Assembly: GCA_951406725.2 (NCBI GenBank)
Contig: OX597814.1
Coordinates: 133,796,001 to 133,860,000, forward strand
From: Octopus vulgaris
Taxonomy: Eukaryota
DNA: 64,000 nucleotides
Direction of reading: 5' to 3'
Part shown: in pieces, positions 1 to 64,000 of the stretch
Layout: every line of letters begins with the position of its first letter
How positions within the stretch are numbered: the first letter of the stretch is position 1
Made by a program: the position numbers and the translations under genes
The notes under the pieces: generated by a model
What the model was told of the DNA's origin: nothing
The model's input: the letters and a program-made list of their open reading frames with translations, nothing else
Databases searched by the model: none

Positions 1-169
1 GGTTAGCATATTTCTTGAAAGGATGCAGACGAATTACTAATAAGTTTATGAAGTTAAAACATATGTATATATGTTAGAATATAATATATATGCTCTAACG
101 TCTTAAACTTATTAGTAATTCGTCAGCATCTTTTCTAGAAATATATTAACCATTGTAATATAAGCTCAT

Positions 170-297
170 AAATCCCTGAGGAGATTCTGCTCCATATAGA
201 TGAACATGACTTACCAATTTTTAGCATAATACTCTACTCAAATGCTTAGAATTAGTAATCTCCCAGAGGCATGAATCGAAACATAAATGTAGGTTTT
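170..297 (+). ncRNA. Minimal type I hammerhead ribozyme motif with long stem II insert (Penelope pLTR-type)
   Basis: CTGAGGA (176-182), stem II GATTC/GAATC (183-187/273-277), GAAA (278-281), stem III CAT-AA-ATG, GUA cleavage triplet, weak stem I AAATCC/GGTTTT. Confidence 0.65.
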
Positions 298-741
298 TTT
301 GGCATCTGCCATTTCTTTTAGAATTTTATATTTTATAAAATATTTGTATTGTTTTTATAAAAAAAAACTTTCAATCTCATACAAATGAATTATTCTCCAT
401 TTTCTTCCTTTCATTATTAACAATATGTATTTCTATAATAATCTCTAACATATCGCCGAGACTTTCTCCTTATATGATAGTGATTAACTAGTGGAACTTC
501 TGGATTATTTAATCCCTAATGACGACCTCTTTGAGCTCGTCCGAAATCACTAACTTACAACCGGTGTTGGTGTGTTTACCTCTCCCGTATCTTATGGATT
601 CCGCCAGAGCGACTGTAGAATAAACACCAAGCTTTACAAAATGAGTAGTGCGGGGCAATCTGTTCTATTAAAATTTTCCAAAGTGGTAGCCCAGAATGGT
701 CGCGCTCTAATGACGGAAACGAGTGAAATATAAAATGTAAT

Positions 742-750
742 ACAGATATG

Positions 751-814
<64 letters not shown>

Positions 815-851
815 CATATATATATACATATATGTATATACATATGTATAT

Positions 852-883
<32 letters not shown>

Positions 884-891
884 GTATATAC

Positions 892-951
<60 letters not shown>

Positions 952-959
952 GTATATAC

Positions 960-1003
<44 letters not shown>
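742..1003. repeat. (TA)n/(TACA) microsatellite
   Basis: Direct inspection; source of the YI-repeat ORFs. Confidence 0.95.
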
Positions 1004-1006
<3 letters not shown>

Positions 1007-1523
1007 TTTAAACAAGATGATCAACATTTTTTATATTATTGAATGTTATGAATATTGAAATCATATTTGATATTATTGAATTATGCAAACATTGAATTTT
1101 TGAAACATGTTTTTCTACTATGTAATTTTAAATTTTTACCATTGATGAACAAAAAGTATCGTTGAATCAAGTTTGGCATGTATGTAAATAAATTTATTTA
1201 AAAACCTTTTTCTGCGTGGAAATACACCCCCTCTATTCTTATATATTTAAGAATAGAGGGGGGTGTATTTCCACGCAGGAAAAGTTTTAGTAGAATTTGT
1301 TGCTGAAAATGCACCTGAATTGTTTTTAAATAAATTTATTTACATATATGCCTAACTTGATTCAACGATACTTTTTGTTTACCAATGGTACAAATTTAAA
1401 ACTACATAGTAGAAAAACATGTTTAAAAGATTCAATGATGGCATAATTCAATAATATCAAATATGATTTCAATATTCATTATATTCAATAATAAAAAATG
1501 TGGATCATCTTGTTGAAAATGCA
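1003..1523. repeat. ~520-bp imperfect palindrome (fold-back)
   Basis: Left arm 1003-1241 is the reverse complement of right arm 1248-1523 (TGCATTT...CTCTATTCTTA / TAAGAATAGAG...AAATGCA). The right arm carries ~35 extra bp near 1289-1322. Confidence 0.9.
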
Positions 1524-1809
1524 CAAATTTCAATAGTGTTAGAAGTGATCGATAAGAAATGTGGATCACCGACGGTTCGGTCATACTGAGTTAAGAGGAA
1601 GTAAAATAAGGGAGAAATGAAGATAGTAAAAGAAAGAAGTTTTGTTACAGTTTCTCTGATCCTTGGACTGTCGGGTGCGGGGATTTTTGCTTGTAACGGC
1701 GTTTTTTAATCCAGTGTATTTATAAATTTTTCCTTGAACGGATCTGATTTTTGACTCATTAAAGTACTGTTGACGGTTTATTTTTCTAGTCGTCAAGTTT
1801 GTCGTTCTG

Positions 1810-2026
1810 CCTGGTTGACTTCCCTGTGGAAAGCGATTAGCCGTCCCTCGTGTGAGACACACAGACTCAGTAACTTTATTGACGTCCTCCTTAAACCTAT
1901 TCTCCAATATATTCCAAGTTTTATATGGGATGATCTGGACTTTTTAAACCACCTTCCAAACAAAACCAGCAAGGACTCCCTTCTGGTTTCATTTGATGTA
2001 ATAAGCTTCTACACCTCTAGTCCTAA
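1810..2026 (+). pseudogene. Penelope-like retroelement reverse transcriptase fragment
   Basis: Translation 'SCETHRLSNFIDVLLKPILQYIPSFIWDDLDFLNHLP...LLVSFDVISFYTSSP' matches the Penelope RT pattern LS..D.LL.P...IPSYI.D..DFL...L.SFDV.SLYT.IP. Confidence 0.8.
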
Positions 2027-2444
2027 AGCTTTAGTCTTATATTTATAAGACTGCCATATTAGTATGGCGATAACTATTAATTCCCAGTAACGCTGCCGTA
2101 ATCTCCTTTAGAGAGACTTAGTAATTTTAATATTTCTATTATTGAAAACAAGTGGATGTATTCCACTGAAAATAGGTAAATAAAGCCTTCGAACTGGGAC
2201 GATCAGTAGCGACACCTGCAAGTCTGACTACGCTGCATTGATAAGGGGCAACAACCCTGAAACGTCTGTAGCTGTCTGACTGGCAGGATGAAGCGGCTGA
2301 TCTCCCTTGTTCGAAGGTTTTTAATGGACGCAGGTTCGTGTGTCAAATAGCTAGCTTGAGGCGGTGGCCTCATGGAGCTAACTAGCGACAGCTTTAGTCT
2401 TATATTTATAAGACTGCCGTATTAGTATGGCGATAACTATTAAT
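2027..2444 (+). mobile_element. 363-bp structured unit with 55-bp terminal direct repeats containing a hammerhead (pLTR / retrozyme-like monomer)
   Basis: AGCTTTAGTCTTATATTTATAAGACTGCCRTATTAGTATGGCGATAACTATTAAT at 2027-2081 and 2390-2444 (1 mismatch); internal long stems. Confidence 0.65.
2232..2272 (+). ncRNA. Minimal type I hammerhead ribozyme, U3-A8 core variant
   Basis: Stem I GCTGCA/TGTAGC; core TTGATAA; stem II GGGG-CAACAA-CCCT; GAAA; palindromic ACGT stem III; GUC triplet. Confidence 0.7.
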
Positions 2445-2483
2445 ATATATATATATATATATATTGATAAAACGGTAAGATAA

Positions 2484-3206
2484 AAATATACACCTATCAC
2501 TAGCCCAACAGTAAGGAAAAGGAATAATAGAAATAGGAAGGTCATCTGGTTTACGCCCCCTTACTCACCCGAGGTGGCCTTCAATATAGGTAAATATTTC
2601 CTAGCACTGATAGATAGACATTTTCCAGTTAACCATACTTATAGGAAACTCTTCAATAGACACAATTTAAAAATTAGTTTTAGATCAACTACCAATTTTA
2701 AAAACATAATCAAACATAACATACAAAAAACACAACAACAAAACAGCTGTTCATGCAGGAATAAAGAATTGTGCCCGCTAAATGGAGCTTGCATGTCCAA
2801 GACCATCATATATGAAGCTACCGTAAACTCTATAACCACTAAAGACACCGTTTCGACGAAGAAATACGTGGGCCTTACAGAGGGTAATTTCAAGGCCAGG
2901 TTCAATAACCACACTTTGAGCTTTAGGAACTGGAACAAAAGAAAAGCGACACAATTATCTAATCATATTTGGTATTTAAGAGATAAAGGTGTCGATTATA
3001 ACATACAATGGAAGATTTTGGCCAGATGTAAGCCCTATACTAACGGCAGCGGAAGGTGCGGTCTATGCGACATGGAGAGATGGCTTATCTGGAAAAGCAG
3101 CTTAGACCCTACTACATGTCTAAATACAAGGACAGAGCTTTTCGGATCATGCCCACATGTGACTAAATTTCTGTTACGTTTTTGGTCCCCTAAAGAAAAC
3201 AGATAG
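2484..3206 (+). CDS. Penelope-like linker + GIY-YIG endonuclease (truncated C-terminal part of ORF)
   Basis: Open frame from 2484: RKVIWFTPPYS..V..NIG, CSCR....CPL.G.C, IIYEA...YVG.TEG.FK.RF.NH, LS..IW.L, C.LC..E, LN.R.EL...C.H. Confidence 0.85.
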   Translation, partial: KYTPITSPTVRKRNNRNRKVIWFTPPYSPEVAFNIGKYFLALIDRHFPVNHTYRKLFNRHNLKISFRSTTNFKNIIKHNIQKTQQQNSCSCRNKELCPLNGACMSKTIIYEATVNSITTKDTVSTKKYVGLTEGNFKARFNNHTLSFRNWNKRKATQLSNHIWYLRDKGVDYNIQWKILARCKPYTNGSGRCGLCDMERWLIWKSSLDPTTCLNTRTELFGSCPHVTKFLLRFWSPKENR

Positions 3207-3402
3207 AACATGCTTTCTATGTTATGTCCCAAGAAGAATTTATATATTTTTATATATTTTTATATATTTTTTATATATTTTTTATGTATTTTTATATAAT
3301 TTTTACATAATTTTTATGACGAAAAATGCGAGCGATGTATAGTTATAACAGAGTAATTTCCCTTTATTTAACGGTATTTTTTCATGACATTTTCAAATAG
3401 CC

Positions 3403-3465
3403 AGATAACCGAAGAGATGGTGTTGTGGATTTCCACTTCGGCATCTGAAACTCAGAGTTTTATCT
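3403..3465 (+). ncRNA. Hammerhead-like motif (CCGA core variant, GUU triplet)
   Basis: Stem I AGATAA/TTATCT; CCGAAGA; stem II GATG/CATC; GAAA; stem III CTCAGAG. Confidence 0.55.
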
Positions 3466-3487
3466 TGACTGCCGAGTAATGTAACAT

Positions 3488-3541
<54 letters not shown>

Positions 3542-3590
3542 TATGGCGATAACTATTAATATATATATATATATATACATATATATATTA

Positions 3591-3804
3591 CGAGGTGGTG
3601 CTTAAAAGTTCTTGACTTTGGGTAAAAGGTAATACGGGAGGATCAGTTATGATTTTATTTAACATATTTCCCCTCCCAGCTTCACAAATTTATTGCAGCG
3701 GTCCTTCTGTTTTTCTAAGCCTTGTAAAAGAACTTGCAACGTTGAGCCTCCAATCAGGTTTTTCGAAATATCCTTAAAGCCAGGAACTTTTCAACACCCC
3801 CTCG
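3591..3804. mobile_element. Tc1/mariner-type MITE with TA target-site duplication
   Basis: TA|CGAGGTGGTGCTTAAAAGTTCTTGACTTT ... AAAGCCAGGAACTTTTCAACACCCCCTCG|TA, ~29-bp imperfect TIRs. Confidence 0.85.
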
Positions 3805-4014
3805 TATGCATCTAATCTAAGATACATATGGGATAGATACAAAGACTAGCACACAGTTATGAAACACGCCCTTGTATACTAAACGAAAAAATCAACCGAT
3901 ACGTGATCGCAATTTTATCCACACGAGCACCTTGCATTCACACAGACATATATACAGAGATAGAGTTACATATACAAATATATATATATATATTCATTTA
4001 TATATAAAAACACA

Positions 4015-4628
<614 letters not shown>

Positions 4629-4799
4629 TATGGCCCGTCGTTGGCGGGTCATAGTGCTAGTGCATGTATATATGTGTATATATATGTGTACATATTACAT
4701 GTACATCTATATATATATACATCTACACATAAAATACAAAATACAAAGTTATATCTTGATATTGCTAGTGATAACAATACTCAAAATATATAACAGACT

Positions 4800-5111
4800 G
4801 GAATTGTAAGCTCGTCTCTTGCAATTTCGATCAATTGTATCTTGTCCTCCCTCTTTTATAGAAGTGTGGCTACAATCCAGCCTACCTCAACTTCGGGGGG
4901 AGGGAGCATTTTTTATTTTTATCCTGCACGACCTACGTCCCAGATATAAAGGTAAAAATAAAATATTTCCACTTTGTAAGTTCGAGTTGAGTACTCCCTT
5001 GCACGCTCCTTTGACTCGAACCTTGCTTCTATTGTGGCGAATTTACCGCCTCTGGTTAGATATCTTTCATAGTCGCACCAAGACACTTTTCGATAGTGCT
5101 TTCCTCCAGGT
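4800..5111 (-). pseudogene. Degenerate Tx1-like ORF1 fragment (element C)
   Basis: With frameshifts reads 'NLEESTIEKCLGATMKDI / YLTRGGKFATIEARFESKERARE / FLPLYLGRRSCRIKIKNAPSPEVEVGWIVATLL', homologous to ORF1 of the two neighbouring elements (IEKCLG, RGKKFGTVEVR, PSYKGRR, NIPPEV..EW). Confidence 0.75.
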
Positions 5112-5357
5112 TGTTTTATTATTACCCACAAGGGGCGAACATAGATGGGACAATACAATCTGATGATGGGGTCAGACAAACGAATGGGTTTTTACAATAA
5201 ATCGGATTTAAAAATTTTCATGAATTACAATAAATGGACAGAAATCGAATGATGGGACAGACCGGAAGACATTACGGGTGGAGTGGGTGCGGGTTTAGCT
5301 CGGACCCCACGAGCCCCGCCTCCCCACTGATACTTTTGGTTGCGCTTGGTATTACAT

Positions 5358-8300
5358 TTATGTTGTATCTTTCACTCGCAACTTTCGTGCTACATCCTTC
5401 CATCGTTCTTCATACACTCTCCTAGTCAGGCATATTCTCTCCAGCCCTATCTTCCTTTTCAGGTGAAAGATGAAATACTTCATCAAACCAGGGCCGGAGA
5501 TGAACTTGCCTGACTGTAAACCTTTCATTCTCGTCTTCCATATCACCTCTTTCGCAATTGCTACTACAACGAGAAAACGAAACTTACCTTCATTCACGAG
5601 GAAATCCGGTGGGTCAATTTTTGTAATCGACTCAGTCGACAGCTGTACTCTTCGTGTACCTGACAACAGCTGTTCGGCATAAACCCACACCTCAGACACG
5701 TCCGGACAATGAACAATAGCGTGCGGGACGGTTTCCCTATCCCGCCCGCATCTTGGACATATCGGACTGTCTTGGCCACCGTGCCTTGCGAGTTTATCCC
5801 GAACAGGTAGAGCTCCTCTGTAGCATTGCCATGCCAGAGACTTCTGGAAGTTGTCCAGTGTCCTCGGCTCGAACGTACGTCGGAACAGACTGGCCAGCTG
5901 ATTATCGTCGAGACCTAGGGTTTCCCCCAAGGTATCTTCACATTCCGCCTCAACCAACCCTCTATAGAAGAATGTGGTGGAACCCCCACCGCAGGCGTTG
6001 CCCGAGCGACGGAATAGCAGGAGAGCCTTGCGACACTCCGTGTACCAAGTACCAAGTTTCGATCTACGATTCAGCCAGGTTTCCCATCCACCGAAACTAG
6101 TGAACTTGGGAAACATCAGTTTTGCTAGCGAAGACCACACCCGTTCACCATCCAGGTAGACCACAGATGTCTTAACCTCAGCGCATGTCTGCGCATCATC
6201 AGCCAAGGCATCCCTAGCCCACCCTTTAACGGTTGTTGACAGCAAGTAGAGCGTTTCACAAGTGGTTTCCCGCCCTTCCACAAGAAGTAGAAGAGCTGTC
6301 TTTCCAACTTGATCAACCACGAATCAGGGCAAGGAACGACGGAAAGGCGGTAGGTGATAACCGATGCGATAAACACATTGGCCACCTCCGCCCTCCCTTT
6401 CAGGGATAGCCACCGCCAAGACCAGGTCTTGGCTACTGCAGCCACCTTGCTCGTTACCTCGCCCCAATTCTTCTCTATTTGGAGGTCTGGACCGAACCAG
6501 ACCCCTAGCAGTTTAATCGGACCCTCCGTCCAACGTCCCACGACGCTGTCAGGAGGCATCGACTTGCCTCTCCAGGTGCCGAGTTGCAAGCCGACTGACT
6601 TTTCGCGATTAACTTTTGCTCCTGTCACCGTCTCGTAAACCTCTATGGCCTTGCCTACTTTACATAGGTGGTCCATTTCGGTTACGATGATGGTGATGTC
6701 ATCCGCGTACGCTGACACTGATTTTCCATTACCTGGCTGTCTCGGGATGCCGCTCAGTTTTCGCAGTAATGGCTCAAGAGCCATCACGTACAAAAGCGGG
6801 GAGAGCGGACACCCTTGACGAACCGAGTGTTTGATTTTGAACGGCTTCGACAAGAAGCCGTTCACCCGAACTACCGAGTCGATGTTATCATAAATTTGGA
6901 TAATCCACCTGAGGAAGCCAAGGCTCAGCCCGAACTGTGCCAGGGCAGCTACCAGGTAACGATGGTCGACCCTATCAAAAGCTTTAGATTGGTCTAAATG
7001 GACCAGTGCCCCACCCTTGCCAGAATCACTATTAAACCCCTCTATAGTGTACCGCATTAGATGGAGATTATCCTGAATGGATCTGCCCGGAACGGCACAT
7101 GTCTGTGCCTCTCCGATCAGACCATCCGCGACACGCGCCAATCTTTTCGATAACACTTTGGCCAAAATCTTCAACTCTGTGTTTAGCAGAGTGATGGGCC
7201 TGAAATTATCAATGCACTCCCCCTTGCTCGGGTCCTTTCTGACGAGAGTCACTACTCCCCGGCGCACAGATCTGGGTATAAGCCCGTTCTGCTGCCAGTT
7301 CGCATAGACCTCCGCCAGTAGGTGCCCGAACAAGTCTGGCATACTCTTATATAACTCATAGGGTAGACCATCCAAACCCGGCGCCTTGCCCGCGCCGCAG
7401 TCCGCCATTGCCTCAACCACCTCCTCAGGCGTGATTGGCCCTTCACAGCCCTCCGCATCTCGCCCCGATAAGCGCGGCAGACCGTCGAGGAGGTCCGTAA
7501 AGGCCCTCCTCCTATCCAGTCCGCCGCACTCACCGAAAAGCTGAGCGAAGTGCTCCTGAAAGGCCTCACACATCTCCTCGGGTTCGTTTATCAACTCACC
7601 TTGTTGGTTCGTCAAAGATCGAATCGTGGCATCGTTACCATGCTGAGCTTCCACCACTCGGGCCCATCTCACGGCGTTGATTCCTTCACATCCCATATGA
7701 CGGATTCTAGCCCTGACAATGCAGCCCATGTGTTTGGCCTCGAGGTGCTGGTTTAACACCAGTCTCTTGGACGCCACCTGAGCCGCAGAGCCAGTTTTCA
7801 TGGCTTCCTCTAATTCCTTAACTAGAGTAGTTTCCCTTCTAGCCTCTCTAGCCACTACTCCTATGCTATATCTAATAGACTCAAACTTGATGGCTCGTTT
7901 GAGGGCGTACCACCATTTGTTATTAATGATGGTACCAGATAGTGCCCTCTGAATTATATTCCTAATCCGGTCTTTGTACTCCTTAATCGCCAAAAGGGAC
8001 GTATTAAGTTTCCAGTAACCGGATCCTCTATTTTTAACCTTATCTATGTCAAGCTTACAAGTGACCATTTTATGATCACTGTAGCTGATCGGGTAAAACT
8101 GTGGACACTTAGCTATTTTACTGTCTACTTTTCTAATTAGTATTCTATCTAAATATGACCTGGAAGATCCGTCGCTGTTTGACCATGTCCACAATGGAGC
8201 GTTCGGAAATTCCAGCCTATAAGGATCTGCTAGCTCAAAGCGGCTTAGCAGTTCCATGAAGCCACTGTTGCCTTTTCTATCTGGACGCGAGCCAACACAA

Positions 8301-8752
8301 TCTACATCCGCTTTGCAAATTGTGTTAAAGTCTCCTAGCACCACTAATGAATGCGAAGTACCAAGAAAGTTTTCTAGTTCACGAAAATAATCACTTTGCC
8401 CTGTATGGTTGGGTGCGTAAATTGCAACCAGTCTGATAACTTTACCATTACTGAACGTCAAATCCATGACGACCAGCCTACCTTCTGGATCTGCAAAAAT
8501 TAACTTTTTCTCAGAAACCCGGTTTCTTTTTAATAGGACCAACACCCCACTCCCGCCTGTAGGACTGCCAGGAGAGAAAAAACTCTCGTAGCCGTCAAAC
8601 AGCGGGAGTAGACCTCTTGGCCCCTCTAACCGGGTTTCTGTAGCAACAATAACATCTAAATTACGCGACCTGATATCATGCAGGAAGCGACCTTGCTTCC
8701 AGCCTGCTCCAAGGCCGCGCACATTCAAACAACCAACATAAATGTAATCCAT
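5358..8752 (-). pseudogene. ORF2: APE endonuclease + reverse transcriptase + C-terminal cysteine motif; one frameshift near 6165
   Basis: APE motifs LNVRGL, ETRL, GDFN, SYLDRIL, SDH; RT motifs KAPGLDG, FRPITLLN, DQSKAFDRVDH, VRQGCPLSP, YADD; C-terminal CPRC...ETVPHAIVHC in a second frame. Confidence 0.93.
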
Positions 8753-8760
8753 TACTTACC

Positions 8761-10142
8761 TTATATCAGTGGTTCGGTTTTCTCTTGTTCTTCTAACTCT
8801 TTTTCTGGGCCTCGTGGGGGAGTCTGACGTAGGCCCTCGAATATATGTGGAGATGTCACATCCAATCTAAGTGGGCCTACGTCATGGAAGAATTCTGACT
8901 TTATCCGCCCGTAATCCTTCCGGCCTATTCTGTAAATTACAAAGTCGTTTTTTTTTCACTACTTTCTCCACTTTGGCCATGGCTGCCAACACGTTTCCGA
9001 GTCTGCTATTTGCTGCCTTTACGGCCATATACGAGTTCATTGACTCTTTTTTCTTTTTTAAAATTACTCTGGGAGGGGTGGTTTCCGTTTTTCTTTTTTT
9101 TTTTCCGGTAATGTTTGCCCACCCCTCCTCATTTATCTTTTCCTCGCTCTTTTTTTCCTCCGCCGCTGGTTCTGCTGTCACCGTCACCTCCACACCTTCA
9201 GTCTTCCCTTCTGGGCCGTCCGACGCTGCTTCTGGTGACACATTATCTTCTTTTTCTTTTGGCTTTGGTGCTTCCTGCGGTTTGGGTTGGGGTTGGCATT
9301 CCGCCCTTACATGACCCTTCTTGCCGCAGCCGAAGCACCTCGGCTTCCTGCCCTCCACGAAAACTGTTATTTTCTCGTCTTCACTAATCTTTACCGTTTC
9401 TGGAATTTCTTCCAGTGTTTGCACCTCCGCCTGAATGGCTATCACTATTTTCTGCCCTTTCCAGAACTCCTCTTCCTCCACTGTGGCCTGGAGGATGTTT
9501 ATTTTTTCCTCCAGACCTACCATCACTGCTGCCACCAGACATTCAGCATCTGCCTCTGGCGGTATGTTGTTCATTGAAATTTTCGACGTCCTTTTTCCTT
9601 TATACAATGGTAGTAAGACAATGTTTTCCGCTTTGATCGGCTCCATCGATAGTTTCTTCGCTATCTCCTCCGTAGTAAAACGCACCTCCACTGTGCCGCA
9701 TCTTTTTCCTCTGTTTATATACGTTATTTTATCCATAAAAGGTTTTAGACAAAACTCTATTTTTTTTTCTTCGATTTTTTGGATCATTTTTGTCGTTGTG
9801 TCGTAAGTTTTATATATTATTCTTTTTTTTTTCTATCTCGTCATGTTTTTGTATGTTTGTGGCCACAGTCACTTCTGTGCCTTCTTTTTTTACACAGTCT
9901 GCAAATTTTCCAAAATTTTCTATATTTATTTTTTTGATCTTTTTCCCAGCCACTTCAGCGAATTTTTTTGCTGGAGTTGATGCTGGTACTGGTTTTTCCA
10001 TTTTCTTGGGCGACGCCGCCTCTTTTTTTCTTCGGCGACAACACCTCTTTTTTTCTTGGCGACAACGCCTCTTTTTTCTTGGCGACAACGCCGGGTATTC
10101 ATCCTCGCTCGTCACGGGCGAATAAGAGATGGGGGACTCCAT
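8761..10142 (-). pseudogene. ORF1 (gag-like nucleic-acid-binding protein, zinc knuckle), frameshifted
   Basis: Segments 10142-9810 and 9787-8882; CFGCGKKGHVRAEC zinc knuckle; lies directly upstream of ORF2. Confidence 0.85.
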
Positions 10143-10369
10143 CTTGAACAAATGGCTTTAACAAGCCTTTGGTAAATCCAAATTAATGGTAGTTTTCCCC
10201 CACTGAGGGGGGAACACCAACGCGAAGTCTTCGCGCGAAGGCTGACTTCGTCAGTTAGACAACAATAGACAAAACAGGTAGACCAACAGTATATAATAAC
10301 AGAGATAATAGTACGAGAGCAAAAATATATCAACTTACTAATAACGCAAAAAATTGATTTCCTCCAGGT

Positions 10370-11948
10370 GATTTTATTACTACCCACAAGGGGCCAACAT
10401 AGATGGGACAATACAATCGGGGAACTTAAAATAAGAAAGCGAATGACAAGAAAAGGAAAAAATAAAAGTAAAAAATGACATATGAAAGAATATTTACAAT
10501 GAGATGTAAATGCCCACTCGATCCCCGGAATCGAGAGGTTACATTTTCGTCACATATATTTCACAAAATTTTCTTTTTTCTCTTCTTTCTTCTCTCTCTT
10601 CTCACAATTCTATACATATTCCATAATAGCTTTCAATTCTCTAAAGTCCATCACTGAGCCCTCAGGCAGCCGCTCTCTCACTCGAACACTCGTGTAAAAT
10701 ATTACACTCTCTCCGGCAGCTCTGAGGAACTCAGCGACTCTTTCTTCGGGGATTAGAGCAGTCTCCTGCCACTGATCGGTCATCCTGTTGACCCATATAT
10801 GTCCCTCCGTATTACATGTCAAGTCTTTCATTTCAGGGCAGAAATGGAAGGTTACTAACTTGTAGAAGCAGTAATCTTGTTTCCGTCCTACGTTTTCCTT
10901 CATTTTTCTTTTCGGGCTTATTTCTTCCTTGTTCTCCTCTCTTTGTTTCTCTCTTTCTCTCTTTTTGCCTTCTTTTCTTTCTCCTTCCTTCTCTTGTCTT
11001 TTTGGTTCTTTGTCTGTTCTCTCTTTCTCTCGTGTTTTATGTTCCTTTTCTTTTTCTTTTTGTGTGCCGTCTTTTCTTTTCGTTTGATTCTGATCTCTCT
11101 CTTGTTTTTTTCCTGTTGTTTCTTTTTCCTTTTTTTTTCCTGACTCTGTTTTGGTTCTATTTCTTTCTTTTCTTTTATTTCTTTTTCCTTCATTGACTTA
11201 TTATTTCCTTTCTCTTGTTGTTTTGTTTCCTTTTCTATGTTTTCTTTTTCATTTACCGTATTCTTCTTTTCTTCAAGTTCCTGCTCGCACTCCGCTACGA
11301 ATTCGTATAACGGGCACTCTTTTTTAATGTGCCCCCTTGTCCCACACAAGTAACAGTTTGGTTTTCTTCCCTCTACAATTACACTGAGGGTTTTTTCATC
11401 TTCAATTTCAATTCTGTAGGGGAACCTTTCAATGTCCTCTTTTGTGGCCATCAAACACAGTTCTACCCCATATCCTCTCCAGTTTACCGCGTTGGACTCC
11501 TTAAAGGATTCCACCTCCACTTCCTCTTCTGCTGCTCCTAGAATAGCTGTTGCCAGCCATTCTGTTTTCACTTCTGGGGGTATATTCGGGATTTTAACCC
11601 GGACCCCTCTTCTTCCCTTGTATGAGGGCCACATTGTAAATTTTTCGGCTCTTAGTACAGTGGTAGCCAGTGAAGCTGCAATTTCTTCCGTTGCACATCT
11701 CACCTCCACCGTACCAAATTTCTTGCCTCTACTCACGTAGGTTGTTTTCCCCATTATGTCTCCCAGACATTTTTCAATTTCGGCTATCTCCACTCTTGCC
11801 AGTTTCTTCGTATTTTTGTCTTGGGTTCTGTATGTCACTGTCTTGCTTTGTTTGTTCTCTTTTGCTTTCGCGGGGGGGATTAGCTTCACGCTATCACCCT
11901 CCCTTTTGAAGAGCTTTTCATATTCTTTGAGTTTATCCTTCTCAATTT
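10370..11948 (-). mobile_element. ORF1-only (HAL1-like) non-autonomous Tx1-related element (element A), 5'-truncated
   Basis: ORF1 homologue (CYLCGTRGHIKKEC), then a K/E-rich region and a 97-aa segment, ~190 bp UTR, and the same 3' tail as element B. No APE/RT motifs between ORF1 and the tail. Confidence 0.75.
10610..11945 (-). pseudogene. ORF1 of element A (zinc knuckle), frameshifted in the lysine-rich tract
   Basis: ORFs 10918-11889 and 10610-10903; shares VEGRKP.C..CG..GH...EC with ORF1 of element B. Confidence 0.75.
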
Positions 11949-12199
11949 TATATCACTTGCTATTTTTACTTTTGTTATGATACGATTATATTATACTTTA
12001 GTTTGACTTTAATTATTATTTACTACATATAATTCAATTGTTATTATTATTTTTATTGTTAAAGTGAAAGTATCTGACATAAAATAGAGAAATGTTTTTG
12101 TTTCACTTTTAACACGTAATACTGAAATAGTGGAGAAGATATGATATTGCTATAGGCTCGCTCTAGGCAAGAAGTTGAACATTTTTTGCCGATGACACT

Positions 12200-12315
12200 C
12201 CCCGGAACCTAAGTAAGGCGTGTGTAAAATTTGAATGAAATTGGTTGTGTAGTTCTCAATTTTTAGGGAAACACGCAGACAGACAGACACACATTCTCAG
12301 TTTTATATATATAGC
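12200..12315 (-). mobile_element. 5' end fragment of non-autonomous Helitron-like repeat
   Basis: AAATTTGAATGAAATTGG...ACAGACAGACACAC...TTTTATATATATAG resembles the ends at 50700-50766 and 52560-52629. Confidence 0.4.
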
Positions 12316-13544
12316 GATATATACATACATATATACATATACATCCACGCGTGTGAACGCGCGCACGCGCGCACACATACATAGGCACGCATTTATATCA
12401 TCGCCATGATAATATAAGATTATGCTCTTTCTCCAGCAGGTAGTGTTCGAAATTTCGCAAAGTGTATTTTACTATTTCTCTTTCCTTTTGTGTTTGCGAC
12501 ATAGGAGTATCTTTCCACCTTCTGATCACCAGTCTCATTGTCGTAAGCAGCAATTACTGCAGACAAGTAGATATTCTTTTTTTAGCTATATTCGAATTTG
12601 GCACAGGGTGGTTTTCTGAAAATAGATGCCTTTTGAAGTGGTTAACATGACCGACATGTCAATCTATAACATGAATGGATTTTGATTATAACATCGCTAA
12701 CAACCTATTCGTACAGCTCGTTAAGGTAATAAAGAACCAAGGATTAATACCATTCCTAGTTTCTCTGGCAGTGATCCATATATTCCACTGCAGGACGACT
12801 CCTGTGGACAGGGGTATCGCGCAATTACCATACCCCGCCACTTAGTTGGTCTTGAAAACAAGATACATTATCCCATCTGGGCTTCCACCACTACTGGCAC
12901 ACTGAAAATCCTTTCAATTTATAATAAAGTTATGCCACCTTTTCTTTTTGCCCCTTTCTTGATAGAGTTGACAAACATAGAAGTAGAAGCCTTCGTACCA
13001 CATTATTCCACAGATTCTTTTCATTTTAAATGCTGTCTGATATTCAGAATTAAATTTTACAGGCAACTTTTACATCAAATTTGCTATTTTCATTATAGTC
13101 CTCCATGTTGCTGCTTACTGTTTGTGAAAGTCATTTTTTCAGGTTAGTGTAAATATTTATATTTAAAAAGAAAAACACCATCCTTACCGTCCACTGTTTG
13201 TAGAATTTTCATTCTTTTCAGTGTAAATGTTTATACTTTCTTTATACACACACATGTAATCGTATTTAGAAATGTTCAATCGTATTAGAAATGTTCAAAG
13301 ATTTCTTCAAAATTCTTGCCGCTAACCCAAACGGAGTAGTAGTATTTAAATGACTTTTTTAAAACAAAGAAATGTTTTAAAAATTAAATATATTTTTTAA
13401 AATGTAGAACATTTCTTCCTAAGGTAATCGAGAAAAATCCAGAGTTCTTAAGTATAAATATTTTACAGAGCGAAAAAAGCACGTTCGGTAGGAGAAAAAG
13501 CAAACAACAATATCAACAATTAAAAACAATAATAATAAGAATAA

Positions 13545-13742
13545 TGATTCCAAACTTTGGCACAAGGCCAGCAGTTTCGGGAAGGGGTAAGTCGATTGCA
13601 TCGCCCCAGTATTCAAATGGTACTTATTTATCAACCTCAAAAGGATGAAAGGTAAAGTCGACCTCAGTGGAATTTGAACTCAGAATGTAAAGACGGGCGA
13701 AATACCGCCAATCGTGCTAACGATTCTGCCACATCACTACCT
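13545..13742 (-). mobile_element. tRNA-derived SINE, family B
   Basis: Minus strand A-box TGGCAGAATCGTT, B-box GAGTTCAAATTCC, central GAGGTCGACTTTACCTTTCATCC...GATAAAATAAGTACC; tail GGCCTTGTGCCAAAG. Confidence 0.8.

Positions 13743-13834
<92 letters not shown>
13743..13834. repeat. (TAA)n microsatellite
   Basis: Direct inspection. Confidence 0.95.
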
Positions 13835-13836
<2 letters not shown>

Positions 13837-14540
13837 TAAGGACCACCTTATCTCTGGATGTAAAGTCTTAGCACTAGTGGAGTATAAATTAAGACATGAC
13901 AGAGTTGGCCGATATCTACACTGGCTAATAAGTCGGCATTACAATATCAAAACTGCCGACAAGCGGTATAACCACCACCCTGAAGCTGTAACTGAAGGAG
14001 AAAATGTAACCATTCTGTGGGACTTTCCAGTACATACAGACCGAACCATCAAAGCCAATAAACCAGATATTGTTGTGAAAGACCAAAACAATAAAGTGTG
14101 CTTATTGATCGACATGAGCGTCCCCTGCGATCATAATATCTCGGCGAAAGAGTTTGACAAGCTCAGAAAATATAAAGACCTGCTCATTGAAATTGAGAAA
14201 ATGTGGCATCTCAAGGCGGTTACAATACCAGTGATCGTAGGAGCACTAGGAATGATCAAGAAGGGAACCGAAAATTATATGAGAATGATCTCTGGCTTAC
14301 CATCCCTGCAAGAAGTGCAAAAGATTGTCTTAACTGGTACATCACACGTATTGAGAAGAGCTTTGTCGATGTGAGAACTATTACTACCCATGTATTTTAA
14401 TTTAAGTTTTAAAAAAATGAACGAACTATTGAGTTTAGTTTAATGGCCTACCAATGTATACTATGAGTTTCTTTGCACTAGGAGTCGGGAAGACACTCGG
14501 CAAGAAATGGAAGCAAATTTGAAAGAAGAAAAAAAAATAA
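13835..14540 (+). mobile_element. 5'-truncated R4/Dong-clade non-LTR element (restriction-like endonuclease C-terminus) in (TAA)n
   Basis: HLISGC...Y..RHD, ILWD...TDR...ANKPDIVV, LIDMSVP, K..KY.DL, IPVIVGALG; ORF ends at 14374; TAA repeats on both sides (established Dong target). Confidence 0.88.
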
Positions 14541-15631
14541 CAATAATAATAATAATAGTTAGCAATCACACTCATATAACACCCAACCGCCTTAAATTTG
14601 AGAATGAAACAGAAAGTTTGGTCCTAGATACGCAAAAAAAAGACAGAATTCATGAAACGATTTTGATCACAGATTTCGCCAACTAAAACTGAATGGGTGC
14701 TAAGCCACGACTACAAGTCTCTTAGATCTCCTCACAACTATCAAACTAATGATTAGTGTAGAGATAAATAGGCATTTCTTAGCAACACGAAATTCTGCGG
14801 AAAGATAAACATTCAAATCTTTTAATGCTTTCAGCAATATATATTGACATATTAAAAGCAATAGCGGAAATTCAGTGTACATAACTATGGCTTTTTTCTT
14901 CTTTGTAACTGATATCCAAGACTCAGATTTTATGACACACGAAATAAATAAAAATTAAAACTCAAGGGATATTTCTATGGGTGAGAGCATATCTCAATTT
15001 CATGTGCTTTAAATGGAGAGCGAAAGATGTAACCGCTCATATGTTAGTTACGATTATGCATATTTCTCGAACTGCTGTGAGGAATTATTTATATATTTTA
15101 ACTAAATGCAAAACAGATCCAAGATTAATACAAAATGATCGGTCCAAAATCAATAAATACCTGTGTTGAATAGGAATATTTAACCATGTTGCTATCAGTC
15201 AAAGAACTTTCGCATTCGGTCATTTCACTTTCATAAGTATTGACACATATGGGTGCATGTACCTGAGCAGTTGCATTTGTGTGTGTGTATATGTGTGTGT
15301 GTTTTGTGTGCGCGTGCGTGTGTGTATGTATATGAGTGTGTGTACATATCTATGTGTGTGTGTGTGCACGCGCGCGTAAATACGGAAATATAATTCAGTT
15401 TTGGGGATTAATAGATATATGGGTATTCTATTTCAGATTATGCAAAAAAATAACATAACGAGTATACCTGAAGGTAAACCCGTGGTATGTATATGCAAAT
15501 CCAGAAATTATACTTTAAGGATAAAACTAGTGCACCATTTAGGGTATAAAATATACTTCCTTAATTTTCTCTTACTTAAGTTAAAATTATCATTATGAAG
15601 GAACTACACGTGTTTCAGTTTTGGAAGATTA

Positions 15632-15688
<57 letters not shown>

Positions 15689-15693
<5 letters not shown>

Positions 15694-15760
15694 GTAGAAT
15701 TGTAAATCTGATATTATATATATATATATATATAATATCAGATTTACAATTCTACCAACA
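15689..15760. repeat. Short palindrome with (TA)n core at the end of a Penelope-like remnant
   Basis: TGTTGGTAGAATTGTAAATCTGAT ... ATCAGATTTACAATTCTACCAACA. Confidence 0.9.
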
Positions 15761-16830
15761 CATCTTCAGATTCTTTTTCAAAATATTGTTAACGTAATTT
15801 TACATCAGTTTAAAATTAAGCGTTAAATTAATCATTAAAAATAAAAATTTAAAAATTAAATTTTACAAAATTAAGAATTAAAAAATTATAAATTATAATT
15901 ATAAATTAGTATACACATATCAAATTTATAAAGTCAAGTATACAATGTCAAATATAAAATATAAAATTATACGTCAGAATAAAAATGTATGTGATTAAAT
16001 GTGGAAAATAATGTAAAAACTAAAGATACTCTTTTGATAGAGCAGGATGTCATTCAAAATGGCGATCAAAGGAAGTGAAAATAGCAAAGCACTATGGGAA
16101 TTTATCGATGATATGTTCCAAGGGGGGTAATTCCATTATAGATAGTTTAAATTAAATCATCTATTATTATCTTCTATCCAACTGTGTTGAGAAATATATA
16201 TAATTTGTTATAATATAATATTTCGCAATATTTAAAGTAATTGATCAATTTAATTATTTATATAACATATTCAACTAGTGTAGAGATCAAGAGTACGTGG
16301 TGATTAGAATCGAGGGGGGGGGGCAGTTCAGTATTTCATTCTACTGAAAGTAAAAGTAATTTGGTGTCTACTTTCATAAGTATTGACACATATGGTTGCA
16401 TGTGGTCCTCTCTCATGGTATGTGTTTAGTAATTCATCTCTATACTGTATTAGTTTCATAATTTCTGTTATACATAATAAACACATTTTATTCCCAATAT
16501 TATAAGAGTGGGCTCCAACTAAGGGTGTAATCTGTTTTTCTAGATTTCAATTCCCATAAATATTTACTTAAACCTGTGGACTTATTTAAATTAGGATTTT
16601 TGAAGGTCTGGTAGTGTTGGGAGATTCTTTTTTAAATTTCATTATTCAATATAAACCTTTTTATATTTTCATTATTGTTGTTCATAGAGCTTACTATACA
16701 TTTATAAATTACTTTATCAATATTACAATTATTAGTGAGCTTACATTTAGTCTTATCACGATATGAACATTTATCTATATATGGATTAAGAGTTCCATCA
16801 CTATCGATTATGGGCCAAAAAGACAAGAAT
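15735..16830 (-). mobile_element. Degenerate Penelope-like (GIY-YIG) remnant
   Basis: Minus strand reads 'KCSYRDKTKCKLTNNCNIDKVIYKCIV', then 'KRISQHYQTFKNP...STGLSKYLWELK' with stops; ends in a truncated CTGAAGA motif near 15763-15769. Confidence 0.7.
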
Positions 16831-16839
16831 AGTCATCGT

Positions 16840-17842
16840 CGTGTTTTGTTGTGTTTGCTCTCGGTACTATATTCTCCGCAAAGTTTGGCGGGCACCGACA
16901 ATATTGGATGTTCTCAGTCTTATCATTAATGGTGCGAAACCAAGTATTACCAATTCGTTGATAACTGATGAAGAATTAGGGACCTTCTATATCTGTCTCC
17001 CGTCTGGTTGTACACTCAGTATATGTTATGTCGTTTGTTTATTTACCATACATTTTTTCATTTATTAAGTAACGAAACGCAAACACACCGAATAGTATTA
17101 ACAGTAAGTTTTTCCATAAATCCGCGTGAGTCTTTCTTGCCTTCAACCTTTCTCCATTTCTTTCTTTCACTCTCTCACTTCTATTCTAGCCTTTCCACTT
17201 TCACCATTTCTCTCTCTCTCTCTCTCTCTCCCTCTTGTATTCCTAGCTTTTCTCCTTTCTCTTTTCCCCTTCATCCCTTCCTCTTTTTCTCTCTGTCGCT
17301 CTCTCCCTCTCTCTTACCCTCTTTCTCCTCTGCCCGCTACTATCACGTGACTCGTGGCCAGCTTTCACAGCTTTCTCTTCCTTTCTCGCACTGGTCCCGT
17401 AACTGACCAGTCCCAAATTCTCTGTCTCACTGCTTTCTGTCCTTTGGGAGTTCATCTAAGCGTTACTCACTATTCTTCTCTTTTTGGGCTCGAAGGGTGT
17501 ATTTTGGTCGTTTCTTGTTTATTTCGTCTTTGTTCATCGTCTTAAATCAAATTTATTCAATTTCGTGTGTCCACTCTCTATTGTATTGTTTTGTTTGGTT
17601 TTGTTTGCTCTCGGCACTATATTCTCCGCAAATTTTTCTGAGCACCGTCAATATGGTAAGTTCTCAGTCTCATCATTAATGGTGCAAAACTGAGTATTAC
17701 TAATTAGTTGACAACTGATGAAAAGTTAGTGACCTTCTGTGTCTGTCTCCCGTCCAGTTGTACACTCAATATAAGTTATGTGGTTTGTTTATTTACCAAA
17801 CATTCTTTCATCTATTAAGTAACGGAATGCAACGCACATCGA

Positions 17843-17850
<8 letters not shown>
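16840..17850 (+). mobile_element. Element with ~260-bp direct repeats (pLTR-like) around a CT-rich spacer
   Basis: 16840-17100 and 17590-17850 are diverged direct copies (GCTCTCGG.ACTATATTCTCCGCAAA...ACTGATGAA...TGTACACTCA...TTAAGTAACG); they contain degenerate HHR-like parts. Confidence 0.7.
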
Positions 17851-17927
<77 letters not shown>

Positions 17928-17936
17928 TCAGAATCA

Positions 17937-17991
17937 GTTCTGCTGAGGATCATAAGACTAAGTTAAATGTGAAATCACGGTGATACAGAAC
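17937..17991 (+). ncRNA. Minimal type I hammerhead ribozyme
   Basis: Stem I GTTCTG/CAGAAC; CTGAGGA; stem II T-CAT...ATG-T; GAAA; stem III TCAC-G-GTGA; AUA triplet. Confidence 0.7.
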
Positions 17992-18102
17992 TAAATTCAT
18001 TTTTTAAATGTCTTGCTTTATTTGGGTATGTTTAGTGTAATTTTGGTATAATGACTTTGTCCCTCTTAGTGTGAGGCATTTATGTGTATTAATGCCCTCT
18101 AT

Positions 18103-18139
<37 letters not shown>

Positions 18140-18144
<5 letters not shown>

Positions 18145-20170
18145 ACAAAGATGTGTAAGTGTCAATTCATTACGGCCGTTTCGAGCGACTCCTTTCATTG
18201 ATCAATAAAATCATTACATTATTACAAACAAACCCATTCTCATCAGACGACCGCATAGACCTCAAGCATAAAGGAAAAGTTAGATATTTAAACATATTCA
18301 TATCATCAATAGAGAGCAAATATTTACAATGATTCCTCTGCTAAATTTTTGGGCAGAATGAAACAAAGGCAGTACAGCGGTGGGAGGATGAATGAGATTA
18401 GCGACCACCTTATCTACACATCGAAATGGATGAATGTAGTCTTCAAAACATCTAAAATTAGATTTTTAGGGAGTTAGTATCATGACAAATCGTTATACTA
18501 TTTGAAAAAATAGTATATAGCTATATCAACACCAAAAGGGTAGGCCATGGAGTGGTAAACGAGAAGTGTTGATAATAGAAAGAGAAGAGGGGATCGGGAT
18601 GGCTAATAAGGCTTAATTTGATTGTCATCTTAAAGGGAAGTAAAAAGTATTATGGGTGGGATATAAATTGAAGGGATGTGTTTTTACCTTAGTTTACATA
18701 TACCGTTAAAGCAAAATGCATATATATATATATATAATCTAGAAATAAATCTCATATATAACAAAATAAGAAGATAACGTATAATTTAATATATGATGAT
18801 AGAAATTTGCAGTATATAGCGATTTTTATGAAATAAATTAGAAATTAGAAATTGCCACCAAATTTTTATGCTATACACACTTTAAAAATATAAGGAATTA
18901 AAAAATGAAAGTAAAAATATAACCAAATATAAAAATAAAATATAAGAAAATATGGAAAAATATAAAGCATGAACATATAAAATATTTATATATATATAAA
19001 AATATAAAGTGTAAAAGATATAACTTTATAATTTTAGGTTCGCAGTACAGTGCGATATATGAACAACTTTAAAACCGTCAAAGTATTAATAAAATATACA
19101 AAAATTATGAAAAAAGGTATGAAGTGTATATAAAATCTTAAGATATAAGGATGTAAGATATAAGATTTATAAAATATACGAGGAAATATAGGAAAATATC
19201 AGAGACAAGAAATATACGGAAAGCTATAATAAAATATTTGACAAGAGATATGCTTAAATGAATTCTTTCTTAAAAAATTTTATAAAGTAAGCCAATAAAA
19301 TATACTATACTAAGATATATAAAAAGGAAATAAGGTAATATAAAATGAAAATAAAGAAAATATGATTGTGGAATTGTTATATAAATATCTATAATCAGAA
19401 TATTTATCAATTATTAATATAGATGGAAAAAAGCATAAGTATACCGGGTTATAATAAAAATAAAATAGAATTCAAATTATCATTAGAAATAGGTTAAGAA
19501 AATATATTTAAAATACAACGAGGAGCAAGAATTGAGGTATGATAGTAACAGATCATAGAGGGTATATTTAAGAATCAGGAGAGATTAGAAAATTAAGGAC
19601 TCGTTGGGAAAAAATGATATATTTATATTAACCATGATAGGATAGATACACCACTGGTATTGGGTAGGTATATATTATGATTACTAAGAGTTAATAGATC
19701 AAAGGGTTCACAGAGAAACTTTTTTAGTCGCAAAAAAATTATATGATATACTAAATAATTATCATCGCCTAAAGTATTTAAAGGTAGGGTAATCTTATGA
19801 ACACATGACAGTCTACGATCTAATTTATTAGTAATTAAGTTGTTCATATCTCAATATTTAAAATGTTCATACAGTTCCATACAGCATAGTTTACATCCAT
19901 ATCGGCTGTTTGTGTATGGTTGAGCTCAAAGCACTAAATCCAATTTAAGACAGAAATCGATATTATTGTCTTTAAGTTCCCAGATTTTCGTGCGTAATGA
20001 GGTACTATAATTTTATACTCAAGTCTAAGGATGAAAAATAGTTAGTCAATCGTTTTTCACATTTACTGAGCACCCTATATAAATATAATGATGTAATGCT
20101 TTTATTGATCAATTAAAGGACTTACTCGAAACGGCTGTAACCAATTGAAACTTAAACAAATTTGTTACTC
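18140..20170 (-). mobile_element. Penelope-like remnant with inverted partial pLTR
   Basis: Minus 20010-19800 reads 'STSLRTKIWELKDNNIDF...QPYTNSRYGCKLCCME...SCVHK'; 18140-18225 is an inverted diverged copy of 20085-20170. Confidence 0.75.
18167..18250 (-). ncRNA. Minimal type I hammerhead ribozyme
   Basis: Minus: TCGT CTGATGA GA...TC GAAA CGGCCG TA ATGA; palindromic stem III CGGCCG; GUA triplet. Confidence 0.65.
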
Positions 20171-21189
20171 ATTTATATTTTACTCACCTACCCTGGAATC
20201 TGCACGTCGCAAGTATAATGAAAGTATCTTTATATAGAGTATATGTTTGAACAAACAAGAGCGAATTTATTCACTTTCTTGGATTCTGCCATCTGCATAC
20301 ACAGCATGAATACTCTATGTAAAGTCTGACAGTCACCTAATATTGAGAGTGCAAATAAGTTCGTCCTAACAAGGTGCCTCAATGTAAGTACCTAATTCAA
20401 CTGAAACTAAATTACATTTTTATACATATGTGTGTGAGTGTGTGTTTGTGTATGCGTTTTTTTGTGTGTGTGTTTGTGTGTGCGCGTGTGTCTGTGTGCG
20501 CGTGTGTCTGTGTGCGGGGGGTCTGTGTGTGTATGCCTGCGTGTGTTTGTGTGTGTAATTATGTATGTATAGAAGCTGTTTTAGACGTGTCCAGGATGTA
20601 TAAAGATGTACAAGGCAGAGGAAAGGAAGTTATTTCCTTATCTTTCATTTCGGCATAACAAGATAAATAATTATATTGTAAAGCACTGAACGTAACAACG
20701 ATTATTGCTTCCTGGAATGTTCTGCAACTATACACAATATTTAATATGCACACAAGCGCACTGTCACATTCTTTCGGATCCTAGGACATTCTTTAAATAC
20801 ATAACACTCTAATCCAGCATGAAATCAACCTTATAGAATATGCAGCACGCATTGTGAATATTATCGGTTTATCTTAGCTAATCCTTCTTCAAACATTACC
20901 TAAATGATAATCATCGGTATCACGTCAATAATAGTAATGGCAACAAAAACAAAAACAGCAATGATAATATTGATGAGGATAATAATAACAATGATGATGA
21001 TGACTATAATAAAAGACTTTTTCCCTATATTTGCCGCCAGGACTAATTCATTCATATAATAAATGCGTGTTGAAAAGTCGTTAAAAAATGTGTGCAGATG
21101 GACAGATGATAGTTATGAACAAACAAGAGAAGCTGTTAAGATAAATAGGCAGACGACAGACAGACAGACAGATACATACATTCATTATT

Positions 21190-21397
21190 TTCTTTTTTCT
21201 TTTACTTGTTTTAGTCATTGGACTTTTGTCATGATGCAGCACCACCTTCAAGAATTTTTTGTCGAATGAATCCCACTATTTAATGTTTTTAAAGTTTTGT
21301 ACTTATTCTATCGGTCTCTTTGCCAAATCACTAAGTTAGGGATGTAAACACACCCGATGGCGGTAGACAAAGAATAATACAAAGACACACACACATG

Positions 21398-21429
<32 letters not shown>

Positions 21430-21673
21430 TATATATATATATATAATTAAGGGTTTAGGAACAAGTTGCTTCACCACATACCAAAAATTTAGAAATAGCA
21501 GCCAAAAGACAGCTAATTCTTTTAACTACAAATATGACTCCACAGACAATATATATATATATATATATATATATAGCAGAAGACACTTGCCCAAGAATCC
21601 ACGCAGTGGGACTGAACCCGGAACCATGTGGTTGGTAAGTAAGCTACTTACCACACAGCCACTCCTGCGCCTA
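21190..21673 (-). mobile_element. tRNA-derived SINE family A, interrupted
   Basis: Head AGGCGCAGGAGTGGCTGTGTGGTAAG at 21673-21573; 3' part at 21190-21390; matches the copy at 42315. Confidence 0.8.
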
Positions 21674-21799
21674 CATTAGAATTCTATTTGAAACGTATAT
21701 GCAGAATAAATAATGACCACTAATCCATTTTTACTTTGGTTGGTTGTACCTCGGGGAGCTCAGTATCACACGAGGAATTGATTTTTAGCAACTTTTAGA

Positions 21800-22400
21800 C
21801 CAAAAGCTTACTGTTTATCAATAAGCTTCTGGGTGTTCTTGGTAGAGGCCTAGGAAATCGCACTCCAGCAACACATTTGTGGTTTTATTTTATTTTTCTT
21901 AGATCAATCATAAAATTAAGCAGTCTATGTTTTTTCACTTCAGAGCTCTCTGCAGTGAACCAACTCCATGGGAACAGATATCACTTAAGGCGTTTCAGGG
22001 ATACTTACGATGTTTTAAACGCTTTCTGTTTGGATTTACCTTCCTTCTTTATTTGATGTCTTTTCCTCTTTTACCCTGTCACTTTTATTGAGCTATCAAT
22101 TGCTCCCATCTTAGCCTAACAGTTGGACTGTCTGTCCAGCAAGACTTATTGCAAATGTTTTAGCCACCCAAAGCAGATATCAAGCCTCGTGGCTTGGAGA
22201 AGAGTCACTGGGACACTAAAGTTCATACTGATTCATCCAGACTCTTCCATAAGTTTTCGTCAGCGTTGCACTCACTACTAGTCCACATTGCAGCACAACG
22301 ATGACATCCACTCAATATTTCTGCAAGTGAACGTGACTCTCAACCCTATTTTCTAGTGTATTGCTGTATAAATCTTTGAGCATGAGTGTGTCTACACAAT
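21800..22400 (-). mobile_element. Possible highly decayed RTE-like LINE C-terminal remnant
   Basis: Only weak resemblance of the minus-strand translation to the RTE C-terminal G.P.KR..D.LK.SLK pattern. Confidence 0.25.
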
Positions 22401-24589
22401 CTTTGCTTGTTGCTTCTCCACGCATTCGATCTTGAATACTGTTTGTTAATGTTCATAATTTCATTCGTATTTTTTTCATGACTTTTGTGAAAATGTTTTG
22501 GGGATTTTGGGGGTGGTGCTGTTGTTGTTGTAACGGATGAGTGTGTGTGTGTCTAACCGATCGCGTTTGTTTACTGTCGTTTAGCGAAGAAGATATTTTC
22601 AAATTTTTTTATTTTTCCATAAATATTCTCGAAGAAAGGATAAATAAGAAAAAAACCTTCATTTCCTTGAATACTATTCGGCACAAGAAAACGCAGAGAG
22701 CAAAATTCGATAAAATATAATCCACAGAGTAGAGCACAAATGAAAATGTTTTACCAACACAAGAAGTAACAAAAGTAACATAATAACGATGATGGTGGTG
22801 GTGGTGGTGGTGGTGGTAACGAGGAGGATGATGATGACGATGATAATAATAATCACAGCAATGGCGCAAATTGTGTGTATATTTAGATTATATTGACAAT
22901 GATCATATGTCATATAGCGTAACTCTGGGTGTTATTCTTAATGACTTGTTTGATCTCTTTGTTTTCTTTTGCTGTATTCGTGCTCTGTTTATGTCGGAAG
23001 TGAGAAATTCTAAACGTTAAGCTCAGTATCATGGATAAAATTACTAGATGATATTTATTTAGACAACAGAAGAATGAAGTAATAGTTCTTTAAAACAATC
23101 TTAATCCTAATTTAAATATGTCTTCAACTTTGGCACGATTTCATTGCTATCTAACTCCAATTTTTATGCAAATGAAAAACACAATTAATTTCCTTTAGCG
23201 CAACTTTTTTAGACATGTAAATATGAGGTTCCAATCGTAATCGGAAATGGAGTGAATGATAGTTTCCATTCGGTTTTATTCAGTAAACTAAAGATGGATA
23301 AATGAATAAAAGGCATGCTTCGCGTGCTTCAGTATTTGTCTTCTTTCGCTTTTAGTTCCAAATCTCTTGTTTAAAATATACAAAAAAGAGGTGAATACAT
23401 TTTTGGTGCTTTCAACCTTAACCAAGCAGACCTATGATCGAAAGTGTTCTAGTCCTAACCATCTCCCTCCGACAGAGATTATGTAAAACCATATTATCCA
23501 ATATCTCTTTCCTCTTTCAAAAGTGTACGGTGTGAGCTAGAGTGATTTCACTGTTAATTCTAGCAGATCGAGTGACAATGGACTGCATTTGTTGATTCAT
23601 TCTGTAAGCATGCTGCTTTCTTTCTCTCTCTCTCCCCGCTTTCTGTGTTTGTATGTGGATAGCGTGGGAGAGAGAGCGCGTGTGTGTTTGTGTGGGGGGG
23701 TGAGTGTGTAGGCGTGTTTGTTCCTGCAGTATATAATGGTACAATCTCAAGTGAAATCTTTTGTTCTTCTAAAAGTAACTTCATTGTCAAAACCCCTGTC
23801 ATTAGATATTACATCCTTTCACATGAACAAACGAGGAAGCATTGTGAACCTACTAAAAATAACTGCCAAATCTTCCTCAACTCACAACTTTCGTAACTTA
23901 CTGTCTTGGTAAATGCAAATACATACGATAATGTAATCCATGAAATAAATCTAAAAGAATAGGATATAATCTGGGTTATAACAGGAGCGACTTAAATCAC
24001 AAGATTGATTTGTAAGAAATGCTTGTATGAGTTAAACAACAATAACAACTTATTTAATTTCCTTCTTAGCCGGAGTCAATTTTATACTGTTCCAATCCCT
24101 ACACTAAACAACTTTAAAAGTTATTCTTCCCCAAACCATACAACTTTTGTATTCTAGGAATCCCTCCATAACTACATGTTATTTTTGAAATGTCAAACTT
24201 GTTTCACTTTACCGAAAGATTCCGCTGTCTGGTTCGTTCTCCTTGTAGCCTAACAGCCGAAAATATCTGCTAAAAGCGCGGCACAGTCTTTTTGATTACA
24301 AAATAAAAATTTCACGCATTTTTCAGATCGACAAAAATTATGTAGCTCTATAACCATGAAGTAAATTGCATATTGTATGGATATTTCTTTTAGATTAATG
24401 TGCTGTGTTAAAGTTAAGTGTAAAGCATACAGAAAACAGGTACTTCTACCCAAGAGGCATTAAGAACGCCTTATTTTTAACAGTGACAATCGTTGCTTAT
24501 AAGTTCAAACAAACCTCGCTTGTTACATAGAACTGTACTCAGAGCCATGTGTCGCGTGATTTTACACACATGCACACACACATATACAC

Positions 24590-25023
24590 ACAGACACATT
24601 AGCCATATAGTTTGTTATTTTTTTTCTTAGGGGTGAGTTTGTGCTATATTCTTTAGTTTTGTGAGATCCACACTTCTTCGCAAAAATATATAGTGCACAG
24701 AGTATGAGATATAGAACCTATTCAGGAAGTGAACTGAAAGAAGTTGGTAAATCGTAGAAGTAAATCCAGTCAGTCAACAGCCCCTTGTACACCTTCAATA
24801 GTCTTAAATGAGGTAGTGTATTATCTATTCAGGATACACTTAGATCAGATAACAGACACATTAGCCATATAGTTTGTTATTTTTTCTTAGGGGTGAGTTT
24901 GTGCTATATTCTTTAGTTTTGTGAGATCCACACTTCTTCCAGTCAACAGCCCCTTGTACACCTTCAATAGTCTTAAATGCGGTAGTGTATTATCTATTCA
25001 GGATACACTTAGATCAGATAACA
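24590..25023. repeat. Local tandem duplication with ~90-bp internal deletion in copy 2
   Basis: ACAGACACATTAGCCATATAG...CACACTTCTTC and CAGTCAACAGCCCC...TCAGATAACA occur at 24590-24854 and again at 24852-25023. Confidence 0.9.
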
Positions 25024-25594
25024 TGAAATATTTAAATGACTCCATTACATAACATTTGCAGAAGATATTTCTTCAGAGTTTGGGTACGATCTCTAGTATT
25101 GGCAGATATCTTGCGGCTTTATTTAAAAAAAAAACAGATTGATACGATAGTCATGAACTTATGAGTTTATTATTTATTTCAATACGAAACGTTTAAACTC
25201 TGAATTTTTCTTATGTATATGACGTATTCGAAACTACCAAGAATGCACGAAGATATACATACTTTGCATTGTCATATGATTTCTGTAACTGCCATTTGGT
25301 CATCTAGCCATCGTTGTTAGTTGACATTATCATATTTATTTGAACACAAAAACAAAATAAAAATCTACTATATTCAACGAAGATTTACAGCTAACGTAAT
25401 ACTGTTATCTTTTACTCGTCAAATAGTTTTGCTTGTCAACTACACTATCATATGACAGACTAATCTGCCGTATTGATTAAATTTCAGTCGTGAAGAAGAT
25501 ATTAATGTATTGTGTATTAATTCTTATTCCCATAACATCAAACTTTAAGAATGAATCGCTAAAGTATGTTCTCTTTGTTCCTTCAGGCAATATG

Positions 25595-25745
<151 letters not shown>

Positions 25746-26254
25746 GTGTGTTATAAATCGGACCAATCAATGCACTTGAAATAATGTAGATATGGGTATA
25801 TTGCACGTCTTTGTGAGTGTGTTCAGTAGCATGTTTTCAGTTATTCTGATGAGGCATGGAAGACATAAGTAACCATATCCACACTTTCAAAGATGGCGGC
25901 AGCAAAATAATGAGGTCAACAGATGTGGGTAGCATCATTCAGTCACTCTAGATTATTAGCCATGTTGTAGTGCAAACATCTGTAACTGTGTTTTATGGCG
26001 ATCTCTTCACTCTGGCGATCTCTTCAGCCATTTCTTATATCAGCTTAGTTGTCTTGACTTTATCTTCCCACTGGCATATTGTGTAAGAACGAAACAGTAG
26101 GTCTGATATGCGCGCAGCTCTTTCTCATTTCAAAATTAAACTTGCGTTAGTATAGTATCTGTGTCTAACAAGTAAGATTGCATAGCACATAATAAATATA
26201 TCCCAGCTAAATGTTTGCTGTAGTGACTAAAGTATGTGTGTGTTTACACGTGTG

Positions 26255-26493
26255 TATGTATGTATATGTTTATGTATGCATGTATCTATGTATGTATGTA
26301 TGTATGTATCTATGTATGTATGTATGTATGTATGTATGTATGTATGTATGTATGTATGTATCTATGTATGTAGGTAGGTAGGTAGGTATGTATGTATGTA
26401 GGTAGGTAGGTAGGTAGGTAGGTAGGTAGGTAGGTAGGTAGGTAGGTAGGTAGGTAGGTAGGTAGGTAGGTAAGTAGGTAAGTAGGTAAGTAG
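26255..26493. repeat. Compound (TATG)n-(TAGG)n microsatellite
   Basis: Direct inspection. Confidence 0.95.
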
Positions 26494-26624
26494 TTATTTT
26501 ACTACATTATATATTATATTTAAAACAGCCAGTGAATTCACTACCTCTTTCCAATAAAATATAAACTCTATTTCTCCCACTTAGTGCTGGTTTTCCACTT
26601 GTACAAAACCTATACACACACATG

Positions 26625-26915
<291 letters not shown>

Positions 26916-29900
26916 CATATGTATGCATTTGTGTGTGCGTGTGTGTAAATATATATATATGTATATATATATATAGACGTGTGTGTCTATATGTATGTAT
27001 GTACATACATATATGTGTGTGTAGAAGTATGTATGTCTGTATGTATGATTGTGTGCTTCCTTACATAATAGTGCGATAAGCTTGACTCTCTTGACTTTCT
27101 CGGGTAAGATACATCTGGTAATGAATTAAAATCTGGGATTCATTCCTGGTCACATATTGTAGCTCTCAATGAAATGTTCTTCAAAATCTTGCTCTATGAT
27201 TTTCTTTGAATTATATTCTGGAAATACCAATTATTCTTGGGACAATCGTTAACCGCCATAAAGACTTTGCTTTGGTATATCATTACGCACACGTGGTCTA
27301 CCTATTTAGATTATGTTTTACTTACACTCTTTTTACTTCCTTGAAAATCCATTCAAATTCCAAGATTCTCAGATTGCTCATTCGAATCTAAATTGAAATA
27401 TTCTTTAAGTCACTATATTTTTGTATAGTTAAAGAAATTTATAGTATATTATATTAAGAATAAATAATAACTCGAGCTTGGAAAGTACAGTTTATCTTTA
27501 CATTGATTAGCCCTATTTCCCCACGGTGTCCCAATGGTTTTTTATTCTGACAGTATATCAAAGACTACATTTTCCAACGCGCCTTTTCTCCTTTGAAGTA
27601 CATGAAGTAATATGTAAAGGAGATATGATTCTATTTCTTGTTGGTTCATATCTTAATATTTAAAATGATTCTGAATTTAACTGTTGAATAGATATTGAAT
27701 CATACTAATTGTGACGCATGGCTACTGAAACTCTTATATTCATCACGAAAATTGTGAATATAACGTCTCACCAAAGGGAACATTTTCAATATCAAATGGA
27801 ATTATCGTTGCACTCACATTCAGATATACGGGAAAACAACAAGTAGCATATGAAACAGGAATGTACAGGAACATGAAGTGAGAATGACGGCAGTTGTATA
27901 AACTTAATGATGCAATGGAAACAGCTCAAACAAACACGATGTTATGTCAAACAGAAAAGTAAATAAAAGGACAAACTGCATGAATTAATAAGAAATAGCT
28001 GCCGAGAAATATGAGAAACGCTTATATCTTATAGTGGTCAGACCAACAATGTTGATGATGATGATGATGATGATGATGTATAAGAGGAGGAGAAAGATGG
28101 GGTTAGATATGAATATAGTGATGAGGAGGACGAGTGAGAATGAAAATGATGATTTTCATCGCTGCTACAAGAGTAATTACTATCGTTATCATCATCATCG
28201 CCATCTCCATCATCAGCATTATTATCTCCACTGTATTATGTCGCAAGTAAGATTTAATTTACAAATCTGAATAGAATATCTTCTTGAAGAAAATCAGGGC
28301 ATTTCAGATAATATCTATTGTTCATTGTTGTTGAGGTTTATTTTGGAGAGGGGTGAGTCGTTAGAATTTATCAAATCACCATCTTTGTACGAGCTGATTA
28401 AAGTTCATTAAAATTTACTACTTTTGTTTTTTTGTCAACCAATGTTATCAAAAAAGGTCTGTCGGATGTGTTTGGATACTTTATCAATTAACCTATCTTT
28501 TTATATCCGTTGTATGCAGCATCTGGTTGATAACATCACATAAATTATTCTGATTTGATATATGGCCTGCAAAAGTCAGCCGTATGATAAACTAGTTTCA
28601 GTTAAATGCACATTAAAAAGAGTTTTTTATGGTTCACTAAGAGAACGTTCTCTAGCAATATTCAGGAAATAGTACCGACTTTCAATATTTTCTCCGACCC
28701 GCTAATGATTCATAATCACAAAGGTATATTGCTTTTATAACAATGCAAATATGAAATTTTGGCTTTAGTGGTTTTCATTGCCATCCGGTTTCTCAGCTCT
28801 GCTACATCACATTTCTTCGCTCTTCACCTCACTGTTTTTGTCTTTTTTTTTCTTGTTATTATTTTAGGACACTCCATAAAACGTTCAGTCTCCTTTCGTG
28901 ATTTTATTCTTTAAAAGTGATCGTATTACAACTGGAAATTTCATTCGGCAAATCGACTCCATTAAGCATTCTTGAGCAGATCACAAACACAACAATAGTT
29001 TTACGTATGTGCTCACACGCATGTACACACACACACACATACACACAAATTTGTGTGTGCGTGTGTGTGTGTGTGTTTGTCTGTGTGTATGTATCATACG
29101 TAACAAATGTAACATACACATTGAAAGTTACTTATGTGAATTACAAAAAAATGAGTTTATTGAGTGGTGGCACATTTACTGAAATGCTCAGGCTTTATGC
29201 TAGCACCGTAGGACAAGGCTGCACATGGAGTTATATCATAATGTAATTGTTAAGTGTTTCAAAATTGACAGGACTAAACTTAAAGCCTAGATTGAATGGA
29301 TTCTGCCAGACTTCTTATCTATAATTACGCTAATTTGAGACATAGTCTTTAATGAGATTCATTTTAATCTTAAGCATTAGGCATTCAAATATTTTAAATT
29401 CCTCGCTAAAAGAAGTGACTTTTGCATAAGATATCTACTAAAATTAGATTTGTTTTCATTTATTTTTATGTATAACCTTTCAGCTATTCAGTGCAAGTGT
29501 TAAGCTCTGGGCGGAACGAATCCGCCCTTCCATTTCGTTCAGGTTGCACATATATACTTCAGTTTGTCTTTCAGTATGACTGAATATTACCTTACTACAT
29601 CCATCTGTACTCAGTCTTGCTCAAGTTCATTTTAAGTCTCTTTTTCTGAGAAATAGTGCTGAAATATGTACTATGGTTGATTCACTTGACTTTGTCCCAT
29701 TACTAATAAGTTTGATAACAGCAAATACATCTCCATTTTCAACACCTTCAAGTGAGATATAATTCTTTTATGCATTATTCTTAATGTTTTTTTTTGTTTT
29801 GTTGTTGTTGTTTTGTTTTTTTTGTTTTGGTGGGGGGTTGCAATATGTGTGAATCTGCGTCATTAAAATACTGATATTTATTGATCAAGGTGAGTAATGG

Positions 29901-31029
29901 GAAAGAAAAATTCACCCAATGCAGGATTTGAACTCAAGTCCTATAAGATTGAGAATAAATACTACAAGGTAATTGAGTTCGTGTCACCTCCCAGTTCTAC
30001 CATTCGCCACCCTCTTCTAAGTTTCGTAATTGATGAAATGTTCGTAATCTTAGATTTAGCTGAAGGAACTTCTCAAGTTTTCTTGCATATCCGGTAATTA
30101 GGTTTATTAAATTCTCACATTACTTTCTGATGAGTATCATCAATAAACTTTTCAAGTGAATGCAACGAATTAAATGGAAGTTTCGATGATAACAGTTGTC
30201 GAAGGTCAATGTCCTTCTACCTTAGGCTAAAAGATATTCAAAAGATGAGTCAAATATTATATTATCCCTGATCACTAAACCTTTTGTGATTTCATACATT
30301 TTCCATCTGAGCAATTCATAAAGCAATTACGTAATAAAATTAATTACAAAACTAATTTTGCAAAGTAATCCCATCAAAATTTCTAACATTTTATATTTCT
30401 TGTAGTGGTAAAAAAATTTTTTAAATAAAGGACAATTCTTTAGAGTGTCGTTTACACTTTAACTGTGATTTGACAGATTAATGATCCATGTAGCAACCAT
30501 AATGTAAATTAGTTTTAGCTATTATTTCTATAAGACCTCCGTTAACACTGCCTAACGTAGAAATCCATAATTACGTTCATTGGTAAATTAATTGATAATG
30601 AAAAAGACCAATATAATACTTTTTAAAAATACGTATTCAAAGACACCTTTTTGTGAAATACTTTGAATATTTTAGTAATTATATAAAGGAGATTTCAAAA
30701 TTTCTCAGAGAAAGAAATGATTTTGTGTTACAGGTACAAGGTTTTAGATTTATAACTGACAGGTAAAATTATGAAGCACACATGTTTGTGTTGTTTAGTC
30801 ATAATTTGGTCCTACTCTAGAAGCCGCATTATCAAAAAGCGTTTAAACCATAAGCCTCCCTTCTTTGCGTTTCCAAAAATAATTCAACATCGAAGTACAT
30901 TATCTAGTATGTACTTTTTTAAGAGTGTTGGGTGTAGTTTGATGTATATTTGACTGAGTCAAAAGTTTTGCAATATTATAGCAATTTATTTTCTTTATTG
31001 GTCAAGTTACAATAAAAGCTAACTAGCAT

Positions 31030-31560
31030 TCAAAGTAGAGGCCATCAAGTTGCACAGTCAGACGCCACCTTTCTGCCAGGTCTTTCATACCAGGTTAACA
31101 CCAGTTCTTGTCCTTCGGGACGAAGAACTCTTTTACTAAAACTTTTCACTTCCTCTTAATTTATGAAGCGTCTCGAGCGCAAGACGATTGGATTCGAACA
31201 AGAAATTATTCGAAGGAGCTAGATCCAGATTGCATGCTGGGTATGGCATCAGTTCGATTCATTCACGTTCCTAGAGTTTATTCGGGTTGGTCAAGCGGTG
31301 TGAGGTCTTGCGTTGTCTTATTTGCTTTTTGTTAACTAATACCGGGTATTTTGGCCGCACAATGGCATACATCTATACTAGCTGTTCGAAATACAGATTG
31401 GCATCGATGGTTCGACCGTTCGAAACTAACTCTTCGTGATTTTTACTCTCATAATTCCACCAGACACATGTTTGGTAAGAGGTTCCGGAAGATGACCGTT
31501 ACTTAACCACTGATTATGCACGCTAGGATTGCAGAAAAATATCTACTTTTCATCGCACAT
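31030..31560 (-). pseudogene. Decayed mariner transposase, catalytic half
   Basis: Minus-strand fragments 'CVWWNYES', 'TIDANLYFEQL', 'DNARPHTA', 'PYPACNLDLAPSN' (cf. DNARPH, YSPDLAPSD). Confidence 0.75.
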
Positions 31561-31639
31561 TCTTATTTTCTTGGGGAAACGCAGATAGTGCGAGTTTGGG
31601 TTTTCCAGTTCCTTAGAAACATCCACTCACCTCTGTTAT

Positions 31640-32170
31640 AGAACTGGGGTCAGTTTGTGAAGTATAATTCGGCAGCTCTAGATACTTTTACCGAGGTCAT
31701 GAAGGTGACGAACCACACTGGACTGTTAGATACCGAGCTCGCTTGATATTCTCCGAGTGCTAGTCACCGGATTTGTCACAATCGCTTGGATCACGGCCTC
31801 GAAATCCGCGATTTTGTTCCTACCTAACCTTCTCTAATCGTCGAGGTTCTTACAAACCCAATTTCTCGAATCATCTGGTTACTGTACTGTGATAAACTCC
31901 GCTTTTACCTCTCGTACAACAAATGTTTTTGGCTGCCTCTGCAGTATCATGGACCTGTTCGAATTCGTAAAGCATACTTTCCCGAATTAGACTACGTTGC
32001 ACGTTCATCTGTGCAGCATTCAAACTACATACGGAGTGAAGCAACGCACAACCTTTCAGCGCACCTAATATCACGATACTACCAACGGCAGCGGCTACCT
32101 TCCACGTCTTGAACTACTTCGGACACGGGACATACACGTCACAAACTGGCTCGTATGCAAATGTTTCAAT
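31640..32170 (-). pseudogene. Decayed mariner transposase N-terminal (HTH) remnant
   Basis: 'LIRESMLYEFEQVHDTAEAAKNIC...HSTVTR*FEK' matches the mariner HTH start (R..MLYEF..G..A.EA...I). Confidence 0.7.
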
Positions 32171-33760
32171 CATTTGGCTCGCCTTTGTAGAATTCTTGTA
32201 ATTTTAATGACGTTAGCGAATTTAAATTGGTACAAATAAGAATGAAAACTGAGCGTAAACATTATTCGTCAGAATGAAATCTGTAAAATATATATGATGA
32301 AGTTATTTAAGTTATATAAACTGTATGGTTTTAAAAAAATCTGTATATTTAATAAGTACTGTACAGGCTTGAATTTGTACCAAACGGGATCGAACTTGCA
32401 TGTATTGAATTATTTATCTTCATTTAAAACCCTCCAACTTACTAAGTTCATCGAAGAAGAACCTAATGAATACCTCTTTTAGTATACAAGCTTCATTCTT
32501 TAACAGATCTTGTTAGTCCTAAACTTACCACGTTTGCCGTGGACACGCAAAAGCTTTAATACTGTCACGCTGTAACTACGTTCAAAATATATAAATCTGT
32601 CCACCTAACAGCTACGATAATACATAGGTTTAGTTCGAATTCAGTTTTGGTCCCCTTTACTCAAGTAGCTGCCATAATTAAATAAATATCAGAACTCATT
32701 ATCTAAGCACTCTACATGTAAAAGCCCGTGGTATTTTCATTTGAGAATTTTCTTGAAATTTGATCTATACTCTAACCTTAAAAAAGGCCTTGTCACCTTT
32801 ATACAATTACATTTTTCTTAACTCACAAAATATGGAAATCCCACTGACATAAGAAGCAGTACTTCATTAAGGTTTGTTTCATAAGTTTACAGTAGATTAT
32901 ACAAGAAATCGAGAGATATCTGCTCTAATATTCTATCTCAGACCAGGTTGCTCAAATCAAAATATAAATTCTTGTAACTACCTCAAACTATCAATCAATC
33001 TATAATAGTATCACACATGCAAGTCTGTGTGAAATATAAAGATCAATCAGATACATCCACCAATATGGTATGAGATCTATTGACCTCATAATAGTGCTTC
33101 CCATCTTATATTCATGGATAGAATTTCGATTCAGTAATGCAAATAAAAAGTAAAACATTCATCAATTTATTTATCACTACTCTTCTATGGTAGGTATTTC
33201 AGTTTAGGCATAAGTGTCTGTATTATTCAAATAAACTTTACTAATATCGTGATTGGAAGTGTTAACCTTTTGAATTCTAGGTCGCTAGATATTTTATGTC
33301 CTTGTGGAGTCAAACAGTAAGATTTAAATTTCAGTTATCAATTATTGTAAACAGTTGAATTTTTTTTATTGACAAGAATACACAGTATGTATGTGTTTGT
33401 ATATGTGTGTGCGTGTATGTGTCTGCGTCTCTGTGTGTGTGTACGAATAAACTAACAGTACAATTGTTATATATCAACACACTGTAAATAAGTTGGTATC
33501 GTTTAACAATAGAAGAAAACGTTTACATATTACATTTTTTAGATTCCGAAGAACAAATATAAAACCGGATAACATAGAAATCTTCCTATATTTTTGTCAT
33601 AGTCTGGCTAAAGTTTCTGGTTTATTTTCATTGAATGCAATGTGATATTTCTAAATTACAGGAACGTTTTCTTTTTTAACATTATCTAGCCGCGATTGTT
33701 GAACTCTTGATTTTTTTTATCTTCATCGCTTATCTAATATTGTGCTAAGATGGGAAGTAA

Positions 33761-33897
33761 AAGAAGAAGAAGAAGAAGAAGAAGAAGGAGAAGAAGAAGA
33801 AGAAGAAGAAGAAGAAGAAGAAGAAGAAGAAGAAGAAGAAGAAGAAGAAGAAGAAGAAGAAGAAGAAGAAGAAGAAGAAGAAGAAGAAGAAGAAGAC
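33761..33897. repeat. (GAA)n microsatellite
   Basis: Direct inspection; explains the poly-E ORF. Confidence 0.95.
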
Positions 33898-34375
33898 AAG
33901 GAGGAGTCCGGAGATGACGATTTAAGAGATAATTTACAGAGTTTAAGATGGATAAAGGCGATTAATGAGATGCTTTATATTGGTATTTTCTCTTTCAAAC
34001 AAGTTTGAGGAACGGATGTACCACAGAGAATCTTTGATTATATTATCCTCAATTTACATTTTCACGTATATTAACTCTTTTTTTTTTCTTTCTCATAACT
34101 AACTTGCCTATATCCTATTCACTGGATCAGATAAGGAATGAAAATAATAAAGTTCTGCTGTCTCACCTAATACATAATAATAGGCTCCCTTGACTAATTT
34201 CGTCAGAACGCCATTGATACGAAATTTTCTTTATATTTGATCAAGGAAATAGTAGTTTTAAGTAACAAATTATCTGAATTGAGCACATAGACACACGAAC
34301 ACAAACGTATGCATTTGTGTGTACGTGTTTGTGTATGTGTGTATTTATACGTATATATATATGTATATATATACT

Positions 34376-34439
<64 letters not shown>

Positions 34440-34463
34440 TGTGTCTGTGTCTGTGTGTGTGTG

Positions 34464-34525
<62 letters not shown>

Positions 34526-34535
34526 TGTGTCTGTG

Positions 34536-34591
<56 letters not shown>

Positions 34592-34746
34592 TATGTATAT
34601 ATAAAATATAAATTAGAGATAAAACCACAATTATGCAACTCAAACAGTGATATACATAAACCAATACGTATATATACATATATGCATTGTTATGTTTTCA
34701 ATATATAATAGAGTTGAGCAGAATATCACAAATTGGAAATATAACA

Positions 34747-34796
<50 letters not shown>

Positions 34797-34874
34797 GTTT
34801 ATGAATTTGTGTTGCAAGCTTCCTGATGTGAAGTCATGTTGAAACAGATGTTGTATTTCGGGATGGGTTTTTTT

Positions 34875-35335
34875 TTCCCCAAAATAAACACAGACACTAT
34901 ATATTCGTTCGTCACTCGTTTATTACTCTTCTTATTCTAACTCATGTCCATTATCTGGAAATCTTTCAACACATATCTGTGACCTCCTCAGTGACATTTT
35001 CCGTCTTCGTGTGTACTCTTGCTCTGCTTATTCCATTCACGTCAAGAAATCCGCAAGTGGGCTGCTTAAACTCATACTGCGCACAAAAAATAGGGACTCT
35101 GTGTGCTTTCCTACGGACAAGTCCGGCAGAATGTCGACACATAGCCAGCGGAACTACACCCAGGCCAAAGAGAATGGCACAAGCAGAGCAAGAGCACACA
35201 CGATGACGGAATGTGTCGGTGTGGATGTCATAGATGTGTGACGATAGATTTCCAGACAATGGACATGAGTTAGAATAAGAACAGTAATAAACGAATGAAG
35301 TAAGAATATATAGTGCGTGTGTTTATCTGGCAAAA
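34875..35335. mobile_element. ~460-bp element with ~85-bp terminal inverted repeats (MITE-like or inverted pLTR)
   Basis: ATAAACACAGACACTATATATTC...TTATTCTAACTCATGTCCATTATCTGGAAATCT is mirrored at 35246-35330. Confidence 0.7.
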
Positions 35336-35336
35336 A

Positions 35337-35720
35337 CATGACCAACAAGGTTCTGGGTTCAGTCCCACAGCGAGACACCTTGGGCAAGTGTCTTCCACAA
35401 TAGCCTCGGACCGAATAAAGCCTTATGAGTGGATTTGGTAGACAGAAACTGAAAGAAGCACGTTGTATATATACATATATATATGTATATATAAATGTAT
35501 GTGTTTGTGTGTCTGTGTTTGACACCCCAACATCGCTTGACAACCGATGCTGGTGTATTTACGTCCCCGTAACTTAGCAGTTCGGCAAAAGATACCGATA
35601 GAATAAATAATAGGTTTGCAGAGAATAAGTCCTAGGGGGTCGGTTTGCTCGACTGGAAGCAGTGCTCCAGTATGGCCGCAGTCAAATGACTGAAGCAAGT
35701 AAAAGAATAGAAGAATAAAA
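35337..35720 (+). mobile_element. tRNA-derived SINE family A, 5'-truncated
   Basis: GGGTTCAGTCCCAC...CCTTGGGCAAGTG...GGCCGCAGTCAAATGACTGAA. Confidence 0.85.
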
Positions 35721-35759
35721 GAATCCCGAAATACAACAATATATATATATATATTTGTA

Positions 35760-35814
<55 letters not shown>

Positions 35815-37267
35815 ATGTATATACATATATATATTCTCCTACGTAGAATATATTATAGATTTCAGCCAACTTTTGAGAGTTTATTATTTTTTCATCTTAA
35901 TCCGTTTTCTTTCTGTTTTTGTTTTTTTTTATGAAAGTGAGATGTTTTTATTTGTTTTTGTTTGTCTGTGTTTCGTATTCTGTTTTCAATTCTTTGAAAT
36001 GGAGATTAATGCTGTCAAACTAGTCAATACTTAATTCTTTGCGTGAAGTTGATCAAATTGAAACAGATGGCCCAATATTTCATTTGATTAGTTAAATTAT
36101 ATCGGATAATGGTTCATATTTTCCAATAATTTTCAACTGAACTGGGTCACAAAGATTTACATAAGCTATGTACTTGTAGAGACCCAATCTAAAGCCCCAA
36201 TTCTCATAGACCAAAATAACTTTCACTGCTGATAAAAACAGGTCATGAATAGGTTGAGATAAGAGATGCTTAGGTGGCCGATTGAAACGAACTCACTGAC
36301 ATTATGTTACTAACGACATTTTGATGTGAATAAATAGCACATCTTTATCCTCTTTGGCTACGAAGATTCTACGAGGGAAAGGGGGAAGTTAGTTCTTTGT
36401 CCTCCTGTATATTTGTCACTTGGTGTTTACCTCATCCACAACTCTCTTCCTCAATCAATCTCTGTTATCATGTATGCATGTACATGTATATATGTGTGTA
36501 CGCGCGTGCGTAAGTGAGTGTGCATGTATATGTCTGTGTACGCAGTATGTGTGAGGGTGCATGCTGTTTTAAAAATACAACTGTGTTTTAAGTTTTATGT
36601 TCTTATCAAAATTTCTTAAATGTTTTTGTATGAGTTCCTCGTACTTAGAAGTATTGGAAATTGTAAATTTAATCATTCATTTTGCAACTCTTTCAAGTCT
36701 CACCTTCAGGATGCAGTGATATTATCAACTACAACGATGTTTTTTTTATGATTTAGGCGATCGTTTTTCTCTTGGTTTATATGAGTACCAGTAATCTATA
36801 CGAGCCGGGTGAATCGATTATGTTCCCATCTCAAACAATAACTGACCTTTTCCAAAATTTGAATCATCGATATTCAGTATTTCCGCAACTAGCACAAATA
36901 TTGCAGTTGACGCTATTTTTACCATGTCTATGTAATATAACCATTACCATCAAGTTCATCTGCAAAATCATCTCATCATCCTCATCAACATCATTATCAT
37001 CACCATCATCATCATCATGATAAACAGCAACAGCAGCAGAAGCAGCAGCATCAATAGCAACAACGACAAGAAACTATTTGAAAAATGACTGGAGAAATTG
37101 CCAATGGATATATTTTGAAACGTCAAGAATTATGTTGCAAAATATATATATTTTTTTTTTTTTACATCCTGAACGTAAGAAAATACAAAACCGTGTTGAT
37201 GAATCACCGATATTTGAGATATTTTAAAATATCCGGAGTTGTTTCTTTATTTTATTTTACATATCTG

Positions 37268-37346
<79 letters not shown>

Positions 37347-38525
37347 CAGAATCTAAAAATATTTTCGGATTTCGGTCGGTCTTTTGGGCTTTCAATATTT
37401 CATTGCGTTTTTGCGAAAGCTGTCAATAATATAAGTAGATTAATTCATGTTGAAGTATTTTGCAAGTGAACACTGGGGGAAGCGTTTAAGAGAGTAATGA
37501 CACTGATGTCTTATTTTAGCTATCCAAACCAATCGGGCGCTGATGGTCCCCGTTTAAACTTACTGATATTTCTAATGCCTTTGGGAAAACAATTTTCTCA
37601 GTTTGTAATTTTGCCGACAGGCTATGGAGTTCTATAGAGTACTCCTTACCTTTATACTTCGGAGCAAGTATTCGTCTTCTCATTTAAGCTCATAGTAGGA
37701 TGTCGTTGATATTTACTTTAACGACGGGTGGAGATGCATGTTACTCACGCAAGACATCGATTCCATACAGCGCAGTACAGTTTCTTCATTTTCTGTTTCA
37801 TATTCGAAATCAACAGAAGACTCTCTCACATTATTCATCACCAAAGACTCTACAGTATCCATACGTTTCGGTTGTAATCATTTAGTATTAGAAAAACTGG
37901 TGTATATGAAAATGCGTTGCAATTGTATTTGTATCTTATATTTTAAAGACGTAGTTTATCTGGAACTACGTTTCCCAATGTGCTCTTCCTTTTTCATGAG
38001 ATATCATCATGCTCTTCCCAATGCGCTCTTCCTTTTTCATGAGGTATCACACAGAGGCGTCATCGTTCTTTCAATTCACAACATGTAATAAGCGGAATTT
38101 TAATCATCAATTATAGGAATGCTTCTCAAAATTCGAATTGTTCCTATATGCATAAATATCTCAGATAGTTTTCTCAAATACGAAACTACGCCTCATAAAT
38201 TTTATAGTCTTGGACATCAAACTTACGCTATTTAATCACTATGCAGCTTGTAAGAGTTGCTACACTTGTTTAATTCTATTCTTTCCAAGCGTGCCCTTGC
38301 ATTTGCATTAACTATAATTGAAAATACTACACATTTAGTTTCTGGCTTTGAGGGAAAATATTTTAATAAACTTTCTTTTCCTTTTACTAGTCACAATCTT
38401 GGGTTATTGCCAAAAATGAAGGAAACAGCAATATGCGTATTATGTATGTATGTTGTTTATGTATGTATATATGTATGTATGTATGTGTCTATGTATATAG
38501 ATAGATAGATAGATGTGTTTGTGTG

Positions 38526-38593
<68 letters not shown>

Positions 38594-39625
38594 AAGAGAG
38601 AAAGAGAGAGATGGAACGCGTACGAGTATTACGTAAAATATATATATTTATGTATAAATACAAACTTGTTGCAGTGACTGGCTTTCTTATGAGTTCGGTT
38701 ACGCCTCCCTGAAGCATGTTTGAACTGGTAACAAGTTTGTATTTGTATTATATACATGAATATGTAAGTGTGCATATGCGTGTGTACGTGTGTATGTATT
38801 TGTTTTTATTATTGCTTGTACGACATGTGAGCAAATATCATGCATCGATAATTGTGCTCAGGTGACTGGGACTACACAACAAACATCATCACACCGGTAA
38901 CAGAATGCTAACCATCAGGTCCAAAAAGGTAATTCCATTCTGTTTGTTTAATGTAGGCTCAATTTTCTGTATTGATTCCACAGTCTAGTGGGTTACAGTA
39001 ATGAACATTTTATTGATTTCTTACATTGGTACAAAGAGCAAAAATCCTCGAGAAATGCAGTAAAAAAATAAATACATCTGATCAAGTGGTCCAGATAATT
39101 TCCATCCACATGTCTGTCAGTTTGCAAATGTAAAACATGAAAATGTCTTTTCTGTTTCTTGCATTAGACACAGTTGTCATCAGATATTTTGTTGCTTATG
39201 ACTCGTTTCCAATGATTTTAAACCAAAAAGCGACATATGATTACTGAGCAAAATATCGCTGTATCGCACGTTACTTTTACTACTAACAAATTGAACTCAT
39301 CGCAGGTCAACGAGTTATTCACCAATTTTACAATGCTGTAACTACAGCTGTTCATACTTGAATAACATACTTATGATCGAATGCCCGATCAAAGGGCGGA
39401 ATATTTGTTTACTCATTTGATTTGTGCCCGCCTTATATGTCTGGTCTAATCCGCAGCAACGACTACTTTGCATACTTACCTCCAGTTCTTGGATGTTTCA
39501 ACAATGATTTCTAAAACAAATAACAGCTTTAGCGTCTATTTTGTGAGTAATGATGTAGCCAAAGTTCAGGAAGGTACAATGGTAGAACCTTGGAAACATC
39601 TACGCATCCACTATAATGAAGACTA

Positions 39626-39662
<37 letters not shown>

Positions 39663-40012
39663 AAGAAAGATAGAGTGTTTGTGTTTGTGTGTGTGCGTGT
39701 GCATGTGTGTGTGTTTGTGTGTATGTGTGCCTGTGCGTATATGTGTGTGTGTTGTGCAAAGTAGTGTAAAGTATGTGTGTGTTTGCATATATGTATTTAT
39801 GCGTGTATATTGTTTCTATCTGCATGTATGGATAATTATTATCCATGTCTGTGATATTTCAATCTAGGGACTTTCAAATCCCATCACTTATGCATTTCTT
39901 TCAATTTCAAGCATGATTTGCTTGACTTTTCACAACTGATGTTATACAAGGAAAATACCAACAAAATTGCTTTTAGATGTTTTCGCGACTATTTAATTGT
40001 AAAACGCAATTG

Positions 40013-40142
<130 letters not shown>

Positions 40143-40151
40143 ATGTATGTA

Positions 40152-40184
<33 letters not shown>

Positions 40185-40529
40185 ATGTATCTTACAGCTA
40201 TAATATCAGAATATTGTCATTGATTTTTAAAGGTGATTGTTATGTTATAGTTATGAAAGCGTTTAAAATTTCAATTAATTGTCATTTAATGAATTCAAAA
40301 ATAGTGACAACTAGAAAAAATATTTTTTTATTTCCTTGTATAAATTTCAATACAGTGAAAATGTTGATTCATATTGATTACGTCTATTTTAAAATGTAGC
40401 CATAATTTTACTTCTTATGATGTCCACAGAGTAATTGTGAAGTGACTAGCTGGAAAGCTATGTGAACACATTTTCTCTGGGCCTCCTAGCGTAGCCGATT
40501 CCGAAAGAAAAGGAGACAAAGAAACAAAG

Positions 40530-40690
40530 AAAAGCGAATGGACCCTGACACTTGACTTGTACTGTAATTATTGATACGGAAGGAATAAATGGGAAAGTTG
40601 GCTTTAGCATGATTTAAACGCAGAGCACAAAGAGGTGGAACAAATGCTACAAATGAACGTTTTCATAACTCTGTCAAATCACAGGCTTAT
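40530..40690 (-). mobile_element. Decayed SINE family B
   Basis: Weak match (GAAAGTTGGC, GATTTAAACGCAGA, TAACTCTGTCA) to the copies at 13.6 and 58.5 kb. Confidence 0.35.
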
Positions 40691-42314
40691 AAACATTAAA
40701 AAAAACCATCAACAATCCAAGTTCCAAATATCCTAGTTTTCTTTTATATTCTTAATGCTCAATAACCCTTGAACTTATCCAGTATTGTAGCATTTCATTT
40801 TCATTATATCATTTCTTTATAAAAGTATTTTTAACGTTTACAAAATGTGGAGTAGAGAGTTGTTTGTGACCTGATGAAAAATCGACACTATTGATGCACT
40901 ATCGTCACACCATATATTTGGCTCAGTCATATTACGCCCATTAGTTCCTCTGAACCCTCCGAATATGTATGGTATAATTCGCAATCCGAAGTAGCACACT
41001 CCGTTGACAAAAATTAACACTTTGAAAACTTCGTATAGGAGTGCAATAAATTGATATGCTTCAAAGACTGAAATAATCTTGTCAGATATCTGATAGGTAT
41101 CTTAAACAAAAAAATATTTCGTTAACTTATAGTTCCAAGTTCATGTCTTCCTAAGGTTTGAACAAAAGCCCTATACCCATTGTAGCGTCCTTAATCATGT
41201 ACTCAGTGTATTTCGCACAGCAGAGTTCTTAATCATGACTTTCAACATCTTGACATTAATCAATTGTTGAAGACAATTTATATATGATGGTTACATAAAA
41301 TGGCAACCCATATACACACATCAAATAAGAGTCCCACACAAACTCAATATCTCTCACACAAATAACAATGAATATTACTTTTCAATAGCTAATAGCAATT
41401 TTTTTTATCGATTTACATGTGAAAATTTTCAATATATCATCAGAGTATTTGACACGTTCTATTTAGTTAAATATTACGTCTAGAAATTGTTCACACACTC
41501 CTCCTTCATTCTTATTCGCTCTGGTTTTCACTTTCTCACTCACTTTCCTCTCTCTTTCTCTCTCTCTCTCTCTCCCTCTCTCTCTCTTTTTATATATGTG
41601 GAGTAATTAGGGTTTACTATGTATGCTCCAATTACCATTATACACACATACACATATATATTTACTTATATTGATGTGTGCATGTGTGTGCGTGAGTGAG
41701 CATGTATGGGCATGTGTGTGTGTGCATGTGCGTGTATGTGTGTCTGTGGTGTGTGTGCGCGTGTATGGTGTGTGTGCGTGTTGTGTGCATGAGTGTGTGT
41801 GTGGTGCATGTGTATGTGTGCGTGTGTGTATATATATATATATAAGTATCATGCTGGTCCTTATAGTGCATCATAAGAAAGACGTCTTTGGTGAAGAGAT
41901 TTCACTGCTTCATTGGTTAACACAATCAGCAATGGGAAAAGGCAAGTAAAAAAGCCCAAACACTATGTTATAATCAGCAATGTGGCAAAGCCTCAGTCAA
42001 AAGAAAATAAGAAGTAACGCATTACCCAGAACACCACTGTTCACATATATTTCCATAATAGTAACCGACCGTATGGACAATTTCTGAGCTTATCCTAAAA
42101 TATGATTTAGGAAGAGACAATAAATGCATTGCAATATAAGCTTGGCATTGTTAAAATCAAGTAGATTAACGAAGATAAATACACCTGGACTTTCACTACC
42201 AAAATTAGAATTTGTTCTTGGGGCAGTTTCAATAAAATAAATGTGATCAATATCACATACCCAAAGCATTATGAATGTGGCCTAATATTTGTATGTATAT
42301 ATATATATATATAT

Positions 42315-42480
42315 AGGCGCAGTAGTGGCTGTGTGGTAAGTAGCTTGTTTACCAACCACATGGTTCCGGGTTCAATCCCACTGCGTGGCATCTTCGGCAA
42401 GTGTCTTCTACTATAGCCTCGGGCCGACCAAAGCCTTGTGAGTGGATTTGGTAGACGGAAACTGAAAGAAGCCCGTCGTA

Positions 42481-42525
<45 letters not shown>

Positions 42526-42765
42526 CTGTGTGTGTGTGTGTGTGTATTTGTGTGTCTGTGTTTGTCCCCCTAGCATTGCTTGACAACCGATGCTGGTGTG
42601 TTTATGACCCCGTTACTTAGCGGTTCGGCAAAAGAGACCGATAGAATAAGTACTGGGCTTCCAAAAGAATAAGTCTCGGGGTCGAGTTGCTCGATTAAAG
42701 GTGGTGCTCCAGCATGGCCGCAGTCAAATGACTGAAACAAGTAAAAGGGTAAAACAGAGTAAAGA

Positions 42766-42766
<1 letters not shown>
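42315..42766 (+). mobile_element. Full-length tRNA-derived SINE family A with internal (TA)n(TG)n
   Basis: A-box TGGCTGTGTGG, B-box GGTTCAATCCC, GGCAAGTGTCTTCT body, tail GCAGTCAAATGACTGAAACAAGTAAAAG. Confidence 0.9.
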
Positions 42767-42835
<69 letters not shown>

Positions 42836-43429
42836 TGTGAAAATAATAAGGGTTGAAACATTTAAAGAATTTTCATACCGGTGGCTAGCATGCGCAATAG
42901 ACAACATATTTTCATATATAATAGTGTACAAACAATAAAGTATTTATACACGAAAGAGGTGACTTTTGACAGGACATCTTACATTTTAGAAAGGTCAGTC
43001 AAAATCCAAACAACGAATAATAGCAATTTCAAAGAGAATGAAAAAAAACAACCTTTTTCTAGTTAACCCCAAACTCGAGTTTGTATTAATGACCAAATAC
43101 ATTAATTTGTCATCTGTACTTCATCAGTGATGTCGTTAAAATTAATGCATATTTATGTAGCTAATTCGTACCGAAAATACACGTGCTGCATACTTATACA
43201 TTATATTTTCAATTCCACCACGCAAGTGCAGTTACATTCGCCAGAGAATAATAATAAAATTAAAACTTCATAACAGAAAGGCTTTGAAATTACGAAAATT
43301 TTACTGTGAACATAAGCGTAGAAAATTTAGAAAACATTTCATTCATACATGCATCCATACGTATGTACGTATATATATATATATGTGTGTGTGTGTATGA
43401 ATGCATATATATATATGTATATATATATA

Positions 43430-43501
<72 letters not shown>

Positions 43502-43520
43502 ATATATATATGTACGTATT

Positions 43521-43559
<39 letters not shown>

Positions 43560-43573
43560 GTATTTATGTATAG

Positions 43574-43607
<34 letters not shown>

Positions 43608-44214
43608 CTGATAATTCACACCATCCAGTGAGCGATAAATATCATTTAATATACAAAGTATACACAGTATTAAGATACTAATAGTTTCTTGCTTTGGAGA
43701 CACAATTCTACGCAAGTTTTTATAACACGCCTTGTGTCAACCAGCAGCATACAGGTATTGGGCGCATGGTCTATTCTAATTGCAAATCAGAACGCTGGAA
43801 GGAGACTAATTTTATCACAGGGGAAATTAACACAGAAGAAAAGGAAGAAAAAAGAAAGAAAACTGAAGTTCTGTCCTCTTTGGCAGTAAAGCAATAATTA
43901 AGCTTGGTGTTGAAAAGTTCTATAATCAGCTTAATTATGGCTTTACTGTCGAGGGGAACAAAACTCCATTTTCTTTCTGATTCCGTTTTTATTCAACCTT
44001 GCTCTTTACGCGGTTATCTTCTCGTTTTATCCCGTGATTTATCTTGTAACAGCGTTCAGATTTGCAAAGAGAGTTAACCATGTACACAAGACAGCTTACA
44101 CGCACAAAGTGTGTAATAGAAACCTGCTTAGACACTTGTCTCCAAAGTAAGTAACTACTAGTAGCTCGTATCTTTATATTGCATGCATTAAATTTTATAT
44201 CCATATATGCATAC

Positions 44215-44250
<36 letters not shown>

Positions 44251-44293
44251 CGTTCAACACAGGCATGTTTGTAGACATACAGATACACATTCA

Positions 44294-44360
<67 letters not shown>

Positions 44361-44442
44361 ACATACATATATATACATATATATGCACATACACACACTC
44401 ACACATATACACCCACCCACACACACATACTTACATACACAT

Positions 44443-44501
<59 letters not shown>

Positions 44502-45105
44502 GTATGTATATATGTATATATATATATATATATCATGTTTACACAATTCTTTTATGTTGATCTACACATAATCACCATCCTCTCAGGCTTTTTATCTTGC
44601 CGGCGAAAATCTCTCACTGAATTCATTTCACCAAAAGGTATATTCATTTTTTTTCTTTGTTGAACTTTCGTGACTTTTATTCCTATAAGTTTCTGAAGTG
44701 TAGTTGTTTATATGAAGTTAATTGCCAAGATACAAGTCAGATTTGAAATTACCAGTCACGAGGTGTTCTAAGTCATTATCCACAACTCCTGGCAAAATTG
44801 ATCAGCTAATGTAATCCACCTGGTTCTTGTTCTGCGTGAAAATCAAAGTGAACTTCTATAACAGAGCGATTAATCAAAGAGATATTTCTGAAGACGAATA
44901 TCTTCTGAACAGCTTTCAGAACATTCTCTTAGATCAGCTTCAATTCAACTAACATAGCTGAAAACACCACCTGAATCTCACAAGTTCACATGTATATTAT
45001 TCAGTCTTCTACATGATTGTACTCAAACAAACGAACGTGCACATATGTGTGTGTATGCATTTGTATATAGAGAAAGAGAATTTTTACATATACTACTTAC
45101 TCATA

Positions 45106-45162
<57 letters not shown>

Positions 45163-45325
45163 TTGTGTGTGTACCTATATCAAGTCATATATAAGAAAAA
45201 TAGCATTAGACTGAGGATACTCAATATTTCTTAGAATACAAGTTTATTAAACTTTTACGAAGTAGCGGTCAGCTATCCTTTATAGCATCTCACAATATAT
45301 ATATATATATGATTGATATGATATA

Positions 45326-45360
<35 letters not shown>

Positions 45361-45367
45361 TGATATG

Positions 45368-45424
<57 letters not shown>

Positions 45425-45949
45425 TTGAACGACAATATGAGTCTTCCAAAATAGTTGCTCCCAAAAATACCAAAATAAAATTTTGGATTTATGGAGGGGC
45501 AGATTTGGAAAGAAAAACAGAACAGTAAGGAAACCGAAAGAAAACAAACACGAAGGGTCGTTAAACTAGAACACGGGTAAAATAGCAAATGCTGGAGAAA
45601 TATTTTCTTTCAAAAGAGAAGAGAGAGAAGAGAGAGATAGAAGACGTCTAGTCCTTAGGACGTCCTGGAGTAAAAAAAGATGGTCACGTGAGGAAAAGAT
45701 GGTCACATGTGAGCAACGAGAGAGAGAAAAGAGAAAGACAGAAAACAGTGAAGGGGAGAAAAAAGGAATTAGAGAAGCATACTGAATTTGATTTATACCA
45801 AATAATTTAGGAAAATGAATGGGTTATTTTCCTTGGCTATGTATAAGGATCTCTTCCATGTGCGAATGGGTTATTTCCCTTGTCTTTTAAAATAAAATAT
45901 ATTAGATATATATAAGGATCCCTTCCAGTGGCCCTATTATCGATTTTTT

Positions 45950-46098
45950 TCAACAACCTGTGTATGCCATGAGATTTCTAGACATGAGTCCTACGCACGT
46001 GTAAAGTTTCATAGAAATCGATAAAACCATGTAGGAGGAGTTAGCTAACAACTCCACAAACACACCTACAGACAGAATTTCCTACGTATGTAGTAGAT
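45950..46098 (-). mobile_element. 5' end of non-autonomous Helitron-like repeat
   Basis: AAAGTTTCATAGAAATCG...GGAGGAGTTAG...ACAGACAGA...TAGTAGA, giving a 5'-TC on the minus strand. Confidence 0.4.
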
Positions 46099-46222
46099 AT
46101 GTGGGTGTGTTCGTATGTATGCATGTTTGTGTGTACGCATATTGATATGTATCAATATGCGTGTGTATGTATGTATGTATGTATGTATGTATGTGTGTGT
46201 TTACACACGCACATACCTACAT

Positions 46223-46293
<71 letters not shown>

Positions 46294-46934
46294 TACAACA
46301 TATATTTTTTATGTTAAGAGGTATCAACTGTATTGCTGGAGACCATATGACAACATGTAATTACAACTACTAGAGACTCATAGCTCGACTGTATACAGCT
46401 GCAAACATTCTGACACAACTACCAGGAACACGCTTCCAGTAAATGCAGTAATGAAATTACATCATGTAAGTGACTAAGCTGATAAGGACATTGGAAGAAA
46501 ATCTCACCAATTTCGCGCAGGCACAGACAGTTAGATATGATCATATGATTGAATGTAAACAATAACCTCATCATACATTAAATATATGTTAGAAAGCAAA
46601 ATTAATTGAAACGTATTAACTCTAAAACATAAATGTACAGCTTCTATGTTTAAAAAGACTATCAAAGGCCACATTAATACTCCAGGTTGACGTTTTTAGT
46701 ATAAATGAAACACTGTTTTGACAAGATTATTTAAGACTATAGCTTGCTTAAATATTTTATACAGTGCTTTTCAGTCGAGCAATCCCACCAAAATAATTTG
46801 AAATATAACAAGTAATTGATTTGCGGAGAAGTGAGGCTATGCTGAACAACGAATAAATAAAAGTGTATTGTTTAAAATAAACAAAATACTACAAAAACCG
46901 TTGTCATATATGGCACGATTACAATAAAGCTATG

Positions 46935-47060
46935 ATGGCACATGGCCAAGTAGTTAGAGTATCACACTGAAGATCGCAAGATCGTGTTTCGATTCTCGGA
47001 TTCAGCAATACGTTACGTTCTTGAACGAACGTTTCACTTAGCTGCAATCCACGCCACTGT
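46935..47060 (+). mobile_element. Decayed tRNA-SINE head (family C-like)
   Basis: TGGCCAAGTAGTTAG (A-box) ... GTTTCGATTCTCGG (B-box). Confidence 0.45.
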
Positions 47061-48534
47061 AAGTGATCTCGGTCACTTATGCGCCATGGGTACTCAAGAC
47101 TCATTTTGCTTAATTATTGTATAGGCATTTCTGTTTACTAAGGTTATTGTTCATTCTGTTTATATTTTTATAAATGTGTTTTCTTGCGAATGATTTGTGG
47201 CTGCGCAGTCATATTTTATTTCTCATGGAATTTTGGTTTTATTATTGAACTAGATATGTTATAATTATTCTAAAAGCAAATCCTTTTCGAACAAGGTAAA
47301 CTATGGCACAATATATTTTGCAGTAATATTTCTAATATAGTGATTTCTAATAAAGACAATGATATTTTACAGGGAGAGATTGAGTCGAAAATATCAATCC
47401 GCTATAGTATTTAAATACTTGTACAGAAAACAGAGACGGCTTTAGATCGTTTAAATGGATTACTTAAAACTGGAAGCTATTTTATCTGAGTTCATGTTCT
47501 TCCAATGTCAGTAAAATGTCACACACGTACTAAATCCGTATAATCGACTTATAACCACACACGTTTGTTAGAAAGTATTACGGTATAATATCTTTCATAA
47601 TATATATCTAAATTTTTGTAAAGCATATCTTAAGAGGTATGAGTATCAGAGATGAGTAGTAACTTTGGTACGGATCCAGTCAATTCCTTTTCATGACATC
47701 TATAATTTCCATCTAGCACACCGCACCTACCTGGCACCGAGCTTTCATGTGTGGTTTCACGAACTATGTGTTGTAGTGCGTCATCTCCTGGATATATTTA
47801 GCAACAACTTCTACCCTTAGAGATCCAAGCGTTCATATGTCCGATGTTCATGTGCCCGATGATTCACAAATTGATGTTTCAGAAAGGAAATTTTTAAAAA
47901 TGAAGAAGGTAATTTTGATAATAATTAATACAGTGCCTGGAGATGTTACGCCTTTTATTGCATCACCTTATAAAGGTAGCATCTGAACGACAGAGATAAG
48001 GAGACGCCAATCGTTGAGAAATAACGACTGTATTTAAATAGGCACATTTAATTGATTTTGATTTCATTCATATTTAATTAAATAATTTTAATTAATTTTA
48101 TATACATTTATTTCACATGGATTATATTATATTTATTGCAGCTGTACTTAGAAGAAAATGTTCAACTCTATCTGTACAGTTACTGTCAATAACAATCATT
48201 TATTATCTTCAGAGGTACAGTCAACATCCACTTGAGTTTATAACATCGGCAATAACTGCAAATAATGAAAGTAAGAAAATATAACATCATTCATTAGAAA
48301 ATTATTCATATCTTTTAAAATGTATTGCAACGTTTACATACATGAACATTATATTTCATACACAAATCTCATAAACATTTCTTTCAGCCTTGTCCTTTAT
48401 TTTCAATATACTTCATTACATGAATAATTTCTCGAGGTTTTTACCATGAGCATAGACACATAAATACATACATACATACATACATACATACATACCTATG
48501 TGTGTGTATGTGTGTGTGTGTGTGTGTGTATTGA

Positions 48535-48795
48535 GTGTGGCTGTGTAGTGAGAAGCTTGCTTCACATGCATTAGGGTTCACTCCCACTGCATGGTACAAT
48601 TGTCTTCTGCTACAGCCTCAAGCCGACCAAAGCCTTGGTGGATTTGCTAGATGGAAACTGAAAAAAGCCTGTCGTATGTGTGCGTGTGTGTATCTATGTG
48701 TCCGTCTTTGTGTCTGTGTTTGTCTCCTCACCCACTCATTGCTTGACAACTAATGATGGTGTATTTACATCCCCGTAACTTAGCCGTTCAGCAGA
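48535..48795 (+). mobile_element. Decayed SINE family A
   Basis: GTGGCTGTGTAGTGAG...CCGACCAAAGCCTTG...GCTTGACAAC...CCCGTAACTTAGC. Confidence 0.8.
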
Positions 48796-48849
48796 AGTTA
48801 CCTACATAAATTCTATTGAATCTTATTCTACTTTTAGTAATGGAGATAT

Positions 48850-50110
48850 GAAATCTAGTTGTAACGATATGAAAGATTTAAATTTTGATTTATACGCCAA
48901 CACCAAACAGAGGAAGGTTCTGTACAATGTTAGGGAGATAACCGCAATTTAAACCCCTTTTTTTCATTCTAAAGGTAAATCGAGGTCTTTTAAAAATAGT
49001 TACACTAGAAATAAGGCAACTACTAGCAAAACTATTTGGTTGATTATTCCTTATGGGAGGCAAATGCAATCTAATCTTCCTTTCCAGTTTCAGAAAACTA
49101 TTATTAGGAATTTTCCAAAGAATTATCAACTCGTATACGGTTAGGATTGGTTTTTCCAATACAAAGAAATCTGTTACAAATTATCTCCTCACATACTATT
49201 AGTCTGTTAAATAAGAATCCAATTACTAATACTAAGATTAATTTAGTTAATACTAACCATACCCCTAGAAATATTAATAGCAAGGTTATTGTCTCTGAAG
49301 TCAATTCCAACAGAATTAAGTTTATATCTAGTAATTCTAAGATTAAAAAATCTATATACCAATGTAAAATTACTTCAGGTATCGATGTCTTTTCTATATA
49401 TAGGTAGTTCTTCTCAGTTATCTAAAAATAATTCTAATCATTACTCTACATTTAGGGATAGCAATAAACGCAGCAGTACAAGGCTTAGTAAATTAATTTG
49501 GTATCTAAAAGACCATAATAAACAATTTAATTTAGATTGGTTGATTCTCTCCATTTCACTCCCATATGATAAAGGTAAAGAATTCTGCCAACTCTGTAAT
49601 AGTGAACTATTTTCTATTCTATTTTTAAGAAGCCCCTTGTAAACACGGTTATTAAGCGTGCTTATCAATATAAACATTGGCAGAAACATACCTATAGTTT
49701 ATATAAGTGATATCTACAATTATATATAATTCGAACATTGATTTTCTTCTTACATTTCACTTCCACTAGATATATCTTTTTCCAAGCCTTTAAGCATTTA
49801 TTTTAATTCACATATCGCTCTATATTTCTCCTTTATTAGTTTTCTGCTTATATATTTCCTTTACCCCTTCTCTTTCTATAGGATACCTTTGACGTTATAT
49901 CTTCTAACGGTTTTTTTTTTAATTTAATAGCGTTCCGTTCATCATTATACACATCCATCACATTCTGTTACAATGCCTTGTTTGGTTTCTTTCTTACCTT
50001 GATGAGAAAATTACATTGTTTTACACCATTTTATTCCTTTTGGAATAATACCAATGTTGTCTTCGAAACATATCTCGGAAGTAAAAGAATTTGAATAACA
50101 CCTGCGTTTA
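48850..50110 (+). mobile_element. Degenerate Penelope-like GIY-YIG remnant with decayed 3' HHR (49993-50081)
   Basis: 'KSIYQCKITS...YIGSS...NHYSTFR...STRLSKLIWYLKD..QFNLDW.IL....Y.KGKEFCQLCNSE'; downstream TTGATGA GAA...TTC GAAA CATATC TC. Confidence 0.75.
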
Positions 50111-50130
50111 ACTCCATTTATATATACATA

Positions 50131-50766
50131 CTAGCAGTATCGCCCGGCGTTGCTCGGGTTTGTAAGGGAAATAACTATATAAACATTTTTAGAGAGTTAT
50201 AGCCAAAAAATAGCCAAAAATGCATTAAAAATGGAAAAAATATGATGGTAAATTTTTTTTTAAATCGTTGACTCATCGTAGACATTTTTAGAGAGTTACT
50301 TCCCTTATATAATAGCGAAAAAATGCATTAAAATGGAAAAAAACGATGGTAATTTTTTTTTTAAATCGTAGACTCATGTAGACGCTTTCTTAGCCATTTC
50401 TGTTTTGGTGTCTTCAAGCCATGAAGTCGTTGTTCTAAAAGAACACTGGTCTCCTTGACAACGCATTACGACGTTGATGTCCTTACACTCCCTTCCCCAC
50501 AGGTGCAGGTGTGAGCGTGGACGCCAACTCCGCCGCCATCGACACACGAAAAATTATGCATTAAAATGGAATAAAAAATTATGTTAAATTATTTTTTAAA
50601 TCGTAGACTCATCGTAGACGCGCGCTAATACTCAGACGGGCTCGATATGAATCACGACTATAAGCTACCCGAATTTGGTTAAACTGTACCGCAAAATGTG
50701 GGAGTAGTTAGGAATCTAAATCGAAGGGGACAGACACTCTCACAACTACAGTTTTATATATATAGA
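50131..50766 (-). mobile_element. Non-autonomous Helitron, copy 1
   Basis: Minus strand begins TC(TATATATATAAAA) and ends with hairpin CCCGAGCAACGCCGGG + CGATACTG + CTAG; inserted between A and T. Confidence 0.8.
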
Positions 50767-50799
50767 TATACATAGCGCAGTAGTGGTGAGATGTGACAG

Positions 50800-51378
50800 C
50801 AAAGAAAAGCATACATTCACTCTCTGCATGCAATTAGACTCGGAAAGTTCGTGAGGAACCCATTGACCCAATTTGCTGACTTTTTCGATAGCACACAGGT
50901 CTCAATGAATGGTTGAATGACCAAATCCAAGCTTCTCTGCTAGTTCCTCAACAGTTACGATGAGATTTTGTTCCACCAGGGTTTTCAGGATGTCCTTGTC
51001 GAGTTCTACAGATCTTTCAGGATGAGACTCGTCTTCTAGGCTGTAGTTTATGGCTCGGAATTTCTGGAACCACCATTGACACTGCCTTACGCTTATTGTC
51101 CAATCCCCATATACTGCATTAATATTTCTTGTACTTTCTGTTGCGTTGTTGTCTTTATTGAACTCATAAAGCAAAATATGCCAAATATGCTCCTTTGTTA
51201 CTTCCAACATAGCTTTGAAAAAAATAGCTGTTAAAATCGAAATGCACTCTTCAAAACTTGCACTATGAATAAGGACAAGATAAAATTACTACCTGCTTTT
51301 ATAGCAAGTTAATATAAGTAGTTTATCACATTCCCCTCTGACTTTTAGTTCAAGCTGTTGAAAAAACCGCATTATTAT
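50800..51378 (-). mobile_element. Mariner remnant (5' end plus transposase HTH region 51210-50902)
   Basis: 'MEVTKEHIWHILLYEFNK...ATE..RNINAVYG...ISVRQCQWWFQKFR..NYSLEDE...VTVEELAEKLG' is a mariner N-terminus. Confidence 0.85.
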
Positions 51379-51637
51379 ATATATATACATACATACATAC
51401 ATATACACACACACTCTCTCTCTCACACACATGCACACATTTATATTCTGTTATTCTTTTATATGTTTCAGCCTTGAGGTTGTGGCCATGCTGGATCATG
51501 TGTGTGTGTGTGTGTCTATCTGTCTGTCTGTCTGTATGTATATATGTATATGTATGTGTGTGAACAATAATATTTTCAACAGATGTGTTGCAAATGTATC
51601 TGATTGTTCTCAAGCTTCAATACTGTGTGTGTGTGTA

Positions 51638-51674
<37 letters not shown>

Positions 51675-51747
51675 ATGTATGTATGTATGTATGTATGTAT
51701 GTGTGTATGTATGTATGTGTGTGTGTATGTATGTATGTGTGTGTGTA

Positions 51748-51778
<31 letters not shown>

Positions 51779-51966
51779 ATGTATGTATGAGTGTATGTTT
51801 ACTTTATTACTAACACAAGCCACTACGGTTATTTAAGTCTTCCTCAAATCACTCTCTCAAGCTATTTACTCTCTTCCAAAACATTTTCACTCACTCTTCT
51901 CTGTTAGCTTCCCATATATTTTACTCATGTATCTATCAGCGTCATAGACAGAAACAAATATTACAT

Positions 51967-52235
51967 CTAGTTTCACTTTATTCGTTGCACACTGTGTGTG
52001 TGCGTTTGCGTGTGGTGTAAACCAGACTAAGAAAATCATTTGACACACACACCAGAATGTGAGTTTTCTGTAAATTTTGCTTAATTGGAGTTTAAATTTT
52101 AAAAACTGGACCTGGCATGACGCGATGCATTGTACTCTTAAAAATGCTAGGTAAATTGTAATTGAAGAAATCCTATATTGTAGATTTGTATAACTCCCAA
52201 AGGGAGGCCGATAAAATCTGCCTTTTATAATAAGA
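51967..52235 (-). mobile_element. Second short Helitron-like repeat (5'-TCTTATTATAAAAGG), copy 1
   Basis: Near-identical to 54137-54402; directly follows the CTAG end of the adjacent Helitron. Confidence 0.55.
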
Positions 52236-52629
52236 CTAGCAGTATCGCCCGGCGTTGCTCGGGTTTGTAAGGGAAATAATTATATAAGCATTTTTAGAGA
52301 TGTAAAGTATAATAGCCATCTCAATATGGCTAACCACAAAGGGGGAGGGTGTTACTGTAGCTTTTTACGTTCTGAGATTTAATAATAAATTTTAGAGAGT
52401 TACTTCCCTTATATATGTCAAAAATGGATTAAAAATGGGAAAAATTGATGGTAAATTTTTTTTTAAATCGTAGACTCATCGTAGACGCGCGCTAATACCC
52501 AGACGGTCTCGATATGAATCACGACTATAAGATACCCGGTTTTGGTTAAACTGCACCGCAAAATGTGGGAGTAGTTAGGAATCTAAATCGTAGGAGACAG
52601 ACACACAACCTCACTTTTATATATAAAGA
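52236..52629 (-). mobile_element. Non-autonomous Helitron, copy 2
   Basis: Same termini as 50131-50766 (5'-TC, 3' hairpin + CTAG) with a different interior. Confidence 0.8.
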
Positions 52630-52795
52630 TTTCCTCTATTTACATAATATTGAGGTCTCTTTCTTTCTTTTGTTATCTTACTGTTTTTACCAATATACAT
52701 ATATACATATATATATATAAATATATACATAGTTACAGAGATGTACTTGCATAGCAAGTGACTTGATCTGAGATCGTGTGCTGGAACGAAAACAG

Positions 52796-53054
52796 TTGCA
52801 GCGTTGAAGGTGTTTATAAGCCATTTAAGAAACACACAAAAACCGTTAGATTCACTTCAACATTTAAATTTAATTTGTCAAAATATTTTCGTCGCTTTGA
52901 GACCGCGACCTGTTAGCACGATATTTTTGTTAGTGAACAGGTCGCGGTCTGAAAGCGACGAAAATATTTTGGCAAATTAAATTTAAATGTTGAAGTGAAT
53001 GTAACGGTTTTTGTGTGTTTCTTAAATGGCTTACAAACACCTTCCACGCTGCAA
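52796..53054. repeat. ~260-bp palindrome (arms ~118 bp)
   Basis: TTGCAGCGTTGAAGGTG...GACCGCGACCTGTT / AACAGGTCGCGGTC...CACCTTCCACGCTGCAA. Confidence 0.9.
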
Positions 53055-53129
53055 TATATATATACACACATATATATATATGTATGTATGTATGTATGTG
53101 TGTATATGTGTATGCATGTATGTGTGTGT

Positions 53130-53350
53130 GTGTGCGTGTCTGTGCTTGTGATTGTCCTCCACCACTGCTTGACAACGAATGTTGGTTTGTTTACATCCCT
53201 GTCACCTAGTGGTTTGACAAAGGAAACAGATAGAATAAGTACAATGCTTACAAAAATAAAACTGGAGTTGATTCATTAAACTACAATTCTTCAAGGCATT
53301 GCCCCAGCATGGCCACAGACCAATGGCTGGAAAAAGCAGAAGAATAAAAG
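53130..53350 (+). mobile_element. SINE family A, 3' half
   Basis: GCTTGACAAC...GATAGAATAAGTAC...CCAGCATGGCCACAG. Confidence 0.7.
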
Positions 53351-53420
53351 AATACATTCTCTGCTTTGGTCATATGTTGAAGGCATGAGAAAGCTTGAGT
53401 TTACATGAGAAGGCCTAACA

Positions 53421-53898
53421 GACCTGGTAGAAACAGCAGCCAAATCTCCCTCAAATCACACCTTACTGTCTTATGTATGTATATATATATGAGCCAATGA
53501 GGGGGACCTCTACATGGTAGCTAGACCTGGTAGAAATAGCAGCCAAATTCCCCCAAATCACACCTTACTGTCTTATCAATGTATATATGTATGTATGAGC
53601 CTATGAGGGAGACCCCTACATGGCAGCTAGACCTGGTAGAAATAGCAGCCAAATTTCCCCCAAATCACACCTTACTGTCTTATCTATGTATATATGTATG
53701 TATGAGCCTATGAGGGAGACCCCTACATGGCAGCTAGACCTGGTAGAAATAGCAGCCAAATTTCCCCCAAATCACACCTTACTGTCTTATCTATGTATAT
53801 ATGTATGTATGAGCCTATGAGGGAGACCCCTACATGGCAGCTAGACATGGTAGAAATAGCAGCCAAATCTCCCTCAAATCACACCTTACTGTCTTATC
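53421..53898. repeat. Minisatellite, ~107-bp unit x ~4.5
   Basis: GACCTGGTAGAAATAGCAGCCAAAT... recurs at about 53421, 53524, 53630, 53737 and 53844. Confidence 0.95.
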
Positions 53899-54136
53899 TT
53901 TCTGCTACTTGGATATAGGTGTTATATTCGTCGTAAAAAAACTTTCCTGTCACACACTCACGCACACGCACACACACACACACGCACCCTCACACACACA
54001 CACACGCGCACACCCACACACACCCACTCACACACACGCACGTTAGCTTACAATTTTATTTATATATTTGCGTGTCTGTGTGGAAAGAGGAAGTGGGAGG
54101 CAGAGTGAAAGAATCACTCACTACAGTAAGTCAATT

Positions 54137-54402
54137 ACTTTCATTTTATTCGTTGCCCACTGTGTGTGTGCGTTTGCGTGTGCTGTAAACCAGACTAAGA
54201 AAAGCATTTGACACACACACCAGAATGTGAGTTTTCTGTAAATTTTGCTTAACTGGAGTTTAAATTTTAAAAACTGGACCTGGCATGACGCGATGCATTG
54301 TACTCTTAAAAATGCTAGGTAAATTGTAATTGAAGAAATCCTATATTGTAGATTTGTATAACTCCCAAAGGGAGGCAGATAAAATCTGCCTTTTATAATA
54401 AG
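54137..54402 (-). mobile_element. Short Helitron-like repeat, copy 2
   Basis: Duplicate of 51970-52235. Confidence 0.55.
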
Positions 54403-54431
54403 ATATATATATATATATATATATATATATG

Positions 54432-54632
54432 GTTAATCCAAACATGAAAGCACAAAAACACAACAACGTGAGGATGTGGAACAAATATACTATTATTGGA
54501 CGCTTAGGAAAGAAGGAAAGAAGGAGGGTTTAACGTTTCGAGCGGAGCTCTTCGTCGGAAACATAGGAGAAGGAAAGATCCAGAGAAGGGAAGACAGAGT
54601 AAAAAAATCGCCAACGGTACACACGCGGTCAC

Positions 54633-54635
<3 letters not shown>
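54432..54635 (-). mobile_element. Short HHR-containing repeat, copy 2; HHR-like motif at 54528-54562
   Basis: Near-identical to 26737-26915; embedded in (TA)n. Confidence 0.7.
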
Positions 54636-54709
<74 letters not shown>

Positions 54710-55092
54710 TATATGTATATGAATGTATACACGTATTTGTATACATGCTATATACCAAAGCACGCATGTATTTGTAGGTGTGCGCGCGCATGGTGTGAAC
54801 TCATTGTAAATTACTGGCAATTATATTAAAAATTGATTGTATTAAGTATTATGATCATGTAAGTAGCAATAAGTAAACGAAAATATATAAGCCTACTTAT
54901 GGAAATGGAGCCAAGTTGGTTGAATCGTGTAAGTAATATCAAATTTGATATGTAAATTTTATTGTATAAATGTGTAGCTCCTTATAAAAAGATGTTTATG
55001 CGCTTCTTAAATGCGGTTTTAATCTCCACATACACTATGTTATCTGCGAAGGATAAGTCGTCCTCATATGTTATATATATATATCATGTTAT

Positions 55093-55419
55093 GTGAGGGC
55101 GCGTGGCTTAGTGGTTAGGGCATTCGGCTCATGATCGTAAGGTTGTGAGTTCAATTCCCGGCGACGCGTTGTGTCCTTGAGCAAGACACTTTATTTCACG
55201 TTGCTCCAGTCCACTCAGCTGGCAAAAATGAGTTGTACTTGTATTTCAAAGGGTCAGCCTTGTCACTCTCTGTGTCACGCTGATTATCCCCGAGAACTAC
55301 GTTAAGGGTACACGTGTCTGTGGAATGCTCAGCCATTTGCACGTTAATTTCACGAGCAAGCTGTTCCGTTGATCGTATCAGCTGGGACCCTCGTCGTCGT
55401 AACCGGCGGAGTCTTTTTA
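55093..55419 (+). mobile_element. Full-length tRNA-derived SINE family C with 12-bp TSD
   Basis: A-box TGGCTTAGTGG, B-box GAGTTCAATTCCC; flanked by ATATCATGTTAT at 55081-55092 and 55420-55431. Confidence 0.9.
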
Positions 55420-55427
55420 ATATCATG

Positions 55428-55492
<65 letters not shown>

Positions 55493-55581
55493 TAAGGGTA
55501 GAAATCAATATTTATCAATTAAAACCAGTGGTCTAGCATATTAAAAAAAAATCCGAAGATTAAATATTTATATATACCAAA

Positions 55582-55791
55582 TAAGGACTGAACACGAAAA
55601 GTGGACAGTCAACATGCTAGATATAGACGTCAAATCGCCATTCTCCACAAAAGATTATGTTCTCAAATCAAACTCATCACAAACTCATTACATGTGATGA
55701 GTTTGATTTGAGAACATAATTTTTGTGGAGAATGGCGATTTGACGTCTATATCTAGCATGTTGACTGTCCACTTTTCGTGTTCAGTCCTTA
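55582..55791. repeat. Near-perfect 210-bp palindrome between two (TA)n tracts
   Basis: Arms 55582-55681 and 55693-55791; 11-nt loop AACTCATTACA. Confidence 0.95.
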
Positions 55792-55795
55792 ATTG

Positions 55796-55837
<42 letters not shown>

Positions 55838-56242
55838 CAACAAAAAAGGCTAGCTGGTTTTTTATGACATTTTGCATTCTTGCAGTTAATTTGAATCAAG
55901 TTGGAAATCCTATATGCAATAGAATATGCATAAGCAACATGTAAAATGAAGGAAACCAGGTATGGTAAGTGCCGGAAAAAATTTTCTGGCAATTTAAATA
56001 AGGTCTTAAGACGTTGGAAAAGAGGAATACGATGTTTCATGACTAACGCGTTTTCTTGAAGAAAAGCGTTTGTTTTTTGCTTCTCTCAGACGCGGTGAAA
56101 TTCTTACTAATGTGAAATTCTTACTAATGGCGGACAAATTTGGTGATAGAGTATGTAAGTATAAATATATTTAATGCAAGATATAACTAAGGACTAACTA
56201 GCAAAAATAATTTTAATCACTAACAGGTATAATTCTGGCAGT

Positions 56243-56565
56243 GAAAGCGCGTGATTTGTGGTTAGTGTATTCAGCTCACGATCATAAGGCAGGGAGTTCG
56301 ATTACTGACGGCATTTTGTGTCCTTGAGCAAGACATGTTTCTTCACGTTGCTCCAGTCTGCTCGACTGGTAAAAGTGAATTATACCTGAAAATCAATAGG
56401 GACAGCTTTATAATATTCGGTGTTTCTAGATGAATCTCCGAGAAAATTATGTCAACGATACGCGCGTCTGTGAACCGTTCAACCATTTGCACACTATTTT
56501 CACGAACAGGCTGTTTCTTTGATCATATCAACTAGAACACCCGTTATCGTAACCAACGGAGATGC
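56243..56565 (+). mobile_element. Older copy of SINE family C
   Basis: GCGCGTGATTTGTGGTTAG...GTGTCCTTGAGCAAGACA...CGTAACCAACGGAG aligns to the 55093 copy. Confidence 0.8.
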
Positions 56566-57229
56566 CAGCCAGCCATATTTCTGGCAAACATTGAAGACAA
56601 CACTACAAGTATTTCGGTTCTTACTCTGATCTGAGGACATTATGAATGAAGAACTTAAGTAAATGAACAAATCTGTTCATTTGCTGGTATAGAAAAATAG
56701 AACAGATTGGAAATTGCATATAAAGAGGGCAACTTTTATGAAAGATAAGTGAAGTTAAATTAATGTTAACGCATTTAATCCATGAAAACCTAAGATCTAA
56801 GTAGACACAAATTATCGATAGGCTCAGGCCTGGCTGTGTGGTAAGAAGCTTGCCGAATAAAACTCCCTCCAAAGCAGAGCTAAAAATGCAATTGTCAAGT
56901 AGATATGAGGTTTTTAACAGGAGCGATATATCCAAAATTGGTAAAACTAAAAATCGTCGAGGGTAAATTAAATCTATTGTTACTGGATATGTTAAGATTA
57001 TTTAATTTCTGAACGGTTTTGCTGCCGTTTGTTTATGTAGTTTGATTTCTTTATTCATCATTTTCTACTAATATAGAGACGCGAGTAAGATTAATAATAG
57101 AGAAGCGAAAACAAAAGTTTGGAAACAGCAATGCCGCCATAACTTATGTGGAAACTATAAGCGTGCTTTCAAGGGAGATAATCAGAGAAAGACTTGAAAG
57201 TCAACATAAGATCGTAATACGTCACGTAA

Positions 57230-57445
57230 AATAATGCAAATATATCAAATAATCCAGAATCTTTGTCCGGCACCGGGTCGATACCCAATTCTAATCGGTT
57301 CGTACCAGTCACGACGCCAAACATCCCTGAAAGTTTCATCCAAATCCATCAGCGGTTTTTTGAGATATCTTGTCCACGGACAAACAAACAAACAAACAAA
57401 CACGACTGAAACAATTCCTCCGCTTTCGCTAAGGTGGATGTAATA
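57230..57445 (+). mobile_element. HINE/DINE-1-like (Helentron-associated) 3' end
   Basis: AAAGTTTCATCCAAATCC core, (CAAA)n tract, subterminal hairpin CTCCGC..GGTGGA before TAATAA. Confidence 0.45.
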
Positions 57446-57629
57446 AAAGGAATATAGTGAACACAAAACAATAGAGGAGAGTAAGTAAGCAATAAGAAAT
57501 AAGAAGACTTTGTATTTGATTTGCAAATTCTTGATGTCAAGTGTATAAAAAATATAAGCTCTGAAAAATAACAGAAAATAGAAGAAAACAAAGCAAAGGT
57601 ATATAGTACATTTTATATTCAATCCGTCA

Positions 57630-57997
57630 TCTTTTACTTATCTTTGGTCTGCAACCATGCTGTTGCATCGCTTTGAAGGGTTTTTGTTTAATGATTCGAC
57701 CCCAGTGTTAAATTTTAAGTTAGGTACTTATTCTATTGATCTTTTTTTGCCGAACTGCTTATTTACAGAAATGTGAACAAACCAACACCAGTTGTTAAGT
57801 GATGGTGGGGAGACAAGCACAAGCAAAAAGACACACAGATATATACATAGCTTCCGTCTTCCAAATCCACTCACAAGGCTTTGATCGGTCCGGGTTTATA
57901 GTGGAAGATATTTGCCCAAGCTGCAGGGCATTGGGACTGAACCCAAGACCACATGGTTGGGAAGCAAGCTTCGGACCGCATTGCCACGCCTGAGCCT
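57630..57997 (-). mobile_element. Decayed SINE family A
   Basis: CCAAATCCACTCACAAGGCTTTG, TTGCCCAAG, GGGACTGAACCC, ACTTATTCTATTGATC. Confidence 0.75.
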
Positions 57998-58029
57998 ATT
58001 TATTTACAAATATATAATCTGTGTGTGTA

Positions 58030-58069
<40 letters not shown>

Positions 58070-58274
58070 GTGTGTGTATGTGTGTGTGTGAGTTGTGTGT
58101 GTGTGTAAACTCTTGTATGCAGAGGCTTCAGTGTAAAGAAGAAGAGAAAAAAGAAGACAATATGCTGAAACAGTGCAAAAATATATTGTATATGTTAAAC
58201 GACAGGTTTCAATTTCGTAACTCTCATAAATATCAATTCCAAATATTGGCAGAAGACCAGTAGATTTGGAGAGG

Positions 58275-58430
58275 GAGTAACTCGAATACATCGACCCCAC
58301 TGCTCAATTAGTATTTATTTTATCCCGCCCCCAAGTATGAAATTCTAAGTCGACGTCGGTGGAATTTGAACTCAGGACGTAAAGACGGACGAAACACCTT
58401 TAAGCATATTGCCAGGCGTGCCAACAATTC
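58275..58430 (-). mobile_element. Older SINE family B copy, cut within its A-box
   Basis: TACATCGACCCC...AAGTCGACGTCGGTGGAATTTGAACTCAG...TGCCAACAATTC. Confidence 0.75.
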
Positions 58431-58657
58431 TTATTTCTTTAATACCCACAAGGGGCTAAACACAGAAGGGACAAACAAGGACAGACAAACGGATTAAGTC
58501 AATTACATCGCCCCCAGTGCGTAACTGGTACTTAATTTATCGACCCCGAAAGGATGAAAGTCGACCTCGGCGTAATTTGAACTCATAACGTAACGGCAGA
58601 CGAAATACGGCTACGCATTTCGCCCGGCGTGCTAACGATTCTGCCAGTTCGCCGCCT
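58431..58657 (-). mobile_element. Full-length tRNA-SINE family B with Tx1-like 3' tail
   Basis: Head GGCGGCGAACTGGCAGAATCGTTAG, B-box GAGTTCAAATTAC; tail TTGTCCCTTCTGTGTTTAGCCCCTTGTGGGTATTAAAG matches the 3' end of elements A and B. Confidence 0.88.
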
Positions 58658-59414
58658 TTATAACACTTATAAATATTAACATAAACTTTTTTTAAAAGAT
58701 TAAATAGATATATTGTAACAAACAAAACAGTTCTTGTCTCTAAGAAATTCCCGCTTATATAATTCTTTTGGATGATTTTGAAACTGAAGATATTCGTTTC
58801 AGTACCTAGAAAATGTTAATGCATATTCTCAATTCTCTAAATATTTTTGATTGATGACAATATTGATTATAACTTATTACCAAGCGACATAAATTCTGAA
58901 GTTTGAGAGAGTTGCCATTCTGCTATATATCTATATTATAAGAATATTTGAAGCCGATATTATATAATATATCTACTCGATATAGCACAATGTTTATGAG
59001 GGACAGTATGTATTTTCAAATTTGACTCAAATCCTACAACATATCTGTTTTTCTCTTTCTCGCTGAATAGATATGAGGGTGTAACATGTTTTCCACTTTC
59101 AAGTAGGTTCCAGAAACTCATTCCGAAGTGTGATATATATATGAGTGTCTTTAATATTCTTTTCTCAAACTATCCACAACGCGCAGGTGGTCATTTGCAT
59201 GGTTTTAGAACTTGATACACTTATAAAAACACAATTTTCTTTCTCTATTACATGGATTGATATTTATATCATACGTTATTTACCTCTGGTCAATATATCT
59301 TTCTATCATTCTTCCTCTATATCACCCTTTTCCCTTGTACTTCACTGTGTATGTGTACGTGTGCGTGTTTGTACGTGTATATGTGTGTACGTATGTATGT
59401 ATATATACACATAT

Positions 59415-59455
<41 letters not shown>

Positions 59456-59484
59456 CATATACATAGATATACATACATACATAG

Positions 59485-59534
<50 letters not shown>

Positions 59535-60130
59535 CAGGAAAGAGGGGGAGAGAAGAAAAGAAAATGAGAGAGAAATAAATACTTTCAAGAAGCGTATCTA
59601 AGAACATCTTCGTGTACATATCGGTTTCAGAAAATGGACATAGTGCTTGACGTTGGAAAATGGTGATATTTCAAACGTATTAGTTCCAGACATTTCTTTT
59701 ATGCATATGTGCTTGCTTGTATGTATTCCGAGCGTATGCATAAGTATATAATGTTTTCAGAATGTCTTTCAAAGGAAGTCTTCAGGGCAGCTTTAAAGGT
59801 TTGCTGATGGTGACATCAGCAGGCTGTATAATTTCCATATACGAGTTCTTTTTTAGTCAATGGTCGGCTATCTTTATATCGACTCGATTTTATGACGAGG
59901 ACAGTTTCAATTTTATACAAAACACAAGGTCTTGAATGTAGAATATTTATAAAAGTAATGCAAATAAGGTTGTAGCATTAGTACTCGTGCTTCTCTCCGA
60001 GGAGAGCATCACAAGCTGAAGGTGCGAAACAAAAGTGCTACTATTGCAATTACAAAGACACACACACATCTTCAGACATACATACATTCACACACACACA
60101 TACACACGCATATATGTTTGTATATGTATA

Positions 60131-60549
60131 CTCTTTACTCTTTACTCTTTTACTTGTTTCAGTCATTTGACTGCGGCCGTGCTGGAGCACCGCCTTTAGT
60201 CGAGCAAATCGACCCCGGGACCTATTCTTTGTAAGTCCAGTACTTATTATATCGGTCTCTTTTGCCGAACCGCTAAGTGACGGGGACGTAAACACACCAG
60301 CATCGGTTGTCAAGCAATGCTAGGGGGACAAACACAGACACACAAACACACACACATACACACATATATTTATATATACATATATACGACAGGCTTCTTT
60401 CTGTTTTCGTCTACCAAATCCACTCACAAGGCATTGGTCGGCCCGGGGCTATAGTAGAAGACATTTGCCCAAGATGCCACGCAGTGGACTGAACTCGGAA
60501 CCATGTGGTTGGTTAGCAAGCTACTTACCACACAGCCACTCCTGCGCCT
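60131..60549 (-). mobile_element. Full-length tRNA-SINE family A
   Basis: Reverse complement of the 42315-42766 copy; (GAGTAAA)n tail. Confidence 0.9.
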
Positions 60550-60582
60550 ATATGTATGTGCGCATAAATATATATGTGCGTG

Positions 60583-60613
<31 letters not shown>

Positions 60614-60716
60614 CGGAGTAAACACATAAATGTGAAACAAGGTGGAAAAAAGAGTACTCAAATACCAGTGGTAGAGTAATATGCTTTATTTTAAGCAGCA
60701 GAAAATTCAACAAAAT

Positions 60717-60754
60717 CTGTTACTCTGAGTTTCTCGTTGCCATTCATCAGACAG
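60717..60754 (-). ncRNA. Minimal type I hammerhead ribozyme (38 nt)
   Basis: Minus: CTGT CTGATGA A-TG-GCAA-CG-A GAAA CTCAGAG TA ACAG; GNRA loop II; GUA triplet. Confidence 0.7.
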
Positions 60755-61396
60755 TTTTTGCTAGAATGGAACATATATATTAATTCAATCTATACTCTTA
60801 CAAACGCTACATCTTTAAAAAGAAATGGACTTGTTTGATTGGCCCTTTAGAAAAAACGGTCAATCTTCGAGCGATAAACAAAAGGTCAAAAATATATGTA
60901 TATATATATAAAAAAACTTATAAAAATTATAAAATCCGAGGAAAAAACCGAGGAAAAAACCTATTGCCGTTAATGAAGACAGTACAAATTAATGCATAGA
61001 AATTAAACCTGTTATAAATACTGCAATACATATTTATATTAAAATCCACATATATATATCAACATACACAAAAGGATGCGCGTAAACGCCATACATACAT
61101 ATACAGACGTATGAATATGAATCTAAATTATACACATAAAAGCATGTGTACATATATTCACGCAAACCGTCTCGCACGCAAGCTAAAATTCATCTATGTA
61201 GCAATTCTCATATACTGAGCAAGGAGGGGGAACGAAAGAAAGGGAAAAGAGAAAAAGGAACGAAGGAGGGGTGGAGAAAAAACTTGTAGCGATATTATTG
61301 CCATCTATAGAGGCCAGTATACATACACAAGTTTGAATTGATACATATACATACCGTGCTTAAGCACGCATACACACGACGGTTGCTTAAAATAAA

Positions 61397-61449
<53 letters not shown>

Positions 61450-61475
61450 CAAATAAAAGCAGATTGATTGTGGTT

Positions 61476-61533
61476 CACTACAGCTGTTTCAGATGTGTGT
61501 TTTATTGATGAACAGAAGTGTCACATCATGCAG
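61476..61533 (-). ncRNA. Degenerate hammerhead-like motif
   Basis: Minus: CTGCATGATGTG...CACATC T GAAA CAGCTG TA; palindromic stem III but damaged core and stem I. Confidence 0.35.
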
Positions 61534-61791
61534 AAAAACGTTTTTTATCAAGTGAATGCAGATAAAATTTAAACATTTCAAACATTTCAAGAACAAGTAC
61601 ATTGTGCTATATTACTACCGACACACGTTCGGTCAGTGCGAATGTATGCACAACCGCAGTACACATTGGTGTTTACTTTAGTATGCAAGTACTTGGTTTT
61701 AAATATTGCTAGTACACGATAGTGCTATAACTGACTTGTCCTTGGTGCTTTACTATTTAAGGAACTGATTCTCTGGAATCCTGGAAATTTC

Positions 61792-61895
<104 letters not shown>

Positions 61896-62266
61896 ATATA
61901 TTTAAATAGAGAATAAAATGCAGAATATTAAGAAGAGCATACATAATTTCTGAATCGACAGCTCTTTCAGGAGGCTCGAATTTACGTAATAATCGTAATG
62001 TTTATACTTTTTTTATGGAATGTGCAAAAAGTCTTAGTCGCATACTACCATATGTGCGATTTCTTTCATCAGCAGAGAGTTGGCAAAAGCAGGTTTCATA
62101 GTATTGCCGGATGTTTAAAGGGTGAAGAATGGGATTTCTCTTATAGCTGCTCTTGACGCCGAGAACCTAGTCGTCAGTGAAGAATTCGGAGTTTAAGTTC
62201 AAATTCATTTAAGCGCTACTACGTGTCTTCTATCTTGATCATATGTAGCTCTCACATGTTGCTCAC

Positions 62267-62546
62267 CACCAATCATTTAGCGTGTGTTTAGGAGAATTCA
62301 CTCGGTTCCAAACATTCGATCTTGAGGTACACACCTTCCTCCCATCAGTCACAAAGACCCTACAAAGGGTGATGATCATAGTCTTCCAACCTGGCGAAAA
62401 GATAAGGAAGTTTGGCTCGTGTTTTTCTGTCCAAAAACTGATTTGCTTTTTGAGTTTGTGAAACTTTAAGTAATACATATCTAGGGTCATTATATTAATG
62501 CAAGTATTTACTCACCGCTGTTAATGTTCTTCTGACGCAGATTCAT
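62267..62546 (-). other. Candidate pair of spliced exons (62546-62516, 62390-62267)
   Basis: ATG...AGCG|GTGAGT donor, 125-bp intron ending CTTTTCGCCAG, 124-bp exon ending TG|GTGAG; phases are compatible; no recognisable homology. Confidence 0.3.
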
Positions 62547-64000
62547 GTATGTATTTTATATATAATGCACATATAAACATACATGCGCACCTTCAATTTT
62601 ATATATTGTACAAGCTTTTAGATATGCATTAGTGTATGTGTGTGGTAATAATGGTAGCACATCTTTATATCATTAAGTGATCAGGAAAAGGTTTGATCGT
62701 AAAGCATTCACTTTCCTTTCTCTAAACATTGTTTTCATTTCTAATCTTTATTTTCGTTTATACTCCATCTCTCTTTCTCTCTTGCTCTCTTTCTATATTG
62801 CTCTCTTTCTCTCTTTCTTTCTCTCTCTGTCTCTCTGTCTCTCTTGCTCTCTTTCTCTCTTTCTTTCACTCTCTCTCTCTCTTTTTCTCTTATACACATC
62901 GCTCACACATAAGCACACGCATAAACAAATACACACACAAACACATACACACAAACTCGTGTGCACACACTCATATATTCATACACACATGCATATATAT
63001 GTGTGTGTGTGTATGTGTGTGTGTGTGTGTGTCTGGTGTGTGGTTCGTGTGTGCTTGTGTGTGTTTATGAGTGTGGTAGCTATAATCCCCACACTTATTT
63101 ATTTCTTGTTAACATCCTTTTGATATTAGAATTATGTTACCAACTGGAGCAGTATGATTTTAGGTTGTTTATTTAAGTTGCAAAAAATAACAGAACCCGT
63201 TAAGCTACACACACTACTCGAATACTTTGTTAGCTTAGAGGAAGCCGTTTTGAGTGTATGATGCTTATGTTGGAATTTTACATAGTTGTTCTAACAGGCC
63301 AAGATTACAGGAAAGATAAACACCAATAAGAGATTTGCTTATACCAAGTCCCTAATTTTCTTCACAAGCTTTAAACTTTTTTGTTATTTCTATTTCTACT
63401 TAACTTTCTATTTGCTTATACTTCTCATTAAACGTTTTCCTCCATTGCTCCTCTTACACATACTTTCTCTCATTCTCTTTCTCTTTCTCTCTTTCTTTCT
63501 CCCTCTCTCTCTCTCTCTTCTTCTTCTTCTTCCTTCTTCCTTTTTATGACTCTTATTTAACCTTCCTCACCTGTTCTCCATGCTTTCAGATTCGGTCCCC
63601 ACTTTTATATCTCTCATCTACCACCACCACCACCTCACAATGTTACGACGAAGCATCCAAGTAGTAACTCGAGCTACTAGAATTAACCATCATATGTCCC
63701 ACAAACATACCACAAATCACATACAAGCGTTTCAAATAAAAAACAGAGGTGGTGATCACTGCTTGAATGCCTTTGGTAAGAAATCAAGGCCGACTAGGGC
63801 TTGAACAACTAACTCCTCTACTTCTCAAGGGCATCTCACCTTAATTCTAGTACTATCTTTATTTTCTTTAGTATGTCATCGCTCTTTCTTTCTCTCCCTT
63901 GCTCTCTCTCTTTCTTTTTCTCTCCCTCCCTCCCTCTTTCTCTTTCTCTTCACTCTTTCATTTCTTCTTTTTCGTCTCTCTCTCTTTCTCTCTCCCTCTC

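Follow-up and report, generated by a model that had tools for sequence, protein, structure and literature searches.

Within the window analysed here, a 64-kb stretch of the Octopus vulgaris genome, three LINE-related sequences are stacked head to tail on the minus strand in the order A, 12-mer (10358-10369), B, 12-mer (5100-5111), C (Table 1). The 12-mer, ACCTGGAGGAAA, occurs only in these two copies when the window is searched with up to one mismatch allowed (mean of 0.17 matches expected from shuffles), and both copies lie directly 3' of a tail common to A and B. An earlier note on this DNA had described the same order, with two exact 12-mers each following the common tail. Its wording of 'three Tx1-like elements' suits B, which is full-length; A is ORF1-only and 5'-truncated, and C is a decayed fragment of ~310 bp.

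Table 1. Features of the stack and the related tail elsewhere in the window
Feature	Position	Strand	Description
Element A	10370..11955	-	5'-truncated ORF1-only LINE derivative, ~200-nt 3' UTR, tail
A ORF1	10610..11949	-	Start missing; C-terminus ...IMEYV, then stop
A 3' tail	10370..10418	-	45/49 identical to B tail; terminus ...TAATAAAATC
Left 12-bp target-site duplication (TSD) copy of B	10358..10369	-	Exact match to C-native 12-mer
Element B	5112..10357	-	Full-length L1-superfamily LINE, probably Tx1-clade
B ORF1	8782..10142	-	CCHC knuckle; two frameshifts relative to P0011
Tandem repeat in B ORF1	10001-10092		25-bp repeat
Near-copy of target	9505..9516	-	10/12; B's own ORF1, non-homologous position
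B ORF2	5358..8752	-	APE endonuclease, reverse transcriptase, C-terminal zinc domain
B 3' tail	5112..5160	-	Without poly(A); terminus ...TAATAAAACA
Right 12-mer copy	5100..5111	-	Encodes (N)-L-E-E-(S) of C ORF1
Element C	4805..5111	-	Decayed middle ORF1 fragment, third family
SINE-like repeat tail	58428..58478	-	~82% like A/B tail; 12-mer not next to it

Element B has the domain organisation of the L1 superfamily, an ORF1 (zf-CCHC) followed by an APE-RT-zinc ORF2 (Pfam PF03372, PF00078 and PF13966), and its ORF2 is interrupted by one frameshift near 6160 with no premature stops in 873 + 263 codons. The ORF2 product aligns to residues 3-862 of human L1 ORF2p (E 2.6e-65) and to R2 proteins at 1e-24 or weaker over the RT only. 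Fifteen solved sequences matched B ORF2, and since the full-length ORFs among them are L1 and R2 only, it is within a comparison limited to these two that B ORF2 appears nearer to L1 than to other clades. Searches of the ESM Atlas returned generic endonuclease-RT clusters for B ORF2 and no match for the 89-aa ORF. The CCHC-bearing ORF1 and the missing poly(A) are consistent with Tx1. B probably belongs to the Tx1 clade; for the active LINEs of O. vulgaris, L1-Tx1 is the sole class of L1 type on record, with 13 families (PMC13282606 Table 1).

Element A carries a zf-CCHC domain (Pfam) and a single frameshift in a charged A-rich stretch of its ORF1, and significant ORF1 homology stops at ~11950. 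The reading frame ends at 10610 and the tail follows ~190 nt further on; no ORF2 homology was detected in A, the ORF2 queries matching B alone, so that this copy has an ORF1-only structure. A matches O. vulgaris proteins at 82-100%, its C-terminal 162 aa being identical to P0176 and agreeing with P0174 at 161/162 positions, and thus belongs to a young multicopy family. IMEYV is the C-terminus of each of the 18 A-family proteins compared, and A ORF1 takes up five accession numbers in a row, leaving none for an ORF2 model; the family beyond this copy may likewise be ORF1-only.

The 64-bp regions 10355-10418 and 5097-5160 match each other at 92% (E 4e-20), and within the tail proper A and B differ at 4/49 positions. 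A third match to the 14-bp core of the tail (58443-58456) falls inside a SINE-like repeat whose tail gives a local score of 71, where shuffles reach no more than 51.5. The 12-mer is missing after this one of the three tail matches, which counts against the explanation that we favour below. Folding of the three tail sequences gave a 4-bp hairpin only, without covariation, and is uninformative; so is the lack of any match to the tail patterns in metagenome and viral contigs, because these collections probably hold no octopus DNA. Eight words from the translated tail occur nowhere among 160 proteins.

The fragment C has three frame changes and one in-frame stop, and neither its knuckle, an ORF2 nor its upstream half was found in the window. 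Read within C ORF1, the right 12-mer is in frame, NLEESTIEKCLG, with KIEEKKIEFCL in B and RVEIAEIEKCLG in A as partners in the same register, just as the earlier note had aligned them. In an IQ-TREE tree built without the five columns touched by the 12-mer, C clusters with P0033, P0026 and P0021 (bootstrap 100). All three of these relatives read [LF]EE[SN] at the site, versus 1/71 of the other rows having those columns, and at ORF1 base composition [LF]-E-E would arise in this register by chance with a probability of ~3e-4. P0033 runs uninterrupted through the site (QLEESTIEKC), with the RIVYKTY block of the family before it. With the B/C-junction open frame as query (proteins of 49-158 aa), no close copy of C was found, the best relatives being 50-57% identical; C may therefore be too rare or too old to be a useful target.

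On this evidence the 12-mer is native to C ORF1, and since it also flanks B on both sides it is, as the earlier note had proposed, a target-site duplication of B and not part of the tail. If it were instead the end of a common 3' tail, its fit to the C reading frame would be due to chance; this view can appeal to the position of the 12-mer after the tail in both LINE copies, but the low chance of [LF]-E-E, the motif in the three nearest relatives of C and the SINE-like tail lacking the 12-mer leave it hardly credible. Very improbable for other reasons is an assembly chimera of unrelated repeat copies fused at the common tail. Each junction does contain the near-identical 64-bp repeat, and the frameshifts located in A-runs are suggestive of read errors; however, a misjoin in the tail would not place a C-derived 12-mer before the 5' end of B, and the two tails are not the same at every position.

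Measured against the 12-mer site, the 3' ends of A and B coincide within 0-2 nt. Two different families end at this one site, with a TSD native to the target, at one locus with two junctions, and two 3' ends at one nucleotide point to a sequence-preferring endonuclease. On the far side of the stack, neither the 12-mer nor the upstream half of C was found 5' of A in the 64-kb window. The 160 proteins gave no matches outside 4780-11990 bar one unrelated segment of a chimeric model, and in the sequence upstream of A the highest score of an extended ORF1 profile was 2.6 bits, versus a background of up to 6.9. This counts against the explanation favoured below, which has to suppose that a deletion removed the left duplication and the upstream half of C; 5'-truncated copies without upstream target are on record for Utopia (PMC4640811). 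A duplication enclosing the whole A-B-C block was considered and rejected: the longest common word is 10 bp, and words of at least 10 bp arose in 32/300 shuffles.

Our leading reading, to which we give a probability of roughly 0.5, is that this site in C-type ORF1 is preferred by a B-type endonuclease, which carries both A and B there. B-type ORF2 would bind the common 49-nt RNA tail and prime reverse transcription from a bottom-strand nick made at the 12-mer's 5' edge; a second-strand cut 12 bp away would duplicate the 12-mer, and the restored site would let the next element stack head to tail. A would on this scheme be mobilised in trans, and C-type ORF1 would be a recurrent target. Alternatively, the A-12mer-B unit may have been copied as a single read-through of a stack formed elsewhere in the same way. 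Stacking in the A family is suggested by gene models of its ORF1, with the assumption on our part that accession numbers run in chromosome order: among 22 O. vulgaris accession numbers there are 9 neighbours no more than 2 numbers apart, compared with at most 2 such neighbours in 100,000 random draws. One run of consecutive A ORF1 models spans CAI9715245-CAI9715251. Six of the nine clustered pairs differ in sequence, as expected under stacking of independent copies; this clustering is silent on the DNA between copies and may partly reflect isoforms.

The nick itself reads AGGT/GA on the bottom strand and does not fit the L1 endonuclease consensus TTTT/AA (PMC1950540). Between its T192 and S202 anchors the B endonuclease has a loop of 9 residues, as in L1, with which it can be aligned gap-free, and the extended 11-residue hairpin loop of Tx1L and TRAS1 (PMC1950540) is not present in B, which counts against a site-specific reading. 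Loop length is not a strict marker of specificity, since R1Bm is target-specific and yet has a loop shorter than that of L1 (PMC1950540). The L1-like loop is one reason to consider that A entered C by chance and that B then inserted into the A-rich tail of A through a T/A preference like that of L1, the duplication then being 18 bp long and its first bases having changed afterwards; the terminus of the A tail, TAATAAAA, is indeed a site of L1 type, at 6 nt from the junction. This course of events is improbable, because it needs two adjacent changes (TC versus CA) exactly at the boundary although B is young (0 stops in 1,136 ORF2 codons), and because TAATAAAA has its counterpart at the end of the aligned SINE-like tail and so is part of the element.

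A different preference would account for the locus equally well. The endonuclease may favour a short purine-rich motif (like CTGGAGGAAA) present at many sites, the dead C fragment being incidental and the duplication having regenerated the motif for the second insertion. Any site preference combined with a TSD gives dimers (PMC5932611), and Tx1 groups that prefer (TC)n, (TTC)n or (TTCC)n are on record (PMC4494074), to be compared with TTTCCTCC on the bottom strand here. The age of C and the lack of a close copy of it fit such a preference, as do the different flank of the SINE-like copy with the same type of tail and the 10/12 near-copy within B. Against it, the nick lies 4 nt off the purine run, not inside it, and in a genome of 2.8 Gb a motif loose enough to be common would seldom receive two insertions at exactly one nucleotide; we regard it as possible but doubtful.

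If the C-type site is indeed what is recognised, the targeting is of a cousin and not of self. The ORF1s of A, B and C are 39-43% identical, C falls in its own subclade, and the homologous 12 bases match at 8/12 in B and 6/12 in A; 'self-family' targeting, as the earlier note had it, was therefore an overstatement. Neither B nor A carries its own target at the insertion site, as self-targeting of the Zepp type would have it. The family likely prefers to land in the ORF1 of a cousin, as judged from one locus with two 3' junctions. More tentatively, the tail may define a guild made up of an autonomous B, an ORF1-only parasite A and a tRNA-SINE, in which the B endonuclease evolved for one site of the sister lineage C, cousins are knocked out and TSD-spaced mixed stacks occur genome-wide.

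Were cousin-targeting family-wide, the coding sequence of a sister LINE would join RNA genes, microsatellites, DNA transposons and LTR elements as a type of Tx1 target, with direct conflict among related retrotransposons and a named 12-bp site; a Tx1 derivative with ORF1 only would be added, and an octopus SINE would gain a candidate LINE partner. Were it a mere short-motif preference, the locus would be an ordinary TSD-spaced stack. In the literature searched we found no report of the octopus site or of a sister-LINE ORF1 as a Tx1 target; subscription literature, Repbase and consensus libraries may hold one.

Among known systems, the closest are transposon-targeting Tx1 elements. In Xenopus, Tx1L targets the piggyBac element Tx1D; in crocodilians Tx1-Mar targets Mariner-N4_AMi, Tx1-8_Crp and Tx1-4_AMi target LTR elements and Tx1-9_AMi targets Harbinger. 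SINEU-3 forms tandems spaced by a TSD (PMC4494074). The octopus locus shares with these an older transposon entered by an APE-RT LINE at a fixed position, a TSD of similar length, a non-autonomous partner at the same site and TSD-spaced tandems. It differs in that the target is the ORF1 coding sequence of a LINE in the same group, and specificity here comes from one locus, whereas PMC4494074 sets its criterion at >20% of family flanks. Zepp and ZeppL, green-algal L1-clade elements, likewise represent an L1-superfamily LINE inserting into existing LINE copies and form nested or tandem clusters of 5'-truncated elements (PMC8226300, PMC3446292). Zepp targets its own copies, with one cluster per chromosome, whereas here the ORF1 of the target family is only ~40% similar, and the site is absent from the homologous position in A and B. 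As an ORF1-only element with a LINE-type tail in a young multicopy family, A resembles HAL1 (L1), HeT-A (Jockey) and Ag-Sponge (CR1) (PMC5786205). Unlike these, A and its likely partner B share just the 49-nt tail and 43% identity in the ORF1 core; no Tx1-derived case is among the ORF1-coding non-autonomous LINEs named in PMC5786205. Finally, in Drosophila R1 arrays and double-insertion dimers, elements also lie head to tail with a copy of the target duplication between them, a double insertion leaving the TSD at the tandem junction (PMC5932611). The R1 target is 28S rDNA, whereas here one site is common to two different families.

On the minus strand the elements follow one another in the order A, ACCTGGAGGAAA, B, ACCTGGAGGAAA and fragment C. 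This confirms the arrangement described in the earlier note, with two copies of the 12-mer, each preceded by the common tail; the tails of A and B are identical at 45 of 49 bases, and neither junction carries poly(A). With up to one mismatch allowed, ACCTGGAGGAAA has only these two matches within the 64-kb window.

Coordinates of the stacked elements, the 12-mer copies and the SINE-like repeat
Feature	Position	Strand	Basis or remark
Fragment C, decayed middle piece of ORF1	~4805-5111	-	ORF1 homology
ACCTGGAGGAAA copy between B and C	5100-5111	-	exact match
Element B, full-length LINE	5112-10357	-	5' UTR + ORF1 + ORF2
ACCTGGAGGAAA copy between A and B	10358-10369	-	exact match
Element A	10370 to ~11955	-	5'-truncated within ORF1
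SINE-like repeat, tRNA-type head	58425-58660	-	tail ~82% like A/B tail

The ORF1 cores of A, B and C are 39-43% identical, and C holds three frame changes and one stop. An ORF1-core profile search yielded 481 relatives at E ≤0.001, and the analysis drew on the best 150; from these, 96 domain rows with 80 or more of the 110 columns filled, together with A, B and C, gave a tree of 99 rows, which was regrouped after removal of the five columns touched by the 12-mer. In this tree, drawn from the best 150 of 481, C groups with the database proteins P0033, P0026 and P0021 at bootstrap 100. At the removed columns all three read [LF]EE[SN], as does 1 of the 71 other rows having those columns (again among the best 150 of 481). 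P0033 is uninterrupted there: it reads QLEESTIEKC, nine residues being the same as in C, directly after the family's upstream block. Since the tree neighbours share the motif even when grouped without its columns, and P0033 reads through it, the 12-mer is native to C-type ORF1. Judged by these comparisons, it is part of the C ORF1 and its copy before the B 5' end is a target-site duplication (TSD), the firmest result of our analysis. The C-ORF1 origin all but rules out the alternative that the 12-mer forms the last bases of the common 3' UTR.

B encodes a CCHC knuckle in ORF1, and an APE endonuclease, RT and zinc domain in ORF2; the solved structure nearest to ORF2 is human L1 ORF2p (E 2.6e-65), and B likely belongs to the Tx1 clade. 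B is young, since ORF2 has a single frameshift and no premature stop across 873 + 263 codons. A 25-bp tandem repeat (3.8 copies, 10001-10092), its period not a multiple of three, lies in the N-terminal part of B ORF1.

The A ORF1 stops at 10610 and the tail begins ~190 nt further on, with no ORF2 detected between them by homology search. Nine predicted proteins of O. vulgaris match this ORF1 at 82-100%, and its last 162 residues are identical to one of them, which places the host in the Octopus vulgaris group. All 18 A-family proteins compared (five more, diverged or frameshifted, were left out) end in an identical IMEYV, which identifies A as a young multicopy family. It is likely a non-autonomous, ORF1-coding family of the HAL1/HeT-A kind, as such LINEs are described in excerpts of PMC5786205. 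A conserved 89-aa ORF (P0166), present on 9 contigs, precedes A-type ORF1 as a fusion in four gene models of O. vulgaris (ORF and fusions: P0166, P0169, P0170, P0182, P0003). It was not found in the window and aligns weakly, end to end, with the C-terminal domain of the A ORF1, a score equalled or exceeded in 22 of 1000 shuffles. This ORF may represent either the terminal part of a sibling element lying stacked upstream of A, or a 5' module that full-length A possesses.

Compared with the target, the homologous 12 bases agree at 8/12 positions in B and 6/12 in A, so neither has the site at the matching position. The proposal that these LINEs target their own family is therefore not borne out; 'sister-lineage' fits. 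Elsewhere in B's own ORF1 there is a 10/12 near-copy of the target (9505-9516, minus strand); the window's three exact occurrences of CTGGAGGAAA all fall within the A-B-C block. A ~105-bp tandem unit at 53400-53760 (plus strand) has four copies of ACCTGGTAGAAA, also 10/12 like the target.

Relative to the 12-mer, the 3' ends of A and B lie 0-2 nt apart. One site was used twice, whichever of the two arrived first, even if A-12-mer-B was copied as one read-through. We put the probability that C-type ORF1 is a recurrent target at about 0.5. Preference for a short motif, with C incidental, accounts for the locus equally well and is a possible though less favoured reading; everything else together takes a small share. 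Within that share, insertion of B into A's A-rich tail in L1 fashion is the sole route needing no site preference, and we consider it improbable: it would take two neighbouring changes right at the edge of a young duplication, and the TAATAAAA end lines up with the terminus of the independent SINE-like tail.

Stacking receives indirect support from the O. vulgaris annotation. Its A-family ORF1 models, with two numbers of a different series and three diverged relatives set aside, have 22 accession numbers, among which nine neighbouring pairs are ≤2 numbers apart, compared with a maximum of 2 in 100,000 random draws; the clustering does not itself show the sequence between copies. This reading assumes that accession numbers follow chromosome order. 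Three of the pairs are identical proteins, which may be isoforms, and six differ. The O. bimaculoides gene model P0094 has two ORF1-core stretches, which hints at a tandem of related elements in a second octopus species.

Several points count against recurrent targeting of C-type ORF1. The evidence comes from one locus, and the protein search found no close C copy. The B endonuclease loop has L1 length, as against 11 residues in Tx1L. The left duplication and the C upstream half were not found 5' of A within the window; we assume their loss by deletion, and excerpts of PMC4640811 report 5'-truncated Utopia copies without upstream target. The third tail match, in the SINE-like repeat near 58.4 kb, is flanked by different sequence. 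Pattern scans for the tail gave no match in metagenome or viral contigs, collections in which octopus DNA is probably absent.

The similarity of this repeat, which we take to be an octopus SINE, to the B 3' UTR extends beyond the tail (local score 71 versus a shuffle maximum of 51.5), making a SINE and Tx1-type LINE partnership a candidate. A second related SINE, 5'-clipped and with another tail, directly adjoins it (58274-58431). The available text of PMC3747384, PMC4758252, PMC3531059 and PMC8967140 names no LINE partner for an octopus SINE.

Elsewhere in the window, a 240-codon open frame (2484-3206, plus strand) with a weak GIY-YIG match below cut-off (E 0.022) is probably a Penelope-like fragment. 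A 217-codon frame (13721-14374, plus strand) has no Pfam match above cut-off; in its motif it resembles the end of a Dong/R4-type retrotransposon that carries the restriction-like endonuclease. By eye, we take 12100-12330 (minus strand), upstream of A, to be a Helitron-like 5' end, and ~4625-4665 (plus strand), downstream of C, to be a Helitron-like hairpin and CTAG 3' end; these ends, at the two sides of the A-B-C block, are on opposite strands.

Fixed positions in piggyBac, Mariner, Harbinger and LTR elements serve as insertion sites for Tx1 families, and tandems of SINEU-3 around a TSD are known (excerpts of PMC4494074). Zepp lands in its own copies (PMC8226300, PMC3446292, in part), and TSD-spaced dimers arising via double insertion are described as common in Drosophila in sections of PMC5932611. 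The accessible portion of PMC13282606 gives 13 as the number of L1-Tx1 families active in O. vulgaris and does not discuss their insertion targets. In the open-access literature covered, we found no Tx1 family targeting the ORF1 of a sister LINE. The locus is a real TSD-spaced stack with a target site demonstrably from C, a variation on known Tx1 behaviour.

Follow-up and report, generated by a model that had tools for sequence, protein, structure and literature searches.

A probable ORF1-only L1/Tx1-type retrotransposon in Octopus vulgaris that shares its 3′ tail with a neighbouring autonomous LINE and a SINE-like element

The window (the whole 64,000-nucleotide stretch analysed here, positions 133,796,001 to 133,860,000 of Octopus vulgaris contig OX597814.1, assembly GCA_951406725.2) consists of eukaryotic DNA rich in AT and microsatellites. 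Three related units, designated A (~11955-10370), B (10357-5112) and C (5111-~4810), lie in tandem and in the same orientation on its minus strand; within the window, unrelated sequence extends for ~4.8 kb on one side of them and for 52 kb on the other. The features of this array, together with a distant SINE-like element, are listed in Table 1.

Table 1. Features of the A-B-C array and the SINE-like element, in window coordinates
Feature	Position	Strand	Basis or remark
Element A ORF1, N-terminal frame: two predicted RRM-like domains, CCHC knuckle, start of Lys/Glu-rich linker	11139-11952	-	Domain arrangement as modelled for relative P0022
CCHC zinc knuckle of A ORF1	11314-11355	-	Pfam PF00098 (zf-CCHC), E=7e-5
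A9 run, frameshift site of A ORF1	11130-11138	-	Four O. vulgaris clusters read through
A ORF1, C-terminal frame: charged linker, C-terminal domain, stop	10610-11131	-	91-98% identity to P0001, P0004, P0005, P0007
C-terminal domain of A ORF1, predicted ferredoxin-like beta-alpha-beta-beta-alpha-beta	10613-10873	-	Model pLDDT 76.7
3′-UTR of A, 240 nt, without ORF2 remnant	10370-10609	-	Profile search, folding
Hairpin with CTCG/CGAG ends, 8 bp, in the UTR of A	10517-10535	-	Motif present; candidate counterpart in B at 5299-5313
Shared 3′ tail of A	10370-10418	-	Core hairpin GCCC-CTTGT-GGGT at 10382-10394, invariant
12-bp sequence between A and B	10358-10369	-	Same sequence as 5100-5111; likely a target-site duplication made by B
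Element B, full-length L1/Tx1-type LINE, 5246 bp	5112-10357	-	Pfam domains, structure match, frames
12-bp repeat, second copy	5100-5111	-	In frame with the first ORF1 codons of C
Element C, decayed internal ORF1 fragment, third related family	4810-5111	-	Family HMM; lower boundary approximate
SINE-like element, related tail at 58431-58478	58431-58660	-	Tail similarity

Element B has a 5′-UTR of 215 nt, an ORF1 (10142-8761) with two A-run frameshifts, a spacer of 8 nt, an ORF2 (8752-5358) with one frameshift and Pfam matches to APE, RT and zf-RVT, and a 3′-UTR of 246 nt that includes the tail at 5112-5160. The closest solved structure to its ORF2 is L1 ORF2p (E=2e-65), and the best database relatives are 65-70% identical, one of them bearing the name Argonauta hians; the 120 ORF2 relatives listed include no named Tx1 element and no entry named O. 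vulgaris. Judged from its APE, L1-like RT and type I ORF1, B is classed as an L1/Tx1-type LINE, an assignment that does not choose between L1 and Tx1. Its ORF2 contains no stop over 3381 nt, implying that B is young. The available text of PMC13282606 describes 13 recently active L1-Tx1 families in O. vulgaris, with 421 insertions covering 2.29 Mb at ~5.4 kb each, an average length to which B (5.25 kb) comes close. A 25-nt tandem repeat of 3.8 copies occupies the start of B ORF1 (10001-10092); past an A9-run frameshift, the same ORF1 runs into a conserved C-terminal domain (8761-8956, minus strand) and stops 8 nt before ORF2.

The ORF1 of element A carries the zinc knuckle that the original prediction had read from the sequence (~11314-11355), and it is clearly diverged from that of B, as also proposed, with 38% identity over 177 aa. 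The start codon of A ORF1 and the 5′-UTR are missing and homology to relatives begins only at ~11950, showing that this copy is 5′-truncated near 11955. A one-base shift in the A9 run splits the ORF1; since the O. vulgaris assembly derives from Nanopore and 10x reads (PMC13282606, in the part available), the shift could be a sequencing error or real slippage. The stop codon at 10612-10610 is followed by 240 nt to the end of the element. The prediction that A has no ORF2 holds for this copy: a profile built from 29 near full-length ORF2 relatives and searched against 3576 six-frame peptides of the window matched only B, and the best score in the 3′ region of A was E 0.098, with a sensitivity at which ORF2 ends of 30 residues were detected (E 0.001-0.003) and those of 20 residues or fewer not reliably. 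Neither a target-site duplication at the 5′ end of A nor another tail or poly(A) of its own was found.

A profile of the A and B ORF1s retrieved 887 relatives (clusters) among 1.84 billion representatives. The model of one relative, P0022, built on 59 sequences, showed two alpha/beta domains (pLDDT ~90) followed by the knuckle, and the best Foldseek matches of these domains were tandem RRMs (E 4e-4). Atlas neighbours of the ORF1 were CCHC, ZCCHC3-RBD and DUF4283 clusters. In a Pfam comparison, zf-CCHC matched 17 of 59 ORF1 relatives and Transposase_22 none. On these models, the ORF1 of A is predicted to be of type I (tandem RRM-like domains plus CCHC), a type described in the accessible part of PMC5203782 as consistent with Tx1 in non-mammalian animals, and would therefore be Tx1-like and not that of a mammalian HAL1. 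The HAL1 label originally suggested for A is thus not supported, as the ORF1 of HAL1 is of mammalian type II (Transposase_22: coiled coil, single RRM and CTD; PMC5203782, same part).

The C-terminal 87 residues of A were modelled as beta-alpha-beta-beta-alpha-beta; the best model reached pLDDT 76.7, and three of the five models were below 45. Structure comparison returned generic ferredoxin-like matches only (best Z 6.7), with no match in the ESM Atlas, none in Foldseek at E<=0.001 and none in VIA at Z>=8; the lack of a specific match does not amount to evidence of a new fold. Six relatives carry a C-terminal domain, and the top match of their profile among 1587 window peptides was a frameshifted piece of B ORF1 (E=5e-4). 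The corresponding domain of P0022 shows the same order of elements as that of A at lower confidence, and comparison of the A domain with the family-domain profile by HMM and hhalign gave no significant homology. The segment, described at first as distinct to A, is distinct in sequence, but B and other relatives share its predicted topology, and it is probably a diverged version of the family domain. In a quick tree of A, B, C and 45 selected relatives, in which 20 of 45 inner branches were unsupported, A grouped with four other relatives (SH-aLRT 95) and B with two (99) on separate branches, while C was close to neither group.

A search with residues 35-230 of A ORF1 yielded nine proteins out of 833 candidates, all named O. 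vulgaris. Six of these clusters were 96-100% identical to A over the matched part and the other three 78-88%. The six near-identical clusters comprise 28 member sequences, a count that isoforms or assembly versions may inflate so that the loci are possibly fewer, and the contigs that carry them have four different lengths; four of them read through the A-run and finish with the terminal residues of A. At the protein level, these matches indicate that A is a dispersed multi-copy family and not a single locus. Pooled over the four clusters, 19 of 34 distinct substitutions were conservative (positive BLOSUM62) compared with 38-41% expected (P 0.02-0.05), the mean BLOSUM62 of A-family substitutions was above neutral (P 0.001-0.003), and in the C-terminal domain 10 of 17 substitutions were conservative; these values lean towards purifying selection, for which they are a protein-level proxy in which pooled substitutions are non-independent events and annotation favours open frames. 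All six cluster representatives begin at internal ORF1 positions, which fits 5′ truncation within the ORF1 of a short element; the argument is weak because a B-like protein begins internally too. No fused A-ORF1/ORF2 protein occurred among 7997 long candidates, and ORF2 was found on the same protein as ORF1 in none of 153 proteins screened, B-like ones included (153 of 156, three knuckle-repeat proteins having been dropped). The absence of A-ORF2 fusions is uninformative, as no relative shows a fusion either. Several O. vulgaris gene models annotated as ‘uncharacterized’ (P0001-P0009) correspond to ORF1s of the retrotransposon family of A, with P0003, P0008 and P0009 forming a related subfamily (59-70% identical where measured).

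The 3′ tail of A was expected to be nearly identical to that of B, and alignment of 10370-10418 with 5112-5160 showed 45 of 49 positions identical, with two of the four mismatches within the first 47 nt (96% over 47 nt). The match extends past the tails to 10355/5097 (92% over 64 nt), both tails being followed by 12 more identical bases. The element at 58431-58660 is one that we take to be a SINE, because by eye it shows A- and B-box-like motifs and resembles known octopus SINEs; ARAGORN (tRNA) and Rfam scans were empty. Over 47 nt, its tail (58433-58478) agrees with that of A at 83% of positions. These identities agree with the proposal that the ORF1-only element A has a 3′ signal in common with the autonomous B and the SINE. 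The tail sequence had no match in bacterial and archaeal genomes, and tail-derived peptides were absent from 276 retrieved proteins.

The UTR of A, purine-rich and then pyrimidine-rich, folds into a long stem (z -2.35; 2 of 200 shuffles), and the block shared with B forms a stem-loop in A that is closed at both block ends. One small 4-bp core hairpin is kept in the tails of A, B and the SINE, with no covariation. The long stem that the tail forms in A and in B was rejected as a common structure, being lost once the SINE enters the three-way consensus. CTCG...CGAG hairpins had also been proposed ahead of both tails. The motifs are present at 10517-10535 and 5299-5313, 99 nt (A) and 139 nt (B) before the tail, but their reading as a shared signal or as homologous is not supported: the bases of the B motif pair otherwise in the local minimum-energy fold, and ahead of the tail the two UTRs show no alignment (a score as high was reached in 188 of 500 shuffles). 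Shuffling 5000 times produced such a motif at rates of 0.9% and 0.4%, figures that apply to a motif picked after the fact. A by-eye impression that UTR similarity continues upstream of the tail was likewise dropped, as 258 of 2000 shuffles matched the adjacent 40 nt as well.

The 12-mer that follows both tails occurs only twice in the window and is absent after the SINE tail. In its position after B it lies in the ORF1 frame of C, whose first codons it supplies, and as high a score was obtained with 28 of 2000 random replacements. Element C itself was recognized through four pieces matching the family HMM (E=1.6e-9, 6e-7, 0.015 and 0.044). The 12-mer is likely a target-site duplication around B, which would imply that C, their apparent insertion target, received both A and B at one and the same nick. 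This common insertion site hints at LINE-on-LINE targeting. Somewhat speculatively, and on balance doubtfully, a Tx1-type LINE might target a conserved coding site (the EE..IE.CL region) in the ORF1 of rival LINEs, with an ORF1-only dependant following through the shared tail and same-strand stacks disabling the rival; if true, this would be LINE-on-LINE targeting with three tiers (LINE, ORF1-only element and SINE). Strict targeting is called into question by the SINE, which has the same tail but lies at a different sequence; in addition, searches revealed neither a 5′ target-site duplication of A nor, upstream, the 5′ half of C. B could instead have been drawn to the A/T-rich end of A or to its homologous tail.

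Taken together, the data make it likely that A is a 5′-truncated copy of a young, dispersed, ORF1-only, non-autonomous L1/Tx1-type LINE family mobilized by a B-type ORF2. The copy itself displays the ORF1-UTR-tail anatomy and a tail nearly that of B, and its ORF1 has many near-identical counterparts among O. vulgaris proteins; its lack of ORF2 would extend to the family. A is a real ORF1-only LINE, probably at family level. By analogy with LINE biology, from which transcription, cis action of ORF1p and trans-mobilization are taken, a full-length A master would be transcribed from its own 5′-UTR, which this copy lacks. Its ORF1 protein would package its own RNA in cis, and the RNA would recruit a B-type APE-RT ORF2 protein through the common 3′ hairpin for target-primed reverse transcription. 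A and B would have inserted successively, in either order, at one nick in the ORF1 of C, with the 12-bp duplication left around B. Because the ORF1s of A and B are only 38% identical, co-assembly of the two proteins is doubtful. A is more likely a parasite with its own chaperone than a helper of B.

Two comparisons with B speak for an ORF1-only element: merely 8 nt separate ORF1 from ORF2 in B, and the distance from stop to element end is 240 nt in A versus 246 nt in B. When single deletions removing most of ORF2 were simulated, ORF1 remained whole and ORF2 became invisible in 1.1% of cases (2.5-3.8% with a spacer of 100-200 nt). It is accordingly quite unlikely that A belongs to an autonomous sister family, with a tail conserved across the subclade, and that an internal deletion removed ORF2 from this copy only. 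Conservative substitution of a multi-copy ORF1 is equally expected of an autonomous family, the ORF1 superfamily is large (887 clusters) and 80 L1-Tx1 families are counted in O. vulgaris (supplement of PMC13282606, as far as available). Such a history would, however, need both a clean breakpoint, obtained in 1-4% of simulated deletions, and a tail identity of 96% between two families with no more than 38% identity in ORF1.

The edge of the tail bears on another unlikely origin, a one-off chimera in which the RT began on a B-type tail and switched after ~49 nt to the ORF1 transcript of another family, or in which A landed beside a short B-type tail fragment. The similarity of A and B drops sharply at the 5′ edge of the tail (10418/5160), as a template switch would leave it; by alignment the SINE and B have common bases upstream of this edge that A lacks, and template jumps are documented for R2 (PMC3414825, part of text). 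Yet the stop-to-end length of A is within 6 nt of that of B, the shared block coincides with the stem-loop closed at both ends in A, and A shows neither a further tail nor a poly(A) of its own. Sharing of the signal would be overstated if the whole 61-64-bp direct repeat, which flanks B exactly and extends 12-15 nt past the element ends, were a long target-site duplication or a gene conversion made at the insertion of B, so that the near-identity of the tails was local. This is very unlikely, since B is young and five mismatches in 64 have P=0.009 at 1% decay; at 2% decay P rises to 0.11, but zero stops then have P=0.07. Moreover, the mismatches cluster at the element end while the 12-mer is perfect, the distant SINE carries the same tail core, and A would still be ORF1-only even so.

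The probable ORF1-only family represented by A has parallels. Non-autonomous LINEs that retain ORF1 are known from three clades in the available text of PMC5786205, namely HeT-A (Jockey), HAL1 (L1) and Ag-Sponge (CR1). Like these bipartite elements, A combines an ORF1 with the 3′ end of an autonomous LINE and no reverse transcriptase, but no Tx1-type or molluscan example appears in that text. HAL1, which encodes only ORF1p and arose repeatedly from L1-superclade LINEs (PMC5753468, available part), resembles A in encoding ORF1p without ORF2p, as far as this copy goes, but besides its type II ORF1 it differs from A in that A ends in a sequence-specific tail common to a SINE, without poly(A), and resides in a mollusc. 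In Drosophila, HeT-A with TART/TAHRE likewise places a gag-only element head-to-tail with an RT-encoding relative (excerpted text of PMC5537684); the octopus array differs in its three units, its location in ordinary DNA rich in repeats and not at the end of a chromosome, its target duplication and its short UTR. Tx1 elements often prefer a target, sometimes another transposon, and tandem insertions can sandwich a target-site duplication (PMC4494074, in part). The crocodilian Tx1-associated SINEU-3 shows such tandem insertions around a duplication inside another transposon; the targets named in the same available text are DNA transposons, snRNA genes and microsatellites, whereas the apparent target here is the ORF1 of a related LINE, at one locus.

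No ORF1-only family is mentioned among the O. vulgaris L1-Tx1 elements in the accessible text and supplement of PMC13282606, and no report of ORF1-only Tx1-type or cephalopod elements was found in the literature searched, which took in few subscription papers and neither Repbase nor Dfam nor the 2026 Zenodo library. The strategy that A probably follows is a known one, for which these searches gave no report from the octopus lineage. If the family is real, its youth, type I ORF1 and sequence-specific tail would mark a further independent origin beyond Jockey, L1 and CR1. It would also provide a natural setting in which to ask why an element that borrows ORF2 keeps ORF1 in cis, given that a non-coding SINE manages with the same tail and no ORF1. 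The matches also suggest that a group of O. vulgaris gene models labelled ‘uncharacterized’ encode transposon ORF1s.

Other repeats were observed in the window. At 58236-58660 (minus strand) a second copy, truncated at its head and with a related body (73%), comes immediately after the tailed SINE-like one, and a third copy at 13547-13769 (minus strand) has the same body and a different 3′ end closing in (ATT)n. The differing 3′ ends on the same body suggest tail exchange. Octopus tRNA-derived SINEs are cited in PMC4758252 (available text). Open frames or fragments that by eye resemble ends of Penelope and RT-type LINEs were noted at 2484-3206 (plus), 13721-14374 (plus) and ~16400-16900 (minus); a Pfam scan of two of these frames gave no match. 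Upstream of A, the sequence at 11955-12312 (minus) starts like the 5′ end of a non-autonomous Helitron, and beyond C a hairpin plus CTAG at 4625-4662, on the opposite (plus) strand, resembles a Helitron 3′ end; both are presumably Helitron-like, a label given by eye. A fragment of a mariner Mos1-type HTH (Pfam PF17906, E=5e-20) lies at 50905-51285 (minus), and a tandem repeat with a 107-bp unit (4.5 copies, 94% matches) occupies 53420-53899.
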